From positions 1 to 64,000 of the IMG/VR virus record IMGVR_UViG_2630968627_000001: DNA of 64,000 nt; one strand, given 5' to 3'. Both the position numbers and the translations under genes were made by a program. This document shows positions 1-64,000 of this stretch, piece by piece (positions within the stretch are counted from its first letter, which is position 1; each line of letters opens with the position of its first letter). The notes below the pieces were generated by a model. That model saw only the letters and a list, made by a program, of their open reading frames with translations, did no database searches and was not told the DNA's origin. Source of the DNA: a virus. Its lineage: Duplodnaviria > Caudoviricetes.

Positions 1-2
1 AA

Positions 3-185
3 GGCTTGCAGGTTAGCTCCCGATACTGGGCGGCCAGTAATCAGAAAATGCTTGATCTTGCTAACTGGCTTGCGAACTGTCTTTGTTGCCGTGGCTTTTT
101 TGGCGGCTGGTTTTGCAGCAGCGCGTTTGCGGGTTTCCTGAGCCGTGACGGTTTGCTGGACTTGGGAGGCGATTGCGTTTGTCAT
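3..185 (-). CDS. Ala/Lys-rich basic early protein, runs off the window edge
   Basis: ATG at 185 after the conserved leader; reads MTNAIASQVQQTVTAQETRKRAAAKPAAKKATATKTVRKP; not in the ORF track. Confidence 0.7.
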   Translation of the reverse strand, partial: MTNAIASQVQQTVTAQETRKRAAAKPAAKKATATKTVRKPVSKIKHFLITGRPVSGANLQA

Positions 186-246
186 GATGTATCCCCTATA
201 TGGATTTGGTTGAATGGCCTAGTTGAATTACTCAAGCCATGTATGA

Positions 247-310
247 ATTTTATACAGCCTTTGTTTGTAATGCAAGACTTTTTTATGTTTTTGTGCATTT
301 ATTTTTATCG
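247..310 (-). promoter_or_regulatory. Sigma70-type promoter with A-rich UP element
   Basis: Minus strand TTGCAT-17bp-TAAAAT (275..247), preceded by A tracts. Confidence 0.7.
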
Positions 311-466
311 GGGTTTTTCCTATGCGATTTTTCCCCTTTTCTGGTTTCAGTGTGCTATAACCGCGCCCGTCGCGCCCGCCCGCATTTTCCTTTTAGAGGG
401 GTGGCCGGCCTCACGGCACCAGGCCGCCAGGACAGCCAACACCACCACTAGGATAGTCATTAATGG

Positions 467-479
467 CACATGCCGACAC
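467..479. repeat. CACATGCCGACAC motif; other copies at 1911, 2106, 14402, 14429 and partial at 14459
   Basis: Identical 13-mer read directly at five positions. Confidence 0.85.
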
Positions 480-550
480 CACAGCAGGGTAGGAGAGATC
501 CACCACCACTATCACGCAGACGGGGCGGCCCACAATCGGGCCACTTACTT

Positions 551-874
551 TTATTCCCCCACCCAGAACCCACAATACGCCATGTTCTTCACGATAACGG
601 CGCTGCACAGGTCATAGCCTTCATCACGGGATGTGGGGGCGCACAGGATGTTGTCGGACTCACTGTAGACCTCCCACCCGGTCTGCGCTTGGGCGGCCAC
701 CATGTGATCCCAGTCCACAAACTTCACTGTGAATTCGTGCATCACTTCAACGCTGTGTACACCGCCAATTTCCAGACGATTACCACCGGCCTCTTCGGCG
801 TGTTTGTTCTGTTCCTGTTCCGTGGCGTCTTTCGGGTAGGGGTGGGGGTAGCCATTGCGTAGAATGAGTTTCAT
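551..874 (-). CDS. Hypothetical early protein
   Basis: ORF with AAGGAG RBS, same strand as neighbours. Confidence 0.7.
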   Translation of the reverse strand: MKLILRNGYPHPYPKDATEQEQNKHAEEAGGNRLEIGGVHSVEVMHEFTVKFVDWDHMVAAQAQTGWEVYSESDNILCAPTSRDEGYDLCSAVIVKNMAYCGFWVGE

Positions 875-923
875 GTGTGTATCTCCTTAGAGGGGCCCGC
901 AGGCCCGTTGTGTGGTTGATTGA

Positions 924-1283
924 TTAGCAGAGTGCGCAGGCCATCTTAAAGCCGCGCTCCATGATCTTTTCCATGCGTTCGCCCAGTGTGTAATCAGCGA
1001 TGACGTCCGCCCCGTTACTGCCATTGCCGTAGATGAAGGCGACGGTTCCGACGTACTCCCCCGTTGCAGCGTCCCGGATCTTCAGGTTATCGCTACCTGT
1101 GGCCATGATCGCGCCCATTACGTGAGTGATTTTGTCGGAGCGTTTAATCATCCATTCTTCGCCATCGTGGACGCTGATGACGCAGCCGTCTGCAATCGCG
1201 TCTTTGACGATAGCGCGAACAATGCGGCGCTCGTTCTGGAATGCCTTAGATACCTGTGGTTTGGTTGCGGTTGCCATGTTCAT
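924..1283 (-). CDS. Conserved-looking phage hypothetical protein
   Basis: Follows promoter-leader cassette; VHDGEEW and IYGNG...VIADYT motifs. Confidence 0.75.
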   Translation of the reverse strand: MNMATATKPQVSKAFQNERRIVRAIVKDAIADGCVISVHDGEEWMIKRSDKITHVMGAIMATGSDNLKIRDAATGEYVGTVAFIYGNGSNGADVIADYTLGERMEKIMERGFKMACALC

Positions 1284-1337
1284 TTGCGTATCCCCTATAT
1301 GGGTTTGGTTGGAGTGACTTAACTATAGCCCGTTTCG

Positions 1338-1351
1338 TGCAATCGATTGCA
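1338..1351. promoter_or_regulatory. Palindromic operator-like site TGCAATCGATTGCA (first of at least 14 exact copies)
   Basis: Exact copies at 1338, 1722, 2701, 4304, 8731, 10906, 11953, 14149, 18729, 26687, 32251, 39554, 50408, 58304; one-mismatch copies at 3834, 45228, 48934, 55037. Confidence 0.9.
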
Positions 1352-1427
1352 AGACACTTGATCGGGCGGGGCGGCCACCACCGTCACAGATCCGGTAAAG
1401 AGAACAAGGGGCACAAGGCCCCCGGTA

Positions 1428-1670
1428 CTATGGACGAGAGAGACGCTCACCGAGCTTCTGTGTTTCCACATTGTCCGACAACATGTATTCCAGCGAAGGA
1501 ACCACCCATGTATCCAAGTAGAGACGTCCGACAACTTCGTACCCTTTCGAGTTAAGCAAGGCCACCGCGTCTTTTACCTCTTGGATATGACTGGTGATAT
1601 GCGATCCAAGGTTATCGGCCTTCAGGCGCTCGATTTGGTTCTCTACGATGCGACGTTGGCGCTGATTCAT
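1428..1670 (-). CDS. Hypothetical early protein
   Basis: ATG directly after a leader cassette. Confidence 0.65.
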   Translation of the reverse strand: MNQRQRRIVENQIERLKADNLGSHITSHIQEVKDAVALLNSKGYEVVGRLYLDTWVVPSLEYMLSDNVETQKLGERLSRP

Positions 1671-1759
1671 GATGTACCCCTATATAGGTTTGTGTGATTG
1701 GCTCTAATGTAACCCGTCCCGTGCAATCGATTGCAAACACAGGATCAAGATGGGGCGGT

Positions 1760-2550
1760 CACTGTTATTCCCTATATACACATAGAGAGGAGTACACCAC
1801 CACTACCACCACTCACGAGCACCACGCCCCACCACTATGCACCACCACGCCCACTACCATCCCCACATATACACATAGGGCTACACCACCACGCGACTAG
1901 TTATGGGGGACACATGCCGACACCACGAATAGGGGGCGTGTATTCAATTGCACCATATACACATATAGCGATGATTAGCTGGGGTGGATCCACCATTAGC
2001 TTCACGTAGCTATCCTTTATCTCCCTGTATACACATATAAGAGAGCAATAGCATTACAAGCACTGCACGGGGCGGCGTACACCACCACATAGTAGTTATG
2101 AGAGGCACATGCCGACACGTAGGGGCGGGGCGCGTAGACACATGTTCACCATAGACACAGTATTACTATAGCCACCACCAAAAACTTGTGTGTCCACCAT
2201 CACGAGACAGTAAACCGGGATAATTGAAAACACAAGGTAGGACGTAATGGCACTAATAGGTATATAGGGTAATAGGGCTTATGTGTATATGAGTGTATAT
2301 ATGGGTATTGTTTAGGCCGCCCCGAAGTTAAGCCCGCCCCGTCCTGATTGATCCCTTTATGGCTTGTCGTGTGTATACGTGGATAAAGGGGATAGGTGTA
2401 TACGTGCTTATGGGTGTATCCGTGTACGTGATCCTATCGGGTGGTATGTGTGTATATGGGTACTAGGTGTATATCGTGTTTAAGGCCGCCCCCGGTTTGT
2501 GTGTGGATACGTGCCTGGGTGAATAGGGGCATATAAGGGGGTATGGTAAG
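1760..2550. repeat. Non-coding block of TATACACATA / ACCACCAC repeats with mirrored composition
   Basis: Left half is C/A-rich (TATACACATA, ACCACCAC); right half is G/T-rich (TATGTGTATA-like); no credible ORF. Confidence 0.7.
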
Positions 2551-2580
2551 GGGATGATCTGGGCCGCCCGCTGCTGGACG

Positions 2581-2605
2581 AAAGAAAGCCCCTGCAATGA
2601 GGGGC
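2581..2605 (-). terminator. Intrinsic terminator
   Basis: GCCCCT..AGGGGC stem followed by TTTCTTT on the minus strand, just after the 2611 stop. Confidence 0.7.
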
Positions 2606-2610
2606 CCTGT

Positions 2611-3003
2611 TTAAGACGTGACGCAAACCAATGCGGCTATGACTTCGGCAATGGGTGCATCCTTATTCCCTACTGTGGGATGATCTACCGCCCGCCCTTT
2701 TGCAATCGATTGCAGCGCATCAATGTAAATCAGGCGATGGCCATAATTGCGCGGCAGGTTTTGGATCAGTTGCGTCACTCGCTCCTTTTGAGTCTCATTA
2801 ATGGGTTCCCATTGTACCGGAGCAGGCCGCCCCGGCGTTATGTCCTTGTACGTCATATCGATAAGGTTGATCCGATACTGCCCGATCAAGGGCAGGCCCG
2901 AATAGATAGACTTGGGTGTACCCGGCGGCTTTTGCTGCAATAACAATTCCCCCGTTTCATCCAAGTACACCATCTCGGTTCCCGGTAAAGGTTCCATTCT
3001 CAT
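2611..3003 (-). CDS. Hypothetical protein
   Basis: ATGA overlap with the upstream gene; ends before a terminator. Confidence 0.65.
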   Translation of the reverse strand: MRMEPLPGTEMVYLDETGELLLQQKPPGTPKSIYSGLPLIGQYRINLIDMTYKDITPGRPAPVQWEPINETQKERVTQLIQNLPRNYGHRLIYIDALQSIAKGRAVDHPTVGNKDAPIAEVIAALVCVTS

Positions 3004-3785
3004 TCCTCACAATAGATGGCTGGGTCGGACTTAACGCGACTAGGTGAAGCAGGGCGGCGCTTTTGTTCCTTCTGCCACAGTTCCCAGTCTTTCTGGTACG
3101 CGGCAAGGACGGTTTCATCGTCAGGCTCTTCCGCCCACAGCTCCAGTTTCAAGTCCGATCCGCGCACCAGGCGGCGTACCTTCTCTTCAATAGACTTCAC
3201 GGCGGCGATGGTTTCGCGTGTCTCGGAGTACGTCAAGTCCTCACACATCTCCTTGGCGAATTCATCCTCGGTGCTGTACCACTCGAACGTCATAGCCTCC
3301 GTGTAAAGATTGTTCAACATATGCGCGGCGCATGGTGGCATGGCGCGGGCGTCCAGATTGATAGCACCGTGTGTCAGCTTCAATAGCTGTTCACCGTGCT
3401 TGCCCGGATCTTCCATGCTGTACACGTATTGCTTGCCCATCCCGTAGCCCAGTTGCGGCACCTTATTGGTGTCCATTGCGTATCGGCGTACTTCTGGCTC
3501 CACGACGACCAGTTCACCTATCTCTGGTTTACGCCAAGGCATTGCCCGCCCCGCGCTTACTCCCACCGCCCTGGCCTTCAGGTGCTCGTAGATATGGGCA
3601 GCACCATTACTGGTCTCGAACTGCTCCACTACGCCTGTCTGTTTGTTGGTGATGGTAACCAGCCAGCCGAAGCTGATATGCGCCACCTTGCCGTTCTTAG
3701 CCATGCGCACCTGGCGCAACGGATCGCGGGTGAATTCAAACCCGAAGCTGTTTGTCAGAATGGTGTTTTGGTCTTTGAGTTTCAT
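3000..3785 (-). CDS. Hypothetical early protein, 261 aa
   Basis: ATG after leader cassette; long ORF. Confidence 0.75.
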   Translation of the reverse strand: MKLKDQNTILTNSFGFEFTRDPLRQVRMAKNGKVAHISFGWLVTITNKQTGVVEQFETSNGAAHIYEHLKARAVGVSAGRAMPWRKPEIGELVVVEPEVRRYAMDTNKVPQLGYGMGKQYVYSMEDPGKHGEQLLKLTHGAINLDARAMPPCAAHMLNNLYTEAMTFEWYSTEDEFAKEMCEDLTYSETRETIAAVKSIEEKVRRLVRGSDLKLELWAEEPDDETVLAAYQKDWELWQKEQKRRPASPSRVKSDPAIYCEE

Positions 3786-3856
3786 GTTAGGCCCCTATAT
3801 GGCTTTGGTTGACTTGTATCTATTGTAGCGCGGTGCAGTCGATTGCAAACCGCCAC

Positions 3857-4255
3857 TTATGCAGGGTAGATGTCCGTGATCGATACAACGTGGACGAACA
3901 TACCGCCCTCCACAATTACCGTTTTCATGCCATTCGTCACCTTTGTGACCTTAGCCACCTTGGGAACGCCCCAGGACTCCCAGCGGATCGTATCGCCCAC
4001 CTTGATGGTGTTGCTGGGGCAGTCGTCGGATGGACACACGGCGGACAAGACACCATCGTCAAAGACGCGCCCGCAATGACGGCATTCGTGCCACTTGCGT
4101 ACGTCCGGCCCAGCATGGCGTTTGCTATCTTCCACTATCATGCGAATCAGCGCCGCCGCCTCGTCCTCCTGTTTGCCCGTTAAACCGGCGTGGTCACCAT
4201 CCAGGTACGTGGCGACGTTCAACAACAAATCGGATTGGTGTTTATTCAGCTTCAT
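3857..4255 (-). CDS. Hypothetical protein with CxxC..CxxxxC motif
   Basis: ATG after leader; CRHCG and CPSDDC. Confidence 0.7.
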   Translation of the reverse strand: MKLNKHQSDLLLNVATYLDGDHAGLTGKQEDEAAALIRMIVEDSKRHAGPDVRKWHECRHCGRVFDDGVLSAVCPSDDCPSNTIKVGDTIRWESWGVPKVAKVTKVTNGMKTVIVEGGMFVHVVSITDIYPA

Positions 4256-4520
4256 TTGATCCCTCTATCTGGGTTTGGTTTGATTGGTTCCATTATAGGT
4301 CTGTGCAATCGATTGCAAAGCCCTCACTGCGTCGCTTTGAGTAGGCGCGTAATGAGCTTGTCGGTAATGGCCACCGCGTTGTAGATGTCCACGGCGGTCG
4401 ATATGTCGTAAAGGCCCGCCCGTCTGTCTTTTCTGATCTGCTCGTCCACCTTGAATACCACCATGTTGTCGGTGATGAATGAGCCTTTCATCCACGGGAA
4501 CAGTTCGTCCCTCCTTGCCA

Positions 4521-4757
4521 TTACCCCTCCTTCACAAGATACAGACGCTCGTAGTACGCCACGTTGTTCTTGTCCCATAGGCGCACGGATAGGGTTCTTT
4601 TCCCTTGTCGTGCTTTGGTGCTAGTGATCCGCCCGCTAGTGCCGAAAACAAGCGCAAGGGCTTGCGTATCGGCTTCGGTGGCCTTTGCCGCGTCTACCGT
4701 CCCCCGATACTGCCAACGGTGCAGCAAAGCGGCCATATGGTAAACGCGGTATTTCAT
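4521..4757 (-). CDS. Hypothetical protein
   Basis: Tightly packed between same-strand ORFs. Confidence 0.55.
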   Translation of the reverse strand: MKYRVYHMAALLHRWQYRGTVDAAKATEADTQALALVFGTSGRITSTKARQGKRTLSVRLWDKNNVAYYERLYLVKEG

Positions 4758-4759
4758 GG

Positions 4760-5179
4760 TCAGCCCCGTATGGCTTCAGCCGCTTTATTGATGCGCGGGA
4801 ACAAGCGGAATTCATCCGCAATCATTGCATTGCGGTCTGACTGATTCGCCCATTTGCGCACCGCCTCGTCCAAGAAGTGATTGACGGCCTGTACACGGGA
4901 CGGGTCAGTGCTGGGGCTTCCAGTGGGCAGCTTCTCGAAGCACAGCATGCCTTGCAGCTCGTCCATGTCGTCCAGAATACACAGGGCGAACAGTACGCGG
5001 AATGCGTCCGGCATCTTTACACCGGCCATGGTGGCCACCAGGTCCAAGGGAACCAAAGGCATCTGCGAACCCAGTGCTGCTGTCACATGTTTACGGAAAT
5101 CATCAGGCCCGACGGTAACGCGCATCAGGGATTCTACACGGGTGGCCATCGGTAGTGGCACGGATTGGTATGTGGTCAT
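4760..5179 (-). CDS. Hypothetical protein
   Basis: AAGGA RBS; tight packing. Confidence 0.65.
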   Translation of the reverse strand: MTTYQSVPLPMATRVESLMRVTVGPDDFRKHVTAALGSQMPLVPLDLVATMAGVKMPDAFRVLFALCILDDMDELQGMLCFEKLPTGSPSTDPSRVQAVNHFLDEAVRKWANQSDRNAMIADEFRLFPRINKAAEAIRG

Positions 5180-5216
5180 GTTGTTCCTTTTTTTCGGGTT
5201 TCCACCCTTAATAGAG

Positions 5217-5564
5217 TTATGCTGGTCGTGCCACGCGGCGTCGGGTTGATTGTGGGCGGTTTAGTGGGACAATCAACTCACGCTCTCGCGTGGGGTTCAA
5301 TTGGATAAAACGGGCTGTGCCTTTGGTAAGCCAGTCTACCCCAGCAGGCGTCAGTTCCCAGTAATCCACCTGGCCGTCATGGCGTACCTTGGCGTACCCT
5401 TCACGGGTCAGGTACTTGATGGCGTTCACACCAATCTCGCCTCGTGCTTCGATAACCGCCCGACGGCGGAAACCACCGGGCGTAGCAAAGCAATTCCACA
5501 GGTCGATCTTCGTGCAAGGGTCGTCTCGCGTGAACACCTTGACCGGCTTTGCAATCAATTTCAT
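5217..5564 (-). CDS. Hypothetical protein, possible winged helix
   Basis: Abuts upstream stop; AIKYLTREGY..WELTPAG resembles a wHTH wing. Confidence 0.6.
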   Translation of the reverse strand: MKLIAKPVKVFTRDDPCTKIDLWNCFATPGGFRRRAVIEARGEIGVNAIKYLTREGYAKVRHDGQVDYWELTPAGVDWLTKGTARFIQLNPTRERELIVPLNRPQSTRRRVARPA

Positions 5565-6254
5565 TTATGCCTCCAGTGCGTCACTGTAGTCGATGTCCGA
5601 AAACTCGTCGGCCAGTCTCTCCAGTGTTGTTCGGATAGTGTTCACCAGGATAGGGACTTCACCCCGGATATTCGGGAAGCATTTGTGGTTTCGCAGAACG
5701 ATGCACTCACGAAGTCGCGCCCTGCTCTCACTAACCTCTTCGGCCAATACTCTGGCCTCTTGGTCACGCCTGTGGTACTCCGTTTCCTCCTCAGCCACTC
5801 GCTGCGCCAAACTATCAGCGCGATACACAGCAGTGCGCTCGTCGTCGTACAGCTCGGAGTAGTACACACGCTCCCCGCTGTCCTTCTCGTAGTGCCCCAC
5901 CAGGAACCGTCCGTGTGGCAACCGCACAATGAGTCCTCGGATCACGTTATCCTGCCAAGTATCCGCAAACCACCCGGTATGGTCGATACGGGCTTCCTCG
6001 GACTCGTCCACGAAGATCTCACGCTCGAAGGCTGGGCCAGCATGGCAGTACCACCGTGGAGCGCCCTTCCCTTCCGTTGGACTCAGTTCGCACCGAGACT
6101 CACGGTGGTTATGAAACCCGCAGTGACGTACGTCACGCCAAGTAGCGTTACCGGGCATGGTTGGGTGCCGCTGGTTCAATTCGTCCGCCCGCTTGCGCAG
6201 CATAGCCAGACGGCGTTTGGCACCGAGTCGAATGTCTGTGTAGTGTAGTTTCAT
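5565..6254 (-). CDS. Phage hypothetical protein
   Basis: ATG after leader; GWFADTW...LPHGRFLVG. Confidence 0.75.
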   Translation of the reverse strand: MKLHYTDIRLGAKRRLAMLRKRADELNQRHPTMPGNATWRDVRHCGFHNHRESRCELSPTEGKGAPRWYCHAGPAFEREIFVDESEEARIDHTGWFADTWQDNVIRGLIVRLPHGRFLVGHYEKDSGERVYYSELYDDERTAVYRADSLAQRVAEEETEYHRRDQEARVLAEEVSESRARLRECIVLRNHKCFPNIRGEVPILVNTIRTTLERLADEFSDIDYSDALEA

Positions 6255-6326
6255 GGTTGCCTCTCTATGGCTGTGGTTTGATGCTTTCAGTATAGCAGGA
6301 TTTAGCCGTCCCGCCCCGGCACATAA

Positions 6327-6719
6327 TCAGTTGTCGGATACGAAGAAGATGTGAATGCCACTCTCCACTTCAGTGAAGTCCTGTTTCATGTTCTCCGCCC
6401 ACTCGGCCCAGTCCACGTATTCCACCAGAGGGTTGTCCTTGTCCACATAGCCACACTCTTGTGCATACTCTCGTGCGTAGTCCTCAAAGTGGTTACCAGC
6501 TACGATGTTTGCCGGGACGTACCCGCTGCAATGGTCGTACAGGTCTTGCACTACGTCGGCCTCTTCTTCGGTGTACCCCAGTTCACTTAGATAGTCGTGC
6601 CGGTCTTGTTCGTCATTCTCTTCGTAATCCCACACGCCCTCGTCTTCCATGTTACGGAAAAGGTCGATCAGGTCTTGCCCGGTGAACGATTGGACACTGA
6701 ACAGTTGTTCGATTTTCAT
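6327..6719 (-). CDS. Acidic ArdA-like antirestriction / DNA-mimic protein (paralog 2)
   Basis: Very D/E-rich; FEDYAREYA...YVDWAEWA resembles the ArdA C-terminal motif. Confidence 0.55.
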   Translation of the reverse strand: MKIEQLFSVQSFTGQDLIDLFRNMEDEGVWDYEENDEQDRHDYLSELGYTEEEADVVQDLYDHCSGYVPANIVAGNHFEDYAREYAQECGYVDKDNPLVEYVDWAEWAENMKQDFTEVESGIHIFFVSDN

Positions 6720-6728
6720 GACGGCTCC

Positions 6729-7121
6729 TTAATGCACACGGACTTGAAAGTTACGCTCTGGGGTGTCCAGCTCGTGATAGTCACGTCCCACCGAGACGGC
6801 GTACTCTTCCCAGTCAACGTGGTCATACACTGGGCTGTCTTTCTGCACAAACCCGAGATCGACCGCCTGCTGGCACGCATAGTCCTCAAAGTGATCGCTG
6901 GCGACGATAGTAGCACCGTGGTAATGCTTCACCTCGTTGTAGAGTGCCTTGATGCTATCGACTTCGTCCACGGTGTAGCCCAGATCGTCCAGGTAGTCCT
7001 CACGGCTCTGTCCGGTCTGTTCGCTCCACTCCCATGCGCCTTCCTGTTCCATAGCATCGTGCAGTCGAACGATGTCATCCTTGTTAAACACGTTCTGGTT
7101 CAATAGTTGTTCTGGTGTCAT
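6729..7121 (-). CDS. Acidic ArdA-like antirestriction / DNA-mimic protein (paralog 1)
   Basis: Start MTPEQ follows leader; 130 aa, aligns end to end with 6327..6719. Confidence 0.55.
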   Translation of the reverse strand: MTPEQLLNQNVFNKDDIVRLHDAMEQEGAWEWSEQTGQSREDYLDDLGYTVDEVDSIKALYNEVKHYHGATIVASDHFEDYACQQAVDLGFVQKDSPVYDHVDWEEYAVSVGRDYHELDTPERNFQVRVH

Positions 7122-7194
7122 ATGTAGCCCCTTTGTGGCATTGGTTGAAAGTGATTCTATTATAGCCCGCCCCCAGAATAAGGGGCAGACACAG

Positions 7195-7335
7195 TAATCG
7201 TGTTTGTCCGGCTCTCTGTGCCGTTTGTTCCCGTAGCCAGCCACCGGGCGCTTGCAAGGTGTCGAACCTATGAGGCGGGATATTCTGAGTACCCTATAAA
7301 GTTAGCGTACACAGAGGGCCGGACAAACACGATTA
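7195..7335. repeat. 26-bp inverted repeat (one mismatch) enclosing 89 nt
   Basis: TAATCGTGTTTGTCCGGCTCTCTGTG at 7195-7220 versus CACAGAGGGCCGGACAAACACGATTA at 7310-7335. Confidence 0.9.
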
Positions 7336-7668
7336 GGTGAAGTACCGCCCGATAAAGGGCGGCAGGTCTTTTACGCGGATCACCCAGAAGTCCCAGAGGC
7401 GGGATTCATTTTCACCGCTTGCGTCGGTCGCCAGACCAAAGACCACTCGGCCTGGCTCGACTTCATCCATGTATAGGTACGCGGTCTCACCGCGCTGTAC
7501 CCCCAGAGAACGGATTATTGGAAAAATAACGGCAGGTACTTGCACCTGAACCTTCCCTACCTGGCGGCCCGCCCGCGTCAGCTCCAGACTGTTGCGGATG
7601 TTCACGTATGAACGGATAGCAACGTCGGGCTTCAGCTTGAACAGTGGCTTGTCGAACACGGTTATCAT
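7333..7668 (-). CDS. Hypothetical protein
   Basis: ORF with ATG start on the coding strand. Confidence 0.55.
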   Translation of the reverse strand: MITVFDKPLFKLKPDVAIRSYVNIRNSLELTRAGRQVGKVQVQVPAVIFPIIRSLGVQRGETAYLYMDEVEPGRVVFGLATDASGENESRLWDFWVIRVKDLPPFIGRYFT

Positions 7669-7769
7669 ACTTCGTATCCAATGCGGTGTTTAGGTGGAAA
7701 AGCATAAAAGCAAGGTATGCCGCTATTGCAATCTTTACCAGTGCGATTAGCTGCAATATAGCCCCCTTG

Positions 7770-8288
7770 TTAGCCTTGTTTGGCGTCCCCTATTGTAGCA
7801 GAATCCATAATGCGCCATACGCGCATACCCCCTGTTCGAGTCGATACCATGTACAAGGGCAGGCCGCCGCCGTGGTGCAGGCAGTATTCGATAGCTTCAC
7901 GACGTACGTCGAACTGATCTTGATACTTCCCTTCGGCCGTCCACGGATCCCCCAGCATGGCGTGATACTCGCCATCTCTCACTGTGTGAATCCAATACAC
8001 TTCGGTAGTCGGTGCCTTGTCACACAGGGGATGGGTCGTAGGGTCTGGGCAGTATTCCAGCTCTAAGCCTTCATCCGTGCGATTGGCCTGCATCCACTGC
8101 GCTCGCTTATGGTCGAACACGAAGATGGTTTTCAGCGCGGGCTTTCCGCAAGCCACCCGCTCCTGTACCGTCCACTGGATATGCTCCTTCACCTTGGCAA
8201 GGGAAGGAACCCGCATGGCGTCCGACACGAAATCGAAGAACATCTGGAAACGACACTTGGGATCCATTGAGAAATCGTCGCGCTCCAT
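7770..8288 (-). CDS. Hypothetical protein
   Basis: GGAGGT RBS; tight packing. Confidence 0.7.
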   Translation of the reverse strand: MERDDFSMDPKCRFQMFFDFVSDAMRVPSLAKVKEHIQWTVQERVACGKPALKTIFVFDHKRAQWMQANRTDEGLELEYCPDPTTHPLCDKAPTTEVYWIHTVRDGEYHAMLGDPWTAEGKYQDQFDVRREAIEYCLHHGGGLPLYMVSTRTGGMRVWRIMDSATIGDAKQG

Positions 8289-8289
8289 A

Positions 8290-8652
8290 TCACACCTCCG
8301 CGAATACTTGCGTCAGGCCACTGCGGGCTGCGATGTCTTGCGCCTTGGCCATGTAGCGATCATAGCGTGGGTCACCGTAGGTCAGGCCACGCGCTTTGCG
8401 CACCAGGCAGCGGATATGTTCGGCGCGAGCACCGGAAGTCTTCTTCTCGGACTTCACCTTCTGCTTTTCGTTGTGACTGTCCACCTTATACTTGATGGCG
8501 GCATTCCAGCCTTGCGCGAACGCCTTGTTCTGCCACGATCCTGTCTCCGGCAAGGTCTCGTCGCAGTTGATCGCCTGATACACAGAAACCTGGTGCATCG
8601 CCTTGGCGTGGCCGTCGTCAAAGTAGTCTTGCTTGTTCATACGCACAGTCAT
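8290..8652 (-). CDS. Hypothetical protein
   Basis: ATG after leader cassette. Confidence 0.7.
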   Translation of the reverse strand: MTVRMNKQDYFDDGHAKAMHQVSVYQAINCDETLPETGSWQNKAFAQGWNAAIKYKVDSHNEKQKVKSEKKTSGARAEHIRCLVRKARGLTYGDPRYDRYMAKAQDIAARSGLTQVFAEV

Positions 8653-8746
8653 GATGTTCCCCTATATGGGTTAAGTGAAAGAGTCTTTATTGTATGCCCG
8701 CCCCGTCCTTTAGGGGCGGACACATGCTCGTGCAATCGATTGCAAA

Positions 8747-8983
8747 TTAGGAAACGTGGATATTCAAATTATCCAGGGTGTCTTGCGGCACAGTCGGGGC
8801 GTCCTTGTATCCGGCCTTGTTGATGTGGCGCGATGTGGTTGCAGACCACTTCTTCTCCGTCTTCACCCGGCCAACTCCGGGCAGCAAGGCGGCCACCGGG
8901 GTTTCGTAGGAGAACACGACTTCGGTGCAGCCGTCTTTGGATTGAAGTGCCACTACGTTGGCTGCGATCTGTTTCAGTTTCAT
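8747..8983 (-). CDS. Small conserved phage protein (SYxTxVA...SxTTxRH type)
   Basis: FSYETPVAA and WSATTSRHINK motifs, recurrent in phage early regions. Confidence 0.7.
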   Translation of the reverse strand: MKLKQIAANVVALQSKDGCTEVVFSYETPVAALLPGVGRVKTEKKWSATTSRHINKAGYKDAPTVPQDTLDNLNIHVS

Positions 8984-8993
8984 TGCTTCACCT

Positions 8994-9392
8994 TTAGAAA
9001 AAAGAGCCTTTGAGTTTGCCTTGCGCTCCCAGCACGGCAACGTCTACGGCTTGTTCGAGTCGATCAAAGAGCACGGATTCGTCGCCCGTCTCTTCGTTCA
9101 CCAATCGGTAGAACTTTCCCCGGCAGGTGCCTACATTGTTCTGTACCACCAGGTACTTACCCTCCCGGTGGTGTACGCGGTACGTGTTCCCTTTGATGAT
9201 TACGGTCTGGGCTTTGGCGTCTCGCTCCTTTATGGCCTGATCCAGCGCCCGCAAACGGCCTTTATGTCGGCTCCCCCAGCTAAATCGGCCGTCGGCCGTT
9301 TTGCATTCAGCGTTTACGGGTGCATGACAGTAAGGACAAGGTACATCTGTTGGTCCACGCATATCAGCCTCCCCGTTTTTGGCTGGCCGCAA
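8994..9392 (-). CDS. Zn-ribbon protein
   Basis: CPYCHA..C...H motif; true start probably MRGPTD. Confidence 0.6.
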   Translation of the reverse strand: MRPAKNGEADMRGPTDVPCPYCHAPVNAECKTADGRFSWGSRHKGRLRALDQAIKERDAKAQTVIIKGNTYRVHHREGKYLVVQNNVGTCRGKFYRLVNEETGDESVLFDRLEQAVDVAVLGAQGKLKGSFF

Positions 9393-9591
9393 ACGATTCC
9401 ATGCGGGTGTTCAAGTCAAAGCCACACTCATGACGATCCCCTGTCAACAAGGTGTTGGCATTCTTCACGGCCTCCCATGCGTACGGGTTCTTACCTTGTA
9501 CCCAGCCGGAGTTAAGGCAGTGTACGAGCACCAGGAGATCGGCGATCACCGTGTTGGCGTCTGGGGTTGGTTCGGTCTTTTGTTTTTTCAC
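9364..9591 (-). CDS. Hypothetical protein
   Basis: GTG start after leader cassette. Confidence 0.6.
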   Translation of the reverse strand: MKKQKTEPTPDANTVIADLLVLVHCLNSGWVQGKNPYAWEAVKNANTLLTGDRHECGFDLNTRMESFAASQKRGG

Positions 9592-9661
9592 GGTTCCCTC
9601 TGTATGGGTTTGGTTGACGAGCTTTCATTATAGCCCGCCCGCTGGGTCAGGCCATAGCCAC

Positions 9662-10084
9662 CTACTCTACGAAAATGGTATCGGTATCTGGGTCGATGAA
9701 GAAGCTCACCGTCTCGAAGTCGCGAGCGGCTTCTTGCAGGCGATCCCCCAGCGCACCCAGACCACGGTCAAAGAACCCAGCACCATGCCCATTGGATGAT
9801 AGCCACAGATCATGGCCGAAGTAGTGAGTGGAGTTTCCTTCACCTTGATGGCGTACCGCCTCTCGCTCTACGAAGTAGGCCACCGCATCGTCTTCGTTCT
9901 CCTCAAGGAAGCGCCGACACAGACCGCGTATGGTTATCTTGGCGGACTCACTCAGGTCAGAGCGGTCGTACTCACTGTCCAGGTGCTCCCCGTCCAGCAC
10001 GGTTTCGTCTGTCGTGGTCCACAGTGCGGCATCAATGTATCCGCACACTACCTCGTCCAATTGAGCTTCGGTAACTTTTTTCAT
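9662..10084 (-). CDS. Acidic conserved phage protein (GHDxWL..NGHGAGFxDR type)
   Basis: YIDAALW and FGHDLWLSSNGHGAGFFDRG motifs; follows leader. Confidence 0.75.
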   Translation of the reverse strand: MKKVTEAQLDEVVCGYIDAALWTTTDETVLDGEHLDSEYDRSDLSESAKITIRGLCRRFLEENEDDAVAYFVEREAVRHQGEGNSTHYFGHDLWLSSNGHGAGFFDRGLGALGDRLQEAARDFETVSFFIDPDTDTIFVE

Positions 10085-10152
10085 GGTCGCCCCTTTATGG
10101 CTTTGTTTGATAGCCCCATTATAGGGGCTTTTCCTGTGGTAGCTTTATTCAC

Positions 10153-11499
10153 CTAAACTAGCTCAGACTCGAATGCGTCTGTCTCCACGCCGTCAGCGAA
10201 TCTGATCCTGTACATCGTCTCCACCTCTACGCCGTAATACTCGTCCTCCCCCAAAGGTCGCAGCACTGTGACGTCTTGGCCACTGCGTTCGGGATAGCCA
10301 GGATGGCCTTTGGTCATGCTACTAGACTGGAATACTTTGGTAGTCATGGTTGACTCACTTAGGGAAGTTGCCGCCCACCGGCTTGACGTTGAACGTGTAG
10401 CCAGTGCCTTGCTGTTGATAGTCACGCGAACCGTCGTTACCACGCAGCACGATACGCACGGGGCAGTCGCTGTGGATCCCCACTATCTCCTTGACATCGG
10501 CCAAGGTGGAGTCACCGGGCATGTGACGGCCTTTGATGTCGTGAGCTGACACAATGAGGTATTCCGCCCCCTTGAACATTTTATAGGATCGTTTCATCAC
10601 TTACCTCCGAATAACATGCCACCTGTGCGCATCAGCTCACCAGGCCCAACGAAAGCACCGCCTCCTGTTGGATCTTTGACCGGACTACCCGTAGAGATCA
10701 GTCTCCACGGTTCATCCTGGTTGGCGCGGTGGTGCGCGTAGTATCCTACGGATAGGTGCAGGCCAAGGCCATACATGGCTTCCGCCACTACCTTGACCTG
10801 TGACCCGTCCGGGCGATCCAATACGCGCTCGGCCTTGTTGACTATGGGTGTCCTTTGCATGATTGCCCCTTTATGGCATTGGTTGATGATTCCATTATAG
10901 CCCGGTGCAATCGATTGCAAAGACTCACTCAGTCAGCCATTCCTCGTCCGCCACGTCATAGCCCAGCAGCTCACGGGCCCGTGCCTTTTCCAGCTCGAAG
11001 ATAATGTCGTAGATGGTGCCTTCACTGCGGCGCTGGATACGAGTAATCACCATGTTACGCTGGGTGATCGACCCCACCATACTGTTAAGCTCTTTGATGT
11101 CGTTGGCTGTCCACCAGAGCCGCCCCATTACCTTCACGCGCAGAATATCACGCAGGCCGTCTGTGACACGGTCGTACAAAGTGTTGTAGTCACCGCCCGT
11201 CGGGGTATGGTTTCGTTCACCCATCAGGTCGTCGGTGCGCTGGATACGATCCAGCAAATCTTGCAATCGTTTGCGGGTTTCTTGTTTCATCACACTTTCT
11301 CCAAAGAAAAGTTGGCCACCGGAGAGTACACGAAGTCGTTGCCGTCCTTGTCCTTGTGCATCCCCAGAGGAAAGAGGGTTTCATCACGGGTTTGTCCCCA
11401 TGTCAGGTTGCGGGTGTCTACTTCACGATCCCCATGCCTGGGGCCGCCAACGTATACCCGCATCATCGTAAAGCCACGGTAGTCATCAGCGGCTTGCAT
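10153..11499 (-). other. Run of five small hypothetical genes (10153-~10348, 10355-10600, 10597-10860, 10925-11293, 11290-11499)
   Basis: Abutting or overlapping minus-strand ORFs with RBSs. Confidence 0.6.
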
Positions 11500-11501
11500 A
11501 C

Positions 11502-11903
11502 TTATTCCCCTTGCTTAACAGGCAGTGCAGGGCCAGTAACAACAAAGGGTTTATTCTCTGGGTGTACCGTATCTTTGTAGCGTTGCGCGGCCTGTTCTGT
11601 GGTGAATGCCTTTGTAGTCAGTAGAACCGGCAAAGGGTTGCCGTCGTTGCCCACGGCCTCCCCCATGACATAGAAGACAGGCATGCCAAAGTAATCGGAA
11701 CACGGGTTGCTACGGGTGAACGTCTCCCCCTTGAACAGGCGGTAGCCGGAGTAGCCACGGGCCAGGCATTCCTGTCCTGCCACGGCGTGGTGCGCAGCGG
11801 GCATACAGCGAGCATCCAATACGACTACGGCACGGTCCCCTGTGGCCTGTATGGTCTCGCGTGGTTGCGTGGCGCTTGGATGATAGAACTGGGCATAAAG
11901 CAT
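11502..11903 (-). CDS. Hypothetical protein
   Basis: ATG after leader; GDRAVVVLDAR motif. Confidence 0.7.
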   Translation of the reverse strand: MLYAQFYHPSATQPRETIQATGDRAVVVLDARCMPAAHHAVAGQECLARGYSGYRLFKGETFTRSNPCSDYFGMPVFYVMGEAVGNDGNPLPVLLTTKAFTTEQAAQRYKDTVHPENKPFVVTGPALPVKQGE

Positions 11904-12039
11904 TGTATTCCCCTATCTGGGTTTGGTTGACTATGGCTCTATTGTAGTCGTGTGCAATCGATTGCAAACCGACACTTGATTGTGTGGCCGCCCGCCACCA
12001 CCGTGGCCAGGACAAAGGCGGGGGCGCACGCCCCCAGTT

Positions 12040-13205
12040 TTATCGATTGCCTTTACGTGGCACTGTCGCCCCTTTCATATTGGTAATGAACACTGACTCC
12101 GAGTCAGACAACGGCACAAACTCCCCGGCCCGCTTGTTGTCCTTGCCGTCCTCACGGGTGATCTTGTACGGGCGGTACTCGCTGATCGAGTAGTGGGCAC
12201 ACTCCGGCAACTCCACTCGGAAGATCACGGCAGGAATCCCGCCCGTCTGTTTGCGAGCACGGGTCATGTACCCGCTGCCCAACGCCTTGGCCAACTTCAC
12301 CAGGGCTTCTTCCCGCGTCGGCGCGGTAACCCAGTCCGTCACAGACGCTGCGAAATAATGATGTTCACTCATTGCTGGCTCCTTACCAGTCAGTACGTAC
12401 AATCAGGGTGTCGCCTTCGACCAGATCGACACGCAAAGGGTTACCCATGAACCCGGTCATGTAATAGCCCACCTGATCCATCAGGTCTACCACGGCCTTG
12501 AACGCTCGCTTGTTGTCGTCCATGGGGTCACCGTCTTTGTCGTAGAAAGACCAGCCGCCCGTCGCCATCACAAAGGAACGTGCGCCCGTCTGTCGTGACT
12601 TCAGGATACGTTTGACCATCACTTCCAGGGTGTACAGCGCGGCCTTCTCCACCTTGTTGTGTTCGGACACAAGCTGGGCCACGGATTTAGCTTTCCGCAT
12701 CGTTACTCTCCAATGCTTTGATTGCGCGGCCCACAAATTCAGTCAGACCTTCTGCCGTGTAAATCCAGTTTGTGTTGCCTGGGGACTTTTCGTCCGCCTC
12801 ACAAAATGAGGTCAGCTCCCCCAGATCCACCAACTCCCCGGAGTCCAGGACACCGAAGTACCGTTGCTTGTCCGGCGTCACGGTCTCGTCCTCGGGGTTC
12901 TTACACAGACCCTGGTCGATCAGCTCTATCACCTTCCGGCGAACAATGGCTTGTCGTTTCTCCAGCGACAGATCAAGTTCGGCCACAATGACGTGCAGTT
13001 CGTTATCCGACACGCAACCCTTGTAAGCCTTCGGGATAAAGTCAATGTGGATGATGTACTCGTCGTCCTCGTGCCACTTGGACAGCGAGAAGATGTTGTA
13101 CCACGGCTCGTTGTGCATCTCGCTATCTTCGTAGACGTGGTAGACCTTCACGCCTTTGTGTTCGAGATACACTTCTGCGGGCATTTGTATGTTTGCGATT
13201 GGCAT
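12040..13205 (-). other. Three-gene early cassette (12040-12372, 12383-12700, 12687-13205), all hypothetical
   Basis: Leader before 13205; GGAG RBSs. Confidence 0.65.
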
Positions 13206-13283
13206 TGATCCCCCTTTATGGGTTTGTTGTATGAATGGATAGTGTACCCCGCCCCGTAGGGCGGTAGTGTTTCACTGTATGGC

Positions 13284-13700
13284 TTATCTGTAGGTGCCGT
13301 CAGTAGAGAACGGGCACATTTTGCCGTGCCGGTCGGCCTCCGCCCAGTAATGTCCGGTCTCACTTAGCTCCTTCTCAGTGCCGGTGGCCCACTCGGATGG
13401 TTCTATCCCCAGCTTTTGGTAATAATCGTCCCGGCTGGAGTGTGAGGACACGAAGCGCCCGGCGATATAACGACCGTACACCAGGTGGCGTCGATACAGT
13501 TCGTCCATGATCGCTTGCTCGTAGCCACGAACATAGTTGACCGCGTACCGTGGCAGGTTGCGATAGATAGGATCGTTGTACACAGCTTGCAGCCGCTGTA
13601 TCAGAGCACGGTGATCTTGTCGGGTTATCTGGGCAGTCTGATACACCTCTTTAACCCGGCTCAACAATTCAGTGCGCAGTTTCATTACTCGGTCTGACAT
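13284..13700 (-). CDS. Hypothetical protein
   Basis: ATG after leader cassette. Confidence 0.65.
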   Translation of the reverse strand: MSDRVMKLRTELLSRVKEVYQTAQITRQDHRALIQRLQAVYNDPIYRNLPRYAVNYVRGYEQAIMDELYRRHLVYGRYIAGRFVSSHSSRDDYYQKLGIEPSEWATGTEKELSETGHYWAEADRHGKMCPFSTDGTYR

Positions 13701-13766
13701 ACATCCCCCTATATGGGTTTGGTTAAGATGTTTCATTATAGGCCGCCCCGAAGGGCAGCGCAGCCG

Positions 13767-14102
13767 TCACCGGGAGTTAACGTACGACCAAAGGGAAGGG
13801 TGCAGCTTCTTCACCCATTCAGCCGGGATACGTACGCATTTGTGGTGCAGGTAGTCACGGTGCATAGGGGCTACGCTGACACCAGAGGACAGAGCATTGT
13901 CCGCCAAAATGGAAGTCAGGTTTCCAGTGGGCGACACATACGGGGTGCCGTTCTCGTCCAACACGATAGCAACGCAGTTGATCTTGCCACCCTGCTCCAT
14001 TTGCTCCCGGATGTTTGCACGGGTGAATGCTGGGTGGTCTTTAGTTGGGCCTTTGCTACCACGGTTGTACGGTAGTTTGGCGTAGAAACGATAACCCTTC
14101 AT
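13767..14102 (-). CDS. Hypothetical protein, first gene of the early region
   Basis: ATG after palindrome, TATAAT and leader. Confidence 0.7.
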   Translation of the reverse strand: MKGYRFYAKLPYNRGSKGPTKDHPAFTRANIREQMEQGGKINCVAIVLDENGTPYVSPTGNLTSILADNALSSGVSVAPMHRDYLHHKCVRIPAEWVKKLHPSLWSYVNSR

Positions 14103-14265
14103 GGTGTCCCCTTTGTGGGCGTGTTTAGATGGTTCCCATTATAGGCCGTGCAATCGATTGCAAAGCAGGCACAAGATGGGCCCAACCGCTGACTGAAAAA
14201 TGCGCGGACGTGCGAATAGCAAGACACCGAAGTCGGCGCAATGGACACATGAATGGCCTGGCCAC

Positions 14266-14302
14266 AAAAAGGCCCCCACCAGCTTTTACACCAGCGGGGG
14301 CC
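14266..14302 (-). terminator. Intrinsic terminator at the boundary of the early region
   Basis: GGCCCCCGCTGG..CTGGTGGGGGCC followed by TTTTT on the minus strand. Confidence 0.7.
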
Positions 14303-14474
14303 ACGGCACTCACCAAAGGCAAATACACAAGCACGAGCCCGTACTGTAGCACTACATTGGCCGCCCCGTCCACCACGATATGCGGGACCAGTTATGGCAT
14401 TCACATGCCGACACTCAGTTGGGGGAATCACATGCCGACACAGCAGTAGGGGATCTGCCATGCCGACACGTAGG

Positions 14475-16501
14475 CTAGTGGAAACGGTTTCGTTTGTGGC
14501 GCATCTTGCGGGTGCCTTTGCCCCGTCGGTTCGGTGCATCCCGTCCCGCCCGCATGATGACCCAGTCAAAGTCTTCCCAATGCAGGGGTGACGCACAGTA
14601 CAGGGTTATCTCTGCGGTAGGGTCAAACTTCCGGTGCTTCACCTCCGCCTCCATCGCCAGCTTGGCAACTGCTGGACTCAGCATACCCAAGACGATGGCC
14701 TCGCTCGTCCCCAGCACCGTCCCGGCTACCTGTCTCGCCTTCAGAACGAACGGACCTTCTGCTTCGGGCAATGGGGCGATCTCCTTGACCTGTTCGTTGA
14801 TCCGTTTGATCGTAGTAACCATCGGGTGCTCTAGCTTACTATGCTCCATGCTCGTGCTCCTGTGTGAATCCTGGATAGCCTTCAATCGGATGTCCGCAGT
14901 ATGCCCATACGTGTTTCCATCGCTCCCCGCCGATACCCAGGGCATTGGAGATCTTGCCGGTTGTCTCGTCTACCGTGACGTGCATCAGCGTGACCCAGTA
15001 CGACTCCGGTGCCGTCTCCAGGCCAAGGTGTATGCGCCAGGGGTGTGGGTAGGAGAACTTTACCAGGTCGTTCTCGTCTCCGGTACAGAGCACGAAGTAG
15101 ACAGCGGTACGCGCTGGGTTGTTGAACGGCTTGAGTGACGTTGGGTCATCAGACTTGACCAGGGTCCAGGCCAATGACTCCATCAATACCCGGTCAGCAG
15201 GAGGTAGTACCGGGCCGCCCCGTAAGCCCTGGGCCAGGTCGTGCAGGGAGTTGGCGAAGCGTTCCATCAGGGCGTTGAAAAGGTTCCATACCGCCTTGAT
15301 GGGTCCCTTCCGTCGGAGCCTCCGTTTCTCGTTAAGGTTCCATAGCTCCAGGGTCTGCATTTGCTTGTATGTCAGCTCGGCCAGCTTCGTAGGCTCAAGA
15401 CTGTCGAAGTCATACAAGGCCGCTACTACCGTGTCCTCGGCCGGGTTGTCCGGTAGCAGGCAGCGACGTTGCTTGCGCCAGTATTCAACGACTGGATCCG
15501 TTGGGTGCTCGTTCATGCTTGGGCGTCCTTTTTCTCAGGTATGTTAAGGCGATCCCGCAAAGCTACGCTGGTCTTGAGTAGCTCGTCCAGGGTCTCTGTG
15601 GTACGCCCTACCCGATTATAGGCTACCTGTATCCGGGAGTCTCCTGTCTGGGACAGCAGGGGCAAGGCCGTCTCCAGGTCGGTGCGAGCCTGGCGCAGTA
15701 TTACTGTCTGCGTCTTGAGTACCTGGTCGATTCTCTCGAAGTCCGCGTACGCTGCCTTTAAGATCTCCTGCCCTGTGTCCTCCCGGATCTGGGCTTCGAT
15801 CAGTTCTATTTTGGCCTGCGCCAGCTTGTCGGCTACCTCTACTCGGAACTGCTCGGCTTTGCGCTTGACGCGGTTGATTGAGTAAGAGGATATGGCCATA
15901 ACAGCCATGACGATCCCTGTACATACTAATGCCTGTGTGCTCATTTACCGCTCCCTTTAGTAGCCAGTCCTTGCTCCCTGGCCATGCGCAGCAGGACCCG
16001 GTTCTTCTCAGTGTATGCCTTTCTCAAGGCTCGTATTGTGTACCCCTCTGGGGCCGCCTCCATTACCTGGGCGAGGTCAGCGACCATGTCCTTAACGTCG
16101 GACAGCTCCTGGGCTGTGGCAACGAACTTGCCCGTCTTGCCTTGTCGCTCTCCTACTGTGCATAGGCTCTCCGCCGCCCGCTCGGCGTGGGCATGGCGGC
16201 CTCGTAGCCCATTGTGTACCGCCTCCGTGCCGTCCGAGGCCAGGTCCCTGGTCAAGTGGGCCAGCGTGACGGCCATCTCCAGCAACAAGCCGTATTCCCC
16301 CAGGCCCATAGTCCCATATTGCAGGGAGTTCTGTGCAGCGTATACCGGGGTCAACCATTTCCTCAGACGGTCCTCGCTGGGCGGGTCCACCTTGCCGGCA
16401 GCGTGAGCGTACTCGGTAGCCGCGATCAGTTCCATCTTGTGTAGGGGTGTCCTCCCTTTGCCTGTTTTGTTCTTGCGTTTATCCTTCGTGCGTCGTGACA
16501 T
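14475..16501 (-). other. Four hypothetical genes (14475-~14849, 14839-15516, 15513-15944 with N-terminal TM plus coiled coil, 15941-16501)
   Basis: ATGA overlaps and RBSs. Confidence 0.65.
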
Positions 16502-16528
16502 GTGTGCTCCTTGATTGCAAGCAGTCTA

Positions 16529-17824
16529 TCATTCCTGTTCTGGTTCGGACTGGGCACTGCGTCGTACTCGGATGCGTCGCCGCCCCGTACTTATGCCCTC
16601 GTCTCGCTGTGGTTCTACGGGGTCGGGTTTGGCTGGCGCTGCCTTTCGGCCCTCTGCGCGTGGGCCTGATTCCGCTAGGCTGCGTACGAATTCCTGTGTC
16701 TCCCTTGCTAGGGCATCGATCTGTATGCGGGCTATCTCCTGATCCATGCCTAAGCTGCCCACGATCCGATCCCCGCGAAGCTCTCGCCTGTTCGTTGGCG
16801 GTGCGTACGGGTCTCCGAACGGCGTCGGGTGAATCGTCGGGTGGGCCTCCATCCGTGGTCCCCTGTAGCGCACGGAGGTGCCTGTCATACCTGCTCGCAG
16901 TTGCTCGGTCTCCATTCTTATGTACGCATTGAGCGCGTCAGACCTTTCCCTGGTTCTGGTCATAGCTTCCATTCGCCGCTCCACTGCCTCCCAGGCCAGG
17001 CATATCCCCGTGACAGGGGTGCCGTCGCGTCGCACGATCCGTAATCCCGGAACAGTTCTGGTCTGGTTCGGCATACCCTCTCGCACCAACGTGACCGTGA
17101 ATGTGTTTGGTCCGTGCTCGTCTACATGGGCTACGGCTCTGCCCCCTGGGAATCTGGTGACGTCCTCGCTTTCTATCAGGAAAGACAGTGTAGTCGCTTC
17201 CGGGTGACGTACAGCCATCGTCACAGCCCCAAAGGCAGTCGTGATCCCGCCCACGTCTTCCTCTACCCCGCCCATGGGCATGCCCCATACCAAGGGTATA
17301 TCCTCAAACGACGCCTTGATGGCTGCTACCGCGCTCCCCCATTTATCTCTTTGGTCTTGGTCCCAACGCACCCCAAGTAGACCCTGCGAGACAGCGTCAA
17401 CCGGCTCATACTCCAGCGTGTTGCTGTAGTAAGGTATATCCTCCCCGATGTCGTTTACGTAGGATGCCTCGGACACGACTTGGTACAGCATCGTAGAGTG
17501 GCTGTGTGTGACGATAAATACGGCCTCCAGTGGCCTGCCCTGGGATACGCTCGCCGCCCGTCGCTCCATGGCCCTTCCTGGTCTCAAGACCACCCGGTAC
17601 GAAGTGTCCCCCAGTGAGTTAAGGCCGGAGTAGTAGCGGTCTACGTCGTGCAGGTCAAACCCGCTAATTCGTACCAGGTATCCCCATTCCCTCGGGGTGC
17701 GGTGGCTGTTCGCGCTAGGGGCTGGGGCTGCTGTATCCGCCTCGTCTCCCCCGAACAGTTGTCGGAACAGTCTCTGCCATGCGTTGCTCATGATGTCAGT
17801 CCCTCCGGTGCTTTCTTGAGCCAT
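16529..17824 (-). CDS. Hypothetical protein, ~420-430 aa
   Basis: Long ORF; GGAGG RBS before MSNAW. Confidence 0.7.
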   Translation of the reverse strand: MAQESTGGTDIMSNAWQRLFRQLFGGDEADTAAPAPSANSHRTPREWGYLVRISGFDLHDVDRYYSGLNSLGDTSYRVVLRPGRAMERRAASVSQGRPLEAVFIVTHSHSTMLYQVVSEASYVNDIGEDIPYYSNTLEYEPVDAVSQGLLGVRWDQDQRDKWGSAVAAIKASFEDIPLVWGMPMGGVEEDVGGITTAFGAVTMAVRHPEATTLSFLIESEDVTRFPGGRAVAHVDEHGPNTFTVTLVREGMPNQTRTVPGLRIVRRDGTPVTGICLAWEAVERRMEAMTRTRERSDALNAYIRMETEQLRAGMTGTSVRYRGPRMEAHPTIHPTPFGDPYAPPTNRRELRGDRIVGSLGMDQEIARIQIDALARETQEFVRSLAESGPRAEGRKAAPAKPDPVEPQRDEGISTGRRRIRVRRSAQSEPEQE

Positions 17825-18636
17825 CGGCCCTGGTCATCTATATAGCCCTGCTCGCGCAGCTCGGCCTCGCCTTTGAAGTACATGGCCAGGCGCTGGTTGG
17901 CTACCTCGCGCAGCTCTGCCCGTGCGATGGTTCGCATCTCGTCGTATACGTAGGCGGAGATCTCGCCCGCGTCCAATCGTTGCTTGAGCTTCCGATCTCG
18001 CGCCCACACCGCGCAACGTCGCTGGTTTTCAATACGAGTCTCGGCCTCGGTCTTCTTGAATTTCTTGATGGGGCCTACGTTCTTGAGCTGGCCATAGCGG
18101 TAGTGGCGTACAGCAGGCCCAGAGGGGCGCGAATGGTCCAGCTCTACCAGAGTGATGTGTCCCTTCAATTCAAGCCGCCGCAGGGCCTTCTGTGCCTGTG
18201 CTGGGGTGATGCCCAGGGTGTCTGCTAGGTCATGGTTATTGTGCCGCCCGCGATCCTCTCGCATGACGTCCAGTACGTCGGCCATGATGGTGTCGCGGTA
18301 GGGCTCGCGGGTGATGCCCTTCTCGCGCCGCCATGAACGCATACGTGCGTTGCGCTGGTCTCGTGACTGGTTCTTTGGTCGGGGACGACGAGTACCTTCT
18401 GGGGCTGGTCCATTGCTGTATACCCGCTCAGATTGGCGGATGACAGTGACGCCCTCCAGGACAGGATCGGTGTACGCCTTGATGTGTACGCGCTTCTGGC
18501 TTTCTTGGTAGTAGAGGGATCGTGCTACCTTGCGCTGATCCTCCCCCAGGGCTTCTGCTACCTGGGTTGCCGTCGCGCCCCCGAGCTGGGACAAAAGGGA
18601 TCGTACCTGTACTGCCAATGGTTTCGTGTTGTTCAT
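17788..18636 (-). CDS. Tandem winged-HTH DNA-binding protein
   Basis: ATATQVAEALGEDQRKVARSL and NNHDLADTLGITPAQAQKALRRLELKGHI. Confidence 0.65.
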   Translation of the reverse strand: MNNTKPLAVQVRSLLSQLGGATATQVAEALGEDQRKVARSLYYQESQKRVHIKAYTDPVLEGVTVIRQSERVYSNGPAPEGTRRPRPKNQSRDQRNARMRSWRREKGITREPYRDTIMADVLDVMREDRGRHNNHDLADTLGITPAQAQKALRRLELKGHITLVELDHSRPSGPAVRHYRYGQLKNVGPIKKFKKTEAETRIENQRRCAVWARDRKLKQRLDAGEISAYVYDEMRTIARAELREVANQRLAMYFKGEAELREQGYIDDQGRWLKKAPEGLTS

Positions 18637-18648
18637 TGCGTCCTCGTG

Positions 18649-18673
18649 AAAAGAGCGGGGGTTGCCCGCTCTT
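18649..18673 (-). terminator. Intrinsic terminator
   Basis: AAGAGCGGG-loop-CCCGCTCTTTT on the minus strand. Confidence 0.7.
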
Positions 18674-18702
18674 GAATTATAGTTCGCTTGGACTAGCAAG
18701 CA

Positions 18703-19896
18703 TCAGACACTGTCTTGTGGTTGTCCTTTGCAATCGATTGCATCAGCGGCTGTGCCCTCGTCCTTGCATCGGCGTTTGTGTTCTTCCGGGAATAACAGGG
18801 TAAACAGTTCGCCAGCATCTACTCCGCCCAGCTCCAAGCCTTCGCCTGCCGCCGCGTCAAGGAACTGCATGACCTTGTCCATGTGGTTGGGGCGTTGCAA
18901 GTGCTTGAGCAGGTTGTCGCCGTCCAGTATGCCGTGGATAGCATCTTCCATCATGATGCGCTCGCCGGGATTCAGCTTGTAGTAGCCTTCGCCTGTGTCA
19001 AACTCGTAGCCGTCCACGAACGATTTGATCTCGTTGTTGACGGCGTTCCAGTCAACGGCTATGGATGGGCCTCGCCAGGCCAGCATGGTTAACAGGTCGG
19101 CCACATCGTACTCGCCATTGATCTGGCCTATGACTATGGAGCCGTCGCGTCCCCCTAGCGCATGGTAGCGGGCTTCGTCGCGGGTGCCGGCTTCGTTGCC
19201 GTTACCACTCGGGTACATCCAGTCGGTGCGGCTGGCGATAACTTGCCCTTTCCCGTTTACCGTCAGCCAGTGATCGGGGGTTGGACTCTGTGGTCGTACC
19301 TGAGTGAATCGAACGCCTGGTTTTCGGACGCTTGGCTCCGCTACCAGAATGTTGTGATTGATGCGCTGCTCTTTCTTGAGTGCCGTCAGGATCTCCTCCG
19401 GCTGGCCGTGGTCAGCGTTGATGATGTGGAGCTGTTTCTGGTATACGCGCTCCTTGCCGCCCATGCGCTTCCATTCAGCTACGGCGTCAGCCTTGAAGGG
19501 TGCCTGCGAGTACATGTCCGGGCAGTAGCATAACCAGGTGCCGTCCGGCTGTTGTTCTACTCGTGGCAGCAGCTCGCCTACCTTGAATTCCGTCCATCGG
19601 ATGGCCTCGGCCATTTTGTCCGGTATCGGCTTCGCTGTCGCCAGTACCTTACGCAGACGTTCCGCATAGTCCGGGCAGAGGGCCAGTACCATCTCCCAGT
19701 CTTCGTCTGTAAATTTCATGACGGCGTCCAGGCTGGCAAACGCGCTGGCTCGGCCCGTGCGACGTGGCTTGGTGGCCAGCTTACCTGGTTCAAAATGGCT
19801 CAGTGCTCGCTTGAGAAGGTTGTGGATCTCTTGCAGATCCTCGGAGCTGATTACCTCCTTCAGTTCCACCTCTTGTGTCCGTTCCGTGCTGGTCAT
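18703..19896 (-). CDS. Multi-segment hypothetical protein
   Basis: 397-aa ORF with ATGA overlap. Confidence 0.7.
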   Translation of the reverse strand: MTSTERTQEVELKEVISSEDLQEIHNLLKRALSHFEPGKLATKPRRTGRASAFASLDAVMKFTDEDWEMVLALCPDYAERLRKVLATAKPIPDKMAEAIRWTEFKVGELLPRVEQQPDGTWLCYCPDMYSQAPFKADAVAEWKRMGGKERVYQKQLHIINADHGQPEEILTALKKEQRINHNILVAEPSVRKPGVRFTQVRPQSPTPDHWLTVNGKGQVIASRTDWMYPSGNGNEAGTRDEARYHALGGRDGSIVIGQINGEYDVADLLTMLAWRGPSIAVDWNAVNNEIKSFVDGYEFDTGEGYYKLNPGERIMMEDAIHGILDGDNLLKHLQRPNHMDKVMQFLDAAAGEGLELGGVDAGELFTLLFPEEHKRRCKDEGTAADAIDCKGQPQDSV

Positions 19897-20717
19897 TCCT
19901 TCTCTCCTTGGATAGGTGTGAGTGCTGCTGCGAAGTCCGCCTCTTCTCGGAAGAACGGCAGGCCCGACTCGTTGTCACGGTAGACGACGATGGTACGGCC
20001 ACGCTCTTTACTGCCCGCCCCGAAGGCGTAGGTGATGAAGTTGTACGTGCCGCCCTTTTCCTTGTGGGTGTACGCGATGTCCTGGTACGTGGCGTGGGCG
20101 TACGGGGTGTCGCTCGCCTTGGCCAGGTTGTGCTCAGGGGTTCGGTACTGGTCCAGGATCTGGTCGATGACCGTGTGCTCGAAGACAATGCGGTGCTGGC
20201 GTTCAGTTCCGCCTGGAGTGTGCTCCAGGTGGCTCGGCCCCTTGTACAAGCGTTCCAGCAGGTCGGGGGATGGCTCGGTTATGGTAATCCGCTCCCGGAC
20301 CCATGCAGGCAGGATGTAGTGGACGTAGTGTGCCAGCTTTTCAGGGTTGGCAGTGACCAGCGTTACCCGGTGCGCCCCGTCGAACATCAGGTAGTTGGCT
20401 ACCTGTTGGACTACGCGGGTGGTACGGCCAGTGCGGATCTTCTGGCCATTGTCGTAAGGGGAGTGCGAGACCGCCGCTTTGGTCAGGACATCATAGGATC
20501 GTACAAAGTCGTCTGCCTCGGCCGCCAGCTTCTTGGCCGTTGCAAAGTCCAGCTCGTCTCCTGCCGCCATGTCCAGTGCTGCAATCATGCGGCGGATCAA
20601 TTCAATGGACTTCTTACTGTGTACGTCTGGGGTGGCCAGCTTCTGGTCTGGGGGCAGGACGTACTGCGCCCCGGTACTGCAATCAGGTCGTGTTGTGTTG
20701 CTTGCGCCTTTGTTCAT
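19893..20717 (-). CDS. Protein with C-terminal DUF1653-like domain
   Basis: YTHKEKGGTY...VVYRD..G..FFRE..DF pattern. Confidence 0.6.
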   Translation of the reverse strand: MNKGASNTTRPDCSTGAQYVLPPDQKLATPDVHSKKSIELIRRMIAALDMAAGDELDFATAKKLAAEADDFVRSYDVLTKAAVSHSPYDNGQKIRTGRTTRVVQQVANYLMFDGAHRVTLVTANPEKLAHYVHYILPAWVRERITITEPSPDLLERLYKGPSHLEHTPGGTERQHRIVFEHTVIDQILDQYRTPEHNLAKASDTPYAHATYQDIAYTHKEKGGTYNFITYAFGAGSKERGRTIVVYRDNESGLPFFREEADFAAALTPIQGEKE

Positions 20718-20727
20718 GCGCGTCTCC

Positions 20728-20757
20728 AAAGAAAAGAAAAGCGGGCTAGGCCCGCTT
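20728..20757 (-). terminator. Intrinsic terminator
   Basis: AAGCGGGC-CTA-GCCCGCTTTTCTTTT on the minus strand. Confidence 0.7.
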
Positions 20758-20760
20758 GGT

Positions 20761-20937
20761 TCATGGTTGGCTGTTCCAGGCCCGCGCAAGCTCTACTTGC
20801 CGGAATACTCCCGGTGCCAGGGTCTTACCGCAGGACTGGCATACAGCGTACCATCCCTTGCTTCCCTGTCCTTTAGCCACAATGATACGCTTGCTGCCGC
20901 AGGCGCATGGGTTCAGTTTGTCTTTTGCCTTGCTCAC
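20761..20937 (-). CDS. Lar-like (restriction alleviation family) Zn-finger protein, 58 aa
   Basis: Hand translation MSKAKDKLNPCACGSK...VCQSCG...ARAWNSQP; GTGA overlap; below the ORF-track cutoff. Confidence 0.6.
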   Translation of the reverse strand: MSKAKDKLNPCACGSKRIIVAKGQGSKGWYAVCQSCGKTLAPGVFRQVELARAWNSQP

Positions 20938-21197
20938 CTGGAGTTGCCCCCTCGTACGGTTTCATCATGCACCAGGCTGTTGGTCTTCATGATGATGTTC
21001 TGTCGAGACATCGCCGCTTGTCGTTCCTTCATCCCCCGGTCTGCATGCACCTGCATGAGGTGCAGGACACCGAGTATGAAGGCAAGCAGTACCAATGCGA
21101 TGACGCAAATGGCTAGGGCTGTTAGCAAGGCTGGGCTGTGCATGGCTTGTTTTCCTCGTGGTGTTGAGTAGTCGCGGCCGCCCAGAGTTTTTCGCAT
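20934..21197 (-). CDS. Small membrane protein (start probably MHSPALL)
   Basis: One long hydrophobic segment. Confidence 0.55.
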   Translation of the reverse strand: MRKTLGGRDYSTPRGKQAMHSPALLTALAICVIALVLLAFILGVLHLMQVHADRGMKERQAAMSRQNIIMKTNSLVHDETVRGGNSR

Positions 21198-21964
21198 GCC
21201 AGGATCCAGGCTCGGACGAGATCTCCCCGCACGATGTCTTCTGGCCCGAAGTCTACGGTGGCTGTTGCCATACCAGCCATGTGGTCGCAGACCCGTTTGA
21301 ACTGGGCTATGCCGCTGACCTGATTGTAACGCGAAGACAGGTCAATTTGTCGTGTATCACCTGTAACCAATAGCCGTGAATTCTTGCCCAACCGGGTCAC
21401 AACTGTATGAATTTGTTCAAATGTGCAATTTTGCACCTCATCCAATACCACAATTGTGTCTCGGTATGTCATACCTCGTAAAAATGAAATCGACTCGAAG
21501 GACAGAACGCCCGAGGACTTCATGTGCTTGTAGGTAGATGGTCGCCCGAAGATCTCGGCCAGGATGTCTGGGTAGGGGCCTTCAAAGGGCTGGTTCTTTT
21601 CTTCCAGGGTGCCGGGTAGATGTCCTTGCTCCGCGCTCTGGACGGGTGCTCGCAGGATCTTGATGTGCTTGATACCCTTGGATGGAGTGACCAGATCTTC
21701 GCAGGCCAGACGCAGGGCTGTGTAGGTCTTGGCTGTGCCTGCCGTACCCAACAGGGATAACATCAGAACGTCGTCCGCCCAGTGCCGCATGGCCGCCTTC
21801 TGTTTGGAAGTAGCCGGTGGCATGCGCTGTAGATCGTGGAAGCTCCAGGTCTTCTTGGCTGGGCCTTCTTGGCGGGCCAAGTGGTCCTCCATTACCGAGT
21901 TGATCTTCTGCTCGGCTTGGGCCTGGGCGCGGGACATGTGTTTGCCGGATCGGTTTCGAGACAT
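21122..21964 (-). CDS. phoH: PhoH-like ATPase
   Basis: GTAGTAKT, GHLPG..EEK, FLRGMT, LDEVQN, TRLG..S...VTGD..QID motifs. Confidence 0.92.
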   Translation of the reverse strand: MSRNRSGKHMSRAQAQAEQKINSVMEDHLARQEGPAKKTWSFHDLQRMPPATSKQKAAMRHWADDVLMLSLLGTAGTAKTYTALRLACEDLVTPSKGIKHIKILRAPVQSAEQGHLPGTLEEKNQPFEGPYPDILAEIFGRPSTYKHMKSSGVLSFESISFLRGMTYRDTIVVLDEVQNCTFEQIHTVVTRLGKNSRLLVTGDTRQIDLSSRYNQVSGIAQFKRVCDHMAGMATATVDFGPEDIVRGDLVRAWILACEKLWAAATTQHHEENKPCTAQPC

Positions 21965-21973
21965 AGCCTATCC

Positions 21974-22592
21974 TTAGTGTCGGGTGATGGTGTGATTGTG
22001 GAACATGTAATCGTGGAGGGTGTAGCTCCGCCCCCAGAGCTTGGCCGTGCGAATGGCTTCTGCAAGCTCCAGGTCGATAAATAAATAGAAGGTAGGTAGC
22101 GCGGGGATGATGATGTTGTACAGGCCATTGTCCTCGTCCGCGTCGTCGTAGTAGGTATCGTAGACGGCGGGAAGGATCCACAGCTCTTGTGTGGTTTCAA
22201 TGGCATGCCGGATCTCCTTCATCATGGCCCGTACGTATCGCGGGTCTTCGGGAGACTGGGCGGTCAGCTCCTGGTGTACCTGGTCCATCAGGTCATCCAG
22301 ACAGTGCTTAATCTGTGTCGTCATTCAAGGCGCTCCATGCCATTTGTGCTAGGTCACAGGGGTACTCTTCGTCGAACAGTAGAAGAAGAGCCCCGAACCC
22401 ATTGTCCCGGTAAATGATCGGTGCGATCAAGGGGATGAAAACCATTACTTCCAATGCTACCGCAACCGGGTCGGAGTCTCCATGGTCACGGTCTATGATG
22501 TCCTGGACAGTAGGGAGTATGACGGCGTGCTGGAGCATCACTGAAGCAACCATCAGCGAGTACACCGTCCCTACTAAGGTCATCAAGTCCAT
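21974..22592 (-). other. Two small hypothetical genes (21974-22324; 22308-22592, hydrophobic)
   Basis: Tight packing downstream of terL. Confidence 0.55.
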
Positions 22593-22593
22593 G

Positions 22594-24543
22594 TCAATTC
22601 CTGGGTGCGTCCATTCGTTCGCGGTCTTCCATTCGACCTTCCATATCGTCAGAGTAGTCCCCGTCCCCGGCGGAGAACCAGGTGGATCGGCGTTCGAGCA
22701 TGTTGGTGTACGCTCCCGTTACCGCATCCGCCACGTCCTTGGATCCTGTGACTGGGTGGTCTACTTTGTCCTTGGTCGAATCGTACTCTAAATCGATGTA
22801 CTCGCCTATCAATTCCGGGTCATTCAACAGGATAAGACGCCCGTCGTACATGGCATCCCGCGCCTGCTTATGTGGGGTGCTGCTGCGGTCCATAGAGATC
22901 TCGCGTGCTCGCCACCCCGCCTTGCGCCATTGCTGGATAGACTCGCGTGATTGGAAGCCGTCATACGACACCCCTTTGATGGGATAGCCGTGGTGCTTCT
23001 GGAGGCTCTGGGCGAAGGCCCGCACCTCTGCGATGTCGATCTCATTGTTGGCGTCTGGTTTGATGGACGCGGCCATCTCTACGATACCGACAGGCAGTCG
23101 TTCCTTGATCGGATCCTTCTGGGAGTCCCCCATTCTAGTCACCTCCGCCATGCCGGCGAAGGCCACCATTGCTATACCCAGCCTGTCCCCGGTCAAGGCC
23201 AAGTCAATGTGGATATAGCGTGGGCGCGAGGGGTTGGCGCAGTAATGGCCAGGCTTGACTCGCAGCATGCCGTCCACGCCCAGGATGACGTGATCCTTTT
23301 CCAGGAACGATTCCAGCCCGCGCTCGACACCCAGCTCTGCCGATTCGTAGATCTTGTGGCGGGATTTGATGAATGGCGAGATGACGTTGCTAGAGATCCC
23401 CATGACGTCTCGGAGGGCGTCGTAGATCCCGGTGGAGTTGAAGTCGCCCAGGTATTCGATGGGAACTTCTTCGATCCACACGCCAGGAATGTCTATGACC
23501 TCGTCGTCGCCCAGGACTCGTGTGTCGTGCTGGACTTCGTTGGCGATCATCAAGCGGAATTTCTTGCCGGAGAATCGGCTGGCCGGCAGCACATCGTACT
23601 GTCGTCGGTTATAGATGTAGCAGTGGATGGACTTGCCGCCATCCTTGCGTACCTCGTCGCGCCGCTTGTCCGTGAAGTCGCCCCGGTATCGGGTGGACGA
23701 GGACGAGATGACCTTACCGATGGTTGGGCCTGGTCGCAGGAACCGGGACTTCTTCCGTCGGGTCAGTGTGGAGTGTACCTGTGCCGCCTGGTTGTACACG
23801 CCGCTGCGTCCCGTACCGGCTTCAGCCTTCTTGGACTTCATGACGACGTTCATAAAGTTGATCTCGTCAATGACCGCGTGGATACATGCTTCCCCGATCA
23901 CCGCGTCCTCGTCGCCGCCCGCTGGTACAACCCGGATGTTCTTCTTCTCGAAAATCATCTCGCTGGTGGTCAGCTTGTCGGGCATGTAGTTGCGCTGGAA
24001 CCAGGGCATGGCCTCCAGGTACTTACGAGCTGGCATGTAGACAACCTTGCGCATGACGTGTGGCTTGGCCGCCAGGAACGCCAGAACGATAGTCGTAGCG
24101 GAGGACAGGCCGTACCAACGCTGGGGGTTTTGCAGGCAGTGCAGCAGGTACAGAGCGTACAAGGTATCAATGATGGACAGGGTGGTCTTGGCCGTACCCG
24201 TCGCTCCCATGAATACTGCTTCTTCGTACCCGCCCCGTCCGATGCCCTTCCACCAGTCCTGGTTCAGCTCAATGGCAGTACGCCGTACCTCTGGCCAGAT
24301 ACTCAAGTCGGTGGCCCCAAGAAAGTCTGGGCCATCCAGAAACTCCTCCATGCTGACCGGGATGTGCTCCAGGTTCTCCATGAAGTCGAACAGGTTGCTC
24401 TTGCCGTACAGCATGCGCTCCTGTACCGCGTGGACATACATCTGGGCGTACATCGTACCGCCCATACGCTCGGCCTGCTCCCTGATCCGCGCCAGCAAGG
24501 CTCGTTTGCGTGGCGGCAGGGTTGGTTCCTGGGATGCCGTCAT
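22594..24543 (-). CDS. terL: Terminase large subunit
   Basis: Walker A GATGTAKT, Walker B AVIDEINF, nuclease HIDLALTGD, YDGFQS, KVDHP..GSKDVADA. Confidence 0.88.
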   Translation of the reverse strand: MTASQEPTLPPRKRALLARIREQAERMGGTMYAQMYVHAVQERMLYGKSNLFDFMENLEHIPVSMEEFLDGPDFLGATDLSIWPEVRRTAIELNQDWWKGIGRGGYEEAVFMGATGTAKTTLSIIDTLYALYLLHCLQNPQRWYGLSSATTIVLAFLAAKPHVMRKVVYMPARKYLEAMPWFQRNYMPDKLTTSEMIFEKKNIRVVPAGGDEDAVIGEACIHAVIDEINFMNVVMKSKKAEAGTGRSGVYNQAAQVHSTLTRRKKSRFLRPGPTIGKVISSSSTRYRGDFTDKRRDEVRKDGGKSIHCYIYNRRQYDVLPASRFSGKKFRLMIANEVQHDTRVLGDDEVIDIPGVWIEEVPIEYLGDFNSTGIYDALRDVMGISSNVISPFIKSRHKIYESAELGVERGLESFLEKDHVILGVDGMLRVKPGHYCANPSRPRYIHIDLALTGDRLGIAMVAFAGMAEVTRMGDSQKDPIKERLPVGIVEMAASIKPDANNEIDIAEVRAFAQSLQKHHGYPIKGVSYDGFQSRESIQQWRKAGWRAREISMDRSSTPHKQARDAMYDGRLILLNDPELIGEYIDLEYDSTKDKVDHPVTGSKDVADAVTGAYTNMLERRSTWFSAGDGDYSDDMEGRMEDRERMDAPRN

Positions 24544-25388
24544 AGTTCAACATGCTCCTGTGCTGCTTCAGAGTCGGAGTCCCGGAAGGATCCAAAGCCT
24601 TCGTCGCCTCCCCCGCCCTCTACTGGCTGCTCGTCTGCTTCCACGTTGTTCAACAGCTCGCGTGTCATCTGCATCAGCACCTGTGCATCGGACAACGTGC
24701 CGCCAGTCTGGGATTGACGGAAGCGGACAGCTTCAAGGAACCCGGACGAGTGCAGGAATTTAACCTTGTCTGCCTGGGCGACCATAGCGGTACGCATTGC
24801 GGCCAGTCGAATAGGTGCTGGCAGGGCTTGTGCCCCGGAATTCTGGTCTACCATGCGGACAGCCTGGGCCGTCATCTCGGAGTAGAACTCCATCTGCTCG
24901 CCGATGATCTGGTCGATGTTCAGCGCCTGGGCGTTCTCTCGCATACGAGCGGCCAGCGCCCGCTTGTCCCGCTGGACAGTGGAGACGGAGATACCCAAGG
25001 ATTGTGCGATACGATCCAGCGGGATCCGGCGCATCAGCAGACGCTGCACCAGGCCCATACGATACTCCTGGACCACTTCGCTAGGCATGGACCCGGAGAT
25101 CGCTGCCAGACGGGCGGCAGGGGTTGTACCGAGGACGTCATCAACGCCGTCATCAGACTGGGCCGCAGGGGCTGGAATGGGGGCGCGAGGCAGAGTAGGA
25201 GGACGGGCGCGGTTATTCGCCTCGTACTCTGGATCGACCAGATCGTCTACCTCGTCTGGTTCGTGCTCGCTGCCGCGCATGGTTACGCCGTCGTTGGGTC
25301 GTGTGCCAGAACCCCGCAGTGCTGCTGCGCGGGACCGGCGAACAATGGCACGACGCCGTGGTTCCTGGTTATCCGCTGGTACGCTCAT
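24540..25388 (-). CDS. Putative terminase small subunit
   Basis: HTH (LDRIAQSLGISVSTVQRD); directly upstream of and overlapping terL. Confidence 0.65.
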   Translation of the reverse strand: MSVPADNQEPRRRAIVRRSRAAALRGSGTRPNDGVTMRGSEHEPDEVDDLVDPEYEANNRARPPTLPRAPIPAPAAQSDDGVDDVLGTTPAARLAAISGSMPSEVVQEYRMGLVQRLLMRRIPLDRIAQSLGISVSTVQRDKRALAARMRENAQALNIDQIIGEQMEFYSEMTAQAVRMVDQNSGAQALPAPIRLAAMRTAMVAQADKVKFLHSSGFLEAVRFRQSQTGGTLSDAQVLMQMTRELLNNVEADEQPVEGGGGDEGFGSFRDSDSEAAQEHVEL

Positions 25389-25390
25389 AT

Positions 25391-26122
25391 CTATCCCCGA
25401 ACGCAATAGTAGGTGGCGAACATCGCATAGCGGGTGGTCTCATAGACCTGATACCCCATCTCGGCCGCCGCCTTCAGAAAGTGAAACTTAGACATTGGCC
25501 ACATAGCTCCCGCCAATGCGCGGGTCTTGGCCTCGATTTCTTCACGAGTATACCCGTGACGCATGCGGAAGTGAATGTACTCGTCGTGCATGGCCTCGCC
25601 AGTTGGCCCCTCGTGGGATTCTTTGTGGCCCATAATGAACACGCCGCCCGGTCGTACCAGGTCCATGACCTCCCGCAGTCGGCGGGCTTGTACGTGAGGG
25701 TCAACGAATTGCATGACGTAGTTCAGGACGACGACATCGTAGGATCCCTGGCCGCCCGCTGGGGCCGCCTCATTGAGATCTACGTACTCTATCTGGTGCT
25801 GGCTGTAGTCCCTTGTCAGGTAGGACAACATGTCCTTGGAGTGCTCCATAAGCGTGAGCCGGTACGCTGGCGAATCCTCAGCCCAGTGTAGACCTACTGC
25901 ATCAGCAAAGGCCCCACGCGATGCGCCGACGTCCAGCATGTGTACCATGCGACGGGCTGCGAAGTGTTTACGCAACATGCTGGCGTGCATGCTGTGGGCT
26001 TCATAGAAGTTGGGGATGCTACGCGCTGCCATGTTCGGGAATACAGCAGCTACCTCTGCATCAAACTCGAACTTGTCGGGCTTGGCAGGGAAGTGCTTTG
26101 TCCCTTTGTCTTCGTTTGTCAT
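25391..26122 (-). CDS. cmoA: CmoA-like carboxy-SAM synthase family protein
   Basis: FEFDAEVAAVFPNMAARSIP, LDVGASRG, VVLNYVMQF, PGG.FIMGHK, F...GYT.EEI.AK..L match E. coli CmoA motifs in order. Confidence 0.8.
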   Translation of the reverse strand: MTNEDKGTKHFPAKPDKFEFDAEVAAVFPNMAARSIPNFYEAHSMHASMLRKHFAARRMVHMLDVGASRGAFADAVGLHWAEDSPAYRLTLMEHSKDMLSYLTRDYSQHQIEYVDLNEAAPAGGQGSYDVVVLNYVMQFVDPHVQARRLREVMDLVRPGGVFIMGHKESHEGPTGEAMHDEYIHFRMRHGYTREEIEAKTRALAGAMWPMSKFHFLKAAAEMGYQVYETTRYAMFATYYCVRG

Positions 26123-26144
26123 TGGTGACTCCGGTATATGCCGT

Positions 26145-26180
26145 AAAAGAAAGTAGGCCCCATGTTAACGGGGCCGTACT
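26145..26180 (-). terminator. Terminator-like hairpin between the ParB-MTase and cmoA-like genes
   Basis: GGCCCC-loop-GGGGCC followed by TACTTTCTTTT on the minus strand. Confidence 0.6.
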
Positions 26181-26197
26181 CTCTTGTCACTAAATGG

Positions 26198-27733
26198 CTA
26201 TACCAAACCCAGCCGTTTCATAAAGGATTCTTTGGCCAGCTCGGCCGAATCCAGGTTACTACCGTCCGTAAATGGCAGGGTGAATTCAAACTCCAGGCTC
26301 TTCATCAAGGCGGGTATGTTGGGGCGCTTGGGGTTCTCCAGCTTGAAATAGAAGATGTTGCCCCCGCCCCAATACTGGGCACTGCCCCAGAAGCGTTTGA
26401 ACATCCGGTCTGCCTCTTCCTGTGTGTGGAATTTTTGCAGCTTGGGTCGGCTGGTGATGTCCCCGATACGTACGCCCGGTTCCGTGTCCATTACAAAGTA
26501 GGTGCTGCGCCGCTCGCCCCCATATTCATAATTGAAGTCAGAGATGTCCCGGCAGGTGCCGTACACCGCTGTGTCCGGGGAGCAAAGAGCGTTGACGATG
26601 GCCAGTACCATCAGCCGGTCTTCCAGGAACGGAATGGAGTTCATGACCGCCGACATGAAGATCGAATCGAAGCGGACATCTGGGTTTGCAATCGATTGCA
26701 AAAACTCTCTGGCCTTCTGTCTGGAGTATTCCGGGCTTGGCTCCCCCTTGCCGCTGTCTGGCTCAATCAGGTAGGGTTCAAAGGACAGTGCGTCGAATCC
26801 CTTCTCCCGTAGGTAGGGGGCCACCTTGTCCAGTCCCGCCCCGAAGTCCAGGATCTTGTTGCCGTGTATGCGTCGGAATTCGGCCCAGGCTTCCTGCGTG
26901 TAAGACTCCTTGTCTGACAGGGTGCGGCAACCATTGGCCCAGAAGCGATAAGACTTGGGGACCGCCCCTTTGTCATTGGATGCGCGTCGGAACGCCCCCG
27001 CCCGCAGCAGATCCTTGAAGTCCCCGTCAATCTTGTAATCCATTGACAGGTAGTTCAGGAACTGTCGGGCTACCTCGCCGTGGGCATCAGGGATGCGAAC
27101 GACAGGCCAGGTCTTCTCCCCTATCTCGGCGGCAGAGAACATGCGGTAGATGCCGTTGACAACGTCCCCGCTGTGCGTGACGACGGCAGGGATGCGGATA
27201 CCCTTGCGCAGCAATGTGTGGGCCGCCAGGACGGCCTTGCGGTCGTACAGGTCAGCCTTGTCGGCCAGGACGGTAGCGATGACCTCGTCCTTGCATTGCA
27301 TGGCGGCAGGGTTGTCGAGATCCGCGTCGGGCAGACTGTCTGCGGCTGCGGCCACCGCTCGCATGTCCAGCTTATCCTCCATCTTCGCCCCGGTATCGAA
27401 CGAGGTGAAGTCGTTGGTCACTCGGTTGAACAGGATGTTGATGCCCTTGACGTCCTTGTCGTCCAGGTCGATCTCCATTACCGGCAGTTTGGTGTACCCG
27501 ACCTCGCGGGCCATGGACTGGCGCTGGTGGCCCGACAGGAGCTTGTTGGTGCCCTTCTGTACGTAGACTGGCATCAGGAACCCCAGCTTGGCCAGGGACA
27601 GCCGCAGCATGCCTAAGCGGCCCTCGTGGGCCTGCCGGGGGTTGGTAGTATCAGGGATCAGCGAGTCAATGTCTCGCATAACAACGGCGGATGGGTTCGT
27701 GCGGCGGATTCGCGTTCGGCGTACTGTGGCCAT
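26198..27733 (-). CDS. ParB-N domain(s) fused to a class I SAM-dependent methyltransferase-like domain
   Basis: NPR...LLSGHQR; second VVNGIYR; ILDFGAG motif I; FDSIFMSAVMNSIP. Confidence 0.8.
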   Translation of the reverse strand: MATVRRTRIRRTNPSAVVMRDIDSLIPDTTNPRQAHEGRLGMLRLSLAKLGFLMPVYVQKGTNKLLSGHQRQSMAREVGYTKLPVMEIDLDDKDVKGINILFNRVTNDFTSFDTGAKMEDKLDMRAVAAAADSLPDADLDNPAAMQCKDEVIATVLADKADLYDRKAVLAAHTLLRKGIRIPAVVTHSGDVVNGIYRMFSAAEIGEKTWPVVRIPDAHGEVARQFLNYLSMDYKIDGDFKDLLRAGAFRRASNDKGAVPKSYRFWANGCRTLSDKESYTQEAWAEFRRIHGNKILDFGAGLDKVAPYLREKGFDALSFEPYLIEPDSGKGEPSPEYSRQKAREFLQSIANPDVRFDSIFMSAVMNSIPFLEDRLMVLAIVNALCSPDTAVYGTCRDISDFNYEYGGERRSTYFVMDTEPGVRIGDITSRPKLQKFHTQEEADRMFKRFWGSAQYWGGGNIFYFKLENPKRPNIPALMKSLEFEFTLPFTDGSNLDSAELAKESFMKRLGLV

Positions 27734-27735
27734 AG

Positions 27736-28485
27736 TTACTCCGTGGATATGCCAAGGCGGCGGGTTACTTCCAGGGCTACCTGCTCTTCGTCAAACTCGC
27801 ACATGGTACGTACGCCGTCTACCCAACGGCGGTAGTTCGCGGCAGGTACGAAGCAGACGATGTCGCCGATAACGATGCGGGTGGTCTGGGGTGCGCGGCG
27901 TGGCGCTGCTGCGATGCGCTCGCCCTCGTCCGGGGTCACCAGGTCGTCCGTGCTCAGGCAGTCGTCGCTGACCAGTGCGCTCAAGCAGTCGATCTCTGCC
28001 TCGGTCCAGCCCAAGTTGGAGATGTCGTAGCCCACTGCGGACAGTTGCTGCATTTCTGCCATCAACAGTTCCGTGTTCCAGGTGGCCAGCTCGGACAGCT
28101 TGTTGTCGGCCAGACGGAATGCCTTGGCTTGCGCCGGTGTCAGGTGGCTTGCGCGGATGATAGGGATCTCGGCTACGCCAATCTTGATAGCTGCCTTGAC
28201 GCGGGTATGTCCTGTAATGAGTACGCCCTTGTCGTCAATTACACAAGGAACCAGGAACCCGAACTGCCGGATGGAGTTGGCCACCTGGTCTACTGCTGCG
28301 TCGTTGTCTCGGGGGTTGTATTCGTACCCTCGGACGCTGCTGATAGGCAGGATTTCGATGCTTACTTTAGGGATCTCGAAAGAGTTGGGTTGCGGCGCTG
28401 CGCGGGTCGCGGTCTTCTTGGCTACCTTGGCGGCAGCGGGTCGGCTTGCCGTCTTGGCTGGTGTACGGCGGCGTGAGGTGGTCAT
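27736..28485 (-). CDS. ParB/Srx-like N-terminal domain protein
   Basis: YEYNPRDN...SIRQFGF..P..ID...ITGHTR..AA...RLADNK. Confidence 0.88.
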   Translation of the reverse strand: MTTSRRRTPAKTASRPAAAKVAKKTATRAAPQPNSFEIPKVSIEILPISSVRGYEYNPRDNDAAVDQVANSIRQFGFLVPCVIDDKGVLITGHTRVKAAIKIGVAEIPIIRASHLTPAQAKAFRLADNKLSELATWNTELLMAEMQQLSAVGYDISNLGWTEAEIDCLSALVSDDCLSTDDLVTPDEGERIAAAPRRAPQTTRIVIGDIVCFVPAANYRRWVDGVRTMCEFDEEQVALEVTRRLGISTE

Positions 28486-28499
28486 GTTTTCAATCCTCG

Positions 28500-28525
28500 A
28501 AAAAAAGGCCCCGGTTAAGGGGCCT
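28500..28525 (-). terminator. Intrinsic terminator
   Basis: AGGCCCC-loop-GGGGCCTTTTTT on the minus strand. Confidence 0.75.
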
Positions 28526-28547
28526 GGTGCGGGACAGGCCCTGGGCC

Positions 28548-29885
28548 TTATGTGCGGACTTTGGTGCGACCTTTGCCCTTGGCAGGGGTAGCTGGCTGGT
28601 CTTCGTCTTCTACGTGGGCGCTTTCAGACGCTTTGGTAGTAGGGGCATTGGCCAGGCTCCACTCGCTCAGGATGTGCATCAGAGCGGCGGCGTCGTCAGC
28701 CAGGGCAAGCTGCTCGGTAGCCAGGGCCAGGGCATCGTTGACAATTGCCGCGTCGTTTTCAGGGAAGCGGAACTTCAGCGATACATACTTCAGGCGCTCG
28801 CCCTCGCCAGTGCCGGCCTGCTGCGTGTGCTCGGTGATGGCCAGAGTCAGATCCTTGACCGAGTTGGTGTTGGCCAGTTCAATCAGGTCTTCCGCCTCGC
28901 CGCCTTCAGCGATCTTCGGTGCGATCTTGGCAGCTTTGGTCCAGCCGATTTCAGCAACGCGCTGGCCTGGGTTCTCGATACCGGCTTTGGTGAATTCGCG
29001 GTAGATCTGGATCAGGTGCATCGCCTTGCGGTAGTCGATGTTGTAATACTCCTGCAAGAACAGTTTGAAGCCGCCCGATTCCGCGTACTGCTCGTGACCT
29101 TCCACGGTTTCGTCCAGGTACGCTTTGGTGATGTGGATGTGGTGAAGCACACCGCCCAGTTCCCATTCGCGGTTACCGATTTCGCTTTCCAGCTCGGCAG
29201 CAACGGCGATCAGGTTACCGTCGGCGACCAGGGCCAGAACTGCGGGGTCTTCATTTTCCAGCTCTTCACCGTCTGTGTCGCCGCCCTGCGACTGCTGATC
29301 GGCAGCTTCTGCTGCGCGGGCTGCGGCTTCTTCAGCGGCCTTGGCTTCGGCTTCGGCCTTCTTGCGTTCGGCGGCCGTAGGCTTCTTGGCGACAGGCTTC
29401 TTGGGTTCTTCGGCCGGTGGGTCTTCGGCGGCTGCTGCCTTGCCCTTGGCTGCGGTCTTGGCGGCGGGCTTGGCCGGGGTCTTGGCGGCTGTCTTGGCGG
29501 CAGGTTTAGCAGGGGCGGGTGCCGCTTCTTCCTGTTCGACTTCTTCGCCAGCTTCAGCGATTTCTTCGTCGGTAGCAGGACGGATTTCGTCGCCCATGGC
29601 TTCCAGTTCCAGGAAGCGAGGATTGCTGTTCTTGTTCTCGCGCTTGGACTCGTCAAAGTCCGGGTTGGGTGCGCGGAGATAGAAGCCGGTCATGTACGCG
29701 CCTTGTTCGTCTTCGGCTTCTGCGGGCAGGCTGTTGATGGGGTATACCGCGCCCTCTTCCAGGACGGGTTCGCCTTCTTCAGGTGCTGCGCCTTCGCCGT
29801 AGCCAAGGAAGACAACGTATTCGCCTGCTACCAGGTCGTCAACGGTCAGTTGTTTGGTTTTCGATTTTGCGGGTGCTTTTGCCAT
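28548..29885 (-). CDS. Acidic Ala/Lys/Pro-rich protein with DUF3102-like helical domain
   Basis: PAAKTAAK linker; WELGGVL...FKLFLQE..NIDYRKAMHLIQIY...IGWTKA. Confidence 0.6.
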   Translation of the reverse strand: MAKAPAKSKTKQLTVDDLVAGEYVVFLGYGEGAAPEEGEPVLEEGAVYPINSLPAEAEDEQGAYMTGFYLRAPNPDFDESKRENKNSNPRFLELEAMGDEIRPATDEEIAEAGEEVEQEEAAPAPAKPAAKTAAKTPAKPAAKTAAKGKAAAAEDPPAEEPKKPVAKKPTAAERKKAEAEAKAAEEAAARAAEAADQQSQGGDTDGEELENEDPAVLALVADGNLIAVAAELESEIGNREWELGGVLHHIHITKAYLDETVEGHEQYAESGGFKLFLQEYYNIDYRKAMHLIQIYREFTKAGIENPGQRVAEIGWTKAAKIAPKIAEGGEAEDLIELANTNSVKDLTLAITEHTQQAGTGEGERLKYVSLKFRFPENDAAIVNDALALATEQLALADDAAALMHILSEWSLANAPTTKASESAHVEDEDQPATPAKGKGRTKVRT

Positions 29886-30004
29886 GATGTGTATTCCAGG
29901 TAATTGATGTTGGTTGTGCCAATCCGTATTGCAGTTTGGATATTAAAGAATTTGAGTATGCCTTGCAAGCTAACACACTCTCGGTTACTGATTTTCGGGG
30001 TGCC

Positions 30005-30676
30005 CTATATGACCTTACCGAAGACTACTTCTGGGATTTTGATGCCTTTCTTGCGTGCCATACATTCTGCTGGGCCCTGGTCGTAATACAGAACCTCCCC
30101 TGTTGTCATCAAGCCGCATGCGTCGCTCTCGTCGTCTTTGGTAGGGGTGATACCGTAGATCCTGCATACGGCAGTCCGTACTGGTTGCTTACCCTTGGCC
30201 ACCCCGCTCCCGGTCATGATCTTTTTCATGGTGCCGGTGGTGACGATGGCAAGGGGTATTCCTTGCTCCCAGCATAGCAGCTTTACTACTCCGCCCAGTT
30301 CGCCCAGGTCGAAGGCGCGCCCGATTACTCCGCCTTGTTTGCCTGCCGCCGAATAGGCGTAGCCTTCCAGGACAACAAGGGTTGGGTCTACCTGGTCCAG
30401 TATCCGCGTAATGATTCGCTTGATGTAGAACAGGCGCGGTATGCCCATGCGCTTGGGTTCAATGAACCCGGTAGTGGGCAGGCCGCTGGCCCCTCGGTAG
30501 GCGAACCCGGTGCTAGTCAGGGATAGATCCAATCCGAGGACTCGCGGTGTCCCCGAAGGCAAAGCAAGCTGTGCAGACGGGACAGTGCTTTGCTTTGTAG
30601 TCTTCCGGGGTTTTGCATTGGACGCGGGTTGGGAGACTATGCGTCGTCTGGGACTCACGATAGGATTTCGCTTCAT
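30005..30676 (-). CDS. ruvC: RuvC-like Holliday junction resolvase
   Basis: VLGLDLSLTSTG, VVLEGY, ELGGVVK, KK..TGSG.A.K, DDESDA. Confidence 0.85.
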   Translation of the reverse strand: MKRNPIVSPRRRIVSQPASNAKPRKTTKQSTVPSAQLALPSGTPRVLGLDLSLTSTGFAYRGASGLPTTGFIEPKRMGIPRLFYIKRIITRILDQVDPTLVVLEGYAYSAAGKQGGVIGRAFDLGELGGVVKLLCWEQGIPLAIVTTGTMKKIMTGSGVAKGKQPVRTAVCRIYGITPTKDDESDACGLMTTGEVLYYDQGPAECMARKKGIKIPEVVFGKVI

Positions 30677-31613
30677 CTATAAGTGCCTCAATTCGTGGTG
30701 CGTAGGCCGCCTCGGCAGCAGGTAGGCGGAACTCTTTTACTGGGGTGCCAGAGAAGGCCCAGTCCTTCGTGTAATACTCCAGCGTGACCGTATCAACCAT
30801 GTTGTATCCGGCGTCCTTCATCAAGCGCCAGTACAGCAGGACTTGTAGGGCATGTTCTGGTAAAGGCCGCGACAGCTCGTCCCACATTTTCTTGGACATG
30901 GTCTTGGCTTCGATAGGCAGGAAAGCATGGATCTCCTCCAAGTTGCTGCCAACGTCTACCAGGTACATGTGCAAGATGTCGGGGTGGCCGATGATGCCCA
31001 GCTCTTCGGACAAGACGGTGATCTCGTCGTAGCGGTTTGGGAGCTGGTCGCAATGTGGACAGGGGGGCAATGCCGATGCCTCCGAGTACGTCAGCTCTTG
31101 CGCTCGGGTCTTCTTGCAAAGACACATCCAGTTGCCATAGGTGTTGTCTGGCTTGGCTTGGCAGTGCAGCTCCTTGATGGAGTCGTGAACTGCATCGCCC
31201 TGGGCAAAGGTGATCCGGTCTTGCAGGGTGATCCGGCGTGGCGGTGTCCGCATACCCAGAGTATCCAGGATGGCCCGCTGGCGCAGACAGCCGCGTACCA
31301 GGTCGGAGACGTGGATCATGTCCCCTTCCCGGTATGCCTGGTACTCGCGGTAGCTGGAGTCTCGCAGCGCCTGTACCAATATGCCGTCCTCGGGTAGCTC
31401 CATGCGGTAAACGCCTTCGCTTACTTCTCGCGTGGTGTCAGCAATGTCGTGTCGCTTGCGCTCTTCCTCTACCGCCTCGTCCCGCTGGAACAAGGGTACG
31501 GATGGTTCCGGTGTGGCAGTCATCCGTGGCGTAGCTCTGGCCACCCCCGCTGGACGGTTCTCAGCCATACGTACTGCCTCTGATACTCTTCGTCTTACGC
31601 GGGGGGTGGTCAT
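30513..31613 (-). CDS. Cas4-like PD-(D/E)XK exonuclease
   Basis: HVSDL..C.RQ, G...H, GHPD, EAKT, Q...Y, C-terminal C..CPVC..CF. Confidence 0.78.
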   Translation of the reverse strand: MTTPRVRRRVSEAVRMAENRPAGVARATPRMTATPEPSVPLFQRDEAVEEERKRHDIADTTREVSEGVYRMELPEDGILVQALRDSSYREYQAYREGDMIHVSDLVRGCLRQRAILDTLGMRTPPRRITLQDRITFAQGDAVHDSIKELHCQAKPDNTYGNWMCLCKKTRAQELTYSEASALPPCPHCDQLPNRYDEITVLSEELGIIGHPDILHMYLVDVGSNLEEIHAFLPIEAKTMSKKMWDELSRPLPEHALQVLLYWRLMKDAGYNMVDTVTLEYYTKDWAFSGTPVKEFRLPAAEAAYAPRIEALIDEAKSYRESQTTHSLPTRVQCKTPEDYKAKHCPVCTACFAFGDTASPRIGSIPD

Positions 31614-31993
31614 TTCTCTTGATTCCTTTGTGCTGCTGCCAAAAGCTCTTCCAGAGCGTACATAGGCATGATGGCCAGGGTGGGGCCGGGTTTGCCTTCG
31701 GTGTTGAACTCTACTGCAATGATGGGGTATTCGCCAGCGATAGTGGCCGCCTCGTCAATCTTGTCGTACATCTCCCTGGTGACGCTGAATGACTTGTTTT
31801 TGGTGGTCTTCGCTTCGATCCGGGCCACCCCCCGGATTCGTACATCCCCTTTGATGTCCCCCGCCCCGGAACGGTTGACGAGTTTGCCGCCCAGCTTGAC
31901 GGCGATCTCGCGTTCCTGTTTCCGGGAGCGTTTATGGGACTTGCCGAACGTGTCAGCCTTGGCCGCCGCTCGGCGCATGAATGCGCTGGTCAT
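31610..31993 (-). CDS. Hjc-type PD-(D/E)XK resolvase-like nuclease
   Basis: QEREIA...SGAG..KGDV...IEAKTT. Confidence 0.72.
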   Translation of the reverse strand: MTSAFMRRAAAKADTFGKSHKRSRKQEREIAVKLGGKLVNRSGAGDIKGDVRIRGVARIEAKTTKNKSFSVTREMYDKIDEAATIAGEYPIIAVEFNTEGKPGPTLAIMPMYALEELLAAAQRNQEK

Positions 31994-32595
31994 GCTCGGT
32001 AGAGATAGCCGATGTCGTTGATCGCGCCGCGCCCCAGGGAAGGACGGTTCTCGCGGATCCAGGCAAGCATGCCATCGCGGTCAAATGTCTTGCTGACTTG
32101 CTTGCGCAGCAGTGCGACGACGGGCGCATACAGACTGCGGACCATTGCCTCGACCGCTTCTTCAGCCTCCTTGCTGGGGAATCGTCCATGCTCGTGGACG
32201 AGGGCAAAGTGGTTGACGGTCATGCGTCGGCAATACTCTGGGTTGTTCTGTGCAATCGATTGCATCAACTTAACCCGGTGCATCTGTTCTGCGCTGACGC
32301 TGGTAGTCGTTGTGCTCTTGGCCGCCCGCCCGCGTCCTCGGCTTACTCGTTGTGTGGTCATTTCTTGCTCCTTCTCGTTGGCCCAGTCCAGTTCATCCAG
32401 AACTATGGCTACGCATATGGGGTCTGCCCCCGGATTACAGCGCATGTATCGCTCTGCTGCCTCGCGGCGAGTGAACCGGGTCAGGTCCAGCCCCCAGGTG
32501 ACTCGCTCGCGTAAGGCTGATCGTACTACCCCTTTGGTGCGGAAGTAGTCAGCCACTGGGTCAGTGGTGCGTCGTGCGCGGCTCATACCAGACAT
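31990..32595 (-). CDS. Hypothetical protein with possible internal start (MTTQRV)
   Basis: Open frame; strong AAGGAG RBS before the internal ATG near 32361. Confidence 0.6.
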   Translation of the reverse strand: MSGMSRARRTTDPVADYFRTKGVVRSALRERVTWGLDLTRFTRREAAERYMRCNPGADPICVAIVLDELDWANEKEQEMTTQRVSRGRGRAAKSTTTTSVSAEQMHRVKLMQSIAQNNPEYCRRMTVNHFALVHEHGRFPSKEAEEAVEAMVRSLYAPVVALLRKQVSKTFDRDGMLAWIRENRPSLGRGAINDIGYLYRA

Positions 32596-33761
32596 ACCCG
32601 CAGGTCTTTCAGGATGTGCTCGATGTGGTAGTCGGGCATCTTTTGTTTGCGGGCCTGGTCGGCTATAAGGTGCCAGTACAATTCGTTGTACTTGTCCTCG
32701 TCCTCATAGAGCATGCCGTACACCTCGGCCATGTTGCCAAACTTCATGTCCCCAGACTGGGGCATGGCTAAGGTCCATGCCTTACCGCCCCCGGTGTACA
32801 GGCCCATCCGTTTACACATGGCCAGCATGGTTACTGCGTCATCCAGCATCCCCATGGACAGCTCGGGATAGTCATCGCTATCCTCGCGCAGCATCTGGAA
32901 CTCGCCCTTGCGCAAGCCGCCGTTCTGCTTGTTCTTCTCAATCGTGAACCCGTGTTCATTCAAGACGGTGGACTCGGCCCCGGTGTCGTCGTCCTTGCCC
33001 AGCTTTTCGTGATTCTTGAATTTAGTGTGCGTGGTGATGAAGAAGTCCATGGCCTTGCCGCCCGTGACCTGCAAGGCTTCCTGGCCTGCTGGTGCCCAGC
33101 CGCCGATACGAGCGCGTTGCTGGTTCAGGTACAGGACCAAGGGGTGGTGATCGCGCTTGGATTGATCCAGCAGGACGCGGTTGGCCTTGCGTACCAGGCG
33201 GGTAGTCATCTTGGCATGCAGGCCGGGGGTAGCGTTATCCTCGGCCGACTGCTCGGCTTCTGTGGTAGGGACCATGGCCGCGATGGAGTCGAACACGATC
33301 AGTCCTACCTCGATTGTGCTCAACAACGCCTCGACCAGGTCGATGGCCTCTTCCGCCGTGCTCGGTTGTACCAGCAGCAGGCTTTCCAGATCTACGCCAA
33401 GTGTCTGCGCCCATACAGGATCGAAGGTGTGCTCGACGTCAACGAAGACCGCCTTCTTGTCTGGGTTGCGACGCTGGAATATGGCGATGGTGCGAAGAGC
33501 ACTGGATGTCTTACCGCTGGATCGTGGGCCGGAGTATTGGTGCTGACGTGACTCACCCAGGCCGCCCAGCAGGCCCATGTCCAGCAGAAATATCCCCGTA
33601 GGGTGTCGGCGTGGCTGGCGTGTCTCGCTGCCCTTGATGATGGTGCGCATCCCCTTGGCCTTGTGGATTTGTGCCAGGGTGGCGGCCAGCTCGCCTAGAT
33701 CTTTCGCGCCCGTTGTCTTGGCCGCAGCGGGGACTCGGCCCCGTACTCGTGAGGTTGCCAT
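32583..33761 (-). CDS. recA: RecA-like recombinase
   Basis: TG...LD..L.GG, GPRSSGKT, FVDVEH, IVFDSIAAM, LNQ.R..IG, TGGKA. Confidence 0.92.
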   Translation of the reverse strand: MATSRVRGRVPAAAKTTGAKDLGELAATLAQIHKAKGMRTIIKGSETRQPRRHPTGIFLLDMGLLGGLGESRQHQYSGPRSSGKTSSALRTIAIFQRRNPDKKAVFVDVEHTFDPVWAQTLGVDLESLLLVQPSTAEEAIDLVEALLSTIEVGLIVFDSIAAMVPTTEAEQSAEDNATPGLHAKMTTRLVRKANRVLLDQSKRDHHPLVLYLNQQRARIGGWAPAGQEALQVTGGKAMDFFITTHTKFKNHEKLGKDDDTGAESTVLNEHGFTIEKNKQNGGLRKGEFQMLREDSDDYPELSMGMLDDAVTMLAMCKRMGLYTGGGKAWTLAMPQSGDMKFGNMAEVYGMLYEDEDKYNELYWHLIADQARKQKMPDYHIEHILKDLRVCLV

Positions 33762-34142
33762 TTAGTCGCCCCCCAGCCATTGGTTTTCTTCTTCCGTCAG
33801 CTTCTCCGCGACAAACTCGCTGGCCTGTTCGTAGGCGGCCTGGATGGCTTCCGGGGCAGGGTCGCAAGGCAGCGTGACGCTGACGTCAATGCGAAGGCTT
33901 TGGAAGTTTTGCATGTTCAGGGTAGAGCCGACGCCTACCCGAACAAGGGCGGGGTGATCCACCTTCATGTTGTTGGTCGTTGGCAGCGTCTCATGTTGTT
34001 GCTTCAGTTCCTTCTCCTCGCTGACCCCTTTACTGATTGTGGTCTTCTTGACGACCGTTGTATGGCGCTGGCCTGTGGTCGTAGGTACTTCTGGGGTAAC
34101 GGCTCGCCGCCCCCGTGGTGTGATGGCTCGTGTCGTGCTCAT
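33762..34142 (-). CDS. Conserved phage replication-region hypothetical protein
   Basis: TLNMQNFQSLRIDV motif; abuts recA. Confidence 0.7.
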   Translation of the reverse strand: MSTTRAITPRGRRAVTPEVPTTTGQRHTTVVKKTTISKGVSEEKELKQQHETLPTTNNMKVDHPALVRVGVGSTLNMQNFQSLRIDVSVTLPCDPAPEAIQAAYEQASEFVAEKLTEEENQWLGGD

Positions 34143-34154
34143 GATGCCTCTCTA

Positions 34155-34715
34155 TTACAAAGTTTCCCTGGCTCGCAAGATGGCCAGGTTTATCAAACGT
34201 CGGGTGTTGGTGTGGCTCGCGCAATAGTATGCGAACTCCCGGTCATGCCGGCGTAGCACAGAAGCTATTGCGTCAAGCTCTTCGGTCAGGTATACCCCAT
34301 AGCCCCCAGGGTATGCCAGGTACACAGTATCAGGGACCAGGCCCTGTGCCTTCCAACGGCGGAATGCGCTGACGCTGCGCCCTAGCGCGGTGGCCGCCTC
34401 CGAGACCGTGAAGGAATTGGCAGTCCTGCCTTCTCCCTGGCTGACGGCCGTCGTCCCGTCCTGGGCTTTGACAAGGCGGGGCGTTCCTTGCGTGACGAGC
34501 CCTCCAAGTAGCGGGCTTTCGCGGAGCGTATTTCGTCTACGATAGACTTCTCTTGCTGCTCTTTGCGCTTTTGAACGGTATTCTGGGTCAGTAGCATAGA
34601 CACTCCGTTTCTGTCTTGCTCGTTCCGCATCCCTTCTAGCTCGTCCGCGTGATCGTACAGCTCGCTGCGCAGCTCTCGTGGGTTCCATAGGTCCACCTCT
34701 CCATCTGTCTTCCAC
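34155..34715 (-). CDS. MerR-like HTH protein
   Basis: FTVSEAATALGRSVSAFRRWKAQGLVP...Y..EEL; start uncertain. Confidence 0.65.
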   Translation of the reverse strand: MEDRWRGGPMEPTRAAQRAVRSRGRARRDAERARQKRSVYATDPEYRSKAQRAAREVYRRRNTLRESPLLGGLVTQGTPRLVKAQDGTTAVSQGEGRTANSFTVSEAATALGRSVSAFRRWKAQGLVPDTVYLAYPGGYGVYLTEELDAIASVLRRHDREFAYYCASHTNTRRLINLAILRARETL

Positions 34716-36154
34716 TCATAAATGAGTGCGTTATCGTTGGCATAGTCTCCTACGCGGGACGCCATCCAGCGGGTAGCCCGATAGCTCTTGTCGTCCCAGA
34801 TCGTGATCCAGAGGGGAAGGTGTGTTGCCTTGCCTCGCTTGATACGACCGTGGACCTGTGAGGCCGCCCCGCGAGGTGTGACGTCTATGCCGCCCGCCAG
34901 CCTTGGATCGTCCACACCCTTCTGGAATTTACCGTAGGTGGTGAAGGTGATCGGGGCCGACGCGAGGCGCTTCTTCATCTCCGCGCTGGACAGCTTCTTG
35001 CGTGTCTCTCCGAAGATGACCGGCGTGTAGGCCGTCTCTTCTACGTACCCATACGGTGTCGCCTTGGATGGGGTTGGATCCGGCCCGTAAGTCCATCGGG
35101 AGTCTTGGCCAACATACATGGCCATGTCTTCGTCTGGAACCCCGTCGTACCACAACATGTTGCGCAGGTTGTCCAGGTGGTCTATGTTTGTGGATATGAC
35201 CAGGATTGCCCGCCCCGTTCCGTAGAGCCATTTGATGACGTCTACCAGCATCAGGTTGCGGAGTGGATCCTGGGTGATCTCCTGCATCAACCGCCCGATC
35301 TTCGGGGAGATATTCGCGTACCACGAGTATACGGTTGGGTGGCGAAGAAAGTAAACAGCGGAGCGGTCGTGCTGGGCATCTGCCGCTACCCGTACGTTGC
35401 CAAGGGACTGGGTCAAGGCGTGGCGCAGGGCGTCCTTGCGGTGGTCAGGGGTGGCGGAGATAGCCAGGCGTCGAGTGGCGGCGAAGGCCCCCAGGACAAC
35501 GTGGAACGTCGGGGTCGGGGTGGTGTGTACTTCGTCAAAGACAACGAACCCGAAGTAGTTGGCCAGATCCTTTTCAATCACGCGACGGGACAGGGTCTGG
35601 ATCATGGCGATGGTGACGGGCTTGCCGATGTACCGCATGGAGTCGCCCTGGATCAGGCCGATGTCCTCTTCCCGCATCCCATAGAATTTCGTCAGTGCCT
35701 CGACCCACTGGTCCCGCAGGTTCTCCTGGTCTACGACGATCAGGGTGGTGCGCCCGAAGTGCGCGGCGATATAGATGGCAGTGATGGTCTTGCCGAACGC
35801 CGTACGGGCACGGAAGACGACGTCATACTCGCGGTCGAACTCGTCAATGACCTCGGATACCGGCCCCTCTTGATAGTCCCGCAACGTAGGGATTTTGGGG
35901 AACAGGATACGGTGCCCCTCCGAGGTGCGATCCTGGAAAGGGATTCGGTGTGTGGCGCATAGCTCCAACCCGAGTTGGCGGGGGACCAAAATGAAATCCC
36001 CCAACTCCTGGTAGTTTGTCACGACTACGTCTTCTTCCTCTCCCATCGGACGGATCCGATACGTAGTGGTTTTCTTGACGGCCTTGACGTCTACCAGGTG
36101 TCGGGGGATTGCCATGCGCCCCGCCAGTATGGCTTCAGCGGGGGTTGCTCGCAT
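34382..36154 (-). CDS. SF2 (DEAD/H-like) helicase
   Basis: LRDYQ, ARTAFGKT, VFDEVH, SATP, KGVD.P, Q..GRI.R. Confidence 0.88.
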   Translation of the reverse strand: MRATPAEAILAGRMAIPRHLVDVKAVKKTTTYRIRPMGEEEDVVVTNYQELGDFILVPRQLGLELCATHRIPFQDRTSEGHRILFPKIPTLRDYQEGPVSEVIDEFDREYDVVFRARTAFGKTITAIYIAAHFGRTTLIVVDQENLRDQWVEALTKFYGMREEDIGLIQGDSMRYIGKPVTIAMIQTLSRRVIEKDLANYFGFVVFDEVHTTPTPTFHVVLGAFAATRRLAISATPDHRKDALRHALTQSLGNVRVAADAQHDRSAVYFLRHPTVYSWYANISPKIGRLMQEITQDPLRNLMLVDVIKWLYGTGRAILVISTNIDHLDNLRNMLWYDGVPDEDMAMYVGQDSRWTYGPDPTPSKATPYGYVEETAYTPVIFGETRKKLSSAEMKKRLASAPITFTTYGKFQKGVDDPRLAGGIDVTPRGAASQVHGRIKRGKATHLPLWITIWDDKSYRATRWMASRVGDYANDNALIYEWKTDGEVDLWNPRELRSELYDHADELEGMRNEQDRNGVSMLLTQNTVQKRKEQQEKSIVDEIRSAKARYLEGSSRKERPALSKPRTGRRPSAREKAGLPIPSRSRRRPPR

Positions 36155-36175
36155 AGTTTACTTCTCCACGGTTAA

Positions 36176-37468
36176 TCAGAATGGAATGTCGTCGTCCATG
36201 TCTGCCAGATTGGTCGGGTCCGGTGCCGGCTGGCGACCTGTGCGCATACCGCGAGGGGCGGGGTTATCCTCCGGATCTCGCTGGGACTGCGTACGGCCTC
36301 GGCCGCGAGCTGGTGGGTCGTCCTCCTGGGCTTCCTGGCGACGCCCGCGACCGCGAGCTGGTGGATCGTCCTGCTGATCCGCTTCCTCGGGTTCCCGTCG
36401 TCCTCGGCCGCGTACTGGCGGGTCGTCCTGGTCTTCAGTACGGCCGCGTGGCTGGCGTGTGCGGACAGGTGGTTCGCCCTGTTGGTCGTCGTCATGTTCC
36501 TGCCGGCGACCGCGACCGCGTGCTGGCGGATCATCCTGGTGGTCGTCGTCGTGCTCTTGGCGACGGCCTCGTCCGCGTGCCGGTGGATCGTCCTGGTCTT
36601 CGTCGCGTGCCCGGTCACCCCGGCCCTGGCGACTGCCGCGAGCTGGTGGATCATCGCGGGAGGATCCGCGACCGCCGCGACGGCCCAGGCTGCGATCATT
36701 GTCAGCGCGACTACCGGCAGGTGCGCTGCCGCCAACCAGACGACGCAGAGCGCCCAGGGACATATCAGGCATCAGCTCTTCGTATGGGAAGGGTTCGTGG
36801 CCGATGATCTCGTGCTCTTCGCCTTTGGTATCGGTGAAGGTACGCTCGTATTCCAGCAGGGTGTCTTCGTCGAATACTTCAACGACGTCGATAATCTCGC
36901 CAATACGTGCGGTCTGGCTACCGGCGCGTTCGACTTCAACAACCAGCCCGCGCAGGGATCCTTCTTTTTCCAGCAGGCGAGTGAAACGCTTCTGGCTGCG
37001 GGGAGGAATGACCAGCAACTTCTTGGACCATGGGATCTCGTCGCCGTCGTCGGTAACGTAGGGGACCAGGTCAAGAATGGTCAAGTACATGTTGAACGTC
37101 GAGTAGCGGTCGCCGCCCGATGCGCAGATAGGGCAGTCGGCTACTTCTTTGACGCAGGGTGCGTGCAGATCCCAACGACCAGTGCGGGGGTTTTGCAGCG
37201 AGTGCTCGTAGCGGAAGAACGTAGGTTCGTCGTCAATGATGACGTACTCGCCTGTCGTGTTGGGCTTGATGAAGTAGCGGAAGGGTTGACGCGGGGTATT
37301 CTGCCGCTGGCGTTCCAGCTCTTCGGCGCGTTCCTGTTCGTCTTGCATCTGTCGGCGACCAGCGGTGCCGGTGAACGATGCGCGTACTACTGGTTCGTCT
37401 TGTGCTGCGGAGGCGCGGGAACGGGCTGTGCGGCCGCCCCCAGTTGCGCGGGAAGTGCGTGTAGTCAT
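36176..37468 (-). CDS. gp32-like single-stranded DNA-binding protein with long repetitive tail
   Basis: EH...C....DCPIC zinc motif; canonical DDDIPF end; DDPPARGRGRR repeats. Confidence 0.75.
   Translation of the reverse strand: MTTRTSRATGGGRTARSRASAAQDEPVVRASFTGTAGRRQMQDEQERAEELERQRQNTPRQPFRYFIKPNTTGEYVIIDDEPTFFRYEHSLQNPRTGRWDLHAPCVKEVADCPICASGGDRYSTFNMYLTILDLVPYVTDDGDEIPWSKKLLVIPPRSQKRFTRLLEKEGSLRGLVVEVERAGSQTARIGEIIDVVEVFDEDTLLEYERTFTDTKGEEHEIIGHEPFPYEELMPDMSLGALRRLVGGSAPAGSRADNDRSLGRRGGRGSSRDDPPARGSRQGRGDRARDEDQDDPPARGRGRRQEHDDDHQDDPPARGRGRRQEHDDDQQGEPPVRTRQPRGRTEDQDDPPVRGRGRREPEEADQQDDPPARGRGRRQEAQEDDPPARGRGRTQSQRDPEDNPAPRGMRTGRQPAPDPTNLADMDDDIPF
36255..36670 (-). repeat. Coding tandem repeats (DDPPARGRGRRQE-like, 6 good and 2 degenerate)
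   Basis: Visible in both translation and DNA. Confidence 0.85.
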
Positions 37469-37803
37469 GATGGTACTTTCTCCAATAACATCGCCGCGAC
37501 GGCGACTAACTTTTTAACAAAATGGGTCGGTAGTCCCAAAGTGCGAAGGCGGGTTTCTGCCTTCAGGGGATCCCCCAGGTTTACAGCAACTGAAGCTCCT
37601 CTCAACGAATCCAAAATTGAGACCTGCATCCAATTCCTGGGCAGTCCAATTTTATCTCCGCGAACGATAGAGACATGCTTCACAACATGGTGTGTACGGT
37701 TCTTTACCTTTACCGCACGCTGCCATGACAGGGTAACGCCGCCCCGTGTTGCGAGGGGCAGCAGGTACTGCTCGAAGACATCCTGGCGGGATGGGCTGGC
37801 CAC
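37465..37803 (-). CDS. Hypothetical protein
   Basis: Fills the primase-SSB gap with ATGA overlap; GGAG RBS. Confidence 0.5.
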   Translation of the reverse strand: MASPSRQDVFEQYLLPLATRGGVTLSWQRAVKVKNRTHHVVKHVSIVRGDKIGLPRNWMQVSILDSLRGASVAVNLGDPLKAETRLRTLGLPTHFVKKLVAVAAMLLEKVPS

Positions 37804-37805
37804 GA

Positions 37806-38870
37806 TTATCTCCGGTTACCTTGTCTGCGTTGGCCACTGTACGACTGTCGGGGTGTATTGTCAATATACAGCCAAGCGTTGTCGATCATCTCCTTGAATT
37901 CCGATGCTTCCATCTCGCCGGGATCCCCCAGCCAATGTCCGCCTTCGGGGTCGTTGTTGTCCTCAATCCATACCTCTGGATACGTTGTGTGCATGATGGG
38001 CAGGTAGGGGTACAGCATTTTGGTCATGGCGATCTGCCCCTTATCGCCCGCCGCGTCATCGTCATAAAACGAATAGATCTTCTTGCCGATCTCCTGGAAT
38101 ATCCGGCTCTGGGCCTCGGTCATACTGGAGTGCATGACTGCGCATCCGGGGTAGCCGCATTCCCACGAGTTGGCGTAATCAACCAGGCCCTCTACGACCA
38201 GGACGAAGTCCCGCGAGTCCGAGATCCCCAGGTGTGCGCCCAGGACGTTGTTGCCCTTCTTCAGGCCGTAGTAGTCCTTGACCTTCAGGATGGCAGACTT
38301 GCGTGTAGCCCGCCCCGAGAAGCCGTACAGCAGGCCGTCTATGCCACGGACAGGGAACAGGATACGAGGCTCTTTGTCCTGGCTGTAGTCGCCTGGGTCG
38401 TAGCGCAGCTCAAGGGCTTGGACGGTTCGATTGGAGATCCCCCGGCTTCGCAGATAGGGGTGGTTCTCCGCCGACGGGTAGATGTCCATGTAGGTGCCTT
38501 CGTCAATGGGCATATCCAGCTCGGCCATGTTGGCGGCCTTGATCGCGTCCCATCCTTCAAGCGTCGTCGGACCCAGGAATTCGTCCTTCTCTACCTCGTT
38601 GATAATGGCGTCCAAGTCTCGGCCCGACAGGTCTGCGTACTCGCGCAGGAAGGCGTGGAAAGGCTTCTTCGTCCCGCATGTAAAACAATTTACTACGGAC
38701 GTGTCGTTCTCGTTTACGGAGATCCCGAACGAGGGCCGGGTATCCGATCCCTTCTCGTGCTTCCATTGAGCGAGTGGGCAGGTCAAGGAGATCCAGTCGC
38801 CTAGATCCTTGAAGGGGTGCCTTCCGCCAAAGACATCCCGCAGTACCTCTTTGATTTGACCCCGTTCCAT
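37806..38870 (-). CDS. DnaG-type primase (Zn finger plus TOPRIM)
   Basis: CPL..H...D..PSF...CFTCG; YL.SRGI; RILFP; VVEG..D; YDDDAAG. Confidence 0.88.
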   Translation of the reverse strand: MERGQIKEVLRDVFGGRHPFKDLGDWISLTCPLAQWKHEKGSDTRPSFGISVNENDTSVVNCFTCGTKKPFHAFLREYADLSGRDLDAIINEVEKDEFLGPTTLEGWDAIKAANMAELDMPIDEGTYMDIYPSAENHPYLRSRGISNRTVQALELRYDPGDYSQDKEPRILFPVRGIDGLLYGFSGRATRKSAILKVKDYYGLKKGNNVLGAHLGISDSRDFVLVVEGLVDYANSWECGYPGCAVMHSSMTEAQSRIFQEIGKKIYSFYDDDAAGDKGQIAMTKMLYPYLPIMHTTYPEVWIEDNNDPEGGHWLGDPGEMEASEFKEMIDNAWLYIDNTPRQSYSGQRRQGNRR

Positions 38871-38872
38871 GT

Positions 38873-39439
38873 CTACTTCCGTTTCGTAGGTGCCTGTTCA
38901 ACGACCAGCTCGATAGGGCCTTTGACCCCCTCGGTACGCTCCATGACTTGGCCGCGCTCTTTCTCGGCAAACAGGGAGTCCAGTGCCTTGACCGGGATGG
39001 TGGCGTGCTCCCAGAATTCCTTCTCGCGCTTTTGTTTGACCAGCAGCTTGTATACCTTGTCCGTAAAGACGGTGGTACTGGCGCGGCCTTGCTTCTGCTT
39101 GGTATGGGCGATGTATCCGTGCCCTTCAACCGCCCCAGTCAGGCCGTGCTCTTCGTACGTGGTACGGATACTGGTAATCAGGGCTTCGCGCTCGGTGGCC
39201 AGTTCCTGCATCTGTAGGTCCAGGGCGGCCAGTTCGGCCATGTTGTTCTGGATCTTCTTGATGTGGACCATGTCCTTGCTGGCGGCGCTGGCTCGTCGGG
39301 CTACTGCCTGGCGCTCCGCCCCGGCCTGGCGGGCCATGCTGGCTGTGCGGCTGCTACGCGCTACGGGTGCCGGTGCCTTGTCCTCTGCGGCCGCCGTTGT
39401 GCGTCGTCGCGTAACGATTCGTCGGGTTGTTTGTTGCAT
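38873..39439 (-). CDS. Hypothetical coiled-coil protein
   Basis: GGAG RBS before MQQTT. Confidence 0.7.
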   Translation of the reverse strand: MQQTTRRIVTRRRTTAAAEDKAPAPVARSSRTASMARQAGAERQAVARRASAASKDMVHIKKIQNNMAELAALDLQMQELATEREALITSIRTTYEEHGLTGAVEGHGYIAHTKQKQGRASTTVFTDKVYKLLVKQKREKEFWEHATIPVKALDSLFAEKERGQVMERTEGVKGPIELVVEQAPTKRK

Positions 39440-39502
39440 GGTTTTCTCCAAAGTTTATGGGATGGTAGCATCGCTGCCGCCATCCCGGTCTCAGTCACAG
39501 TG

Positions 39503-42397
39503 TCAGCGACGTCGGCGCGATACTCGCTTGATAAGTGCCTCGGTCTCTTCCTGTGCAATCGATTGCAATTTCGGCTTGCGCATGACGACCTTGCGTGGTG
39601 CCGGTGCCGCCTCTACCGAACGGACTTGTCGTGGGCGAGTGACAACGGCCGTATCTCCCACATTCTCGTCCTCTTCGTACTGCCAGTCCGTGTATGGGCT
39701 GTCGTGTCGCCACCCGTCGTCTTCTGGCTCCTCTTGCGGCGGTACGTCCAGGATAGGCTTGCCGTCCTTGTCCATCATGTCCGGGTGATTCCAGAAGTCG
39801 AAGTCCTCGTCCATCTTGAACGACGGCAGTTCGATCATCTCGCCCATGTTCAGACCAAAGGATGGCTCGGCCAGGATCGGGATGTTCATCTTCGTACCGA
39901 ACCATTCTTCCAGCGGCGTGTTCTCCAGGTAATACTTGATCGTGCGCATACCCCAGGCAACGTGCTGCATGCGGACGTAGGCAACCAGAGCGTCGTGGAT
40001 GAACCCGATCATCTTCAGGTAGTACGGGTTGACTTCCTTTTCCATCCGCCCCAGGGCCGCTACGCCGATAGACGAAGCAAACTCCTGTACCGGGGAGTTG
40101 ATGGCCATACGCTCGGCGCTGGCTTGTGTGCCCTCGTCTGGCGAGTCGATCATAGGCAGGTGGCGAACCAGGCCCGACATGGAGCGAACGTGCTTGTGGG
40201 CGCGGACAAACTTCTTCGTACGTTCGTGCCAGTTGGCCAGACCTGGGTACTTCTTGAAGAAGCCGTCCCGGATACGCTTGGCTTCGCGCTCCGTAAACTC
40301 GACCCCGTAGTCGGTCTTTGCGTAGCCAATAAACTTGCGCCAGCCCATGCCGTACAGGAACCCGAAGTTTACCGCCTTGGCCTTTTGGCGCAGCAGCTTC
40401 TGTTCGGTCTTGTGCAGCTTGTAGAACGCCTCTTCCGTAATACCGGCCACGATCAGAGCGGTAGATACGTGGATGTCCCCGTTCTGTTTGTAGATCTGCG
40501 TGATGACCTTGTCTCGCGCCATCTCGCCCGCCACCCGGATCTCGGCCTGGGACAAGTCAACGGAGATGACATACCAGCCCTTGGGTGCCGTGAACATCCG
40601 CTGGTACGTCATGGCCATCTGCCCACGCTTGGGGAAGTTTTGTCCGTTCGGATCCATGGACGAAGTACGACGGGTGACCGTCTTCGAGATGGAATACTTA
40701 GGCCGGACGTATCCGTCCACCAGGTACTTCATCTGGAAGTTGTTGACCGACTTGTTCAGTAGGTCGTTGAGCTTGATGTACTCGGCCAGCTCGCGGGTGA
40801 ATGGTTCGTCGTCAAAAAAGTAGGGCAGGTGGTCCTTGGAGCTGGTAGAGGGGACCTGTCGCTTGCTATCCAGCCGCTCCGTGGACTTCGTGAAGACCTG
40901 GGGCGTGAGCTGGAACCCGTCCGGGTGCTCGAATAGTACGTCGATCATGAAGCCAGCGCGAGACAGTGAAAGCGGGTCTGACGCTCCCTTGTACTCGGCT
41001 ACGTGCTTGCGCTTGATTGACCCTGGGATCTGCTCCAGCAGGGCTACTCGTCGCTTCTCTACGTCCTCGGTCAGGTATGCCTGGAAGGAGGGCAGAGCGA
41101 CCTTGTCATCAACCTTCATCCCCCGCGTCTCAATCGACGCAAAGGCGTTTAGCCCAGGCAGCGATACCCGGTGGTAGTAGTTGATGTTACCGGCGTCCTC
41201 GGCCACCTTGTTGTACAGGACCTTCTCCAGCTTGTAGGCAGCAATCGTGTCGCCGCCGACGTACGGAACCATGTCCTCCCAGGGTACTTCCCACATGCGG
41301 GACTTGTCGTACTTGGCGTCAAACCAATCCGAGTAACCGGCAATCTCCGGTACGTGGATCTTCGTCATGGACGCCAGGTCTTTTTGCATGGCGTTCTCGT
41401 CATACAGCGAGGCCAGGACGTTGGAGTCGCCGCCAATCTCGAAGCGGATACCCTCGGTCATCCAGAGTGCGACGTTGTCGAACTTCAGGTTGTGGCCGGT
41501 GATCTTGCGCCCAGGCTTGCACATCAGCTTGCGGAGCTGGTTGCGGATCCGTGGCTTCATGGACTCCGGCATCGGGAAGTCTGGCTGATCCCAAGGAATG
41601 ATGTAGCTCTTGTTGCCTGGAGCTACGGTAAAGGACATGCAAAGGATCTGGAATCCTGGACGGAACCAACCCGCCCCCTTGTGTTCCTTGGGGTTGTAGC
41701 TGCGTACGTTCAGGCCCTTGCGGAACCAGTCCAGCCCGGTGGTTTCCGTATCGAACGCGATGTCGTCCGGGTCCATGTCGATCAGCTTCTGAAGGTCCAT
41801 GACGACTTCGTACTTACCCGCCTGTACATCGCCCGCCTTCTTCGTGTCGAACCCAGCATCTACCAGCCGCCCGAAGGCGGCCATGTCCGAGGCCAGGAAC
41901 GGTTCTTGCTCCGGGAAGCGAAGTGCCTGCCCTGGGTGCAGTACCGGCATGACTACGACGTCTACGCCGTCCGCATCGTCCTGTCCCAGGCCCCGTACCT
42001 TGGTGATCTGTACGTTGCGTCCCAGGGCCTGTTTGGTGGCCTCTGCGCCCATCGACAGGACTGCATCTGGTTGGTACTTTTCGATGGCATCCAACATGTG
42101 AACGCGGCAGTGCTTGCGCACGTTGTCCTGTTCCTTGTTGGTCAGCTCGGCCTCGTCGTAAGCGCAGAGGGTGTGGGGGTGGAACGCAAACTGATCCGGC
42201 TGGAACTGTTCGTTCTGTGCATGCCGGATGAACATGTTGCGTGTGCCCTTGGGGATGTCCCGGTCCTCTTTCTGGCCGGTGGCAGTGATACGGTCCACGA
42301 CGACGAAGAACTGGGCGTTCTTGTACGTGTGTGGTTCGTATGGCTTGTACCAGCCTTCAATCGGGCATCCCGCGCATTTACCGCAATCCATGGTCAT
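39503..42397 (-). CDS. polA: Family A DNA polymerase with N-terminal UDG-family-4-like domain and 3'-5' exonuclease
   Basis: FDTETTGL, GHNLKFD, DLSQAEIR, RQKAKAVNFGFLYG, IHDAL; N-terminal CxxCxxC and LHPG. Confidence 0.92.
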   Translation of the reverse strand: MTMDCGKCAGCPIEGWYKPYEPHTYKNAQFFVVVDRITATGQKEDRDIPKGTRNMFIRHAQNEQFQPDQFAFHPHTLCAYDEAELTNKEQDNVRKHCRVHMLDAIEKYQPDAVLSMGAEATKQALGRNVQITKVRGLGQDDADGVDVVVMPVLHPGQALRFPEQEPFLASDMAAFGRLVDAGFDTKKAGDVQAGKYEVVMDLQKLIDMDPDDIAFDTETTGLDWFRKGLNVRSYNPKEHKGAGWFRPGFQILCMSFTVAPGNKSYIIPWDQPDFPMPESMKPRIRNQLRKLMCKPGRKITGHNLKFDNVALWMTEGIRFEIGGDSNVLASLYDENAMQKDLASMTKIHVPEIAGYSDWFDAKYDKSRMWEVPWEDMVPYVGGDTIAAYKLEKVLYNKVAEDAGNINYYHRVSLPGLNAFASIETRGMKVDDKVALPSFQAYLTEDVEKRRVALLEQIPGSIKRKHVAEYKGASDPLSLSRAGFMIDVLFEHPDGFQLTPQVFTKSTERLDSKRQVPSTSSKDHLPYFFDDEPFTRELAEYIKLNDLLNKSVNNFQMKYLVDGYVRPKYSISKTVTRRTSSMDPNGQNFPKRGQMAMTYQRMFTAPKGWYVISVDLSQAEIRVAGEMARDKVITQIYKQNGDIHVSTALIVAGITEEAFYKLHKTEQKLLRQKAKAVNFGFLYGMGWRKFIGYAKTDYGVEFTEREAKRIRDGFFKKYPGLANWHERTKKFVRAHKHVRSMSGLVRHLPMIDSPDEGTQASAERMAINSPVQEFASSIGVAALGRMEKEVNPYYLKMIGFIHDALVAYVRMQHVAWGMRTIKYYLENTPLEEWFGTKMNIPILAEPSFGLNMGEMIELPSFKMDEDFDFWNHPDMMDKDGKPILDVPPQEEPEDDGWRHDSPYTDWQYEEDENVGDTAVVTRPRQVRSVEAAPAPRKVVMRKPKLQSIAQEETEALIKRVSRRRR

Positions 42398-42621
42398 GCC
42401 TCCGATTCGCGCTTATCGGCTACCTGGTTGACAGTGTCGCGCAAGGCATTCTCTGCCTTCTCCAGGTTGTCGTAAGCCTTGTCCAACGCAGCGCGAGCTG
42501 CCTTGACATCTTGGATGTCTCGGCGGGCCTTGGCGGACAGCGGGTGGTAGGGGCGGCGGCGCATCCATTCGGCGTCCAAGAAAGGGATCAGGCCGGCCAC
42601 ACTGTTTGTTTTGTCGGTCAT
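42394..42621 (-). CDS. Small hypothetical protein
   Basis: ATGA overlaps at both ends. Confidence 0.6.
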   Translation of the reverse strand: MTDKTNSVAGLIPFLDAEWMRRRPYHPLSAKARRDIQDVKAARAALDKAYDNLEKAENALRDTVNQVADKRESEA

Positions 42622-43952
42622 ATTCCAAGTCCTTCTTCCATGAAGTCAGAGCGAGGCAACTCTTCGTCGTCATCGGGGTGGCCTTCTTCGCCCTCCCCGC
42701 CCTCTCGCTGGGGTGCCCGTGCTCCGTAGATGTCGTCCTCTTGATAGATGGTCAAGTTCATCGTCGGGTGGAAAATCCAGTTGATGGCAAAGTCGAAGTC
42801 TTCGCCGTCCCGGCCCTTCATGCTCGTGATCTGGCGTGAGCGTTCCGGGTCATCCGACGGGCCTTGCGTGAGCTTGTAGACGATGGAACTGTTGTTGACG
42901 ATTGCATCCGACATAGCAACGTGCTCCAGGCCGCCGTCCTTGCCCTTGTTGGTCGCGCCCCGGTTGAACTGATACGAGGCTATCGTGGCTGTCTTGTGGA
43001 CCAGGGAGATGGCCTTGATCTCGTCCGAGGACGTGGCTACCGCTTCGACTCGGCTGTGGGCCCGCCCGACCGGCTTGATAAGGTACGCCCCGTCAATGCA
43101 GAGCAGGTCTGGCTGGACTTCCGCTACCAGCGATTCAATCTTGCCGGTGTTGGTGCCAAAGCCCGCCTCGTGCGTCAACAGCTTGTCCTGGATACCCGCG
43201 TCCTGCATGCGCTCCAGAAGCTCGCGTTCAACCTTTGTGGACAGCTTGCCGGACTTCAGTACGCTGGGGCTATACCCCCATGCCTGCGCCGCGTACCGCA
43301 AGATGATCTGAAGGGCGCTCATTTCAGTGGTAACGAACAGGACGCGCTTGCCTGCCTCTACCGCCGCCCGCGCATGCAGAACCATCATGATCGTCTTACC
43401 CAAGCCGGTACGTGCGATGACGCTGATAACGTCAGCCGGTTGCAGGCCCATCGTGACCTCGTCCATAGGCAGCAGGCCCGTCGGGATCCCGATCAGGTCT
43501 GTGCCCGCTTCTCGCAGCTTCTGGTTGCGTTCGGCCAGTACGGTAGCCATGTCGGACATGGTCAGAAGCGACGTGCCTGTCTCGACAGAGCGGGTGGCCT
43601 CAGCAATGGCCAGGGCCGCCTCGCGGACTTGAGCAATGGACTCGGACGTGGTGCCCTCCAGGGCGCTGCGCAAGTCCTTGTAGTGCTCCTTGGCGATCCG
43701 GTTGGCGCGACGATTCAGTACAGCCCGGATGTAGTAATCGACGTCTTCTCGCGCCGCCATCATGCGAACGCCGGTGTTCTCCTGGATCGTGGATACGTGG
43801 GGTAGTACCCGGTACTCCTTCATGTGTGCGGCGACATACTGCATCGCCCGTGTTTCGGGGCCTTCAATCCAGCCGTCTTGCGGGATCTTGAGAAGCGCCC
43901 CAGGGTTGCACTCCGCTATGCAAGCAGAGATAAGTTTCAGACCGTCGCTCAT
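42618..43952 (-). CDS. dnaB: DnaB-like replicative helicase
   Basis: GIPTG...D..T.GLQP, ARTGLGKT, TTEMS, CIDGAYL, QFNR, KGRDGE. Confidence 0.9.
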   Translation of the reverse strand: MSDGLKLISACIAECNPGALLKIPQDGWIEGPETRAMQYVAAHMKEYRVLPHVSTIQENTGVRMMAAREDVDYYIRAVLNRRANRIAKEHYKDLRSALEGTTSESIAQVREAALAIAEATRSVETGTSLLTMSDMATVLAERNQKLREAGTDLIGIPTGLLPMDEVTMGLQPADVISVIARTGLGKTIMMVLHARAAVEAGKRVLFVTTEMSALQIILRYAAQAWGYSPSVLKSGKLSTKVERELLERMQDAGIQDKLLTHEAGFGTNTGKIESLVAEVQPDLLCIDGAYLIKPVGRAHSRVEAVATSSDEIKAISLVHKTATIASYQFNRGATNKGKDGGLEHVAMSDAIVNNSSIVYKLTQGPSDDPERSRQITSMKGRDGEDFDFAINWIFHPTMNLTIYQEDDIYGARAPQREGGEGEEGHPDDDEELPRSDFMEEGLGI

Positions 43953-44578
43953 ACGGTACGTCTCCGGGGTTTCGAGGTTATGGTGGCGGTCTCATGGACC
44001 GTAAGGCTACGGGAGAACTGGTTGGCCATCTCCGTAGTCAACGGCTCAAGGTTGTCCAGGGTATCCAGTCCGTGGGAACCCAGGATCAGGCCGCCCCCGT
44101 ACAGCAAATGAGTGCGCAAGTGCTGGTTCAGATCCAGCAGCAAGCTCTCGTCGCTGGTCGGGTATTTGTTCGCGGTGCCGATGTCCGGGATGACCAGGAT
44201 CTTGCCCGCCCCGTTATGGCGAGTGATCCGGTATGCCTCGGACTCCGGGTTCATGTATTCGCCGGACTGGAACAGGCGCAGCGCGTTGAACAATTCCCGG
44301 AGCTGGACGAACAAAGTCTGACTAGGGACGTACAAGGTGACGGCTTTAGCAGAGGCCGCGCAAGCGTTGAAAACCCCCAGGGGTGTCCTGCCCTGTACCC
44401 AGACAGTTCTAACGCCGTGTACCCCTGTTTCCGGCCCTAGCAGGGGCAATAGATCCTTGATTCCTGGTACGCCATGCGTGGTTATCGAGTTTTCCTCTTC
44501 CCAGACGTGCAAAGGAACCCGCGCTTTGCGCAGCATGCCCCGTTGCCTGTCCTTCGTAGCTGGGTTCGGTGTGGTCAT
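43949..44578 (-). CDS. Degenerate DnaC/IstB-like helicase loader
   Basis: Between initiator and DnaB; ARVP N-terminus and ILVIPDIG Walker-B-like motif; no Walker A. Confidence 0.5.
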   Translation of the reverse strand: MTTPNPATKDRQRGMLRKARVPLHVWEEENSITTHGVPGIKDLLPLLGPETGVHGVRTVWVQGRTPLGVFNACAASAKAVTLYVPSQTLFVQLRELFNALRLFQSGEYMNPESEAYRITRHNGAGKILVIPDIGTANKYPTSDESLLLDLNQHLRTHLLYGGGLILGSHGLDTLDNLEPLTTEMANQFSRSLTVHETATITSKPRRRTV

Positions 44579-46008
44579 TATTTTCCTCCGAGTGACGTGC
44601 GAGTGTAGCGCCGCGCCGCCGCGCTGCCCAGACGTGGCTCGTCGTCACTGTCGTCCGTGCGCTCTGGCTCGCGTCGGCGGATCTGCTCGACCTGGCGACG
44701 GGCGACTCGTTCCTCGGCGCGGGTACGCGCAGCCCGGTTGCTGGCATTGGCTCGGGTGAGGGATTGGATCTGGCGTTCCAGCTCCTTGACCTGGCGCTCG
44801 GCCGCAGCCCGACCAACGTCCTGGTACTGGCCCGCAAGGTGCTCGGAGTAGACGCGCATGAACCATGGAAACTTCAGACCCAGCGTAACCGCGTCCGGGG
44901 CGGAGGGTAGAGGATGTGCCTTGACGGTCTGGCCCTTGGCCTGCGCGTTGCGGATCCCGTAGTTGTACCGGGCCGCCAAAGAATCCCACTGGCCGACGAT
45001 AAAGCGGAACATGTCCTTGATGTCTTTGACCTGGTGCTCGATAGCACGCTTGCGGATCATCCCGAACGATTCGTTCGTCAGCAGTAGGCGAGGCGAACCT
45101 GGGTAGTGCTCGGCAACGATAGCGTCAACGACGCGCTGTAGGTCTACCTTCTTCATCGTTCGCATTGACTCGGCATCAGTAGCCTTGGAGTAGGCTTGCG
45201 CCCGCTTGTTGGCATTACGTGCTTTTATGCGATCGATTGCAGACTGTGCTCCGTCGTCCGGCTGACGCGAAGCGGCTGTCGGATTAATAGTTTTTATATT
45301 ATTAACTGTATTAACGTAGTTAATACTATTAGGGGTATCTCCCAGACAGCCGGGGGGGTGTCCCTCAGACAGGGGGGTTTTGGTCTTTTTCCGGGGTGTT
45401 TTCAGCATGTCAGCTCCTGTTTTCTCTGCCGATTTTCGGTAATTGTGGATGGCGGAAACATCTTTATTCGAGCGAATAGAGATGTTTTGTGCGTCGTCTC
45501 GTGACATGGCCATGTACTCCTGGATAGATACCTCTACCGTTTGTACGCATGTAGCGATGCGCCCCGCTCGCGCTTTTACCTGGTCTTCGTTGTCAATCTG
45601 AAAGCGATCCAATGCCAGGGAATACTCCGGTGCTTCATCGCCCCCGTTGGCGCGGCGGACTTCATTACGCACGACCCAGCCTTTGTCTACCAGACCCGAG
45701 AGGGTGCGGCGGATGGTAGAGACGGACAGGGGCAGGCCCGCGCAGACGCGGACACCATCAGAAGTGGTGACGCCTTCAGTGAAGTGGGACAGGGGGATTC
45801 GTTCGGCCAATTTACCCCAGGCCAGTGTGCGGACCCGAATGAAATTGATTGCAACGATCTCATAGACATTGAAAATGTCTTGCTGCTGCGCCATGAACTC
45901 GTCTACAATAAGACCACAAGCAGCGTTGACCCAGCTCGCTTGGATTCCTGTGCTGTAATGCTCCTGTAGCCCCCGCCCGCCAGCGGGGGTTATTTTTTGG
46001 ATCTGCAT
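44578..46008 (-). CDS. Putative replication initiator (wHTH)
   Basis: RTLAWGK...I..SHF..G, LSVSTIRRTLSGLVDKGWV, lambda-O-like layout with AT-rich linker. Confidence 0.6.
   Translation of the reverse strand: MQIQKITPAGGRGLQEHYSTGIQASWVNAACGLIVDEFMAQQQDIFNVYEIVAINFIRVRTLAWGKLAERIPLSHFTEGVTTSDGVRVCAGLPLSVSTIRRTLSGLVDKGWVVRNEVRRANGGDEAPEYSLALDRFQIDNEDQVKARAGRIATCVQTVEVSIQEYMAMSRDDAQNISIRSNKDVSAIHNYRKSAEKTGADMLKTPRKKTKTPLSEGHPPGCLGDTPNSINYVNTVNNIKTINPTAASRQPDDGAQSAIDRIKARNANKRAQAYSKATDAESMRTMKKVDLQRVVDAIVAEHYPGSPRLLLTNESFGMIRKRAIEHQVKDIKDMFRFIVGQWDSLAARYNYGIRNAQAKGQTVKAHPLPSAPDAVTLGLKFPWFMRVYSEHLAGQYQDVGRAAAERQVKELERQIQSLTRANASNRAARTRAEERVARRQVEQIRRREPERTDDSDDEPRLGSAAARRYTRTSLGGK
45283..45380. 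other. Candidate replication origin inside the initiator gene
   Basis: ~50-bp very AT-rich tract beside two CAGACAG(CC)GGGGG repeats. Confidence 0.5.
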
Positions 46009-46015
46009 AAATACC

Positions 46016-46279
46016 TCAATGGATCGATGTGATGATGTACTGTCCTTCGGCCCCGCGATTGAGCGTCAAGTACCCCAGCTTCTCCAACGCCTGTACCCCC
46101 AGAATGATCGTACTGTGAGTGACGTGGAACTCCTTGGCCATATCGCGTGGCTTCAGGACATGCTCGGTCCCCGGCTTGATTCGCTCCAGCAAAGCCGAAT
46201 AGGTGCGAAGGTGGGAAGAGGTCAAGTGCTCGTCGCGCAAGGCGGCGGAATACTTGGACCACTTGGAACTAGCAGACAT
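46016..46279 (-). CDS. Small wHTH regulator
   Basis: PRDMAKEFHVTHSTIILGVQALEKLGYL. Confidence 0.7.
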   Translation of the reverse strand: MSASSKWSKYSAALRDEHLTSSHLRTYSALLERIKPGTEHVLKPRDMAKEFHVTHSTIILGVQALEKLGYLTLNRGAEGQYIITSIH

Positions 46280-46306
46280 ACGTGCTCCTTTTAGTGATGG
46301 TCCCTT

Positions 46307-46335
46307 AGTGTAAGACTATCGAACGAGGGTGTCAA
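46307..46335 (-). promoter_or_regulatory. Sigma70 promoter of the replication operon
   Basis: TTGACA-17bp-TACACT on the minus strand. Confidence 0.8.
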
Positions 46336-46355
46336 GTGGTCATACAGTATGGACG

Positions 46356-46379
46356 AAAAAAACCCCACCGAAGTGGGGG
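46356..46379 (-). terminator. Intrinsic terminator
   Basis: CCCCAC-TTCG-GTGGGG followed by TTTTTTT. Confidence 0.85.
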
Positions 46380-46397
46380 AGTAGGAGGTCATGCCCT

Positions 46398-46736
46398 TCA
46401 GAAACCTGGGGCCTGGCGAACGCCTTTCAGGATGTCTATTCCGGCGCAGGAGCAGGGGGGTACGCCAACAGACCGGCAGGTGTTCAACCAGGTGACCTCG
46501 ATTTTACGTGCCTGCTCGTATTTGTCAAACCCCCGCAGGTGCTCCGACTCCAAGCCAGGCTCCCCACCGTGACAGATCGCGTTCGTCGGTTCGATGTCCC
46601 ACTTCTGGGTCTGGTCGTTGAACATGATCTCGGTGGCCCGCTGTACGCGGCGTGGGCCCAGAAACCCCAGATCCAGTTCGTCGCGTTGCATGGCCTGTGT
46701 GGTGCCGTCTGGGTGGATGGTAATAGCGAGCAGCAT
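46398..46736 (-). CDS. Hypothetical protein of the AAA operon
   Basis: AAGGAG RBS; ITIHPDGT, RATEI.FN...Q.W. Confidence 0.7.
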   Translation of the reverse strand: MLLAITIHPDGTTQAMQRDELDLGFLGPRRVQRATEIMFNDQTQKWDIEPTNAICHGGEPGLESEHLRGFDKYEQARKIEVTWLNTCRSVGVPPCSCAGIDILKGVRQAPGF

Positions 46737-46746
46737 GTTGGTCTCC

Positions 46747-46950
46747 TTAGATGTCGCGGACGGTTTCTGTGCCGTATTCCTGTTGCCAGAATTCGGGCTT
46801 CTCGTTGACGTCGGCCTTGGAGTCATTGCCGCCCGTCAAGACAGCGATCATGGCGCGGCTGGCTTCCTTGCAGCCTACCCCGTTGTAGCCCTCGGCCTCG
46901 ACCGTGGTGTTGCCGTGAGGGGTGATGGTGATAACAAGTTGGCGTCCCAT
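46747..46950 (-). CDS. DUF2997-like protein
   Basis: ITITPHG.TTVEAEGYNG.GC.EAS...KPEF. Confidence 0.75.
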   Translation of the reverse strand: MGRQLVITITPHGNTTVEAEGYNGVGCKEASRAMIAVLTGGNDSKADVNEKPEFWQQEYGTETVRDI

Positions 46951-47405
46951 TAGATTGCTCCTGCCGATGCGCCCGAGGACGTGTCCTGGACAGTGATAAT
47001 GACGGTGCCGTCTGCCTGCATGGCCGTCTCGTAATCGAAGCCTTGCTCTTCAGCTTGCTCCTGGATCGCAGCTACCGCATAGCGGTTGTACAGCTTGCCC
47101 ATCGCGTGCTGGGGTGTGTTACCTGGTACGCCCAGCAGACGGCTGACTTCGTTCGCCCAGAGGTCGGTGCGGGCCTCGTAGCCACCTTCCTTCTTCTTGT
47201 ACAGGCCGATGTCGTACGGGCAGTCGTGGAGCTTGATGACGTAGTCAGCGCGGCCCATGCCTTGTTGGTTGCGGAAGTAAGCGCGAGGGACGGCGTCTTC
47301 AATCAGTTCGGCGCGAATGCCTTCTTGGGCCAGGACTCCCAGCGCCATACGCAAGGCGCTAATGGAAGTGATCTGGATGGAAGCTACTGTTGTCGTGTGT
47401 GACAT
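46950..47405 (-). CDS. DUF1257 (Ycf35)-like protein
   Basis: MSH.TTV..QI.....L..AL, YDIGL, Y....D.W, L..RYA.......A..QGF. Confidence 0.8.
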   Translation of the reverse strand: MSHTTTVASIQITSISALRMALGVLAQEGIRAELIEDAVPRAYFRNQQGMGRADYVIKLHDCPYDIGLYKKKEGGYEARTDLWANEVSRLLGVPGNTPQHAMGKLYNRYAVAAIQEQAEEQGFDYETAMQADGTVIITVQDTSSGASAGAI

Positions 47406-47407
47406 TG

Positions 47408-47998
47408 CTATCTCCGTTTGTTGATGGTGATGGTGCGTTTAGGTGTTTGGAACGTAGGACTTGATTGTACCGCTGGTTCCGGCCGCCTCGGGGCGGACAC
47501 AGGTTTGGGGGTTCTGTAGGCCAGTCCGATCCTTACGAAAAACCAAGAGGCCCTTTCTCTGTAATCCTCGTCCCTTCTTACCGCCAAAGGATCCAGATCG
47601 TGGGCGGCCAATCGGCAGAATATCTCCGAGATATTCCTGGGTATGCGAAGGAACTCCTCCCTCGTCTTCTCGGCTACCCAGAGAAGTGCCGCCCTTTTGA
47701 TGTCGCGTACCAACATACTGACTGCTACGCGGTTAGAGGATAGTTCCTCCTGCATGTTTTCAATACGATAGGCAGGTACGAGTATTCTGGCATCTACGTG
47801 CAGGGAATCCGGGATCATGGCTAGTCTACTTCGATCCCCTAACTCAAGGTAGAGGGTATCCAGGGGGGTAGCCAGGGGAGTATCTTCCGCTACGCTCCGA
47901 CGGACTAAGGCCCTATCCAGTCTGGCGGAGTGAAGTATGAAAGGGGATCCCGGTACGGATAGGCTCAGATCCTCTCGAAGATCGACATAGTCATTCAT
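47408..47998 (-). CDS. Hypothetical protein
   Basis: ATGA overlap; GGAGG RBS. Confidence 0.6.
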   Translation of the reverse strand: MNDYVDLREDLSLSVPGSPFILHSARLDRALVRRSVAEDTPLATPLDTLYLELGDRSRLAMIPDSLHVDARILVPAYRIENMQEELSSNRVAVSMLVRDIKRAALLWVAEKTREEFLRIPRNISEIFCRLAAHDLDPLAVRRDEDYRERASWFFVRIGLAYRTPKPVSAPRRPEPAVQSSPTFQTPKRTITINKRR

Positions 47999-48630
47999 GT
48001 GACCCTCCGCCGCCGTGGGGTAATCATCCGCTGGCGGGGTCGGTCGATCTCCATTACCTCCTCTTCTCCTCGTTCGTTGGTGGTAACCATCAGGCCGGGG
48101 CGAGGCGACCCTGCCGCCAGCTCTACAACGCGGAACAGGCTATCAACCTCTTCTTTGTTGAAGTATTCGCGCTGGGTGGTCAAGGGGATGACCAGGCCCA
48201 GGGCCGCCGCCTCGCGCAGAGGGATAATGTCGAACATGCCCTGCATAGTGGAGATGTACTCCCCCAGCAGACTGCTACCGGAGACGGGCAGACGAAGCTG
48301 GATCATCTGCTGGGGTGCGCCCCGGCGCAAGCGGATCAGTACGGCAGCGTCGGCGCTTCGCATCTTGCGGCGGATACGAGTGGCCTGGATCATGATGACA
48401 GTACCCTCGGGGTGGGATACTGTCTCAGTCATGAAACCGCCGCCCAGCTTGCCGTTACTGGTGGCATCTACCCAGACCTTGCTAACGCGGTTCTTTGCAG
48501 AAGTCGCGGCCGACTGTCGGTTGAACGGTGCCTCTACTCGTACGGTAGTGAGGGTGACCGTATCGGTCCCGGCAGTCATCTTGCCGTAGGCCAGGGATAT
48601 GTCCATGTAGGGCTTTGGTGCGGTTGCCAT
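47995..48630 (-). CDS. Hypothetical protein
   Basis: AAGGAG RBS. Confidence 0.7.
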   Translation of the reverse strand: MATAPKPYMDISLAYGKMTAGTDTVTLTTVRVEAPFNRQSAATSAKNRVSKVWVDATSNGKLGGGFMTETVSHPEGTVIMIQATRIRRKMRSADAAVLIRLRRGAPQQMIQLRLPVSGSSLLGEYISTMQGMFDIIPLREAAALGLVIPLTTQREYFNKEEVDSLFRVVELAAGSPRPGLMVTTNERGEEEVMEIDRPRQRMITPRRRRVT

Positions 48631-48639
48631 GATGGCTCC

Positions 48640-50355
48640 TTAGTGAGTAGTCGAAGAGGCGCGGCGCGAGCGGATATGGCGGTCAGGGGACATGCTGACG
48701 CGGGGTGCTGGCGCGGAGATCTCCGGGGAGGATACCGGCTTGGCATTGGCGCGGGACCATTCCAGCATGGCGTTGATCTCTTCCTTGTGGGATACAGACA
48801 TGGGGATGATGTCCTCGGCCGCCGCAACCAGATGGCGCAGTTCGATGTCCTTGCAGTCGTCGTCCGTGAAAGCCAGGATGGCAGCATCTCGGATGACCTG
48901 TTCAATCTCGGACGGCAGGAACCCATCCAGCTTTGCAATCAATTGCAAAACGCCTTTCTCGCCCAGCAAGGCTGTCATGTCGCGGCCGATCTTGCTGAAG
49001 TGAACGTCCAGGATCTCGCGGCGGTCGCGGCTACCTGGCAAGTCGGTAGAGAAGATCTGGTCAATACGACCCTTGCGGGACATCTCTGGTGGCAGGCCCG
49101 CTACCGAGTTGGCCGACATGACGACAAATGCTTCCTTGTTCTCTTCCTGCATCCAGGTAAGAAACTTGCCCAGTACGCGGCGGCTGGTGCCCCCATCCAG
49201 GTTGCTGTTACTGCCGCCCAGGCCCTTGTCGATCTCGTCTACGAACAGAACGATGCGGCCCATACCGGCGACCATATCCAGCGCATCCTGCAAGCGTTGC
49301 TCGGACTCGCCTACAAACTTGCTGAAGACCTTGCCAAAGTCCAGACGGATCAGGGGGATGGCCAAGCCGCCCGCCGTGGCCTTGGATACCAGGCTCTTGC
49401 CGGTGCCGGGAGGGCCGACCAGCAGCATGCCCTTCGGTGCGCGAGCGCCAAACTCTTCAGCCGCTTCAGGGTCTGCGAACAAGGGGCGGCGATCTTCCAG
49501 CCATTTCTTTAAGGCATCCATGCCGCCCACCTCGGATAGGTCAGCCTCCTGTACCAGCGTCAGGATCTCGGACTGTTTGACGGTCTCTGTCTTGCCTTCT
49601 GCTACATGGGTGCGCAGTACCGCTTCGAGATCCGTGACGGCTGTCTCGGCGTCCGGGTCGTAGTTGTCAGCGTACTCGCCTACCCCGATGGACAGGTGGA
49701 CTTCGTACTCGGCCAGCGCCATACCTTGGCCAATGCGGGCGAGTGATCGCATCTGGTCTTCGTCCATGATCGGGAAGCGGGTGGATTCATCCTTCTGGAA
49801 CGGAGACAGGATGTCCTGGGTAGAGGATATCAGCTCGCTCAAGGAAGGCGGGTTCATGTCGATAACCGACAAGGTGCCCAAGGGCAGTTCTGTCATACGG
49901 CGCGGGCCGATGAAGACAACGCGAACCTGGCTAATGTTGGGCAGGATGGTCGCCAGTTGCTGCAAGGTTTCCTGTACCTTGGGGTCCTGCATTACCAGCA
50001 GAGGCGGGTTGATGAAAACAAAGTAGGTGGGGCCGGTACGGCTAAGAAGGTTCGCGTTGGACCCATTGCTACGCAGGGTGGTAACGATGTTGGTCAAGGT
50101 GGCGATAAACTTGGAATCCTTCTCGCCGGCAATCAGGTTGTTGTGGTAGTTGCTTGTGTTAAATTCCCGTTGGCCGTTCAGGGCGTCCCATTCCAGCAGG
50201 GATCCCTTCTCGTCAACCAGTACAGCTCGGCGCAAGGCCGTGGCCGCCCGCAGGACTTCTCGTGTACGGATATGAAACATACATACCGAACGATCAGACA
50301 GGGTCAGCAGGGTCTTAGTCAGATTGGCTTCTGACTCGGGTACTTTCGTGCTCAT
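48640..50355 (-). CDS. Ycf46-like AAA+ ATPase
   Basis: VGG...LK.WL, PKG.LLVGPPGTGKSL..KA, VGESE, LFVDEIDK, LTWMQE, LPPE..RKGR.D. Confidence 0.88.
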   Translation of the reverse strand: MSTKVPESEANLTKTLLTLSDRSVCMFHIRTREVLRAATALRRAVLVDEKGSLLEWDALNGQREFNTSNYHNNLIAGEKDSKFIATLTNIVTTLRSNGSNANLLSRTGPTYFVFINPPLLVMQDPKVQETLQQLATILPNISQVRVVFIGPRRMTELPLGTLSVIDMNPPSLSELISSTQDILSPFQKDESTRFPIMDEDQMRSLARIGQGMALAEYEVHLSIGVGEYADNYDPDAETAVTDLEAVLRTHVAEGKTETVKQSEILTLVQEADLSEVGGMDALKKWLEDRRPLFADPEAAEEFGARAPKGMLLVGPPGTGKSLVSKATAGGLAIPLIRLDFGKVFSKFVGESEQRLQDALDMVAGMGRIVLFVDEIDKGLGGSNSNLDGGTSRRVLGKFLTWMQEENKEAFVVMSANSVAGLPPEMSRKGRIDQIFSTDLPGSRDRREILDVHFSKIGRDMTALLGEKGVLQLIAKLDGFLPSEIEQVIRDAAILAFTDDDCKDIELRHLVAAAEDIIPMSVSHKEEINAMLEWSRANAKPVSSPEISAPAPRVSMSPDRHIRSRRASSTTH

Positions 50356-50472
50356 GTTGTATTTCCTTGTATAGGGGCAGGGTTATGCCCGATCTGAGAT
50401 CTACCTGTGCAATCGATTGCAAAGGGGTGAACGAAGTATACAAGGTATTCAGATTTTTGTGCTGCAAACACG

Positions 50473-50495
50473 AAAATAAACCCGCCGAAGCGGGT
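50473..50495 (-). terminator. Terminator after the lysis cassette
   Basis: ACCCGC-TTCG-GCGGGT followed by TTATTTT. Confidence 0.8.
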
Positions 50496-50512
50496 CAAGG
50501 GGGTGGAGTCTT

Positions 50513-50773
50513 CTACTGGTTGAAGTAAGCCCGTAGGCCAAGTCCTGCTACCGTAACGGCCCCCGTGGCGGCCAGACCAATCAGAACCAACAGAACCTTT
50601 TGGAGCAGGCCAGCTACAGTAGTTCGCCAGCTTCGCAGGTAGTGCATGTCTTTTTGCATCTCGGTCGGGTTGACGACATCCACCCCCAGCTTCGTCAGGA
50701 CGTCGTGCGTGGTATCCCGTGCGATGTCTTTTACCTGCTCCGGTGTCATCATTACTGTCTCCGAGGTATCCAT
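50513..50773 (-). CDS. Putative holin or small membrane protein
   Basis: C-terminal TM segment; lies in the lysis cluster. Confidence 0.5.
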   Translation of the reverse strand: MDTSETVMMTPEQVKDIARDTTHDVLTKLGVDVVNPTEMQKDMHYLRSWRTTVAGLLQKVLLVLIGLAATGAVTVAGLGLRAYFNQ

Positions 50774-50985
50774 CTACATTCCCGCATGCCAATCATGTTG
50801 TGGGCCTTGAGCTGATCTGCCGTCTCGTCGGTCAAAACATCATTGTCTACGTCAATGGTGATGGGTTTAAACAGGTGACATTCTATTGGAAGGGGCGCGG
50901 CAGGTCTACTTCCGCCCAAAGTGTTTGCGCAGCCATTCAGCACTATCGCCAGGCTTGCTACTAGCAATTTCAGTTTCAACCTCAC
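50752..50985 (-). CDS. o-spanin (Rz1-like lipoprotein)
   Basis: Lipobox LNGC after a hydrophobic signal; overlaps the i-spanin. Confidence 0.7.
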   Translation of the reverse strand: MRLKLKLLVASLAIVLNGCANTLGGSRPAAPLPIECHLFKPITIDVDNDVLTDETADQLKAHNMIGMRECRWIPRRQ

Positions 50986-51175
50986 GTCGGCTCTCCTTGG
51001 CTTGCTCCACGATGGCTTGTTCCTGTTCGCGTTGTTTCAGCTCCTTCTCCAGTTCCCGTACCTTTGCCTTGTCTCGGGCAGAGCTTGCACCCTTGAGATA
51101 GGCCGTAGCCAAAGCCATCAATGTGACGGCAATGGCTACGAGGTGGCCTTTGAACCGGGCCAGCAAGGCCATCAT
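50906..51175 (-). CDS. i-spanin (Rz-like)
   Basis: N-terminal TM plus coiled coil. Confidence 0.7.
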   Translation of the reverse strand: MMALLARFKGHLVAIAVTLMALATAYLKGASSARDKAKVRELEKELKQREQEQAIVEQAKESRREVETEIASSKPGDSAEWLRKHFGRK

Positions 51176-51903
51176 ACAGGCACGTCCTTGCGGGAGCGGT
51201 TGAACTGCGAGTAGGCGATGTACGCGGCCAGGGCGATAGTAGCCAGGCCGAACGCCATGCGGATGTAGCTACCAGACGACAGATGGGCCTCGGAGGATTC
51301 CATGGCCTTCGTGATCTCCGGCAGTACCTCTGCGATCTGTGCAGCCCCCAGGCCGCCCGCAGTACCTGCTGCTACAGTCTCGCCTGTGACGACTGGTTTG
51401 CGGCCGCCAGCGGGCTTGACGACTCCTGCAAGGCGCAGACCTTCGTCAATCGTAGCGTCGTCATACCAGGTGCTGATCGTCTTGTATGGGCCTTTGCCGT
51501 TGGTCTCGTGGCGGATGATAGCCTCAACCAGAGGTCGCAGGGTGTAGTAGTCATGCACGTTGACCTGCTCGTCGTGAGGGCCGTAGCAAACGCCGGTAGA
51601 GCAAAGGGAGCGACCGACGGAAGCGACGTAGGCATCCACGTTGTTCTCGAAGGCCGGGGCCCAACGCGAGATGATCTTGTGCAACGAGTTGATCTTGCTA
51701 CCGTCGGCAGCACGGCGCTTGTCCTGGTAGGTAATCAGGGTACGGGCCAGGGCGCGGATACCCCAGACCGGCTCACGGAATACAGCGAAGCGAACGTCCT
51801 GCTTCTTGCCCTGTGCCGGATCCACCAGGCCCTGCCATGGGTCGCCCCACTCCAGGTTGCCTGGGTTGTTGTTACGGATACCGCGTGGTCGATTGTCTTT
51901 CAT
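51172..51903 (-). CDS. Endolysin (lysozyme-like, RNNNPGN type) with hydrophobic C-terminus
   Basis: RGIRNNNPGNL, F..F.....GIRA, IISRWAP..EN...Y; upstream of the spanins. Confidence 0.75.
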   Translation of the reverse strand: MKDNRPRGIRNNNPGNLEWGDPWQGLVDPAQGKKQDVRFAVFREPVWGIRALARTLITYQDKRRAADGSKINSLHKIISRWAPAFENNVDAYVASVGRSLCSTGVCYGPHDEQVNVHDYYTLRPLVEAIIRHETNGKGPYKTISTWYDDATIDEGLRLAGVVKPAGGRKPVVTGETVAAGTAGGLGAAQIAEVLPEITKAMESSEAHLSSGSYIRMAFGLATIALAAYIAYSQFNRSRKDVPV

Positions 51904-51951
51904 TACTTTCTCCATCAAGGTGGTGCCGCCCCGAAGGGCGGGGGTGTTTGT

Positions 51952-54900
51952 TTAGCCGTTCAGAGTGAGTTCACCAACGTCCACTAACGTGGCCAATGTG
52001 CCCTTCATGACCTTGGCGTGTGCGCCGGCAATCAGTTGGATCTGCATGTTCAATACGCTCGGATGGAACGTAGTGTCGATCATAGTCCCTTCCAGCACAA
52101 TCAGGGTCTTTTCCAGCCCCAAAATTACAACAAGCTGGCCGTCAGGCTCCGTGATTACGCGGGTGCCCATGGAGCCATCCGGGGCCGTGTACGTAGCCTT
52201 GACCCGCAGCATGCTGGCTTGCAGTTCGGAGAACGAGATACCCACTTCGGCACCCAGCTCCCCGTCAATGGCCAGTACGCAACTGATACGATAGATGCGA
52301 CCTTCTGGCGGGATACCAGCCGTCCCCCATTGCATCTCGATACCGCGCTTTTCGGCTACGATCTCGCGTTCGTCGTAGTTGACGAAGGCACCGTAGGTCC
52401 GGCCCCCTTGACCCAGCTGGGGAATCTCCATGGCCTCCCCGTTGCGTACACCGTACAGCTTGCCGTCCTTGGGCGGTATGGGGATGTACGCAGGTTTCTC
52501 CGCGTCACTGACGATAAACGGACCGGCATTGGAGCCCGAGTAACCAAAGGACAGGTCCTCGAATGCGTCCACCCAGAAATACCCGTTATCGGAGTATTGC
52601 AGTACGACCCCAAAAGGAATGTTTATATGGGCACCTACCACCCGAAGAGTGAATTTGGCCACCTCTATCTTCTGATTGAACTCAACTTGCAGCCAGTGAG
52701 GCAGGGAGCCCCCGGCGGCGCTGCGCCACCGACCCTCGTTCTCGCTGTCGTAAAACGCGTTCTCCGGGTAAGTCTGGTTGTGCGACGACGACGCGGTGAC
52801 TGTCGCGTTATTGATGGACACAGGAATTAGTGTGTCCGTCTCGTCGTACATGGCGATCCGGTCCATGTAGATTATGTTCTGGGTGGTGGGGAATACCCAT
52901 CGCCAGTATTTATGTGCCCCGGCCTGCTCCCGTACGGTAAGCGGTACCTTGGTACTGATCTCTACCCGGTCGCCCAGGTCCCGCACGTTGACACCCTGTC
53001 CAGCCTCAATGATCTTGGGGTTAGGGGAGCGCACCCATTGCCCACCTTTGCGCCCGTACAGCTCGTTGTCGTTCGGGGCGTCCCCGATAAAGGCAGGAAC
53101 AGGGAACGTCTGCAATACCGCTTTCTGCGACGTGGTGGAGGCATACGTGAGGGTGATCTCCTCCCCTACGGATGTGTAGTTTGTGCCGTCGTCAGAGAAC
53201 TGGAACTCGACGCGAACAGGGCGCTCCGGGGCGTACAACTGTACTACCTGGAAAGCGGTCACCTCTTTCGGCTCGTTGAAGTTGAACCCAAGCGATACCG
53301 GCATACCCCCAGTGGATTCCCAGCCATCCCCGCCAGCTATGAAAGCTGCCATAGGCGGGCGGTCTCCCATGTTGTTGGAAGCGAAAGCAGAGCCGTCAGC
53401 AGCGGTAATAACCATCTGCTGGTCCTGGGAGTCGAACAGCCGCAAAGTACGGACAGCGGTGAGGGAGTGCCCGTTGTTGGATATGACCCGCAAGCGCCAA
53501 TATTTGTGCGCCCCTGCGCTGGCCATCTTGGTGATAGGAACTTCCGTAGATACCTGGAAGTCCTTACCTACCTGGGTGACTTTGATGCCATCACCCTGCG
53601 TCGTGTCGGGGGCCTTGGACAGAACATACTCTGCCAGCTTGGCGGCAGGCAGCTTGTTCAGGTTGATGGAATCTGGGTCAGACACGTCAAACGACATCCA
53701 CCCTCCGTCTGGCAGCTGGGCAGTACCGCCTGTCAGCAGGTCGAACGAAGCTACCACTTCCCATGTGCCGCTGGCCGTATCGCGCTTCTCTACGGTGAAT
53801 ACAGCTGGGAATTTGTCTTTAGCCACCTGGGACGAAGGGCAGTAAATGGCTACCTCGGATACCTTTACTGCCGACCCGTACTGTTGCCCAAGGATGAACG
53901 ATGCCGCCCCGGCTGTACTGGACGCGTTGGTGGCCACGTTGCCGTCGAAAGCGGAATTGCCGGACGAAGCGCCGGAGCTGGTCAGGGTACCGTTAGGGTG
54001 CTTGGCCCCGCCCGGTACTTCCCGGAACTCCACCTCGTACACGTATACCGCCCCAGTACTGCCGAGGTTATCAGCAGCGAACCCTCGTGACACATTAATG
54101 CGCCAGCCCTGTGCGGGGGTGTCTGCGGACTGAGCTACAGGCAGGAGGTCCCCGTCGGTAACTACGCCAGCCAGCGGCAAAGAAGGGACGTCCAGGCCGC
54201 CGCCCTGGGGTGCGATCTCCCAGCCGCCGTCTTTGCGGACATATGCCTTGCCATCCTCTGGGGCCTCCCCGATAAAGGCCGGGATGTCCTGGTCGGACGA
54301 TACTACCACCAACTGGGACTTGTTGGCCGCGTCGTATACCAGCTTGGCCCTTGCCACCTCGGTCCATGTTGCTCCATCATCCGAGAAAGACAAGGTGATT
54401 TCGTCGGGAGCTGCCTGGGTGTAGCTGTTCAGACGCTGGACGAAGAAGGAGCTGATCTCTACTGGGTTGCTGTCCGTGTCAACGGATACCCAACCAGGGG
54501 CGGGGACTTGGGTGGCCCACCCTACCTGCGTATCGCCATCCCGGAATAGATAGTACGCCTTGTCGGTCGTAGTCTCGCTACTGGAGGATACAGACCCCTG
54601 GGCGAAGACGATGTTCTCCCCCGCGCCATTGGCGGCTCGAATGCGATGCGCCCGGATCCTCGGACCGGCGGGATCCACAGAGGACAGAATATCCCACCGC
54701 CAGTACCGATGCTTTCCTGTGCCCCCTTTCTTGGAGATAGGCACGACAGTGGAGATAACCTTCTTGTCCCCTACTTCTGTGATCTTGATACCGTTTCCTT
54801 CCTGGATGCTATCCCCGCCTGGTCCTGGGCCGTCCCCGCCTCCAAGTACCTTTACTACCGGGACCTGGGCCTTGCCGTCGGCTGTGGTGGCATGCAGGAA

Positions 54901-55023
54901 TGGAAGATCCCCGCGAAAGCCAGCGATGTACTCGACATCCTGGACAGTAGCTTTTACTACCGGCATCTGCACGTCGCCCATTACGGCATGTACGTGAGGC
55001 AGTAGCTTCTTTTGGTCACTCAT
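51952..55023 (-). CDS. Tail fibre / adhesin with four discoidin-like repeats and foldon-like motifs
   Basis: HRYWRW, GWRI, HKYWRL, HKYWRW repeats; EAPEDGKAYVRKDGGW. Confidence 0.7.
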   Translation of the reverse strand: MSDQKKLLPHVHAVMGDVQMPVVKATVQDVEYIAGFRGDLPFLHATTADGKAQVPVVKVLGGGDGPGPGGDSIQEGNGIKITEVGDKKVISTVVPISKKGGTGKHRYWRWDILSSVDPAGPRIRAHRIRAANGAGENIVFAQGSVSSSSETTTDKAYYLFRDGDTQVGWATQVPAPGWVSVDTDSNPVEISSFFVQRLNSYTQAAPDEITLSFSDDGATWTEVARAKLVYDAANKSQLVVVSSDQDIPAFIGEAPEDGKAYVRKDGGWEIAPQGGGLDVPSLPLAGVVTDGDLLPVAQSADTPAQGWRINVSRGFAADNLGSTGAVYVYEVEFREVPGGAKHPNGTLTSSGASSGNSAFDGNVATNASSTAGAASFILGQQYGSAVKVSEVAIYCPSSQVAKDKFPAVFTVEKRDTASGTWEVVASFDLLTGGTAQLPDGGWMSFDVSDPDSINLNKLPAAKLAEYVLSKAPDTTQGDGIKVTQVGKDFQVSTEVPITKMASAGAHKYWRLRVISNNGHSLTAVRTLRLFDSQDQQMVITAADGSAFASNNMGDRPPMAAFIAGGDGWESTGGMPVSLGFNFNEPKEVTAFQVVQLYAPERPVRVEFQFSDDGTNYTSVGEEITLTYASTTSQKAVLQTFPVPAFIGDAPNDNELYGRKGGQWVRSPNPKIIEAGQGVNVRDLGDRVEISTKVPLTVREQAGAHKYWRWVFPTTQNIIYMDRIAMYDETDTLIPVSINNATVTASSSHNQTYPENAFYDSENEGRWRSAAGGSLPHWLQVEFNQKIEVAKFTLRVVGAHINIPFGVVLQYSDNGYFWVDAFEDLSFGYSGSNAGPFIVSDAEKPAYIPIPPKDGKLYGVRNGEAMEIPQLGQGGRTYGAFVNYDEREIVAEKRGIEMQWGTAGIPPEGRIYRISCVLAIDGELGAEVGISFSELQASMLRVKATYTAPDGSMGTRVITEPDGQLVVILGLEKTLIVLEGTMIDTTFHPSVLNMQIQLIAGAHAKVMKGTLATLVDVGELTLNG

Positions 55024-55075
55024 GACTATCTCCTTGTGCAATTGATTGCAATTCTACAGCCGTATGGCACACATA

Positions 55076-55096
55076 GGAAACGCCCCCGAAGGGGCG
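55076..55096 (-). terminator. Terminator-like hairpin
   Basis: CGCCCC-TTCG-GGGGCG followed by TTTCCT. Confidence 0.6.
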
Positions 55097-55121
55097 CTGT
55101 CTCCTATTAGCTAGTGAGCGG

Positions 55122-57575
55122 TCACACTCCGTCAATGTCGTAGACTATACCGCCATCGGCATCTCTGGCTACCCAGGTCTGTCGCGTAGAGGCGTTGAAG
55201 AAGTGGACTCCATCGGTGGGGCGACGGAATACCCATACCCCTCCTTTCATGGTGGCGAGCATACCGTCTTGGCCTTCCCATTCCCCGGTAGCTCCCTCTC
55301 CAACCAGGTAGTTACGGTAGAAGTTCTCTACCTTGAGGACGGGTGCCCCCACCATCTCCAGGTCAAGTTCGCCGGTAACCAGGTTGCGCAGGAACCCGCC
55401 AGACTCGTAGACGGAGTCCATGACCCATTTAGCGGCCAGCCCGTTGATGCTATCAGGATCCAGTACCCCGTCGGCAATATCCTTGTGCTCCTGGGCCGTC
55501 AGGATCCGGTTGTACACGCGCAGGTCAAAGACCTTCCCGTTCCAGTACCGCTTCTTGGGGGTGTGGCCGCTGACCCCGATATAGAAGGGGCCTTTGAACT
55601 CCTGCCAAAGGGTGCTGGTGGTCAGAGCTGTACCTGTCTGGCCCTGTACCCCATCCAAGTAGGACAGAGGGTACTTGGAATTGCCGATGCTTACCGGGGA
55701 GGAACAACCGACGGTGTACTTGCGACCCAGGACGAGATCCGACATCGTGTAGTTGTTTGTGCCGCCCCCGGACGAGACGCCGCCAGAATGGGATACATAG
55801 TTGACCAACCGCTTGGCCCCGGCAGTCTCTCCTGCCCCGACTCGGAACTGGTAATGACCTCCCTCGGAGCTAAACAGCATAGGCTTCTTCTCGGTGTCCC
55901 CGACGCTGTCGAAGCTATCCAGGGCTACCGTGGCCACGATAGAAACAGACGCGGACGTCTCCGGTACGCCAGGGATAGACTCCACCTTCATGTACTGGGT
56001 GGCCCCATCCAGCAGGGCGTACCGCTGGGCGGAGGTGGACGAAGGTGGCTCAGTGAGCTGCCCCCCGATGACGTAGAAGTCTCGGTCCAGCTCTTCCGTG
56101 TACACCGAGTCCAGATCTTTCCAGGCCCCGCCCTGGAGCACGTAAGGTCGGTTGTTGCGAGGAGCATCCACAGGAGACCCAAGCACTAGCTCTACCGTCC
56201 CGGAGTCAGAGGCGGTGGGGGCTTCGGCGTGTACGAAGCGACGGTCGGTGGCGCTGATAAAGCTGGCCCCAGGAGACAAGGGGGTGAAGCTCCACCCCCC
56301 GTCCTTACTCTCGGCCAAAGTCTTGGCGTGGCCAGACCAATCCCCAGTAGGGGCCGGACCTACCAGCCACGCCTCGTAGGGAGTGGTTTCACGGAGGGAA
56401 GGGGAACCGACGATAGTGGCGTCGTTGACCCCTACGATCTTGCTCTTGATGGTGTTGCCTATCGCGTCTTGTGCGGAATACCATGCGCGACAACCAGGCT
56501 GGGAGTCCGGTGCGATCTCGCCTCGCAAGATACGCTCCTGTACGTCCCGTGCCAGGCGGCGGTCGTAGATGACGACGTCAAGGAACAGCAGGTAACCGCC
56601 TTTCTGGTTACTGAAGCCGGTATCCGCTGTGGGTACGCCGGAGACCAGACGAGACCCGATGGCCAGGCCCCCGGCAAAGGCAGGACGGCCAGCTTCCGGG
56701 GTGTTCCATTTCTTGCTCTGTACCGCCGTCTCCCGTACGTACCCATCAGTCTGCTGGCGGTACGAAAACAGGGTGAAGGACTTGTTGCCATCGGTGTGGC
56801 TGTTGGACTGGCAAGAGAAGCCCATCCAGTCTCGACCCTCTCGGTCAACCAAGATCCCCCAGTTACTGTCCTTCTTGGTCGAATCGGGCACGCCCTCGGA
56901 AGTGAACTTGGAGATACCCGACCCGAAGGCTACAGGAGCGCCAAGCTCACGGTAGGTGTTCCATGTGGTCTGGCCCTCCCCCATCGACATGACCGGGTAG
57001 TAGGTGCCGAAGCCGGTATCCTCCGGTGCGCTTCCGGGGGTGATGTCTCGGGAGCGGAGCAAGATGGTCCAGTCCCCGGTGCCGAACAGCGCAAGCTCAG
57101 GGATAAGAATGTGCTTGCTCTGGTCGTCAAGGACAATGCCAGTAGAGGGCGTGGTGCTCTGCGGGGTGTTGGTGATACCCCCTACGACCTTGAGATCGGA
57201 AGAGGAGTACCCGCCGTCCCCGCCTGGCTCGGCTTCCCACGCATCCCCGTTGAACCACCAGAAAGGGTTGCTGGACCAGCGGGCCGCGATACGAAGGCCA
57301 CGCTTGGGAGGAACGAAGATCCACGCCCCTTCTACCCAGGCGGCCAGATGGTTAACCTTATCGGCCCAGGCGTTCTTGGCTCCGGCCCCAACAAGGAACA
57401 TGTCCCCTTGTGTGGGGGTGTACCCTACCGGGGGCTCGTCGTGCGTGTCTATGACGTCGGGGGCGGCTACCGAGTCCAACCGGAGGAGGTTGGCATTCAT
57501 ATCCTCGTTCCAGTTCAGTTCGCCCGCATCCCATCCATACGCCAGGCCGATACCTGGACCAATCTTCTTAGCCAT
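55122..57575 (-). CDS. DUF2793-like tail fibre with two LamG-like domains
   Basis: GW..GE..W...MN.NL..LD start; LVG..A...W....LA....G.W.F..P repeats; DLRVYNR.LT. Confidence 0.72.
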   Translation of the reverse strand: MAKKIGPGIGLAYGWDAGELNWNEDMNANLLRLDSVAAPDVIDTHDEPPVGYTPTQGDMFLVGAGAKNAWADKVNHLAAWVEGAWIFVPPKRGLRIAARWSSNPFWWFNGDAWEAEPGGDGGYSSSDLKVVGGITNTPQSTTPSTGIVLDDQSKHILIPELALFGTGDWTILLRSRDITPGSAPEDTGFGTYYPVMSMGEGQTTWNTYRELGAPVAFGSGISKFTSEGVPDSTKKDSNWGILVDREGRDWMGFSCQSNSHTDGNKSFTLFSYRQQTDGYVRETAVQSKKWNTPEAGRPAFAGGLAIGSRLVSGVPTADTGFSNQKGGYLLFLDVVIYDRRLARDVQERILRGEIAPDSQPGCRAWYSAQDAIGNTIKSKIVGVNDATIVGSPSLRETTPYEAWLVGPAPTGDWSGHAKTLAESKDGGWSFTPLSPGASFISATDRRFVHAEAPTASDSGTVELVLGSPVDAPRNNRPYVLQGGAWKDLDSVYTEELDRDFYVIGGQLTEPPSSTSAQRYALLDGATQYMKVESIPGVPETSASVSIVATVALDSFDSVGDTEKKPMLFSSEGGHYQFRVGAGETAGAKRLVNYVSHSGGVSSGGGTNNYTMSDLVLGRKYTVGCSSPVSIGNSKYPLSYLDGVQGQTGTALTTSTLWQEFKGPFYIGVSGHTPKKRYWNGKVFDLRVYNRILTAQEHKDIADGVLDPDSINGLAAKWVMDSVYESGGFLRNLVTGELDLEMVGAPVLKVENFYRNYLVGEGATGEWEGQDGMLATMKGGVWVFRRPTDGVHFFNASTRQTWVARDADGGIVYDIDGV

Positions 57576-57577
57576 GT

Positions 57578-60500
57578 TTACTCTCCATAAGGGCCGCCCC
57601 AGTTGCTGCCCCAGCCAGTAGCAGGCGGGGTCAGGTCTGGGAGACCGAAACCAATATCTGTGTTGACCGTACCGGGAGGCAGGATCTGCCTAACCGAACC
57701 GAATAACTCCATAGTGCGCACCAGGTTGTTTGCCGGCGACGTAGTCATGACAGACTTTACTGCTTGCGCCGACACACTACCATCGGCAAAGGCTGCTGTC
57801 ACGACGTAGAAACCGCTGCCTGCCAGACCCCCAGGCGCAGGGGTTGCTCGCACCGAGATCTGCATAGCGGATACCCACTTGACCTCTTTGCCGAAGTCGA
57901 TGGTAACGCCAGTAGGTGGTACGTCCTGTTTGGTGTATCCGGGAAACCCGGCTTGCTGCCATTTGAACGATTTACCATTGGTGTTACGCAGAACTACTTT
58001 GGTTGGGTCAGACTTCAGGATCCCGCCGATGGCGTCCGTCAGGTTATCTTCGGTGCGCAGACCCCCGCCCGTATCGCCTACCCCGCCTACGTCAAAGAAG
58101 CGTGAGATCGGCAGACGATCCTGGAACCAGAAGGTGTTGCGCATGGACAGGTCTGCCTTGTATCCAGCGAACATCTCTCGGACAGTCCCGGTGGTATCCT
58201 GCACGTACGCGATTGGCGTGTTGTACGAAACAGGTGTGTCGTGTCCATAGCTGGCAATCAACATGAGATTGTCGCGCAGGTACGAGGTCTGGCGAATGTA
58301 CTGTGCAATCGATTGCAAAGTATTGTCAGGCTCCGAACGCAGCTCATGCAGGAGTGGCAGCATGTACGTGTTACCGGGGGGGATCGGCGGGTTGTCCGAG
58401 GCGAGGCTGTAGCGGAAGCCGTGGACGTAGCGGGCAACGAATCGTCCTTCATCGCCTTGCACGACTGCGGCAACAGACAGCGCCCCATTGCGCAGGACTT
58501 CGCCAATCGTACGGGTGCCGGAGTCAGGAGTCGAACCGCCTACCTCTTTGTCGAAGATGGCATCGCCTACGCGACCGCTCATGGTCTCGTCTAGGCCCTG
58601 TATGGACAGGACTTGCTTGCCCGCGATGCTGTCCGGGATCTGTACCGTACCGGCTACCTTCTCGACCGCCCCGACGGTGCCGTCCATCTTCCAGTACAAA
58701 GCGCCTACCGCGCCCCTTGTCGGGCCGTTGACGATCTTGGAAGGGAAGTCCCCGGAGCGCATGCTGTCGTAGTAGGCGGAGGTGATAGAGCCGTCGTACA
58801 ACGTGAACACGTCGCCTACAGACATGCCTTCAAACGGGGAGTTGGCCACCCAGATGTTAGACGTGAACCCGACAACCCCCTCGCGCATGACGTCAGGCAG
58901 TGGTGCCTGGGAGCCAAGCCGATTGGAGTTGGTCGAAGTCGGCAGATAGCTGAAGCGTACCGTCTGGGACTGATTCATCATGAAGTCCACGATGTCGCAG
59001 TAAGTCAGTGCGCCTTGCTTGTCGATGTAGCCGAACCAGGGGCCTTCCCCGCGAATGCAGCTACGCAAGGTGGGGTGGACAGGGGTCTGGTAGCCAGCGC
59101 CGCCCAGAGGAGCGTATCCGCTGTAGTCCGGCTTACGATCCACAGGGATGTAGGACGGGGTTTTGATCGGGGTACGGATGCGTCGTGGCAAGGGGTTCGG
59201 TGGACGACCTGCGACGGGGGTGTGAACGAATACACCGTCCTTACGGATGACCCCGTCGCCTACCAAGAACGCCGCGTTGTCGGTGACGATGTACTTACCT
59301 TCCGATCCCAACATCTCTACCGTGTCGTCGCCCAGGATGACCATCTCAAAGGCTTCCAGGAAGTTGTTCGACAGTGGGTAGCTGGTGCAATACTCGCGCA
59401 CCCCGGAACGTACTTTACTCAAGCCGGATGCCGTGATGGCGTATAGATCCCCGCCCTCTACTGTGACGATAATTGCAGGCCCAGGCTCGGGCAGCAGACG
59501 GCTATTGTGGAAGAAGGCAACGGACAGGGCTTGCGGCACGTTGGTGACTGCTGGCCAGAGGTTGTTCGTGGCGTAGTCACCCCAGATATGGACGTCGCCA
59601 TTGGCGGTCAACGCAGCGAACAGTGCCATGACTTCGTTAGGTAGGTCTCGCCGCCCCGCGCCAGCCAGAGAGATGACCTGGGAGCCGGGGGATGTGATAC
59701 CCGAGGGCAGCGGGGAGATCCCATCGTAGAATACGCCCGTGGAGTTGATTACTCCGGCAGACCCGTCGTTCTTGATCGTCAGGTACTGGACGTCGGCTGC
59801 GTTGTTGTCATCCCACTTGTGCTGGGCGATGACCGCGTACTGCACCCCAGTGGCCAGTCGCGCCGGGATCCCGCCGTTACGGGAGTGCCATAGCTCGCCA
59901 TCGGCGTTAACCATGGACGTGACCGAGTTGGACAAATCGTAGCCCGTTGCCATGTACAAGACCCGGTCTACCCGCGATACGCAGCGAGCGCCCTTCAAGG
60001 CCATAGCTTCGTTCATGTTCTCGCCGCGCATACGATTGGTCGCGCCATGGATGAAGGTCAGGCCATTGGACAGTACGCCGTGGTTGGGCACAGGAATGGA
60101 GTAGCCGATGTGGACGTCGGTAGGGATGTAATCGCGGATCTTGCCCAGGATCTCCAGGACCGCCCCGGTCACCCACGGGGGAGGCACGTCGGGGTTGATG
60201 TTGATCGTCAGGCCCGGATCCCAGGGGAACTCTTGGCCATCTGCGGTACGCACTACCAGGTCGTATACCTCGCGGGTCGGGGAGATGGTAGCGATGTCCT
60301 TGTTGAAGATGATCGTCGCTTTATTGGAATCAGGGATGGCCTCTACCCACGTCTGCGACTCTTCGTCCCACATATTGACGTTCAGCATGGTTTCCTGGAG
60401 AGCTTTCTCCAGGTCTGGGTCAACGACTTCGGGGTGTAGGTAATCCAGTGTCTTGACGCCCACCTGGCTGAACATGGAGGACATACCATAGCCGGAGAAG

Positions 60501-60676
60501 GCCAGGATAATGTTGGGATCCCAAGTGCCCTCCAACTGCGGCACGTAGTCGAAGAAAGAATCGGCAATAGTGTAGCGAACCAGGACAATCCTATCCTCTG
60601 GTTCTGGGGCCTCCCCCCGGCCCATACGGGGAAGAGGCCCAGGCGTGGCCATACGGCCTGGGAGAAACGAAAACAT
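57578..60676 (-). CDS. Large virion/tail protein, RCC1-like repeats suspected
   Basis: ALTANGDVHIWG-type motifs; ends in GWGSNWGGPYG. Confidence 0.6.
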   Translation of the reverse strand: MFSFLPGRMATPGPLPRMGRGEAPEPEDRIVLVRYTIADSFFDYVPQLEGTWDPNIILAFSGYGMSSMFSQVGVKTLDYLHPEVVDPDLEKALQETMLNVNMWDEESQTWVEAIPDSNKATIIFNKDIATISPTREVYDLVVRTADGQEFPWDPGLTININPDVPPPWVTGAVLEILGKIRDYIPTDVHIGYSIPVPNHGVLSNGLTFIHGATNRMRGENMNEAMALKGARCVSRVDRVLYMATGYDLSNSVTSMVNADGELWHSRNGGIPARLATGVQYAVIAQHKWDDNNAADVQYLTIKNDGSAGVINSTGVFYDGISPLPSGITSPGSQVISLAGAGRRDLPNEVMALFAALTANGDVHIWGDYATNNLWPAVTNVPQALSVAFFHNSRLLPEPGPAIIVTVEGGDLYAITASGLSKVRSGVREYCTSYPLSNNFLEAFEMVILGDDTVEMLGSEGKYIVTDNAAFLVGDGVIRKDGVFVHTPVAGRPPNPLPRRIRTPIKTPSYIPVDRKPDYSGYAPLGGAGYQTPVHPTLRSCIRGEGPWFGYIDKQGALTYCDIVDFMMNQSQTVRFSYLPTSTNSNRLGSQAPLPDVMREGVVGFTSNIWVANSPFEGMSVGDVFTLYDGSITSAYYDSMRSGDFPSKIVNGPTRGAVGALYWKMDGTVGAVEKVAGTVQIPDSIAGKQVLSIQGLDETMSGRVGDAIFDKEVGGSTPDSGTRTIGEVLRNGALSVAAVVQGDEGRFVARYVHGFRYSLASDNPPIPPGNTYMLPLLHELRSEPDNTLQSIAQYIRQTSYLRDNLMLIASYGHDTPVSYNTPIAYVQDTTGTVREMFAGYKADLSMRNTFWFQDRLPISRFFDVGGVGDTGGGLRTEDNLTDAIGGILKSDPTKVVLRNTNGKSFKWQQAGFPGYTKQDVPPTGVTIDFGKEVKWVSAMQISVRATPAPGGLAGSGFYVVTAAFADGSVSAQAVKSVMTTSPANNLVRTMELFGSVRQILPPGTVNTDIGFGLPDLTPPATGWGSNWGGPYGE

Positions 60677-60685
60677 GCCTACTCC

Positions 60686-61864
60686 TTACGCAGAGACCAG
60701 CCAGGCGGAGAACGTACCTACGTACTCCAGCACGACGTTGGATCCAGCAGCGATGGCAGCGCCAGGCGGGAAGGTGGTGACCTTGGTCCCCGCGTCCATG
60801 GTGACTGCCGTTACCGGGCAAGAGAAGCCAATACGCAGTTGCTGCCCGTCAACAGGATCCGCAGGCAGTACGATAGTAGCGGCAGGCGTAGCTACTGTGT
60901 TGTCCTCGGAGATCAGCATCAGACGCTGCACGCCGCCCGATACAGCGACCGGAGTGCCGGGGGTGATGTCCACGATCTGGCGGGTGGATTCGGGTAGTAC
61001 CATCTCGGTTTGGCCAACCAGATCCCAGGTGTTGTTGTCGCGCTTGTACAGCGAGACGGTGGCACCCTTGCCAGCCAGCACCAACGAGCCCATGAACGGT
61101 ACGCGGATGTTGACCCCGCTGGCAGCAACAAGCGAGACCATGTTGTCCGAGTTGTGGCGGATGGTTAGGGAGTCGCCTACCTGGAAGCTACCCGCTACGT
61201 GTGCCGGTACAGTGATCTCGATGTCGGCCGCCCCGTTGGCCACCAGGTACTTCAAGGTGTGCTGGGCGGAGTCCAAGGTAGTGCTGGCCGATACGGCTAC
61301 CGAAGCAGGTCTGGCCAGAGCAGTAGCGGTGTCCAATGCGGCGTTGGCGTTTGTGACGGCAGAGGCAGCGGCCTGGCTGGTTGTATCCATGTCCGATTCC
61401 AGGTCCTCCAGGCGGTTGTCTACGCTGGTCTTCCAGGCGGGGTCGAGACCGGAGCTGGGGACCATGGCGGATCCGCCAATCCATTGTGTACCGTCAAAGT
61501 ACAACGAGCGGTCCTGGCCAGCGGCAAGCGCCATGCAGGTTACACTCCATCCTCGTTTGGGGCGGAAGACAGCCCAGCGAGTGGCAGGTGTGGTGCCGCC
61601 CAGGAACATGGCGATGCAGTTTGCAGACGATTGCGCCCCGCCGTCCCAGGCAGTCGTGGAGTCACCCTTGACCAGGAACCGATTACCTACGACCAGATCG
61701 CCGCTGGGTACGTCGTCGGGGGTGCCGTAGGCCGTGCTCTTGACGTCGCAATGGATAAGCGTATCCAGCAACATCAGGTTGTTGTTCATCGGGTTACCCC
61801 ACTGGTTTTCCCCGTCGTTCCAGCCGGACGTGACGCCCAGGTTCTTTCCTTGAATTGCGGCCAT
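60686..61864 (-). CDS. DUF2793-like tail fibre protein
   Basis: GWNDGENQWGNPMNNNLMLLD start; WAVFRPKRGW; short coiled coil. Confidence 0.72.
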   Translation of the reverse strand: MAAIQGKNLGVTSGWNDGENQWGNPMNNNLMLLDTLIHCDVKSTAYGTPDDVPSGDLVVGNRFLVKGDSTTAWDGGAQSSANCIAMFLGGTTPATRWAVFRPKRGWSVTCMALAAGQDRSLYFDGTQWIGGSAMVPSSGLDPAWKTSVDNRLEDLESDMDTTSQAAASAVTNANAALDTATALARPASVAVSASTTLDSAQHTLKYLVANGAADIEITVPAHVAGSFQVGDSLTIRHNSDNMVSLVAASGVNIRVPFMGSLVLAGKGATVSLYKRDNNTWDLVGQTEMVLPESTRQIVDITPGTPVAVSGGVQRLMLISEDNTVATPAATIVLPADPVDGQQLRIGFSCPVTAVTMDAGTKVTTFPPGAAIAAGSNVVLEYVGTFSAWLVSA

Positions 61865-61865
61865 C

Positions 61866-64000
61866 TTAGCCTCCGAAGTTATTACCGTAATCGAAGCCCC
61901 AGCCTGTATCAGCGCCAGTAGCTACATGTTCAAAAGTGTGCGAGTAGGTCATCAAACTGCGCACGCCATCCCGTTCCGAGTACAGCTCAAACCGGACGTT
62001 ACGGGGACTACCCTTGTCGGCGGAATCTGCCTCGGAGAAGGTGAACGTACGCTCGGTCTCAGACGTCATCTCCTTCAGCACTGTATTGTCGTCTGCGTTG
62101 TAGACTCGCGCAACGTAAACCGCGCCCTCTTCAGGAGTAATATGCGTCCCCTCCTGGCCGGTGATTGTGCTGTGTTGCGTGATCCGGTTGCGTCCGTTCC
62201 ATGTGAATACCGCATCCCCTACGACCAAGTCGTTGCGCCACAGAGGGACGTCGTTCAGGCGGACCCGTCCGGGGGCGTATGGCTTATCCTGCCGGCCTTC
62301 CATCACTACAGTCTTCGTAGGGACCAGGGCGGCGTTGACTTGGCCGGTCATGGAGCGGGGCAGTACCTTGCCTCGTACCGTATCCCCTTGAACGTAAGGG
62401 GTGCGCTGGGCGGCATACCCGGCTGTACCGGCAGTGGCCGAACGCATCATCCAGATGTCTTCCCCTTCGGTGTGCAGTACCGGGATGGTATCCAGGCACC
62501 CTCGGTTCACGAAGACTTCTACCGTGTTGGCCTGCTGATCGATGTTACCCAAGGCAGTGATCTGTACATACTCCCGCCCGATCAACAGGAGCTGACCAGC
62601 AGCGAGGCGGTTGGAGCGAGGCAGCAGGAACATCGTGGCAGCTCGGTCAGGCTGTGCGGCCTTCAGAGTGAAGTGCTCGGCCCAGTCGCCAATGACCTTA
62701 TCGACCAGCGCCGTCGTGCGACCGGAGACCAAGCGGTAGTTCATGTTGCGGCCGGTGGTCGGTTGGGCGGCCTTGCCCATCAGGTACGAGTCAGAAGGTG
62801 CAACGTCCGCCAGAGCGTCATGATCCATGCGGCGAGCCAGCTCTGCATACGGTACTTCCAGCAGATCCCAGAATTCAGCCGGGTGGGGTTCGTTGGGTGG
62901 TGGCCGATGTCCTTCGCTTGGCGGTGTGATGGTGCCGTGTTTGGGCAGACCAAAGACGTCCTGGACTACCTTCAGGCGGATAGCGCCGGACTCGGTGTCG
63001 CTGACTTCACCTACACGTACAGCGATGTCATGGATGTTCAACGAAGGCTCATGGATGCGGATGACAGACCCAGGCACGATCCAGTACCCGCGACGGTCTA
63101 CCGTGATGGTCAGGCGGCGCAGGTTCGGGGTGGCCTTGGAGTTGAGATCTCGTTTGGCCAGACGTGCCGCCAGGTCGCCAGTGGGGACGGCAGGGTAGCG
63201 CGAGGTGGTGCTGTAGATCGCCTTTTGCTGGTGGATCGAAGACAGGGACTGCTCTCGTACTTGGCGCTCTTCGTTGGTGATGGGGTCGGTGTAGATGACG
63301 ATCACTTCGTTGATAAGGGCGCTGCCCATAGCGTTGGAATTGTCCGTGATGGACAGCAGGCCATTGCCTCGGGAGAAGATCGGGATGTTGTCCAGATCGT
63401 AGTTGTCCCGGATCAGACGGAAGGTCAGCTTGCCGGTGTACGGGTCTGGGTAGAGCACCCCGCCTACGTGGTCTATGATCTGCTGGGCGAAGGCGTCCAG
63501 GTCACCGTCCCGCTTCCATACAATACAAAGACCGAAGCCTTCTTGAACAAAGACAGCCGCCGCATGCTGGAAGCTCTCGATGTCGATCAGGTGGGAGTTG
63601 GTGCGGTAGTCTGACAGTGGTCGGCTGCGGTCAGGGGAGCGCAAGCTGCGGCCCCACTCAGAGTTGGATACGCACTCGAACAGGATGCAGGCCGGGTTCA
63701 TGGCCTTGATGCGGCCGTTGCTCAAGTAGATGACCGGATCTACTCCGGGGAGCTGGTCCTGGATACTGTCAGGCCGGGTACGGCGCAGGCGGAAGGCCCA
63801 GGGCTTGGGGTAGGGGTTCATGGAGCAGACCAGGCCAGAGTAGTGAGCTACCGCCGCCCGCTTGTACCCAGGGACAGGACCGTTGGGGTCTGCCTCGGAG
63901 CTGGCGCTCAATACCTCTTCGCGGGTCAGCCCTACCGCAGGGGACGCCTGGGTGATGGCCTGGGTCAGGTCTGTCTGGGACCAGCCGGACGTGACGAACA
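61866..64000 (-). CDS. Central tail hub / host-specificity protein, 5' end outside the window
   Basis: NPY.KPW.F, MNPA.I..E......WG, EGFGL...W, I.DH.G, RG..DT.P..H; frame stays open to the edge. Confidence 0.8.
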   Translation of the reverse strand, partial: FVTSGWSQTDLTQAITQASPAVGLTREEVLSASSEADPNGPVPGYKRAAVAHYSGLVCSMNPYPKPWAFRLRRTRPDSIQDQLPGVDPVIYLSNGRIKAMNPACILFECVSNSEWGRSLRSPDRSRPLSDYRTNSHLIDIESFQHAAAVFVQEGFGLCIVWKRDGDLDAFAQQIIDHVGGVLYPDPYTGKLTFRLIRDNYDLDNIPIFSRGNGLLSITDNSNAMGSALINEVIVIYTDPITNEERQVREQSLSSIHQQKAIYSTTSRYPAVPTGDLAARLAKRDLNSKATPNLRRLTITVDRRGYWIVPGSVIRIHEPSLNIHDIAVRVGEVSDTESGAIRLKVVQDVFGLPKHGTITPPSEGHRPPPNEPHPAEFWDLLEVPYAELARRMDHDALADVAPSDSYLMGKAAQPTTGRNMNYRLVSGRTTALVDKVIGDWAEHFTLKAAQPDRAATMFLLPRSNRLAAGQLLLIGREYVQITALGNIDQQANTVEVFVNRGCLDTIPVLHTEGEDIWMMRSATAGTAGYAAQRTPYVQGDTVRGKVLPRSMTGQVNAALVPTKTVVMEGRQDKPYAPGRVRLNDVPLWRNDLVVGDAVFTWNGRNRITQHSTITGQEGTHITPEEGAVYVARVYNADDNTVLKEMTSETERTFTFSEADSADKGSPRNVRFELYSERDGVRSLMTYSHTFEHVATGADTGWGFDYGNNFGG

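Follow-up and report, generated by a model that had tools for sequence, protein, structure and literature searches.

A candidate DNA carboxymethylation module of phages: a CmoA-like gene and a ParB-fused transferase gene beside the terminase genes

Introduction

Carboxymethylation of phage DNA has been described for Synechococcus phage S-B43, in which CmoA, CmoX and CmoY form 5-carboxymethylcytosine and its glycine amide (PMC12783734). This is the cyanophage pairing of CmoA with a C5-type enzyme that a sequence-only reading of the locus studied here had correctly named. In the available sections of the S-B43 report, CmoX is accompanied by ParBc proteins in 1660 contigs, the wild-type enzyme took only carboxy-SAM (Cx-SAM) and the R350N variant took neither cofactor (PMC12783734). 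A preliminary search by the same authors for CmoA-linked carboxymethyltransferases acting on N6-adenine or N4-cytosine gave no candidates, and a proposal of such an enzyme is therefore not already in print in those sections. Ordinary methyltransferases can use Cx-SAM as well (PMC7496830, as excerpted).

As far as the accessible parts of these sources go, phages are enriched in ParB-fold/Methyltransf_23 fusions, for which a DNA methylase function is predicted, and some bacterial ParB-SAM-methyltransferase fusions bound ATP (PMC12704722); the phage thymine dioxygenase 5mYOX176 acts post-replicatively and needs ParB176, a phage homologue of ParB in which no DNA-binding domain is obvious, for its action on double-stranded DNA (PMC13229309); and Mom of phage Mu carries out an adenine modification (PMC7261163). 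Here we describe a locus at which genes for a stand-alone ParB, a ParB-ParB-methyltransferase fusion and a CmoA-like protein adjoin the terminase genes. Judged from sequence comparison, we see about an even chance that the three form a conserved phage module carboxymethylating phage DNA. The mark would probably be an undescribed carboxymethyl mark, and we propose that the transferase family is unrelated to both the C5-cytosine enzyme CmoX and CmoB.

Results

The window (the 64,000-nucleotide stretch that was analysed) is part of a complete phage genome of 100,500 bases, a relative of the Pseudomonas Samunavirus. Five consecutive ORFs on the minus strand encode the stand-alone ParB, the fusion, the CmoA-like protein, a putative TerS and TerL (Table 1), with replication/recombination genes on one side of the module and packaging genes on the other. 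The ParB stop and the ATG of the fusion gene are separated by 2 nt, and the fusion gene and cmoA-like by 75 nt. The TAG of cmoA-like is followed after 2 nt by the ATG of the putative terS (MSVPADN start, with a GGGGA stretch upstream), which may be translationally coupled to it, and terS and terL overlap by 4 nt. The co-oriented genes and the 2-nt spacing reported in the sequence-only reading are borne out by these coordinates, and its five gene identities proved right by profile matches and position, with a weak HTH_11 match in the case of TerS. Terminator-like hairpins set the two ParB-containing genes apart from cmoA-like, terS and terL. Since the region holds 6 terminator-like sites against 8.4 expected, only its place between genes and its 6 GC pairs make the hairpin between fusion gene and cmoA-like suggestive.

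Table 1. Features of the module and its surroundings (positions in the window)
Feature	Position	Strand	Details
ParB, stand-alone	27736-28485	-	249 aa; ParB_N, phrog_620
ParB-ParB-methyltransferase fusion	26198-27733	-	511 aa; phrog_5475, Methyltransf_23
ParB-like domain 1 of fusion	27419-27685	-	aa 17-105; box I/II motifs
Second ParB-like alpha/beta domain of fusion	27047-27292	-	aa 148-229; AF2 secondary-structure pattern
Class I Rossmann methyltransferase-like domain of fusion	26201-27043	-	aa 231-511; domain model
Motif I DFGAG, SAM-type cofactor-binding loop	26834-26848	-	aa 296-300
Motif IV position NSIPF, presumed catalytic loop	26627-26641	-	aa 365-369
Terminator-like hairpin with T-rich tail, fusion/cmoA-like gap	26156-26175	-	hairpin prediction
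Terminator-like hairpin with T7 run, upstream of ParB	28506-28525	-	hairpin prediction
CmoA-like protein	25391-26122	-	243 aa; TIGR00740, phrog_4752
Putative TerS	24540-25388	-	likely ATG 25388; longest ORF to 25406; position, weak HTH_11, synteny
TerL	22594-24543	-	649 aa; phrog_9, phrog_17415
Upstream neighbour	28548-29885	-	445 aa; phrog_17202, Ala/Lys/Pro-rich repeat region

The co-occurrence of the transferase and CmoA-like genes is near-obligate: in loci with enough flanking DNA, a CmoA-like gene lies downstream of the transferase in 24/25 near-clade, 78/79 distant-clade and 68-70/73 bacterial and MAG loci, which differ in terminase type and whose hosts belong to at least eight phyla. 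Over all loci the counts are 24/28 in the near clade, where three misses have at most 343 nt downstream and the fourth has its CmoA-like gene 7.3 kb off on the same contig; 78/80 in the distant clade (transferase 28-36% identical, a different TerL family, phrog_15), with one miss having only 26 nt downstream; and 68/80 in bacterial genomes and MAGs, with misses including seven loci in which less than 900 nt follow, one copy truncated at the end of its contig and one fragment. All 14 records of cultured phages with a full-length transferase (12 Samunavirus, Aeromonas HJ05 and Gordonia Evaa) carry the CmoA-like gene, and none of the 12 records in which the match was confined to the ParB part (ParB proteins and other fusions of ParB with a methylase) has a CmoA-like match. 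Searching from the CmoA side, the transferase was found directly upstream in 43 of 45 loci and 7.3 kb off in one. In the last locus (L151), the transferase slot is filled by a C5 enzyme whose gene overlaps cmoA by 4 nt; in the PDB this enzyme matches SpCmoX 8YF3 best (E 2.6e-58), SPPC and the Arg350 equivalent are present, and a ParB-MTase was not found on this contig. The neighbourhood comparison that had been suggested as a check thus puts both genes together in almost every informative locus of deeply diverged phages and supports the view that they belong together, although part of this pattern can stem from a linked block having been inherited beside the terminase genes. Four transferase loci (L071, L159, L177 and L183) have 3-6 kb of downstream DNA without a CmoA-like gene, with a host CmoA in only one of three genomes checked among them. 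Because their enzymes keep all invariant residues, the transferase may work without a phage CmoA.

By profile search, the complete 100,500-base genome holds no match to PF00145, PF01555, PF02086, TIGR00452 or PF00733, i.e., no C5-methylase (CmoX type), CmoB, N6/N4 or Dam methylase or Asn-synthase-like ligase, and no other candidate transferase than the fusion. The earlier observation that a CmoB-like gene is missing hence extends from the window to the whole genome; PF00145 is also absent from the SM1, HJ05 and Evaa genomes. CmoB scored above cut-off in only one of five prophage-bearing host genomes. These data bear on a different explanation, namely that the fusion is an ordinary SAM-dependent DNA methyltransferase and that the CmoA-like enzyme has a separate job, either draining host SAM to counter SAM-dependent defences or feeding host CmoB for tRNA wobble modification during infection. 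We regard this as unlikely. It would fit the standard SAM-type motif I and Methyltransf_23 match of the transferase, the four loci without a phage CmoA-like gene, the hairpin between the two genes and the name that PHROGs and JGI give to the CmoA-like family, and SAM depletion by CmoA is raised as a possibility in the available text of the CmoX paper (PMC12783734). However, if the two were unrelated, one would hardly expect a SAM consumer to be kept beside a SAM-dependent methylase over deep divergence and in about 98% of the informative loci; CmoB is missing in four of the five hosts, so that the tRNA route would be closed there; and the sole replacement of the fusion, at L151, is a CmoX-type Cx-SAM enzyme.

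The CmoA-like protein is a probable carboxy-SAM synthase according to its sequence relations. TIGR00740 is by far its best NCBIfam family (72.2 bits, cut-off 193.3) and was top for every member tested (L040-type 73.6, Evaa 105.4 and L063-type 169.0 bits); the protein also matches phrog_4752 (E 2e-42). Against the PDB, the family profile matched E. coli CmoA 4GEK (E 3.9e-46) and the H. influenzae CmoA structure (E ~4e-46) over their full length, and the next-best non-CmoA entry reached E 2e-14. With E. coli CmoA it shares ~22% identity and the motifs FD..V..F(P/D).M..RS(I/V)P.Y, LQF, EK and NGY..EI..K. In a quick tree, E. coli CmoA, host CmoA, validated S-B43 CmoA (SpCmoA) and CmoX-linked CmoA fall among the ParB-MTase-linked proteins. 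PHROGs and JGI label the family as tRNA methyltransferase. Arg199, in the accessible text the only E. coli CmoA residue reported to touch the Cx-SAM carboxylate (PMC4482062), is missing (the protein reads K199-T200). Together with the low TIGR00740 score and the low identity, the Thr in place of Arg199 would fit a diverged methyltransferase or a maker of another SAM derivative, acting with or beside the fusion, which we consider very improbable: SpCmoA shows the same two deviations, scoring 115.6 bits, likewise below the cut-off, and reading K-E at the Arg199 site; relatives linked to the same transferase reach up to 169 bits and retain Lys-Arg at positions 198-199; and at L151 the partner of the CmoX-type enzyme carrying the Arg350 equivalent comes from this very subfamily. 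At position 231 of the CmoA-like protein, both this protein and SpCmoA have Arg, and E. coli CmoA has Gln.

The stand-alone ParB matches ParB_N (26.0 bits, cut-off 26.3), phrog_620 (E 5e-49) and phrog_498 (DNA methyltransferase, N-terminal part; E 5e-41), carries the NPR and GHTR motifs of a ParB/Srx-fold protein, and has an SM1 homologue annotated as cd16402 ParB_N_like_MT. By these matches it is of the type usually fused to phage methylases. It lies upstream of the fusion gene in 182 of 185 loci with enough upstream DNA (70/72, 39/39 and 73/74). The fusion itself matches phrog_5475 over its full length (E 7e-124), ParB_N (21.5 bits) and Methyltransf_23 (37.6 bits, cut-off 27). Its family is small, with 260 representatives (E<=1e-3) among 1.84 billion, nearly all of ~500 aa and with the same layout; the full-length AF2 model of the fusion has a pLDDT of 77. 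In domain 1, NPR (aa 31-33) and GHQR (aa 68-71) are the counterparts of ParB box I and box II, the Noc/ParB alignment falling at GERR, and N31, P32, R33, G68 and R71 are invariant in 201/201 family sequences, as are N193, G194 and R197 of the NGxxR motif (aa 193-197) in the next domain, which we take as a second ParB fold from its secondary-structure pattern rather than from a scored match.

The transferase domain alone was modelled with higher scores (pLDDT 93.8, pTM 0.92), and its closest PDB folds are glycine N-methyltransferase (GNMT), GSMT, CcbJ and ToxA (E ~1e-7, TM 0.41-0.57), with CypM also among the nearest; no DNA methylase was found in this structure comparison. The predicted fold thus resembles small-molecule N-methyltransferases, if weakly. 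Invariant in 201/201 sequences are motif I, an acidic residue on beta-2, five basic residues and N, S, P and F of the NSIPF loop, which directly follows strand beta-4 within SAVMNSIPF and is presumably catalytic. As noted before from the letters alone, DFGAG and SAVMNSIP are present and the Pro-Cys motif of C5 enzymes is absent from the fusion; the (D/N/S)PP(Y/F/W) amino-methylase motif is absent from the transferase domain. Since C5-type Cys machinery is missing, the N-S-x-P-F loop is invariant and the nearest folds are N-methyltransferases, we lean towards an exocyclic or ring nitrogen as the modified atom. In hhalign, N365 lies opposite Tyr200 of CmoB, which touches the Cx-SAM carboxylate (PMC4482062, accessible text), at a probability of only 27%. 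No CmoA-transferase fusion protein was found, in a search that is itself weak evidence.

The small-molecule and peptide N-methyltransferase folds and the acidity of the domain (pI 5.9) would also agree with Cx-SAM being made and used by the fusion on a packaging protein, RNA or a ParB/Srx-bound nucleotide instead of a DNA base. Likewise, according to the parts of these sources at hand, ParB-fold proteins bind CTP, ATP or GTP and the fold occurs as well in enzymes that do not act on DNA, such as SerK and sulfiredoxin (PMC12704722), and Cx-SAM serves peptide and antibiotic tailoring by TglE/F and MccS (PMC10491745). We nevertheless consider a non-DNA substrate rather improbable, as the stand-alone ParB belongs to a type that occurs fused to DNA methylases, the module stands between replication/recombination and packaging genes and contains no nucleotide-salvage or dNTP-replacement genes, and a CmoX-type DNA enzyme can occupy the transferase slot.

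Concerning the adjoining genes, TerL matches phrog_9 (E 6.5e-8) and phrog_17415 (E 4.8e-6) and has homologues of 50-60% identity in syntenic loci. The putative TerS (HTH_11, 17.7 bits) has syntenic homologues upstream of TerL, and its distant-clade equivalent is the phrog_57 terminase small subunit. The phrog_17202 neighbour gave tblastn matches upstream of ParB in 23/28 near-clade loci, the others mostly being without upstream DNA, and an AAA ATPase takes its place in the distant clade. It is conserved, and a candidate only for membership of the module.

Discussion

For DNA carboxymethylation, we infer the following course, from the synthesis of Cx-SAM and its consumption by the fusion to the DNA target and the biological role: i) the CmoA-like enzyme would convert host SAM and prephenate to Cx-SAM; ii) the class I transferase domain would use Cx-SAM instead of SAM and transfer the carboxymethyl group to a nucleobase; iii) the two ParB/Srx-fold domains and the stand-alone ParB would load the enzyme onto double-stranded DNA, a step that may depend on NTP; and iv) the likely purpose would be a shield against host restriction and other DNA-targeting defences. 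The invariable position beside terS/terL is the only hint at a possible coupling to packaging. The sequence-only interpretation is partly supported, solely by comparative genomics, and cultured carriers exist in which the module can be tested: Samunavirus (SM1, UF_RH6), Aeromonas HJ05 and Gordonia Evaa.

With the bacterial CmoA/CmoB pathway for tRNA cmo5U, the locus shares CmoA homology that extends to the N-terminal lid motif and Lys198, and the logic of a Cx-SAM synthase with a class I transferase. In contrast, the phage and most of the hosts examined are without CmoB, the likeness of the transferase to CmoB is generic Rossmann similarity, and the genes lie in a phage region for packaging and DNA metabolism. 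The product of Mu Mom, N6-carbamoylmethyl-adenine, is the amide of N6-carboxymethyl-adenine, so that an N6 product at our locus would be chemically close to it. Mom is not known to be a SAM-type Rossmann enzyme, and its modification is not known to involve a CmoA.

The S-B43 system is similar in that a phage CmoA homologue lies beside a DNA-modifying transferase, with frequent ParB-domain neighbours and in a phage without CmoB as far as the available sections tell (PMC12783734), and in that a relative of our CmoA-like protein is paired with a CmoX-type enzyme at L151. Unlike CmoX, our transferase has no PF00145 match and no SPPC, belongs to a different fold subfamily and is fused to two ParB-like domains; the phage genome encodes no CmoY-like Asn-synthase-like ligase, and the module always adjoins terS/terL. 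The fusion of a ParB fold to Methyltransf_23 is shared with the surveyed phage methyltransferases, whereas the accessible part of that survey mentions CmoA 0 times and describes neither an obligate CmoA-like neighbour nor tandem ParB-like domains (PMC12704722).

By analogy, 5mYOX176/ParB176 is the best model for the role of the stand-alone and fused ParB domains, with the differences that its chemistry is Fe/2OG oxidation, its ParB is separate and not fused, and NTP-site mutations were without effect, according to the available text (PMC13229309). In TglE/TglF and MccS, the transferase resembles CmoB or forms part of MccB, and the targets are peptides or nucleotide antibiotics with no phage packaging module in the accessible description; as proposed for our locus, CmoA homologues have been recruited there outside tRNA modification, together with a dedicated transferase (PMC10491745).

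Gene organisation and close relatives of the module

Based on sequence comparison, the module is best read as a carboxy-SAM (Cx-SAM)-dependent DNA carboxymethylation system that would employ a new transferase family. The complete virus record comprises 100,500 bases with direct terminal repeats, the window being its first 64 kb, and nearly all window genes lie on the minus strand. A replication and recombination block is followed, in the direction of transcription, by a 445-aa protein, a stand-alone ParB-fold protein, the ParB-ParB-methyltransferase fusion (the transferase), the CmoA-like protein, the putative small terminase gene terS and the large terminase gene terL. The tight spacing of cmoA-like and terS claimed in the sequence-only reading was confirmed: the TAG stop is separated by two bases from the ATG of the likely terS. 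Two hairpins with the appearance of terminators flank the ParB and fusion genes, which suggests that this pair forms a transcription unit apart from cmoA-like, terS and terL.

The 445-aa neighbour contains a long Ala/Lys/Pro/Glu-rich repeat region with periodic repeats at the DNA level. Its gene is syntenic across the near clade, i.e. the window's own clade, and an AAA ATPase stands in its position in the distant clade of diverged transferases.

Among cultured phages, Samunavirus members infecting Pseudomonas aeruginosa (PaMx31, SM1, UF_RH6 and others) come closest, with a DNA identity of about 64% across 29-30% of the stretch and an identical gene order. A full-text literature search for PaMx31 returned one genome announcement only. 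In public sequencing data, about two thirds of the words sampled from positions 22594-29885 occur in eight runs of two studies labelled with single organisms; metagenomes of wastewater, manure, soil, groundwater and sludge contain smaller shares, and close relatives therefore circulate there. The 20 public entries that contain part of the stretch are all Logan contigs, and the raw-read entries are four Illumina RNA runs assigned by species label.

Coordinates of the module and of features in related loci
Feature	Position	Strand	Remarks
Replication/recombination block			transcriptionally upstream; DNA polymerase, DnaB-like and other helicases, primase, UvsX-like recombinase, exonuclease, RuvC
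445-aa protein	28548-29885		phrog_17202; function unassigned by family; C-terminal half conserved
Periodic 12-nt DNA repeats	~29445-29500		within the 445-aa gene
Terminator-like hairpin	28506-28525	(-)	GC-rich, T-rich tail
Stand-alone ParB	27736-28485	(-)	249 aa
Fusion (transferase)	26198-27733	(-)	511 aa; phrog_5475
Terminator-like hairpin	26156-26175	(-)	GC-rich, T-rich tail
CmoA-like protein	25391-26122	(-)	243 aa; phrog_4752
Putative terS	25388 (likely ATG)
terL	22594-24543	(-)
CmoX-type C5 enzyme and CmoA-like gene of the window's subfamily	L151:5385-7708		uncultured phage
Small gene between transferase and cmoA-like, distant clade	L036:9488-9907; L063:9443-9934; L074:4147-4641		~140-164 aa; phrog_32036; no Pfam match
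Evaa gene 4	L030:2633-3112	(-)	annotated 'phosphatase'
Gap insert, near clade	L017:2800-3579		looks by eye like a ThyX-type thymidylate synthase
Gap insert, near clade	L010:6880-7431		looks by eye like a dihydrofolate reductase
Gap insert, near clade	L027:7497-8153		looks by eye like an HNH-type endonuclease
CmoA-like fragment	L198:7904-8254		HMM positions 13-100
CmoA homologue and further genes, Yoloswag	L239:4971-6629; record 26453-28423

Co-occurrence of the transferase and the CmoA-like gene

If both proteins act in one pathway, their genes should travel together, as had been proposed from the sequence, and locus counts starting from either gene as well as cultured phages bear out this co-occurrence. 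In the near clade (transferases 50-66% identical), a CmoA-like gene lies downstream on the same strand in 24 of 28 IMG/VR loci; three of the misses end at most 343 nt after the transferase gene, and in the fourth cmoA-like follows on the same contig after 7.3 kb. Transferases of the distant clade are 28-36% identical to that of the window and are accompanied by a TerL of phrog_15 as opposed to phrog_9 in the window. Here, the CmoA-like gene was found in 78 of the 80 loci kept out of 345 IMG/VR relatives, with one true exception and one miss in which the DNA extends only 26 nt downstream. Species-representative bacterial genomes contributed 176 stretches encoding a transferase relative, and 68 of the 80 loci kept from these carry the CmoA-like gene. 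In the remainder, the DNA continues for less than 900 nt in seven loci and the contig ends within the CmoA-like copy in another; one locus has a fragment, and three are true exceptions, one of them in a genome with a host CmoA (241.7 bits). All 14 cultured-phage records with a full-length transferase (12 Samunavirus, Aeromonas HJ05, Gordonia Evaa) encode a CmoA-like protein, compared to none of 12 records that match the ParB part only. Seen from the CmoA side, the transferase is located directly upstream in 43 of 45 loci and 7.3 kb away in one. No residue separates transferases lacking a CmoA-like partner, as those of L071, L159, L177, L183 and L198 keep all invariant positions. A search for longer proteins, which is weak evidence in this respect, retrieved no CmoA-transferase fusions at E<=1e-5.

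The interval between both genes is not constant. Inserted genes are present in some near-clade loci (see the table), and in a prophage of an alphaproteobacterial MAG (L198) a CmoA-like fragment downstream of an intact transferase may represent a decaying module. The distant clade has a small gene in this place that is 41% identical (E 2e-25) to Evaa gene 4 and appears HAD-like by eye from its motifs LLDLNYT, TARP and ESN. It may encode a clade-specific third pathway enzyme; the window genome has no homologue of it.

With relatives in 345 IMG/VR stretches and 176 in species-representative bacterial genomes, the module is spread far beyond one phage genus. Judged by record title or listed host, its hosts belong to at least eight phyla, and the titles of loci L152-L231 name Cyanobacteriota, Verrucomicrobiota, Alpha-, Beta- and Gammaproteobacteria, Chloroflexota, Planctomycetota, Bacteroidota and Rhodothermota. 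For several of these copies the contig is 0.7-1.8 Mb long, which would fit integration as prophages; those on short contigs may be binning errors.

The CmoA-like protein as a probable carboxy-SAM synthase

With 72.2 bits, the window protein stays below the curated equivalog cut-off for CmoA (TIGR00740, 193.3 bits). For phage members this threshold is set too high, because the biochemically validated CmoA of Synechococcus phage S-B43 (SpCmoA) also falls short of it with 115.6 bits. CmoA is the top NCBIfam family for the window protein, the best non-CmoA model being BioC with 27 bits. At the profile level, the window family aligns with CmoA of E. coli and H. influenzae (structures 4GEK and 1IM8) over the full length (positions 19-248, E ~4e-46), and the next non-CmoA structure follows at 2e-14. 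By these comparisons the protein belongs with CmoA and no other family.

Concerning the active site, Arg199 of E. coli CmoA is the single residue reported to touch the Cx-SAM carboxylate in the available text of that study (PMC4482062). The window protein has Thr200 at this position, which varies within the window clade, is Glu in SpCmoA and Arg in relatives of the L063 type. All phage members including SpCmoA have Arg at window position 231, where the E. coli protein has Gln. Since S-B43 CmoA was reported to make Cx-SAM in biochemical assays (PMC12783734), a deviating residue at position 199 is found in an active phage enzyme as well. Other transferase-linked CmoA-like proteins retain Lys-Arg at 198-199 and reach scores of up to 169 bits. 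In a maximum-likelihood tree from a quick search, with weak deep forks and an arbitrary root, E. coli CmoA, one host CmoA, SpCmoA and one CmoX-linked CmoA are scattered among the transferase-linked proteins. Overall, the window protein very probably makes Cx-SAM.

A ParB-linked class I transferase

In its full-length model (pLDDT 77), the fusion starts with a ParB fold and ends in a Rossmann domain; a second alpha/beta unit between them, with an invariant NGxxR, looks like another ParB-like domain. Both the fusion (21.5 bits) and the stand-alone ParB (26.0 bits) score below the PF02195 (ParB_N) cut-off of 26.3 bits. They match PHROG ParB families with E 3e-17 and 5e-49, respectively, and the ParB/Srx fold is evident from the alignment with Noc/ParB structures and the invariant box I (NPR of the (N/Q)PR consensus) and box II (G..R of GxxR). 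Upstream of the fusion, a stand-alone ParB is encoded in 182 of the 185 loci that are informative. Near the module we found no parS-like repeat arrays, the sole repeats being the low-complexity coding ones in the 445-aa gene.

Searching 1.84 billion entries at E<=1e-3 revealed a small and sharply bounded transferase family of 260 representatives. Fusion to ParB is the rule, because 125 of the 150 best members are 400-600 aa long with a match beginning near residue 200. In one member of 891 aa (P0248), a LAGLIDADG-type insertion (PF14528, 33 bits) separates the ParB part from the methyltransferase domain; it may represent an intein or an inserted homing endonuclease. In an alignment of 201 family sequences, no variation is seen at the residues of ParB boxes I and II, at motif I, Glu319, N365-S366-x-P368-F369, D372-R373, R244, E418, K431 and Q433, and R249, K434 and E483 are invariant in 200.

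A class I SAM-methyltransferase is defined by the Rossmann fold, a (D/E)xGxGxG motif I and an acidic residue ending beta-2. DFGAG and E319 are invariant in 201/201 sequences, and the fusion scores 37.6 bits against Methyltransf_23 (cut-off 27). The C-terminal domain modelled alone with 131 homologues reached a pLDDT of 93.8. Its closest solved folds are glycine N-methyltransferase (GNMT), glycine-sarcosine N-methyltransferase (GSMT), CcbJ and ToxA (E ~1e-7, TM 0.41-0.57), with no DNA methylase and no CmoB among the fold matches listed. A protein language-model atlas and a viral fold library yielded generic class I methyltransferase look-alikes only.

The sequence-only reading had described DFGAG and SAVMNSIPF without a Pro-Cys motif, and this description holds. 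The N-S-x-P-F loop occupies the position of the class I catalytic motif IV. DNA amino-methylases acting on N6-adenine or N4-cytosine carry the catalytic motif (D/N/S)PP(Y/F/W) here, which the window loop N-S-I-P-F exceeds by one residue, so that the transferase does not conform to this class.

We also considered both known types of Cx-SAM-using transferase. CmoB is recognised by its TIGR00452 score and the triad Lys91/Tyr200/Arg315 binding the carboxymethyl group, of which Tyr200 is reported to contact the Cx-SAM carboxylate (PMC4482062). The fusion was rejected as a CmoB: an hhalign comparison with the E. coli protein gave 27% probability and covered beta1-beta4 only, with N365 opposite Tyr200 and no residue assignable to Lys91 or Arg315. 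CmoX is characterised by the C5-methylase fold (PF00145), an SPPC motif and an equivalent of Arg350, the residue described as binding the carboxymethyl group in S-B43 CmoX (SpCmoX; PMC12783734). The fusion has neither a PF00145 match nor SPPC and was rejected as a CmoX, too.

Candidate users of carboxy-SAM and the proposed mechanism

The previously noted lack of CmoB (TIGR00452) extends to the complete phage genome, which also encodes no C5 methylase (PF00145), no N6/N4 methylase (PF01555), no Dam-type methylase (PF02086) and no Asn-synthase-like, i.e. CmoY-like, ligase (PF00733). A C5 methylase is likewise absent from SM1, HJ05 and Evaa. Alternatively, the phage CmoA might merely feed the tRNA modification of the host. 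Among five module-bearing bacterial genomes, for which completeness was not reported, CmoB scored above cut-off in the Vibrio and not in two Chloroflexi, a Puniceicoccaceae isolate and a Leptolyngbyaceae isolate; hence this idea fails in most hosts examined.

In L151, the one remaining locus of the CmoA-side count, a 526-aa C5 methylase homologue replaces the transferase and overlaps the cmoA-like start by 4 nt. It combines the PF00145 fold, SPPC and the Arg350 equivalent, and its best match among solved structures is SpCmoX (8YF3, E 2.6e-58), ahead of M.HaeIII (8e-24). Its roughly 200 extra N-terminal residues show no similarity to ParB (hhalign probability 0.1%). By its sequence features, L151 is a probable 5-carboxymethylcytosine system, and the presence of its enzyme in the slot of the transferase implies that one CmoA subfamily can be accompanied in this slot by either the known Cx-SAM DNA enzyme type or the new family. 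A system of the published CmoA/CmoX/CmoY type is also probable in Erwinia jumbo phage Yoloswag: its CmoA homologue scores 135.6 bits, the next gene product is weakly Asn-synthase/PP-loop-like (25.9 bits), and another part of its genome gives a C5 methylase match.

For the mechanism, the writer would draw Cx-SAM from a dedicated phage CmoA. A thymine dioxygenase is reported to need a phage ParB for action on dsDNA (PMC13229309), and by analogy the ParB-fold domains may provide the transferase with access to dsDNA. The tandem ParB-fold domains together with the partner ParB could move the writer along dsDNA as an NTP-gated sliding clamp, which would start near the packaging site. Packaging-coupled delivery is suggested by a single observation, the constant position by terS/terL (window, distant clade, HJ05) or by the single annotated terminase gene (Evaa). 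Several points weaken the DNA-carboxymethylation reading, namely the small-molecule-like fold, the acidic methyltransferase domain, four loci without a CmoA-like gene, and the hairpins parting ParB and fusion from cmoA-like, terS and terL. DNA carboxymethylation nevertheless stays our best reading. We consider it rather unlikely that its most specific version applies, in which widespread tailed phages and prophages write N6-carboxymethyl-adenine, N4-carboxymethyl-cytosine or a ring-nitrogen equivalent via the new Cx-SAM transferase family on an NTP-gated ParB clamp.

Relation to known DNA modification systems

If this version is true, a natural carboxymethyl mark on DNA would for the first time lie outside C5, and a clamp-tethered enzyme that modifies DNA bases would likewise be without precedent. 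In the full-text literature, our search for natural N6- or N4-carboxymethyl DNA returned only lesions from N-nitroso compounds, plus the CmoX work. A new base would enlarge the anti-restriction chemistry of phages, allow DNA to be labelled through a carboxylate at a new position, alter the sequencing and cloning behaviour of such phage genomes, and give a concrete function to the common, unexplained ParB-methyltransferase fusions by terminase genes. As cultured carriers have been sequenced (Samunavirus, HJ05, Evaa) and synthetic N6-CMdA and N4-CMdC standards are published (PMC2965219), the question is directly testable.

Fusions of ParB-fold and Methyltransf_23 domains have been noted as phage-enriched in a ParB-fold survey, the available text of which does not mention CmoA and the supplements of which might list family members (PMC12704722). 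Cx-SAM-dependent phage DNA modification was first described in December 2025, at C5 of cytosine only and by C5-methylase homologues, with ParBc proteins accompanying CmoX in 1660 contigs (PMC12783734). According to the accessible part of the same paper, a preliminary search gave no CmoA-associated candidates in phages for carboxymethyl transfer to adenine N6 or cytosine N4; its supplements might list members. What we propose as new, judging from the gene content, is a phage Cx-SAM DNA modification that would rely on an unrelated, ParB-tethered transferase. Next to CmoX, the module would thus represent a second, unrelated transferase family using the same cofactor.
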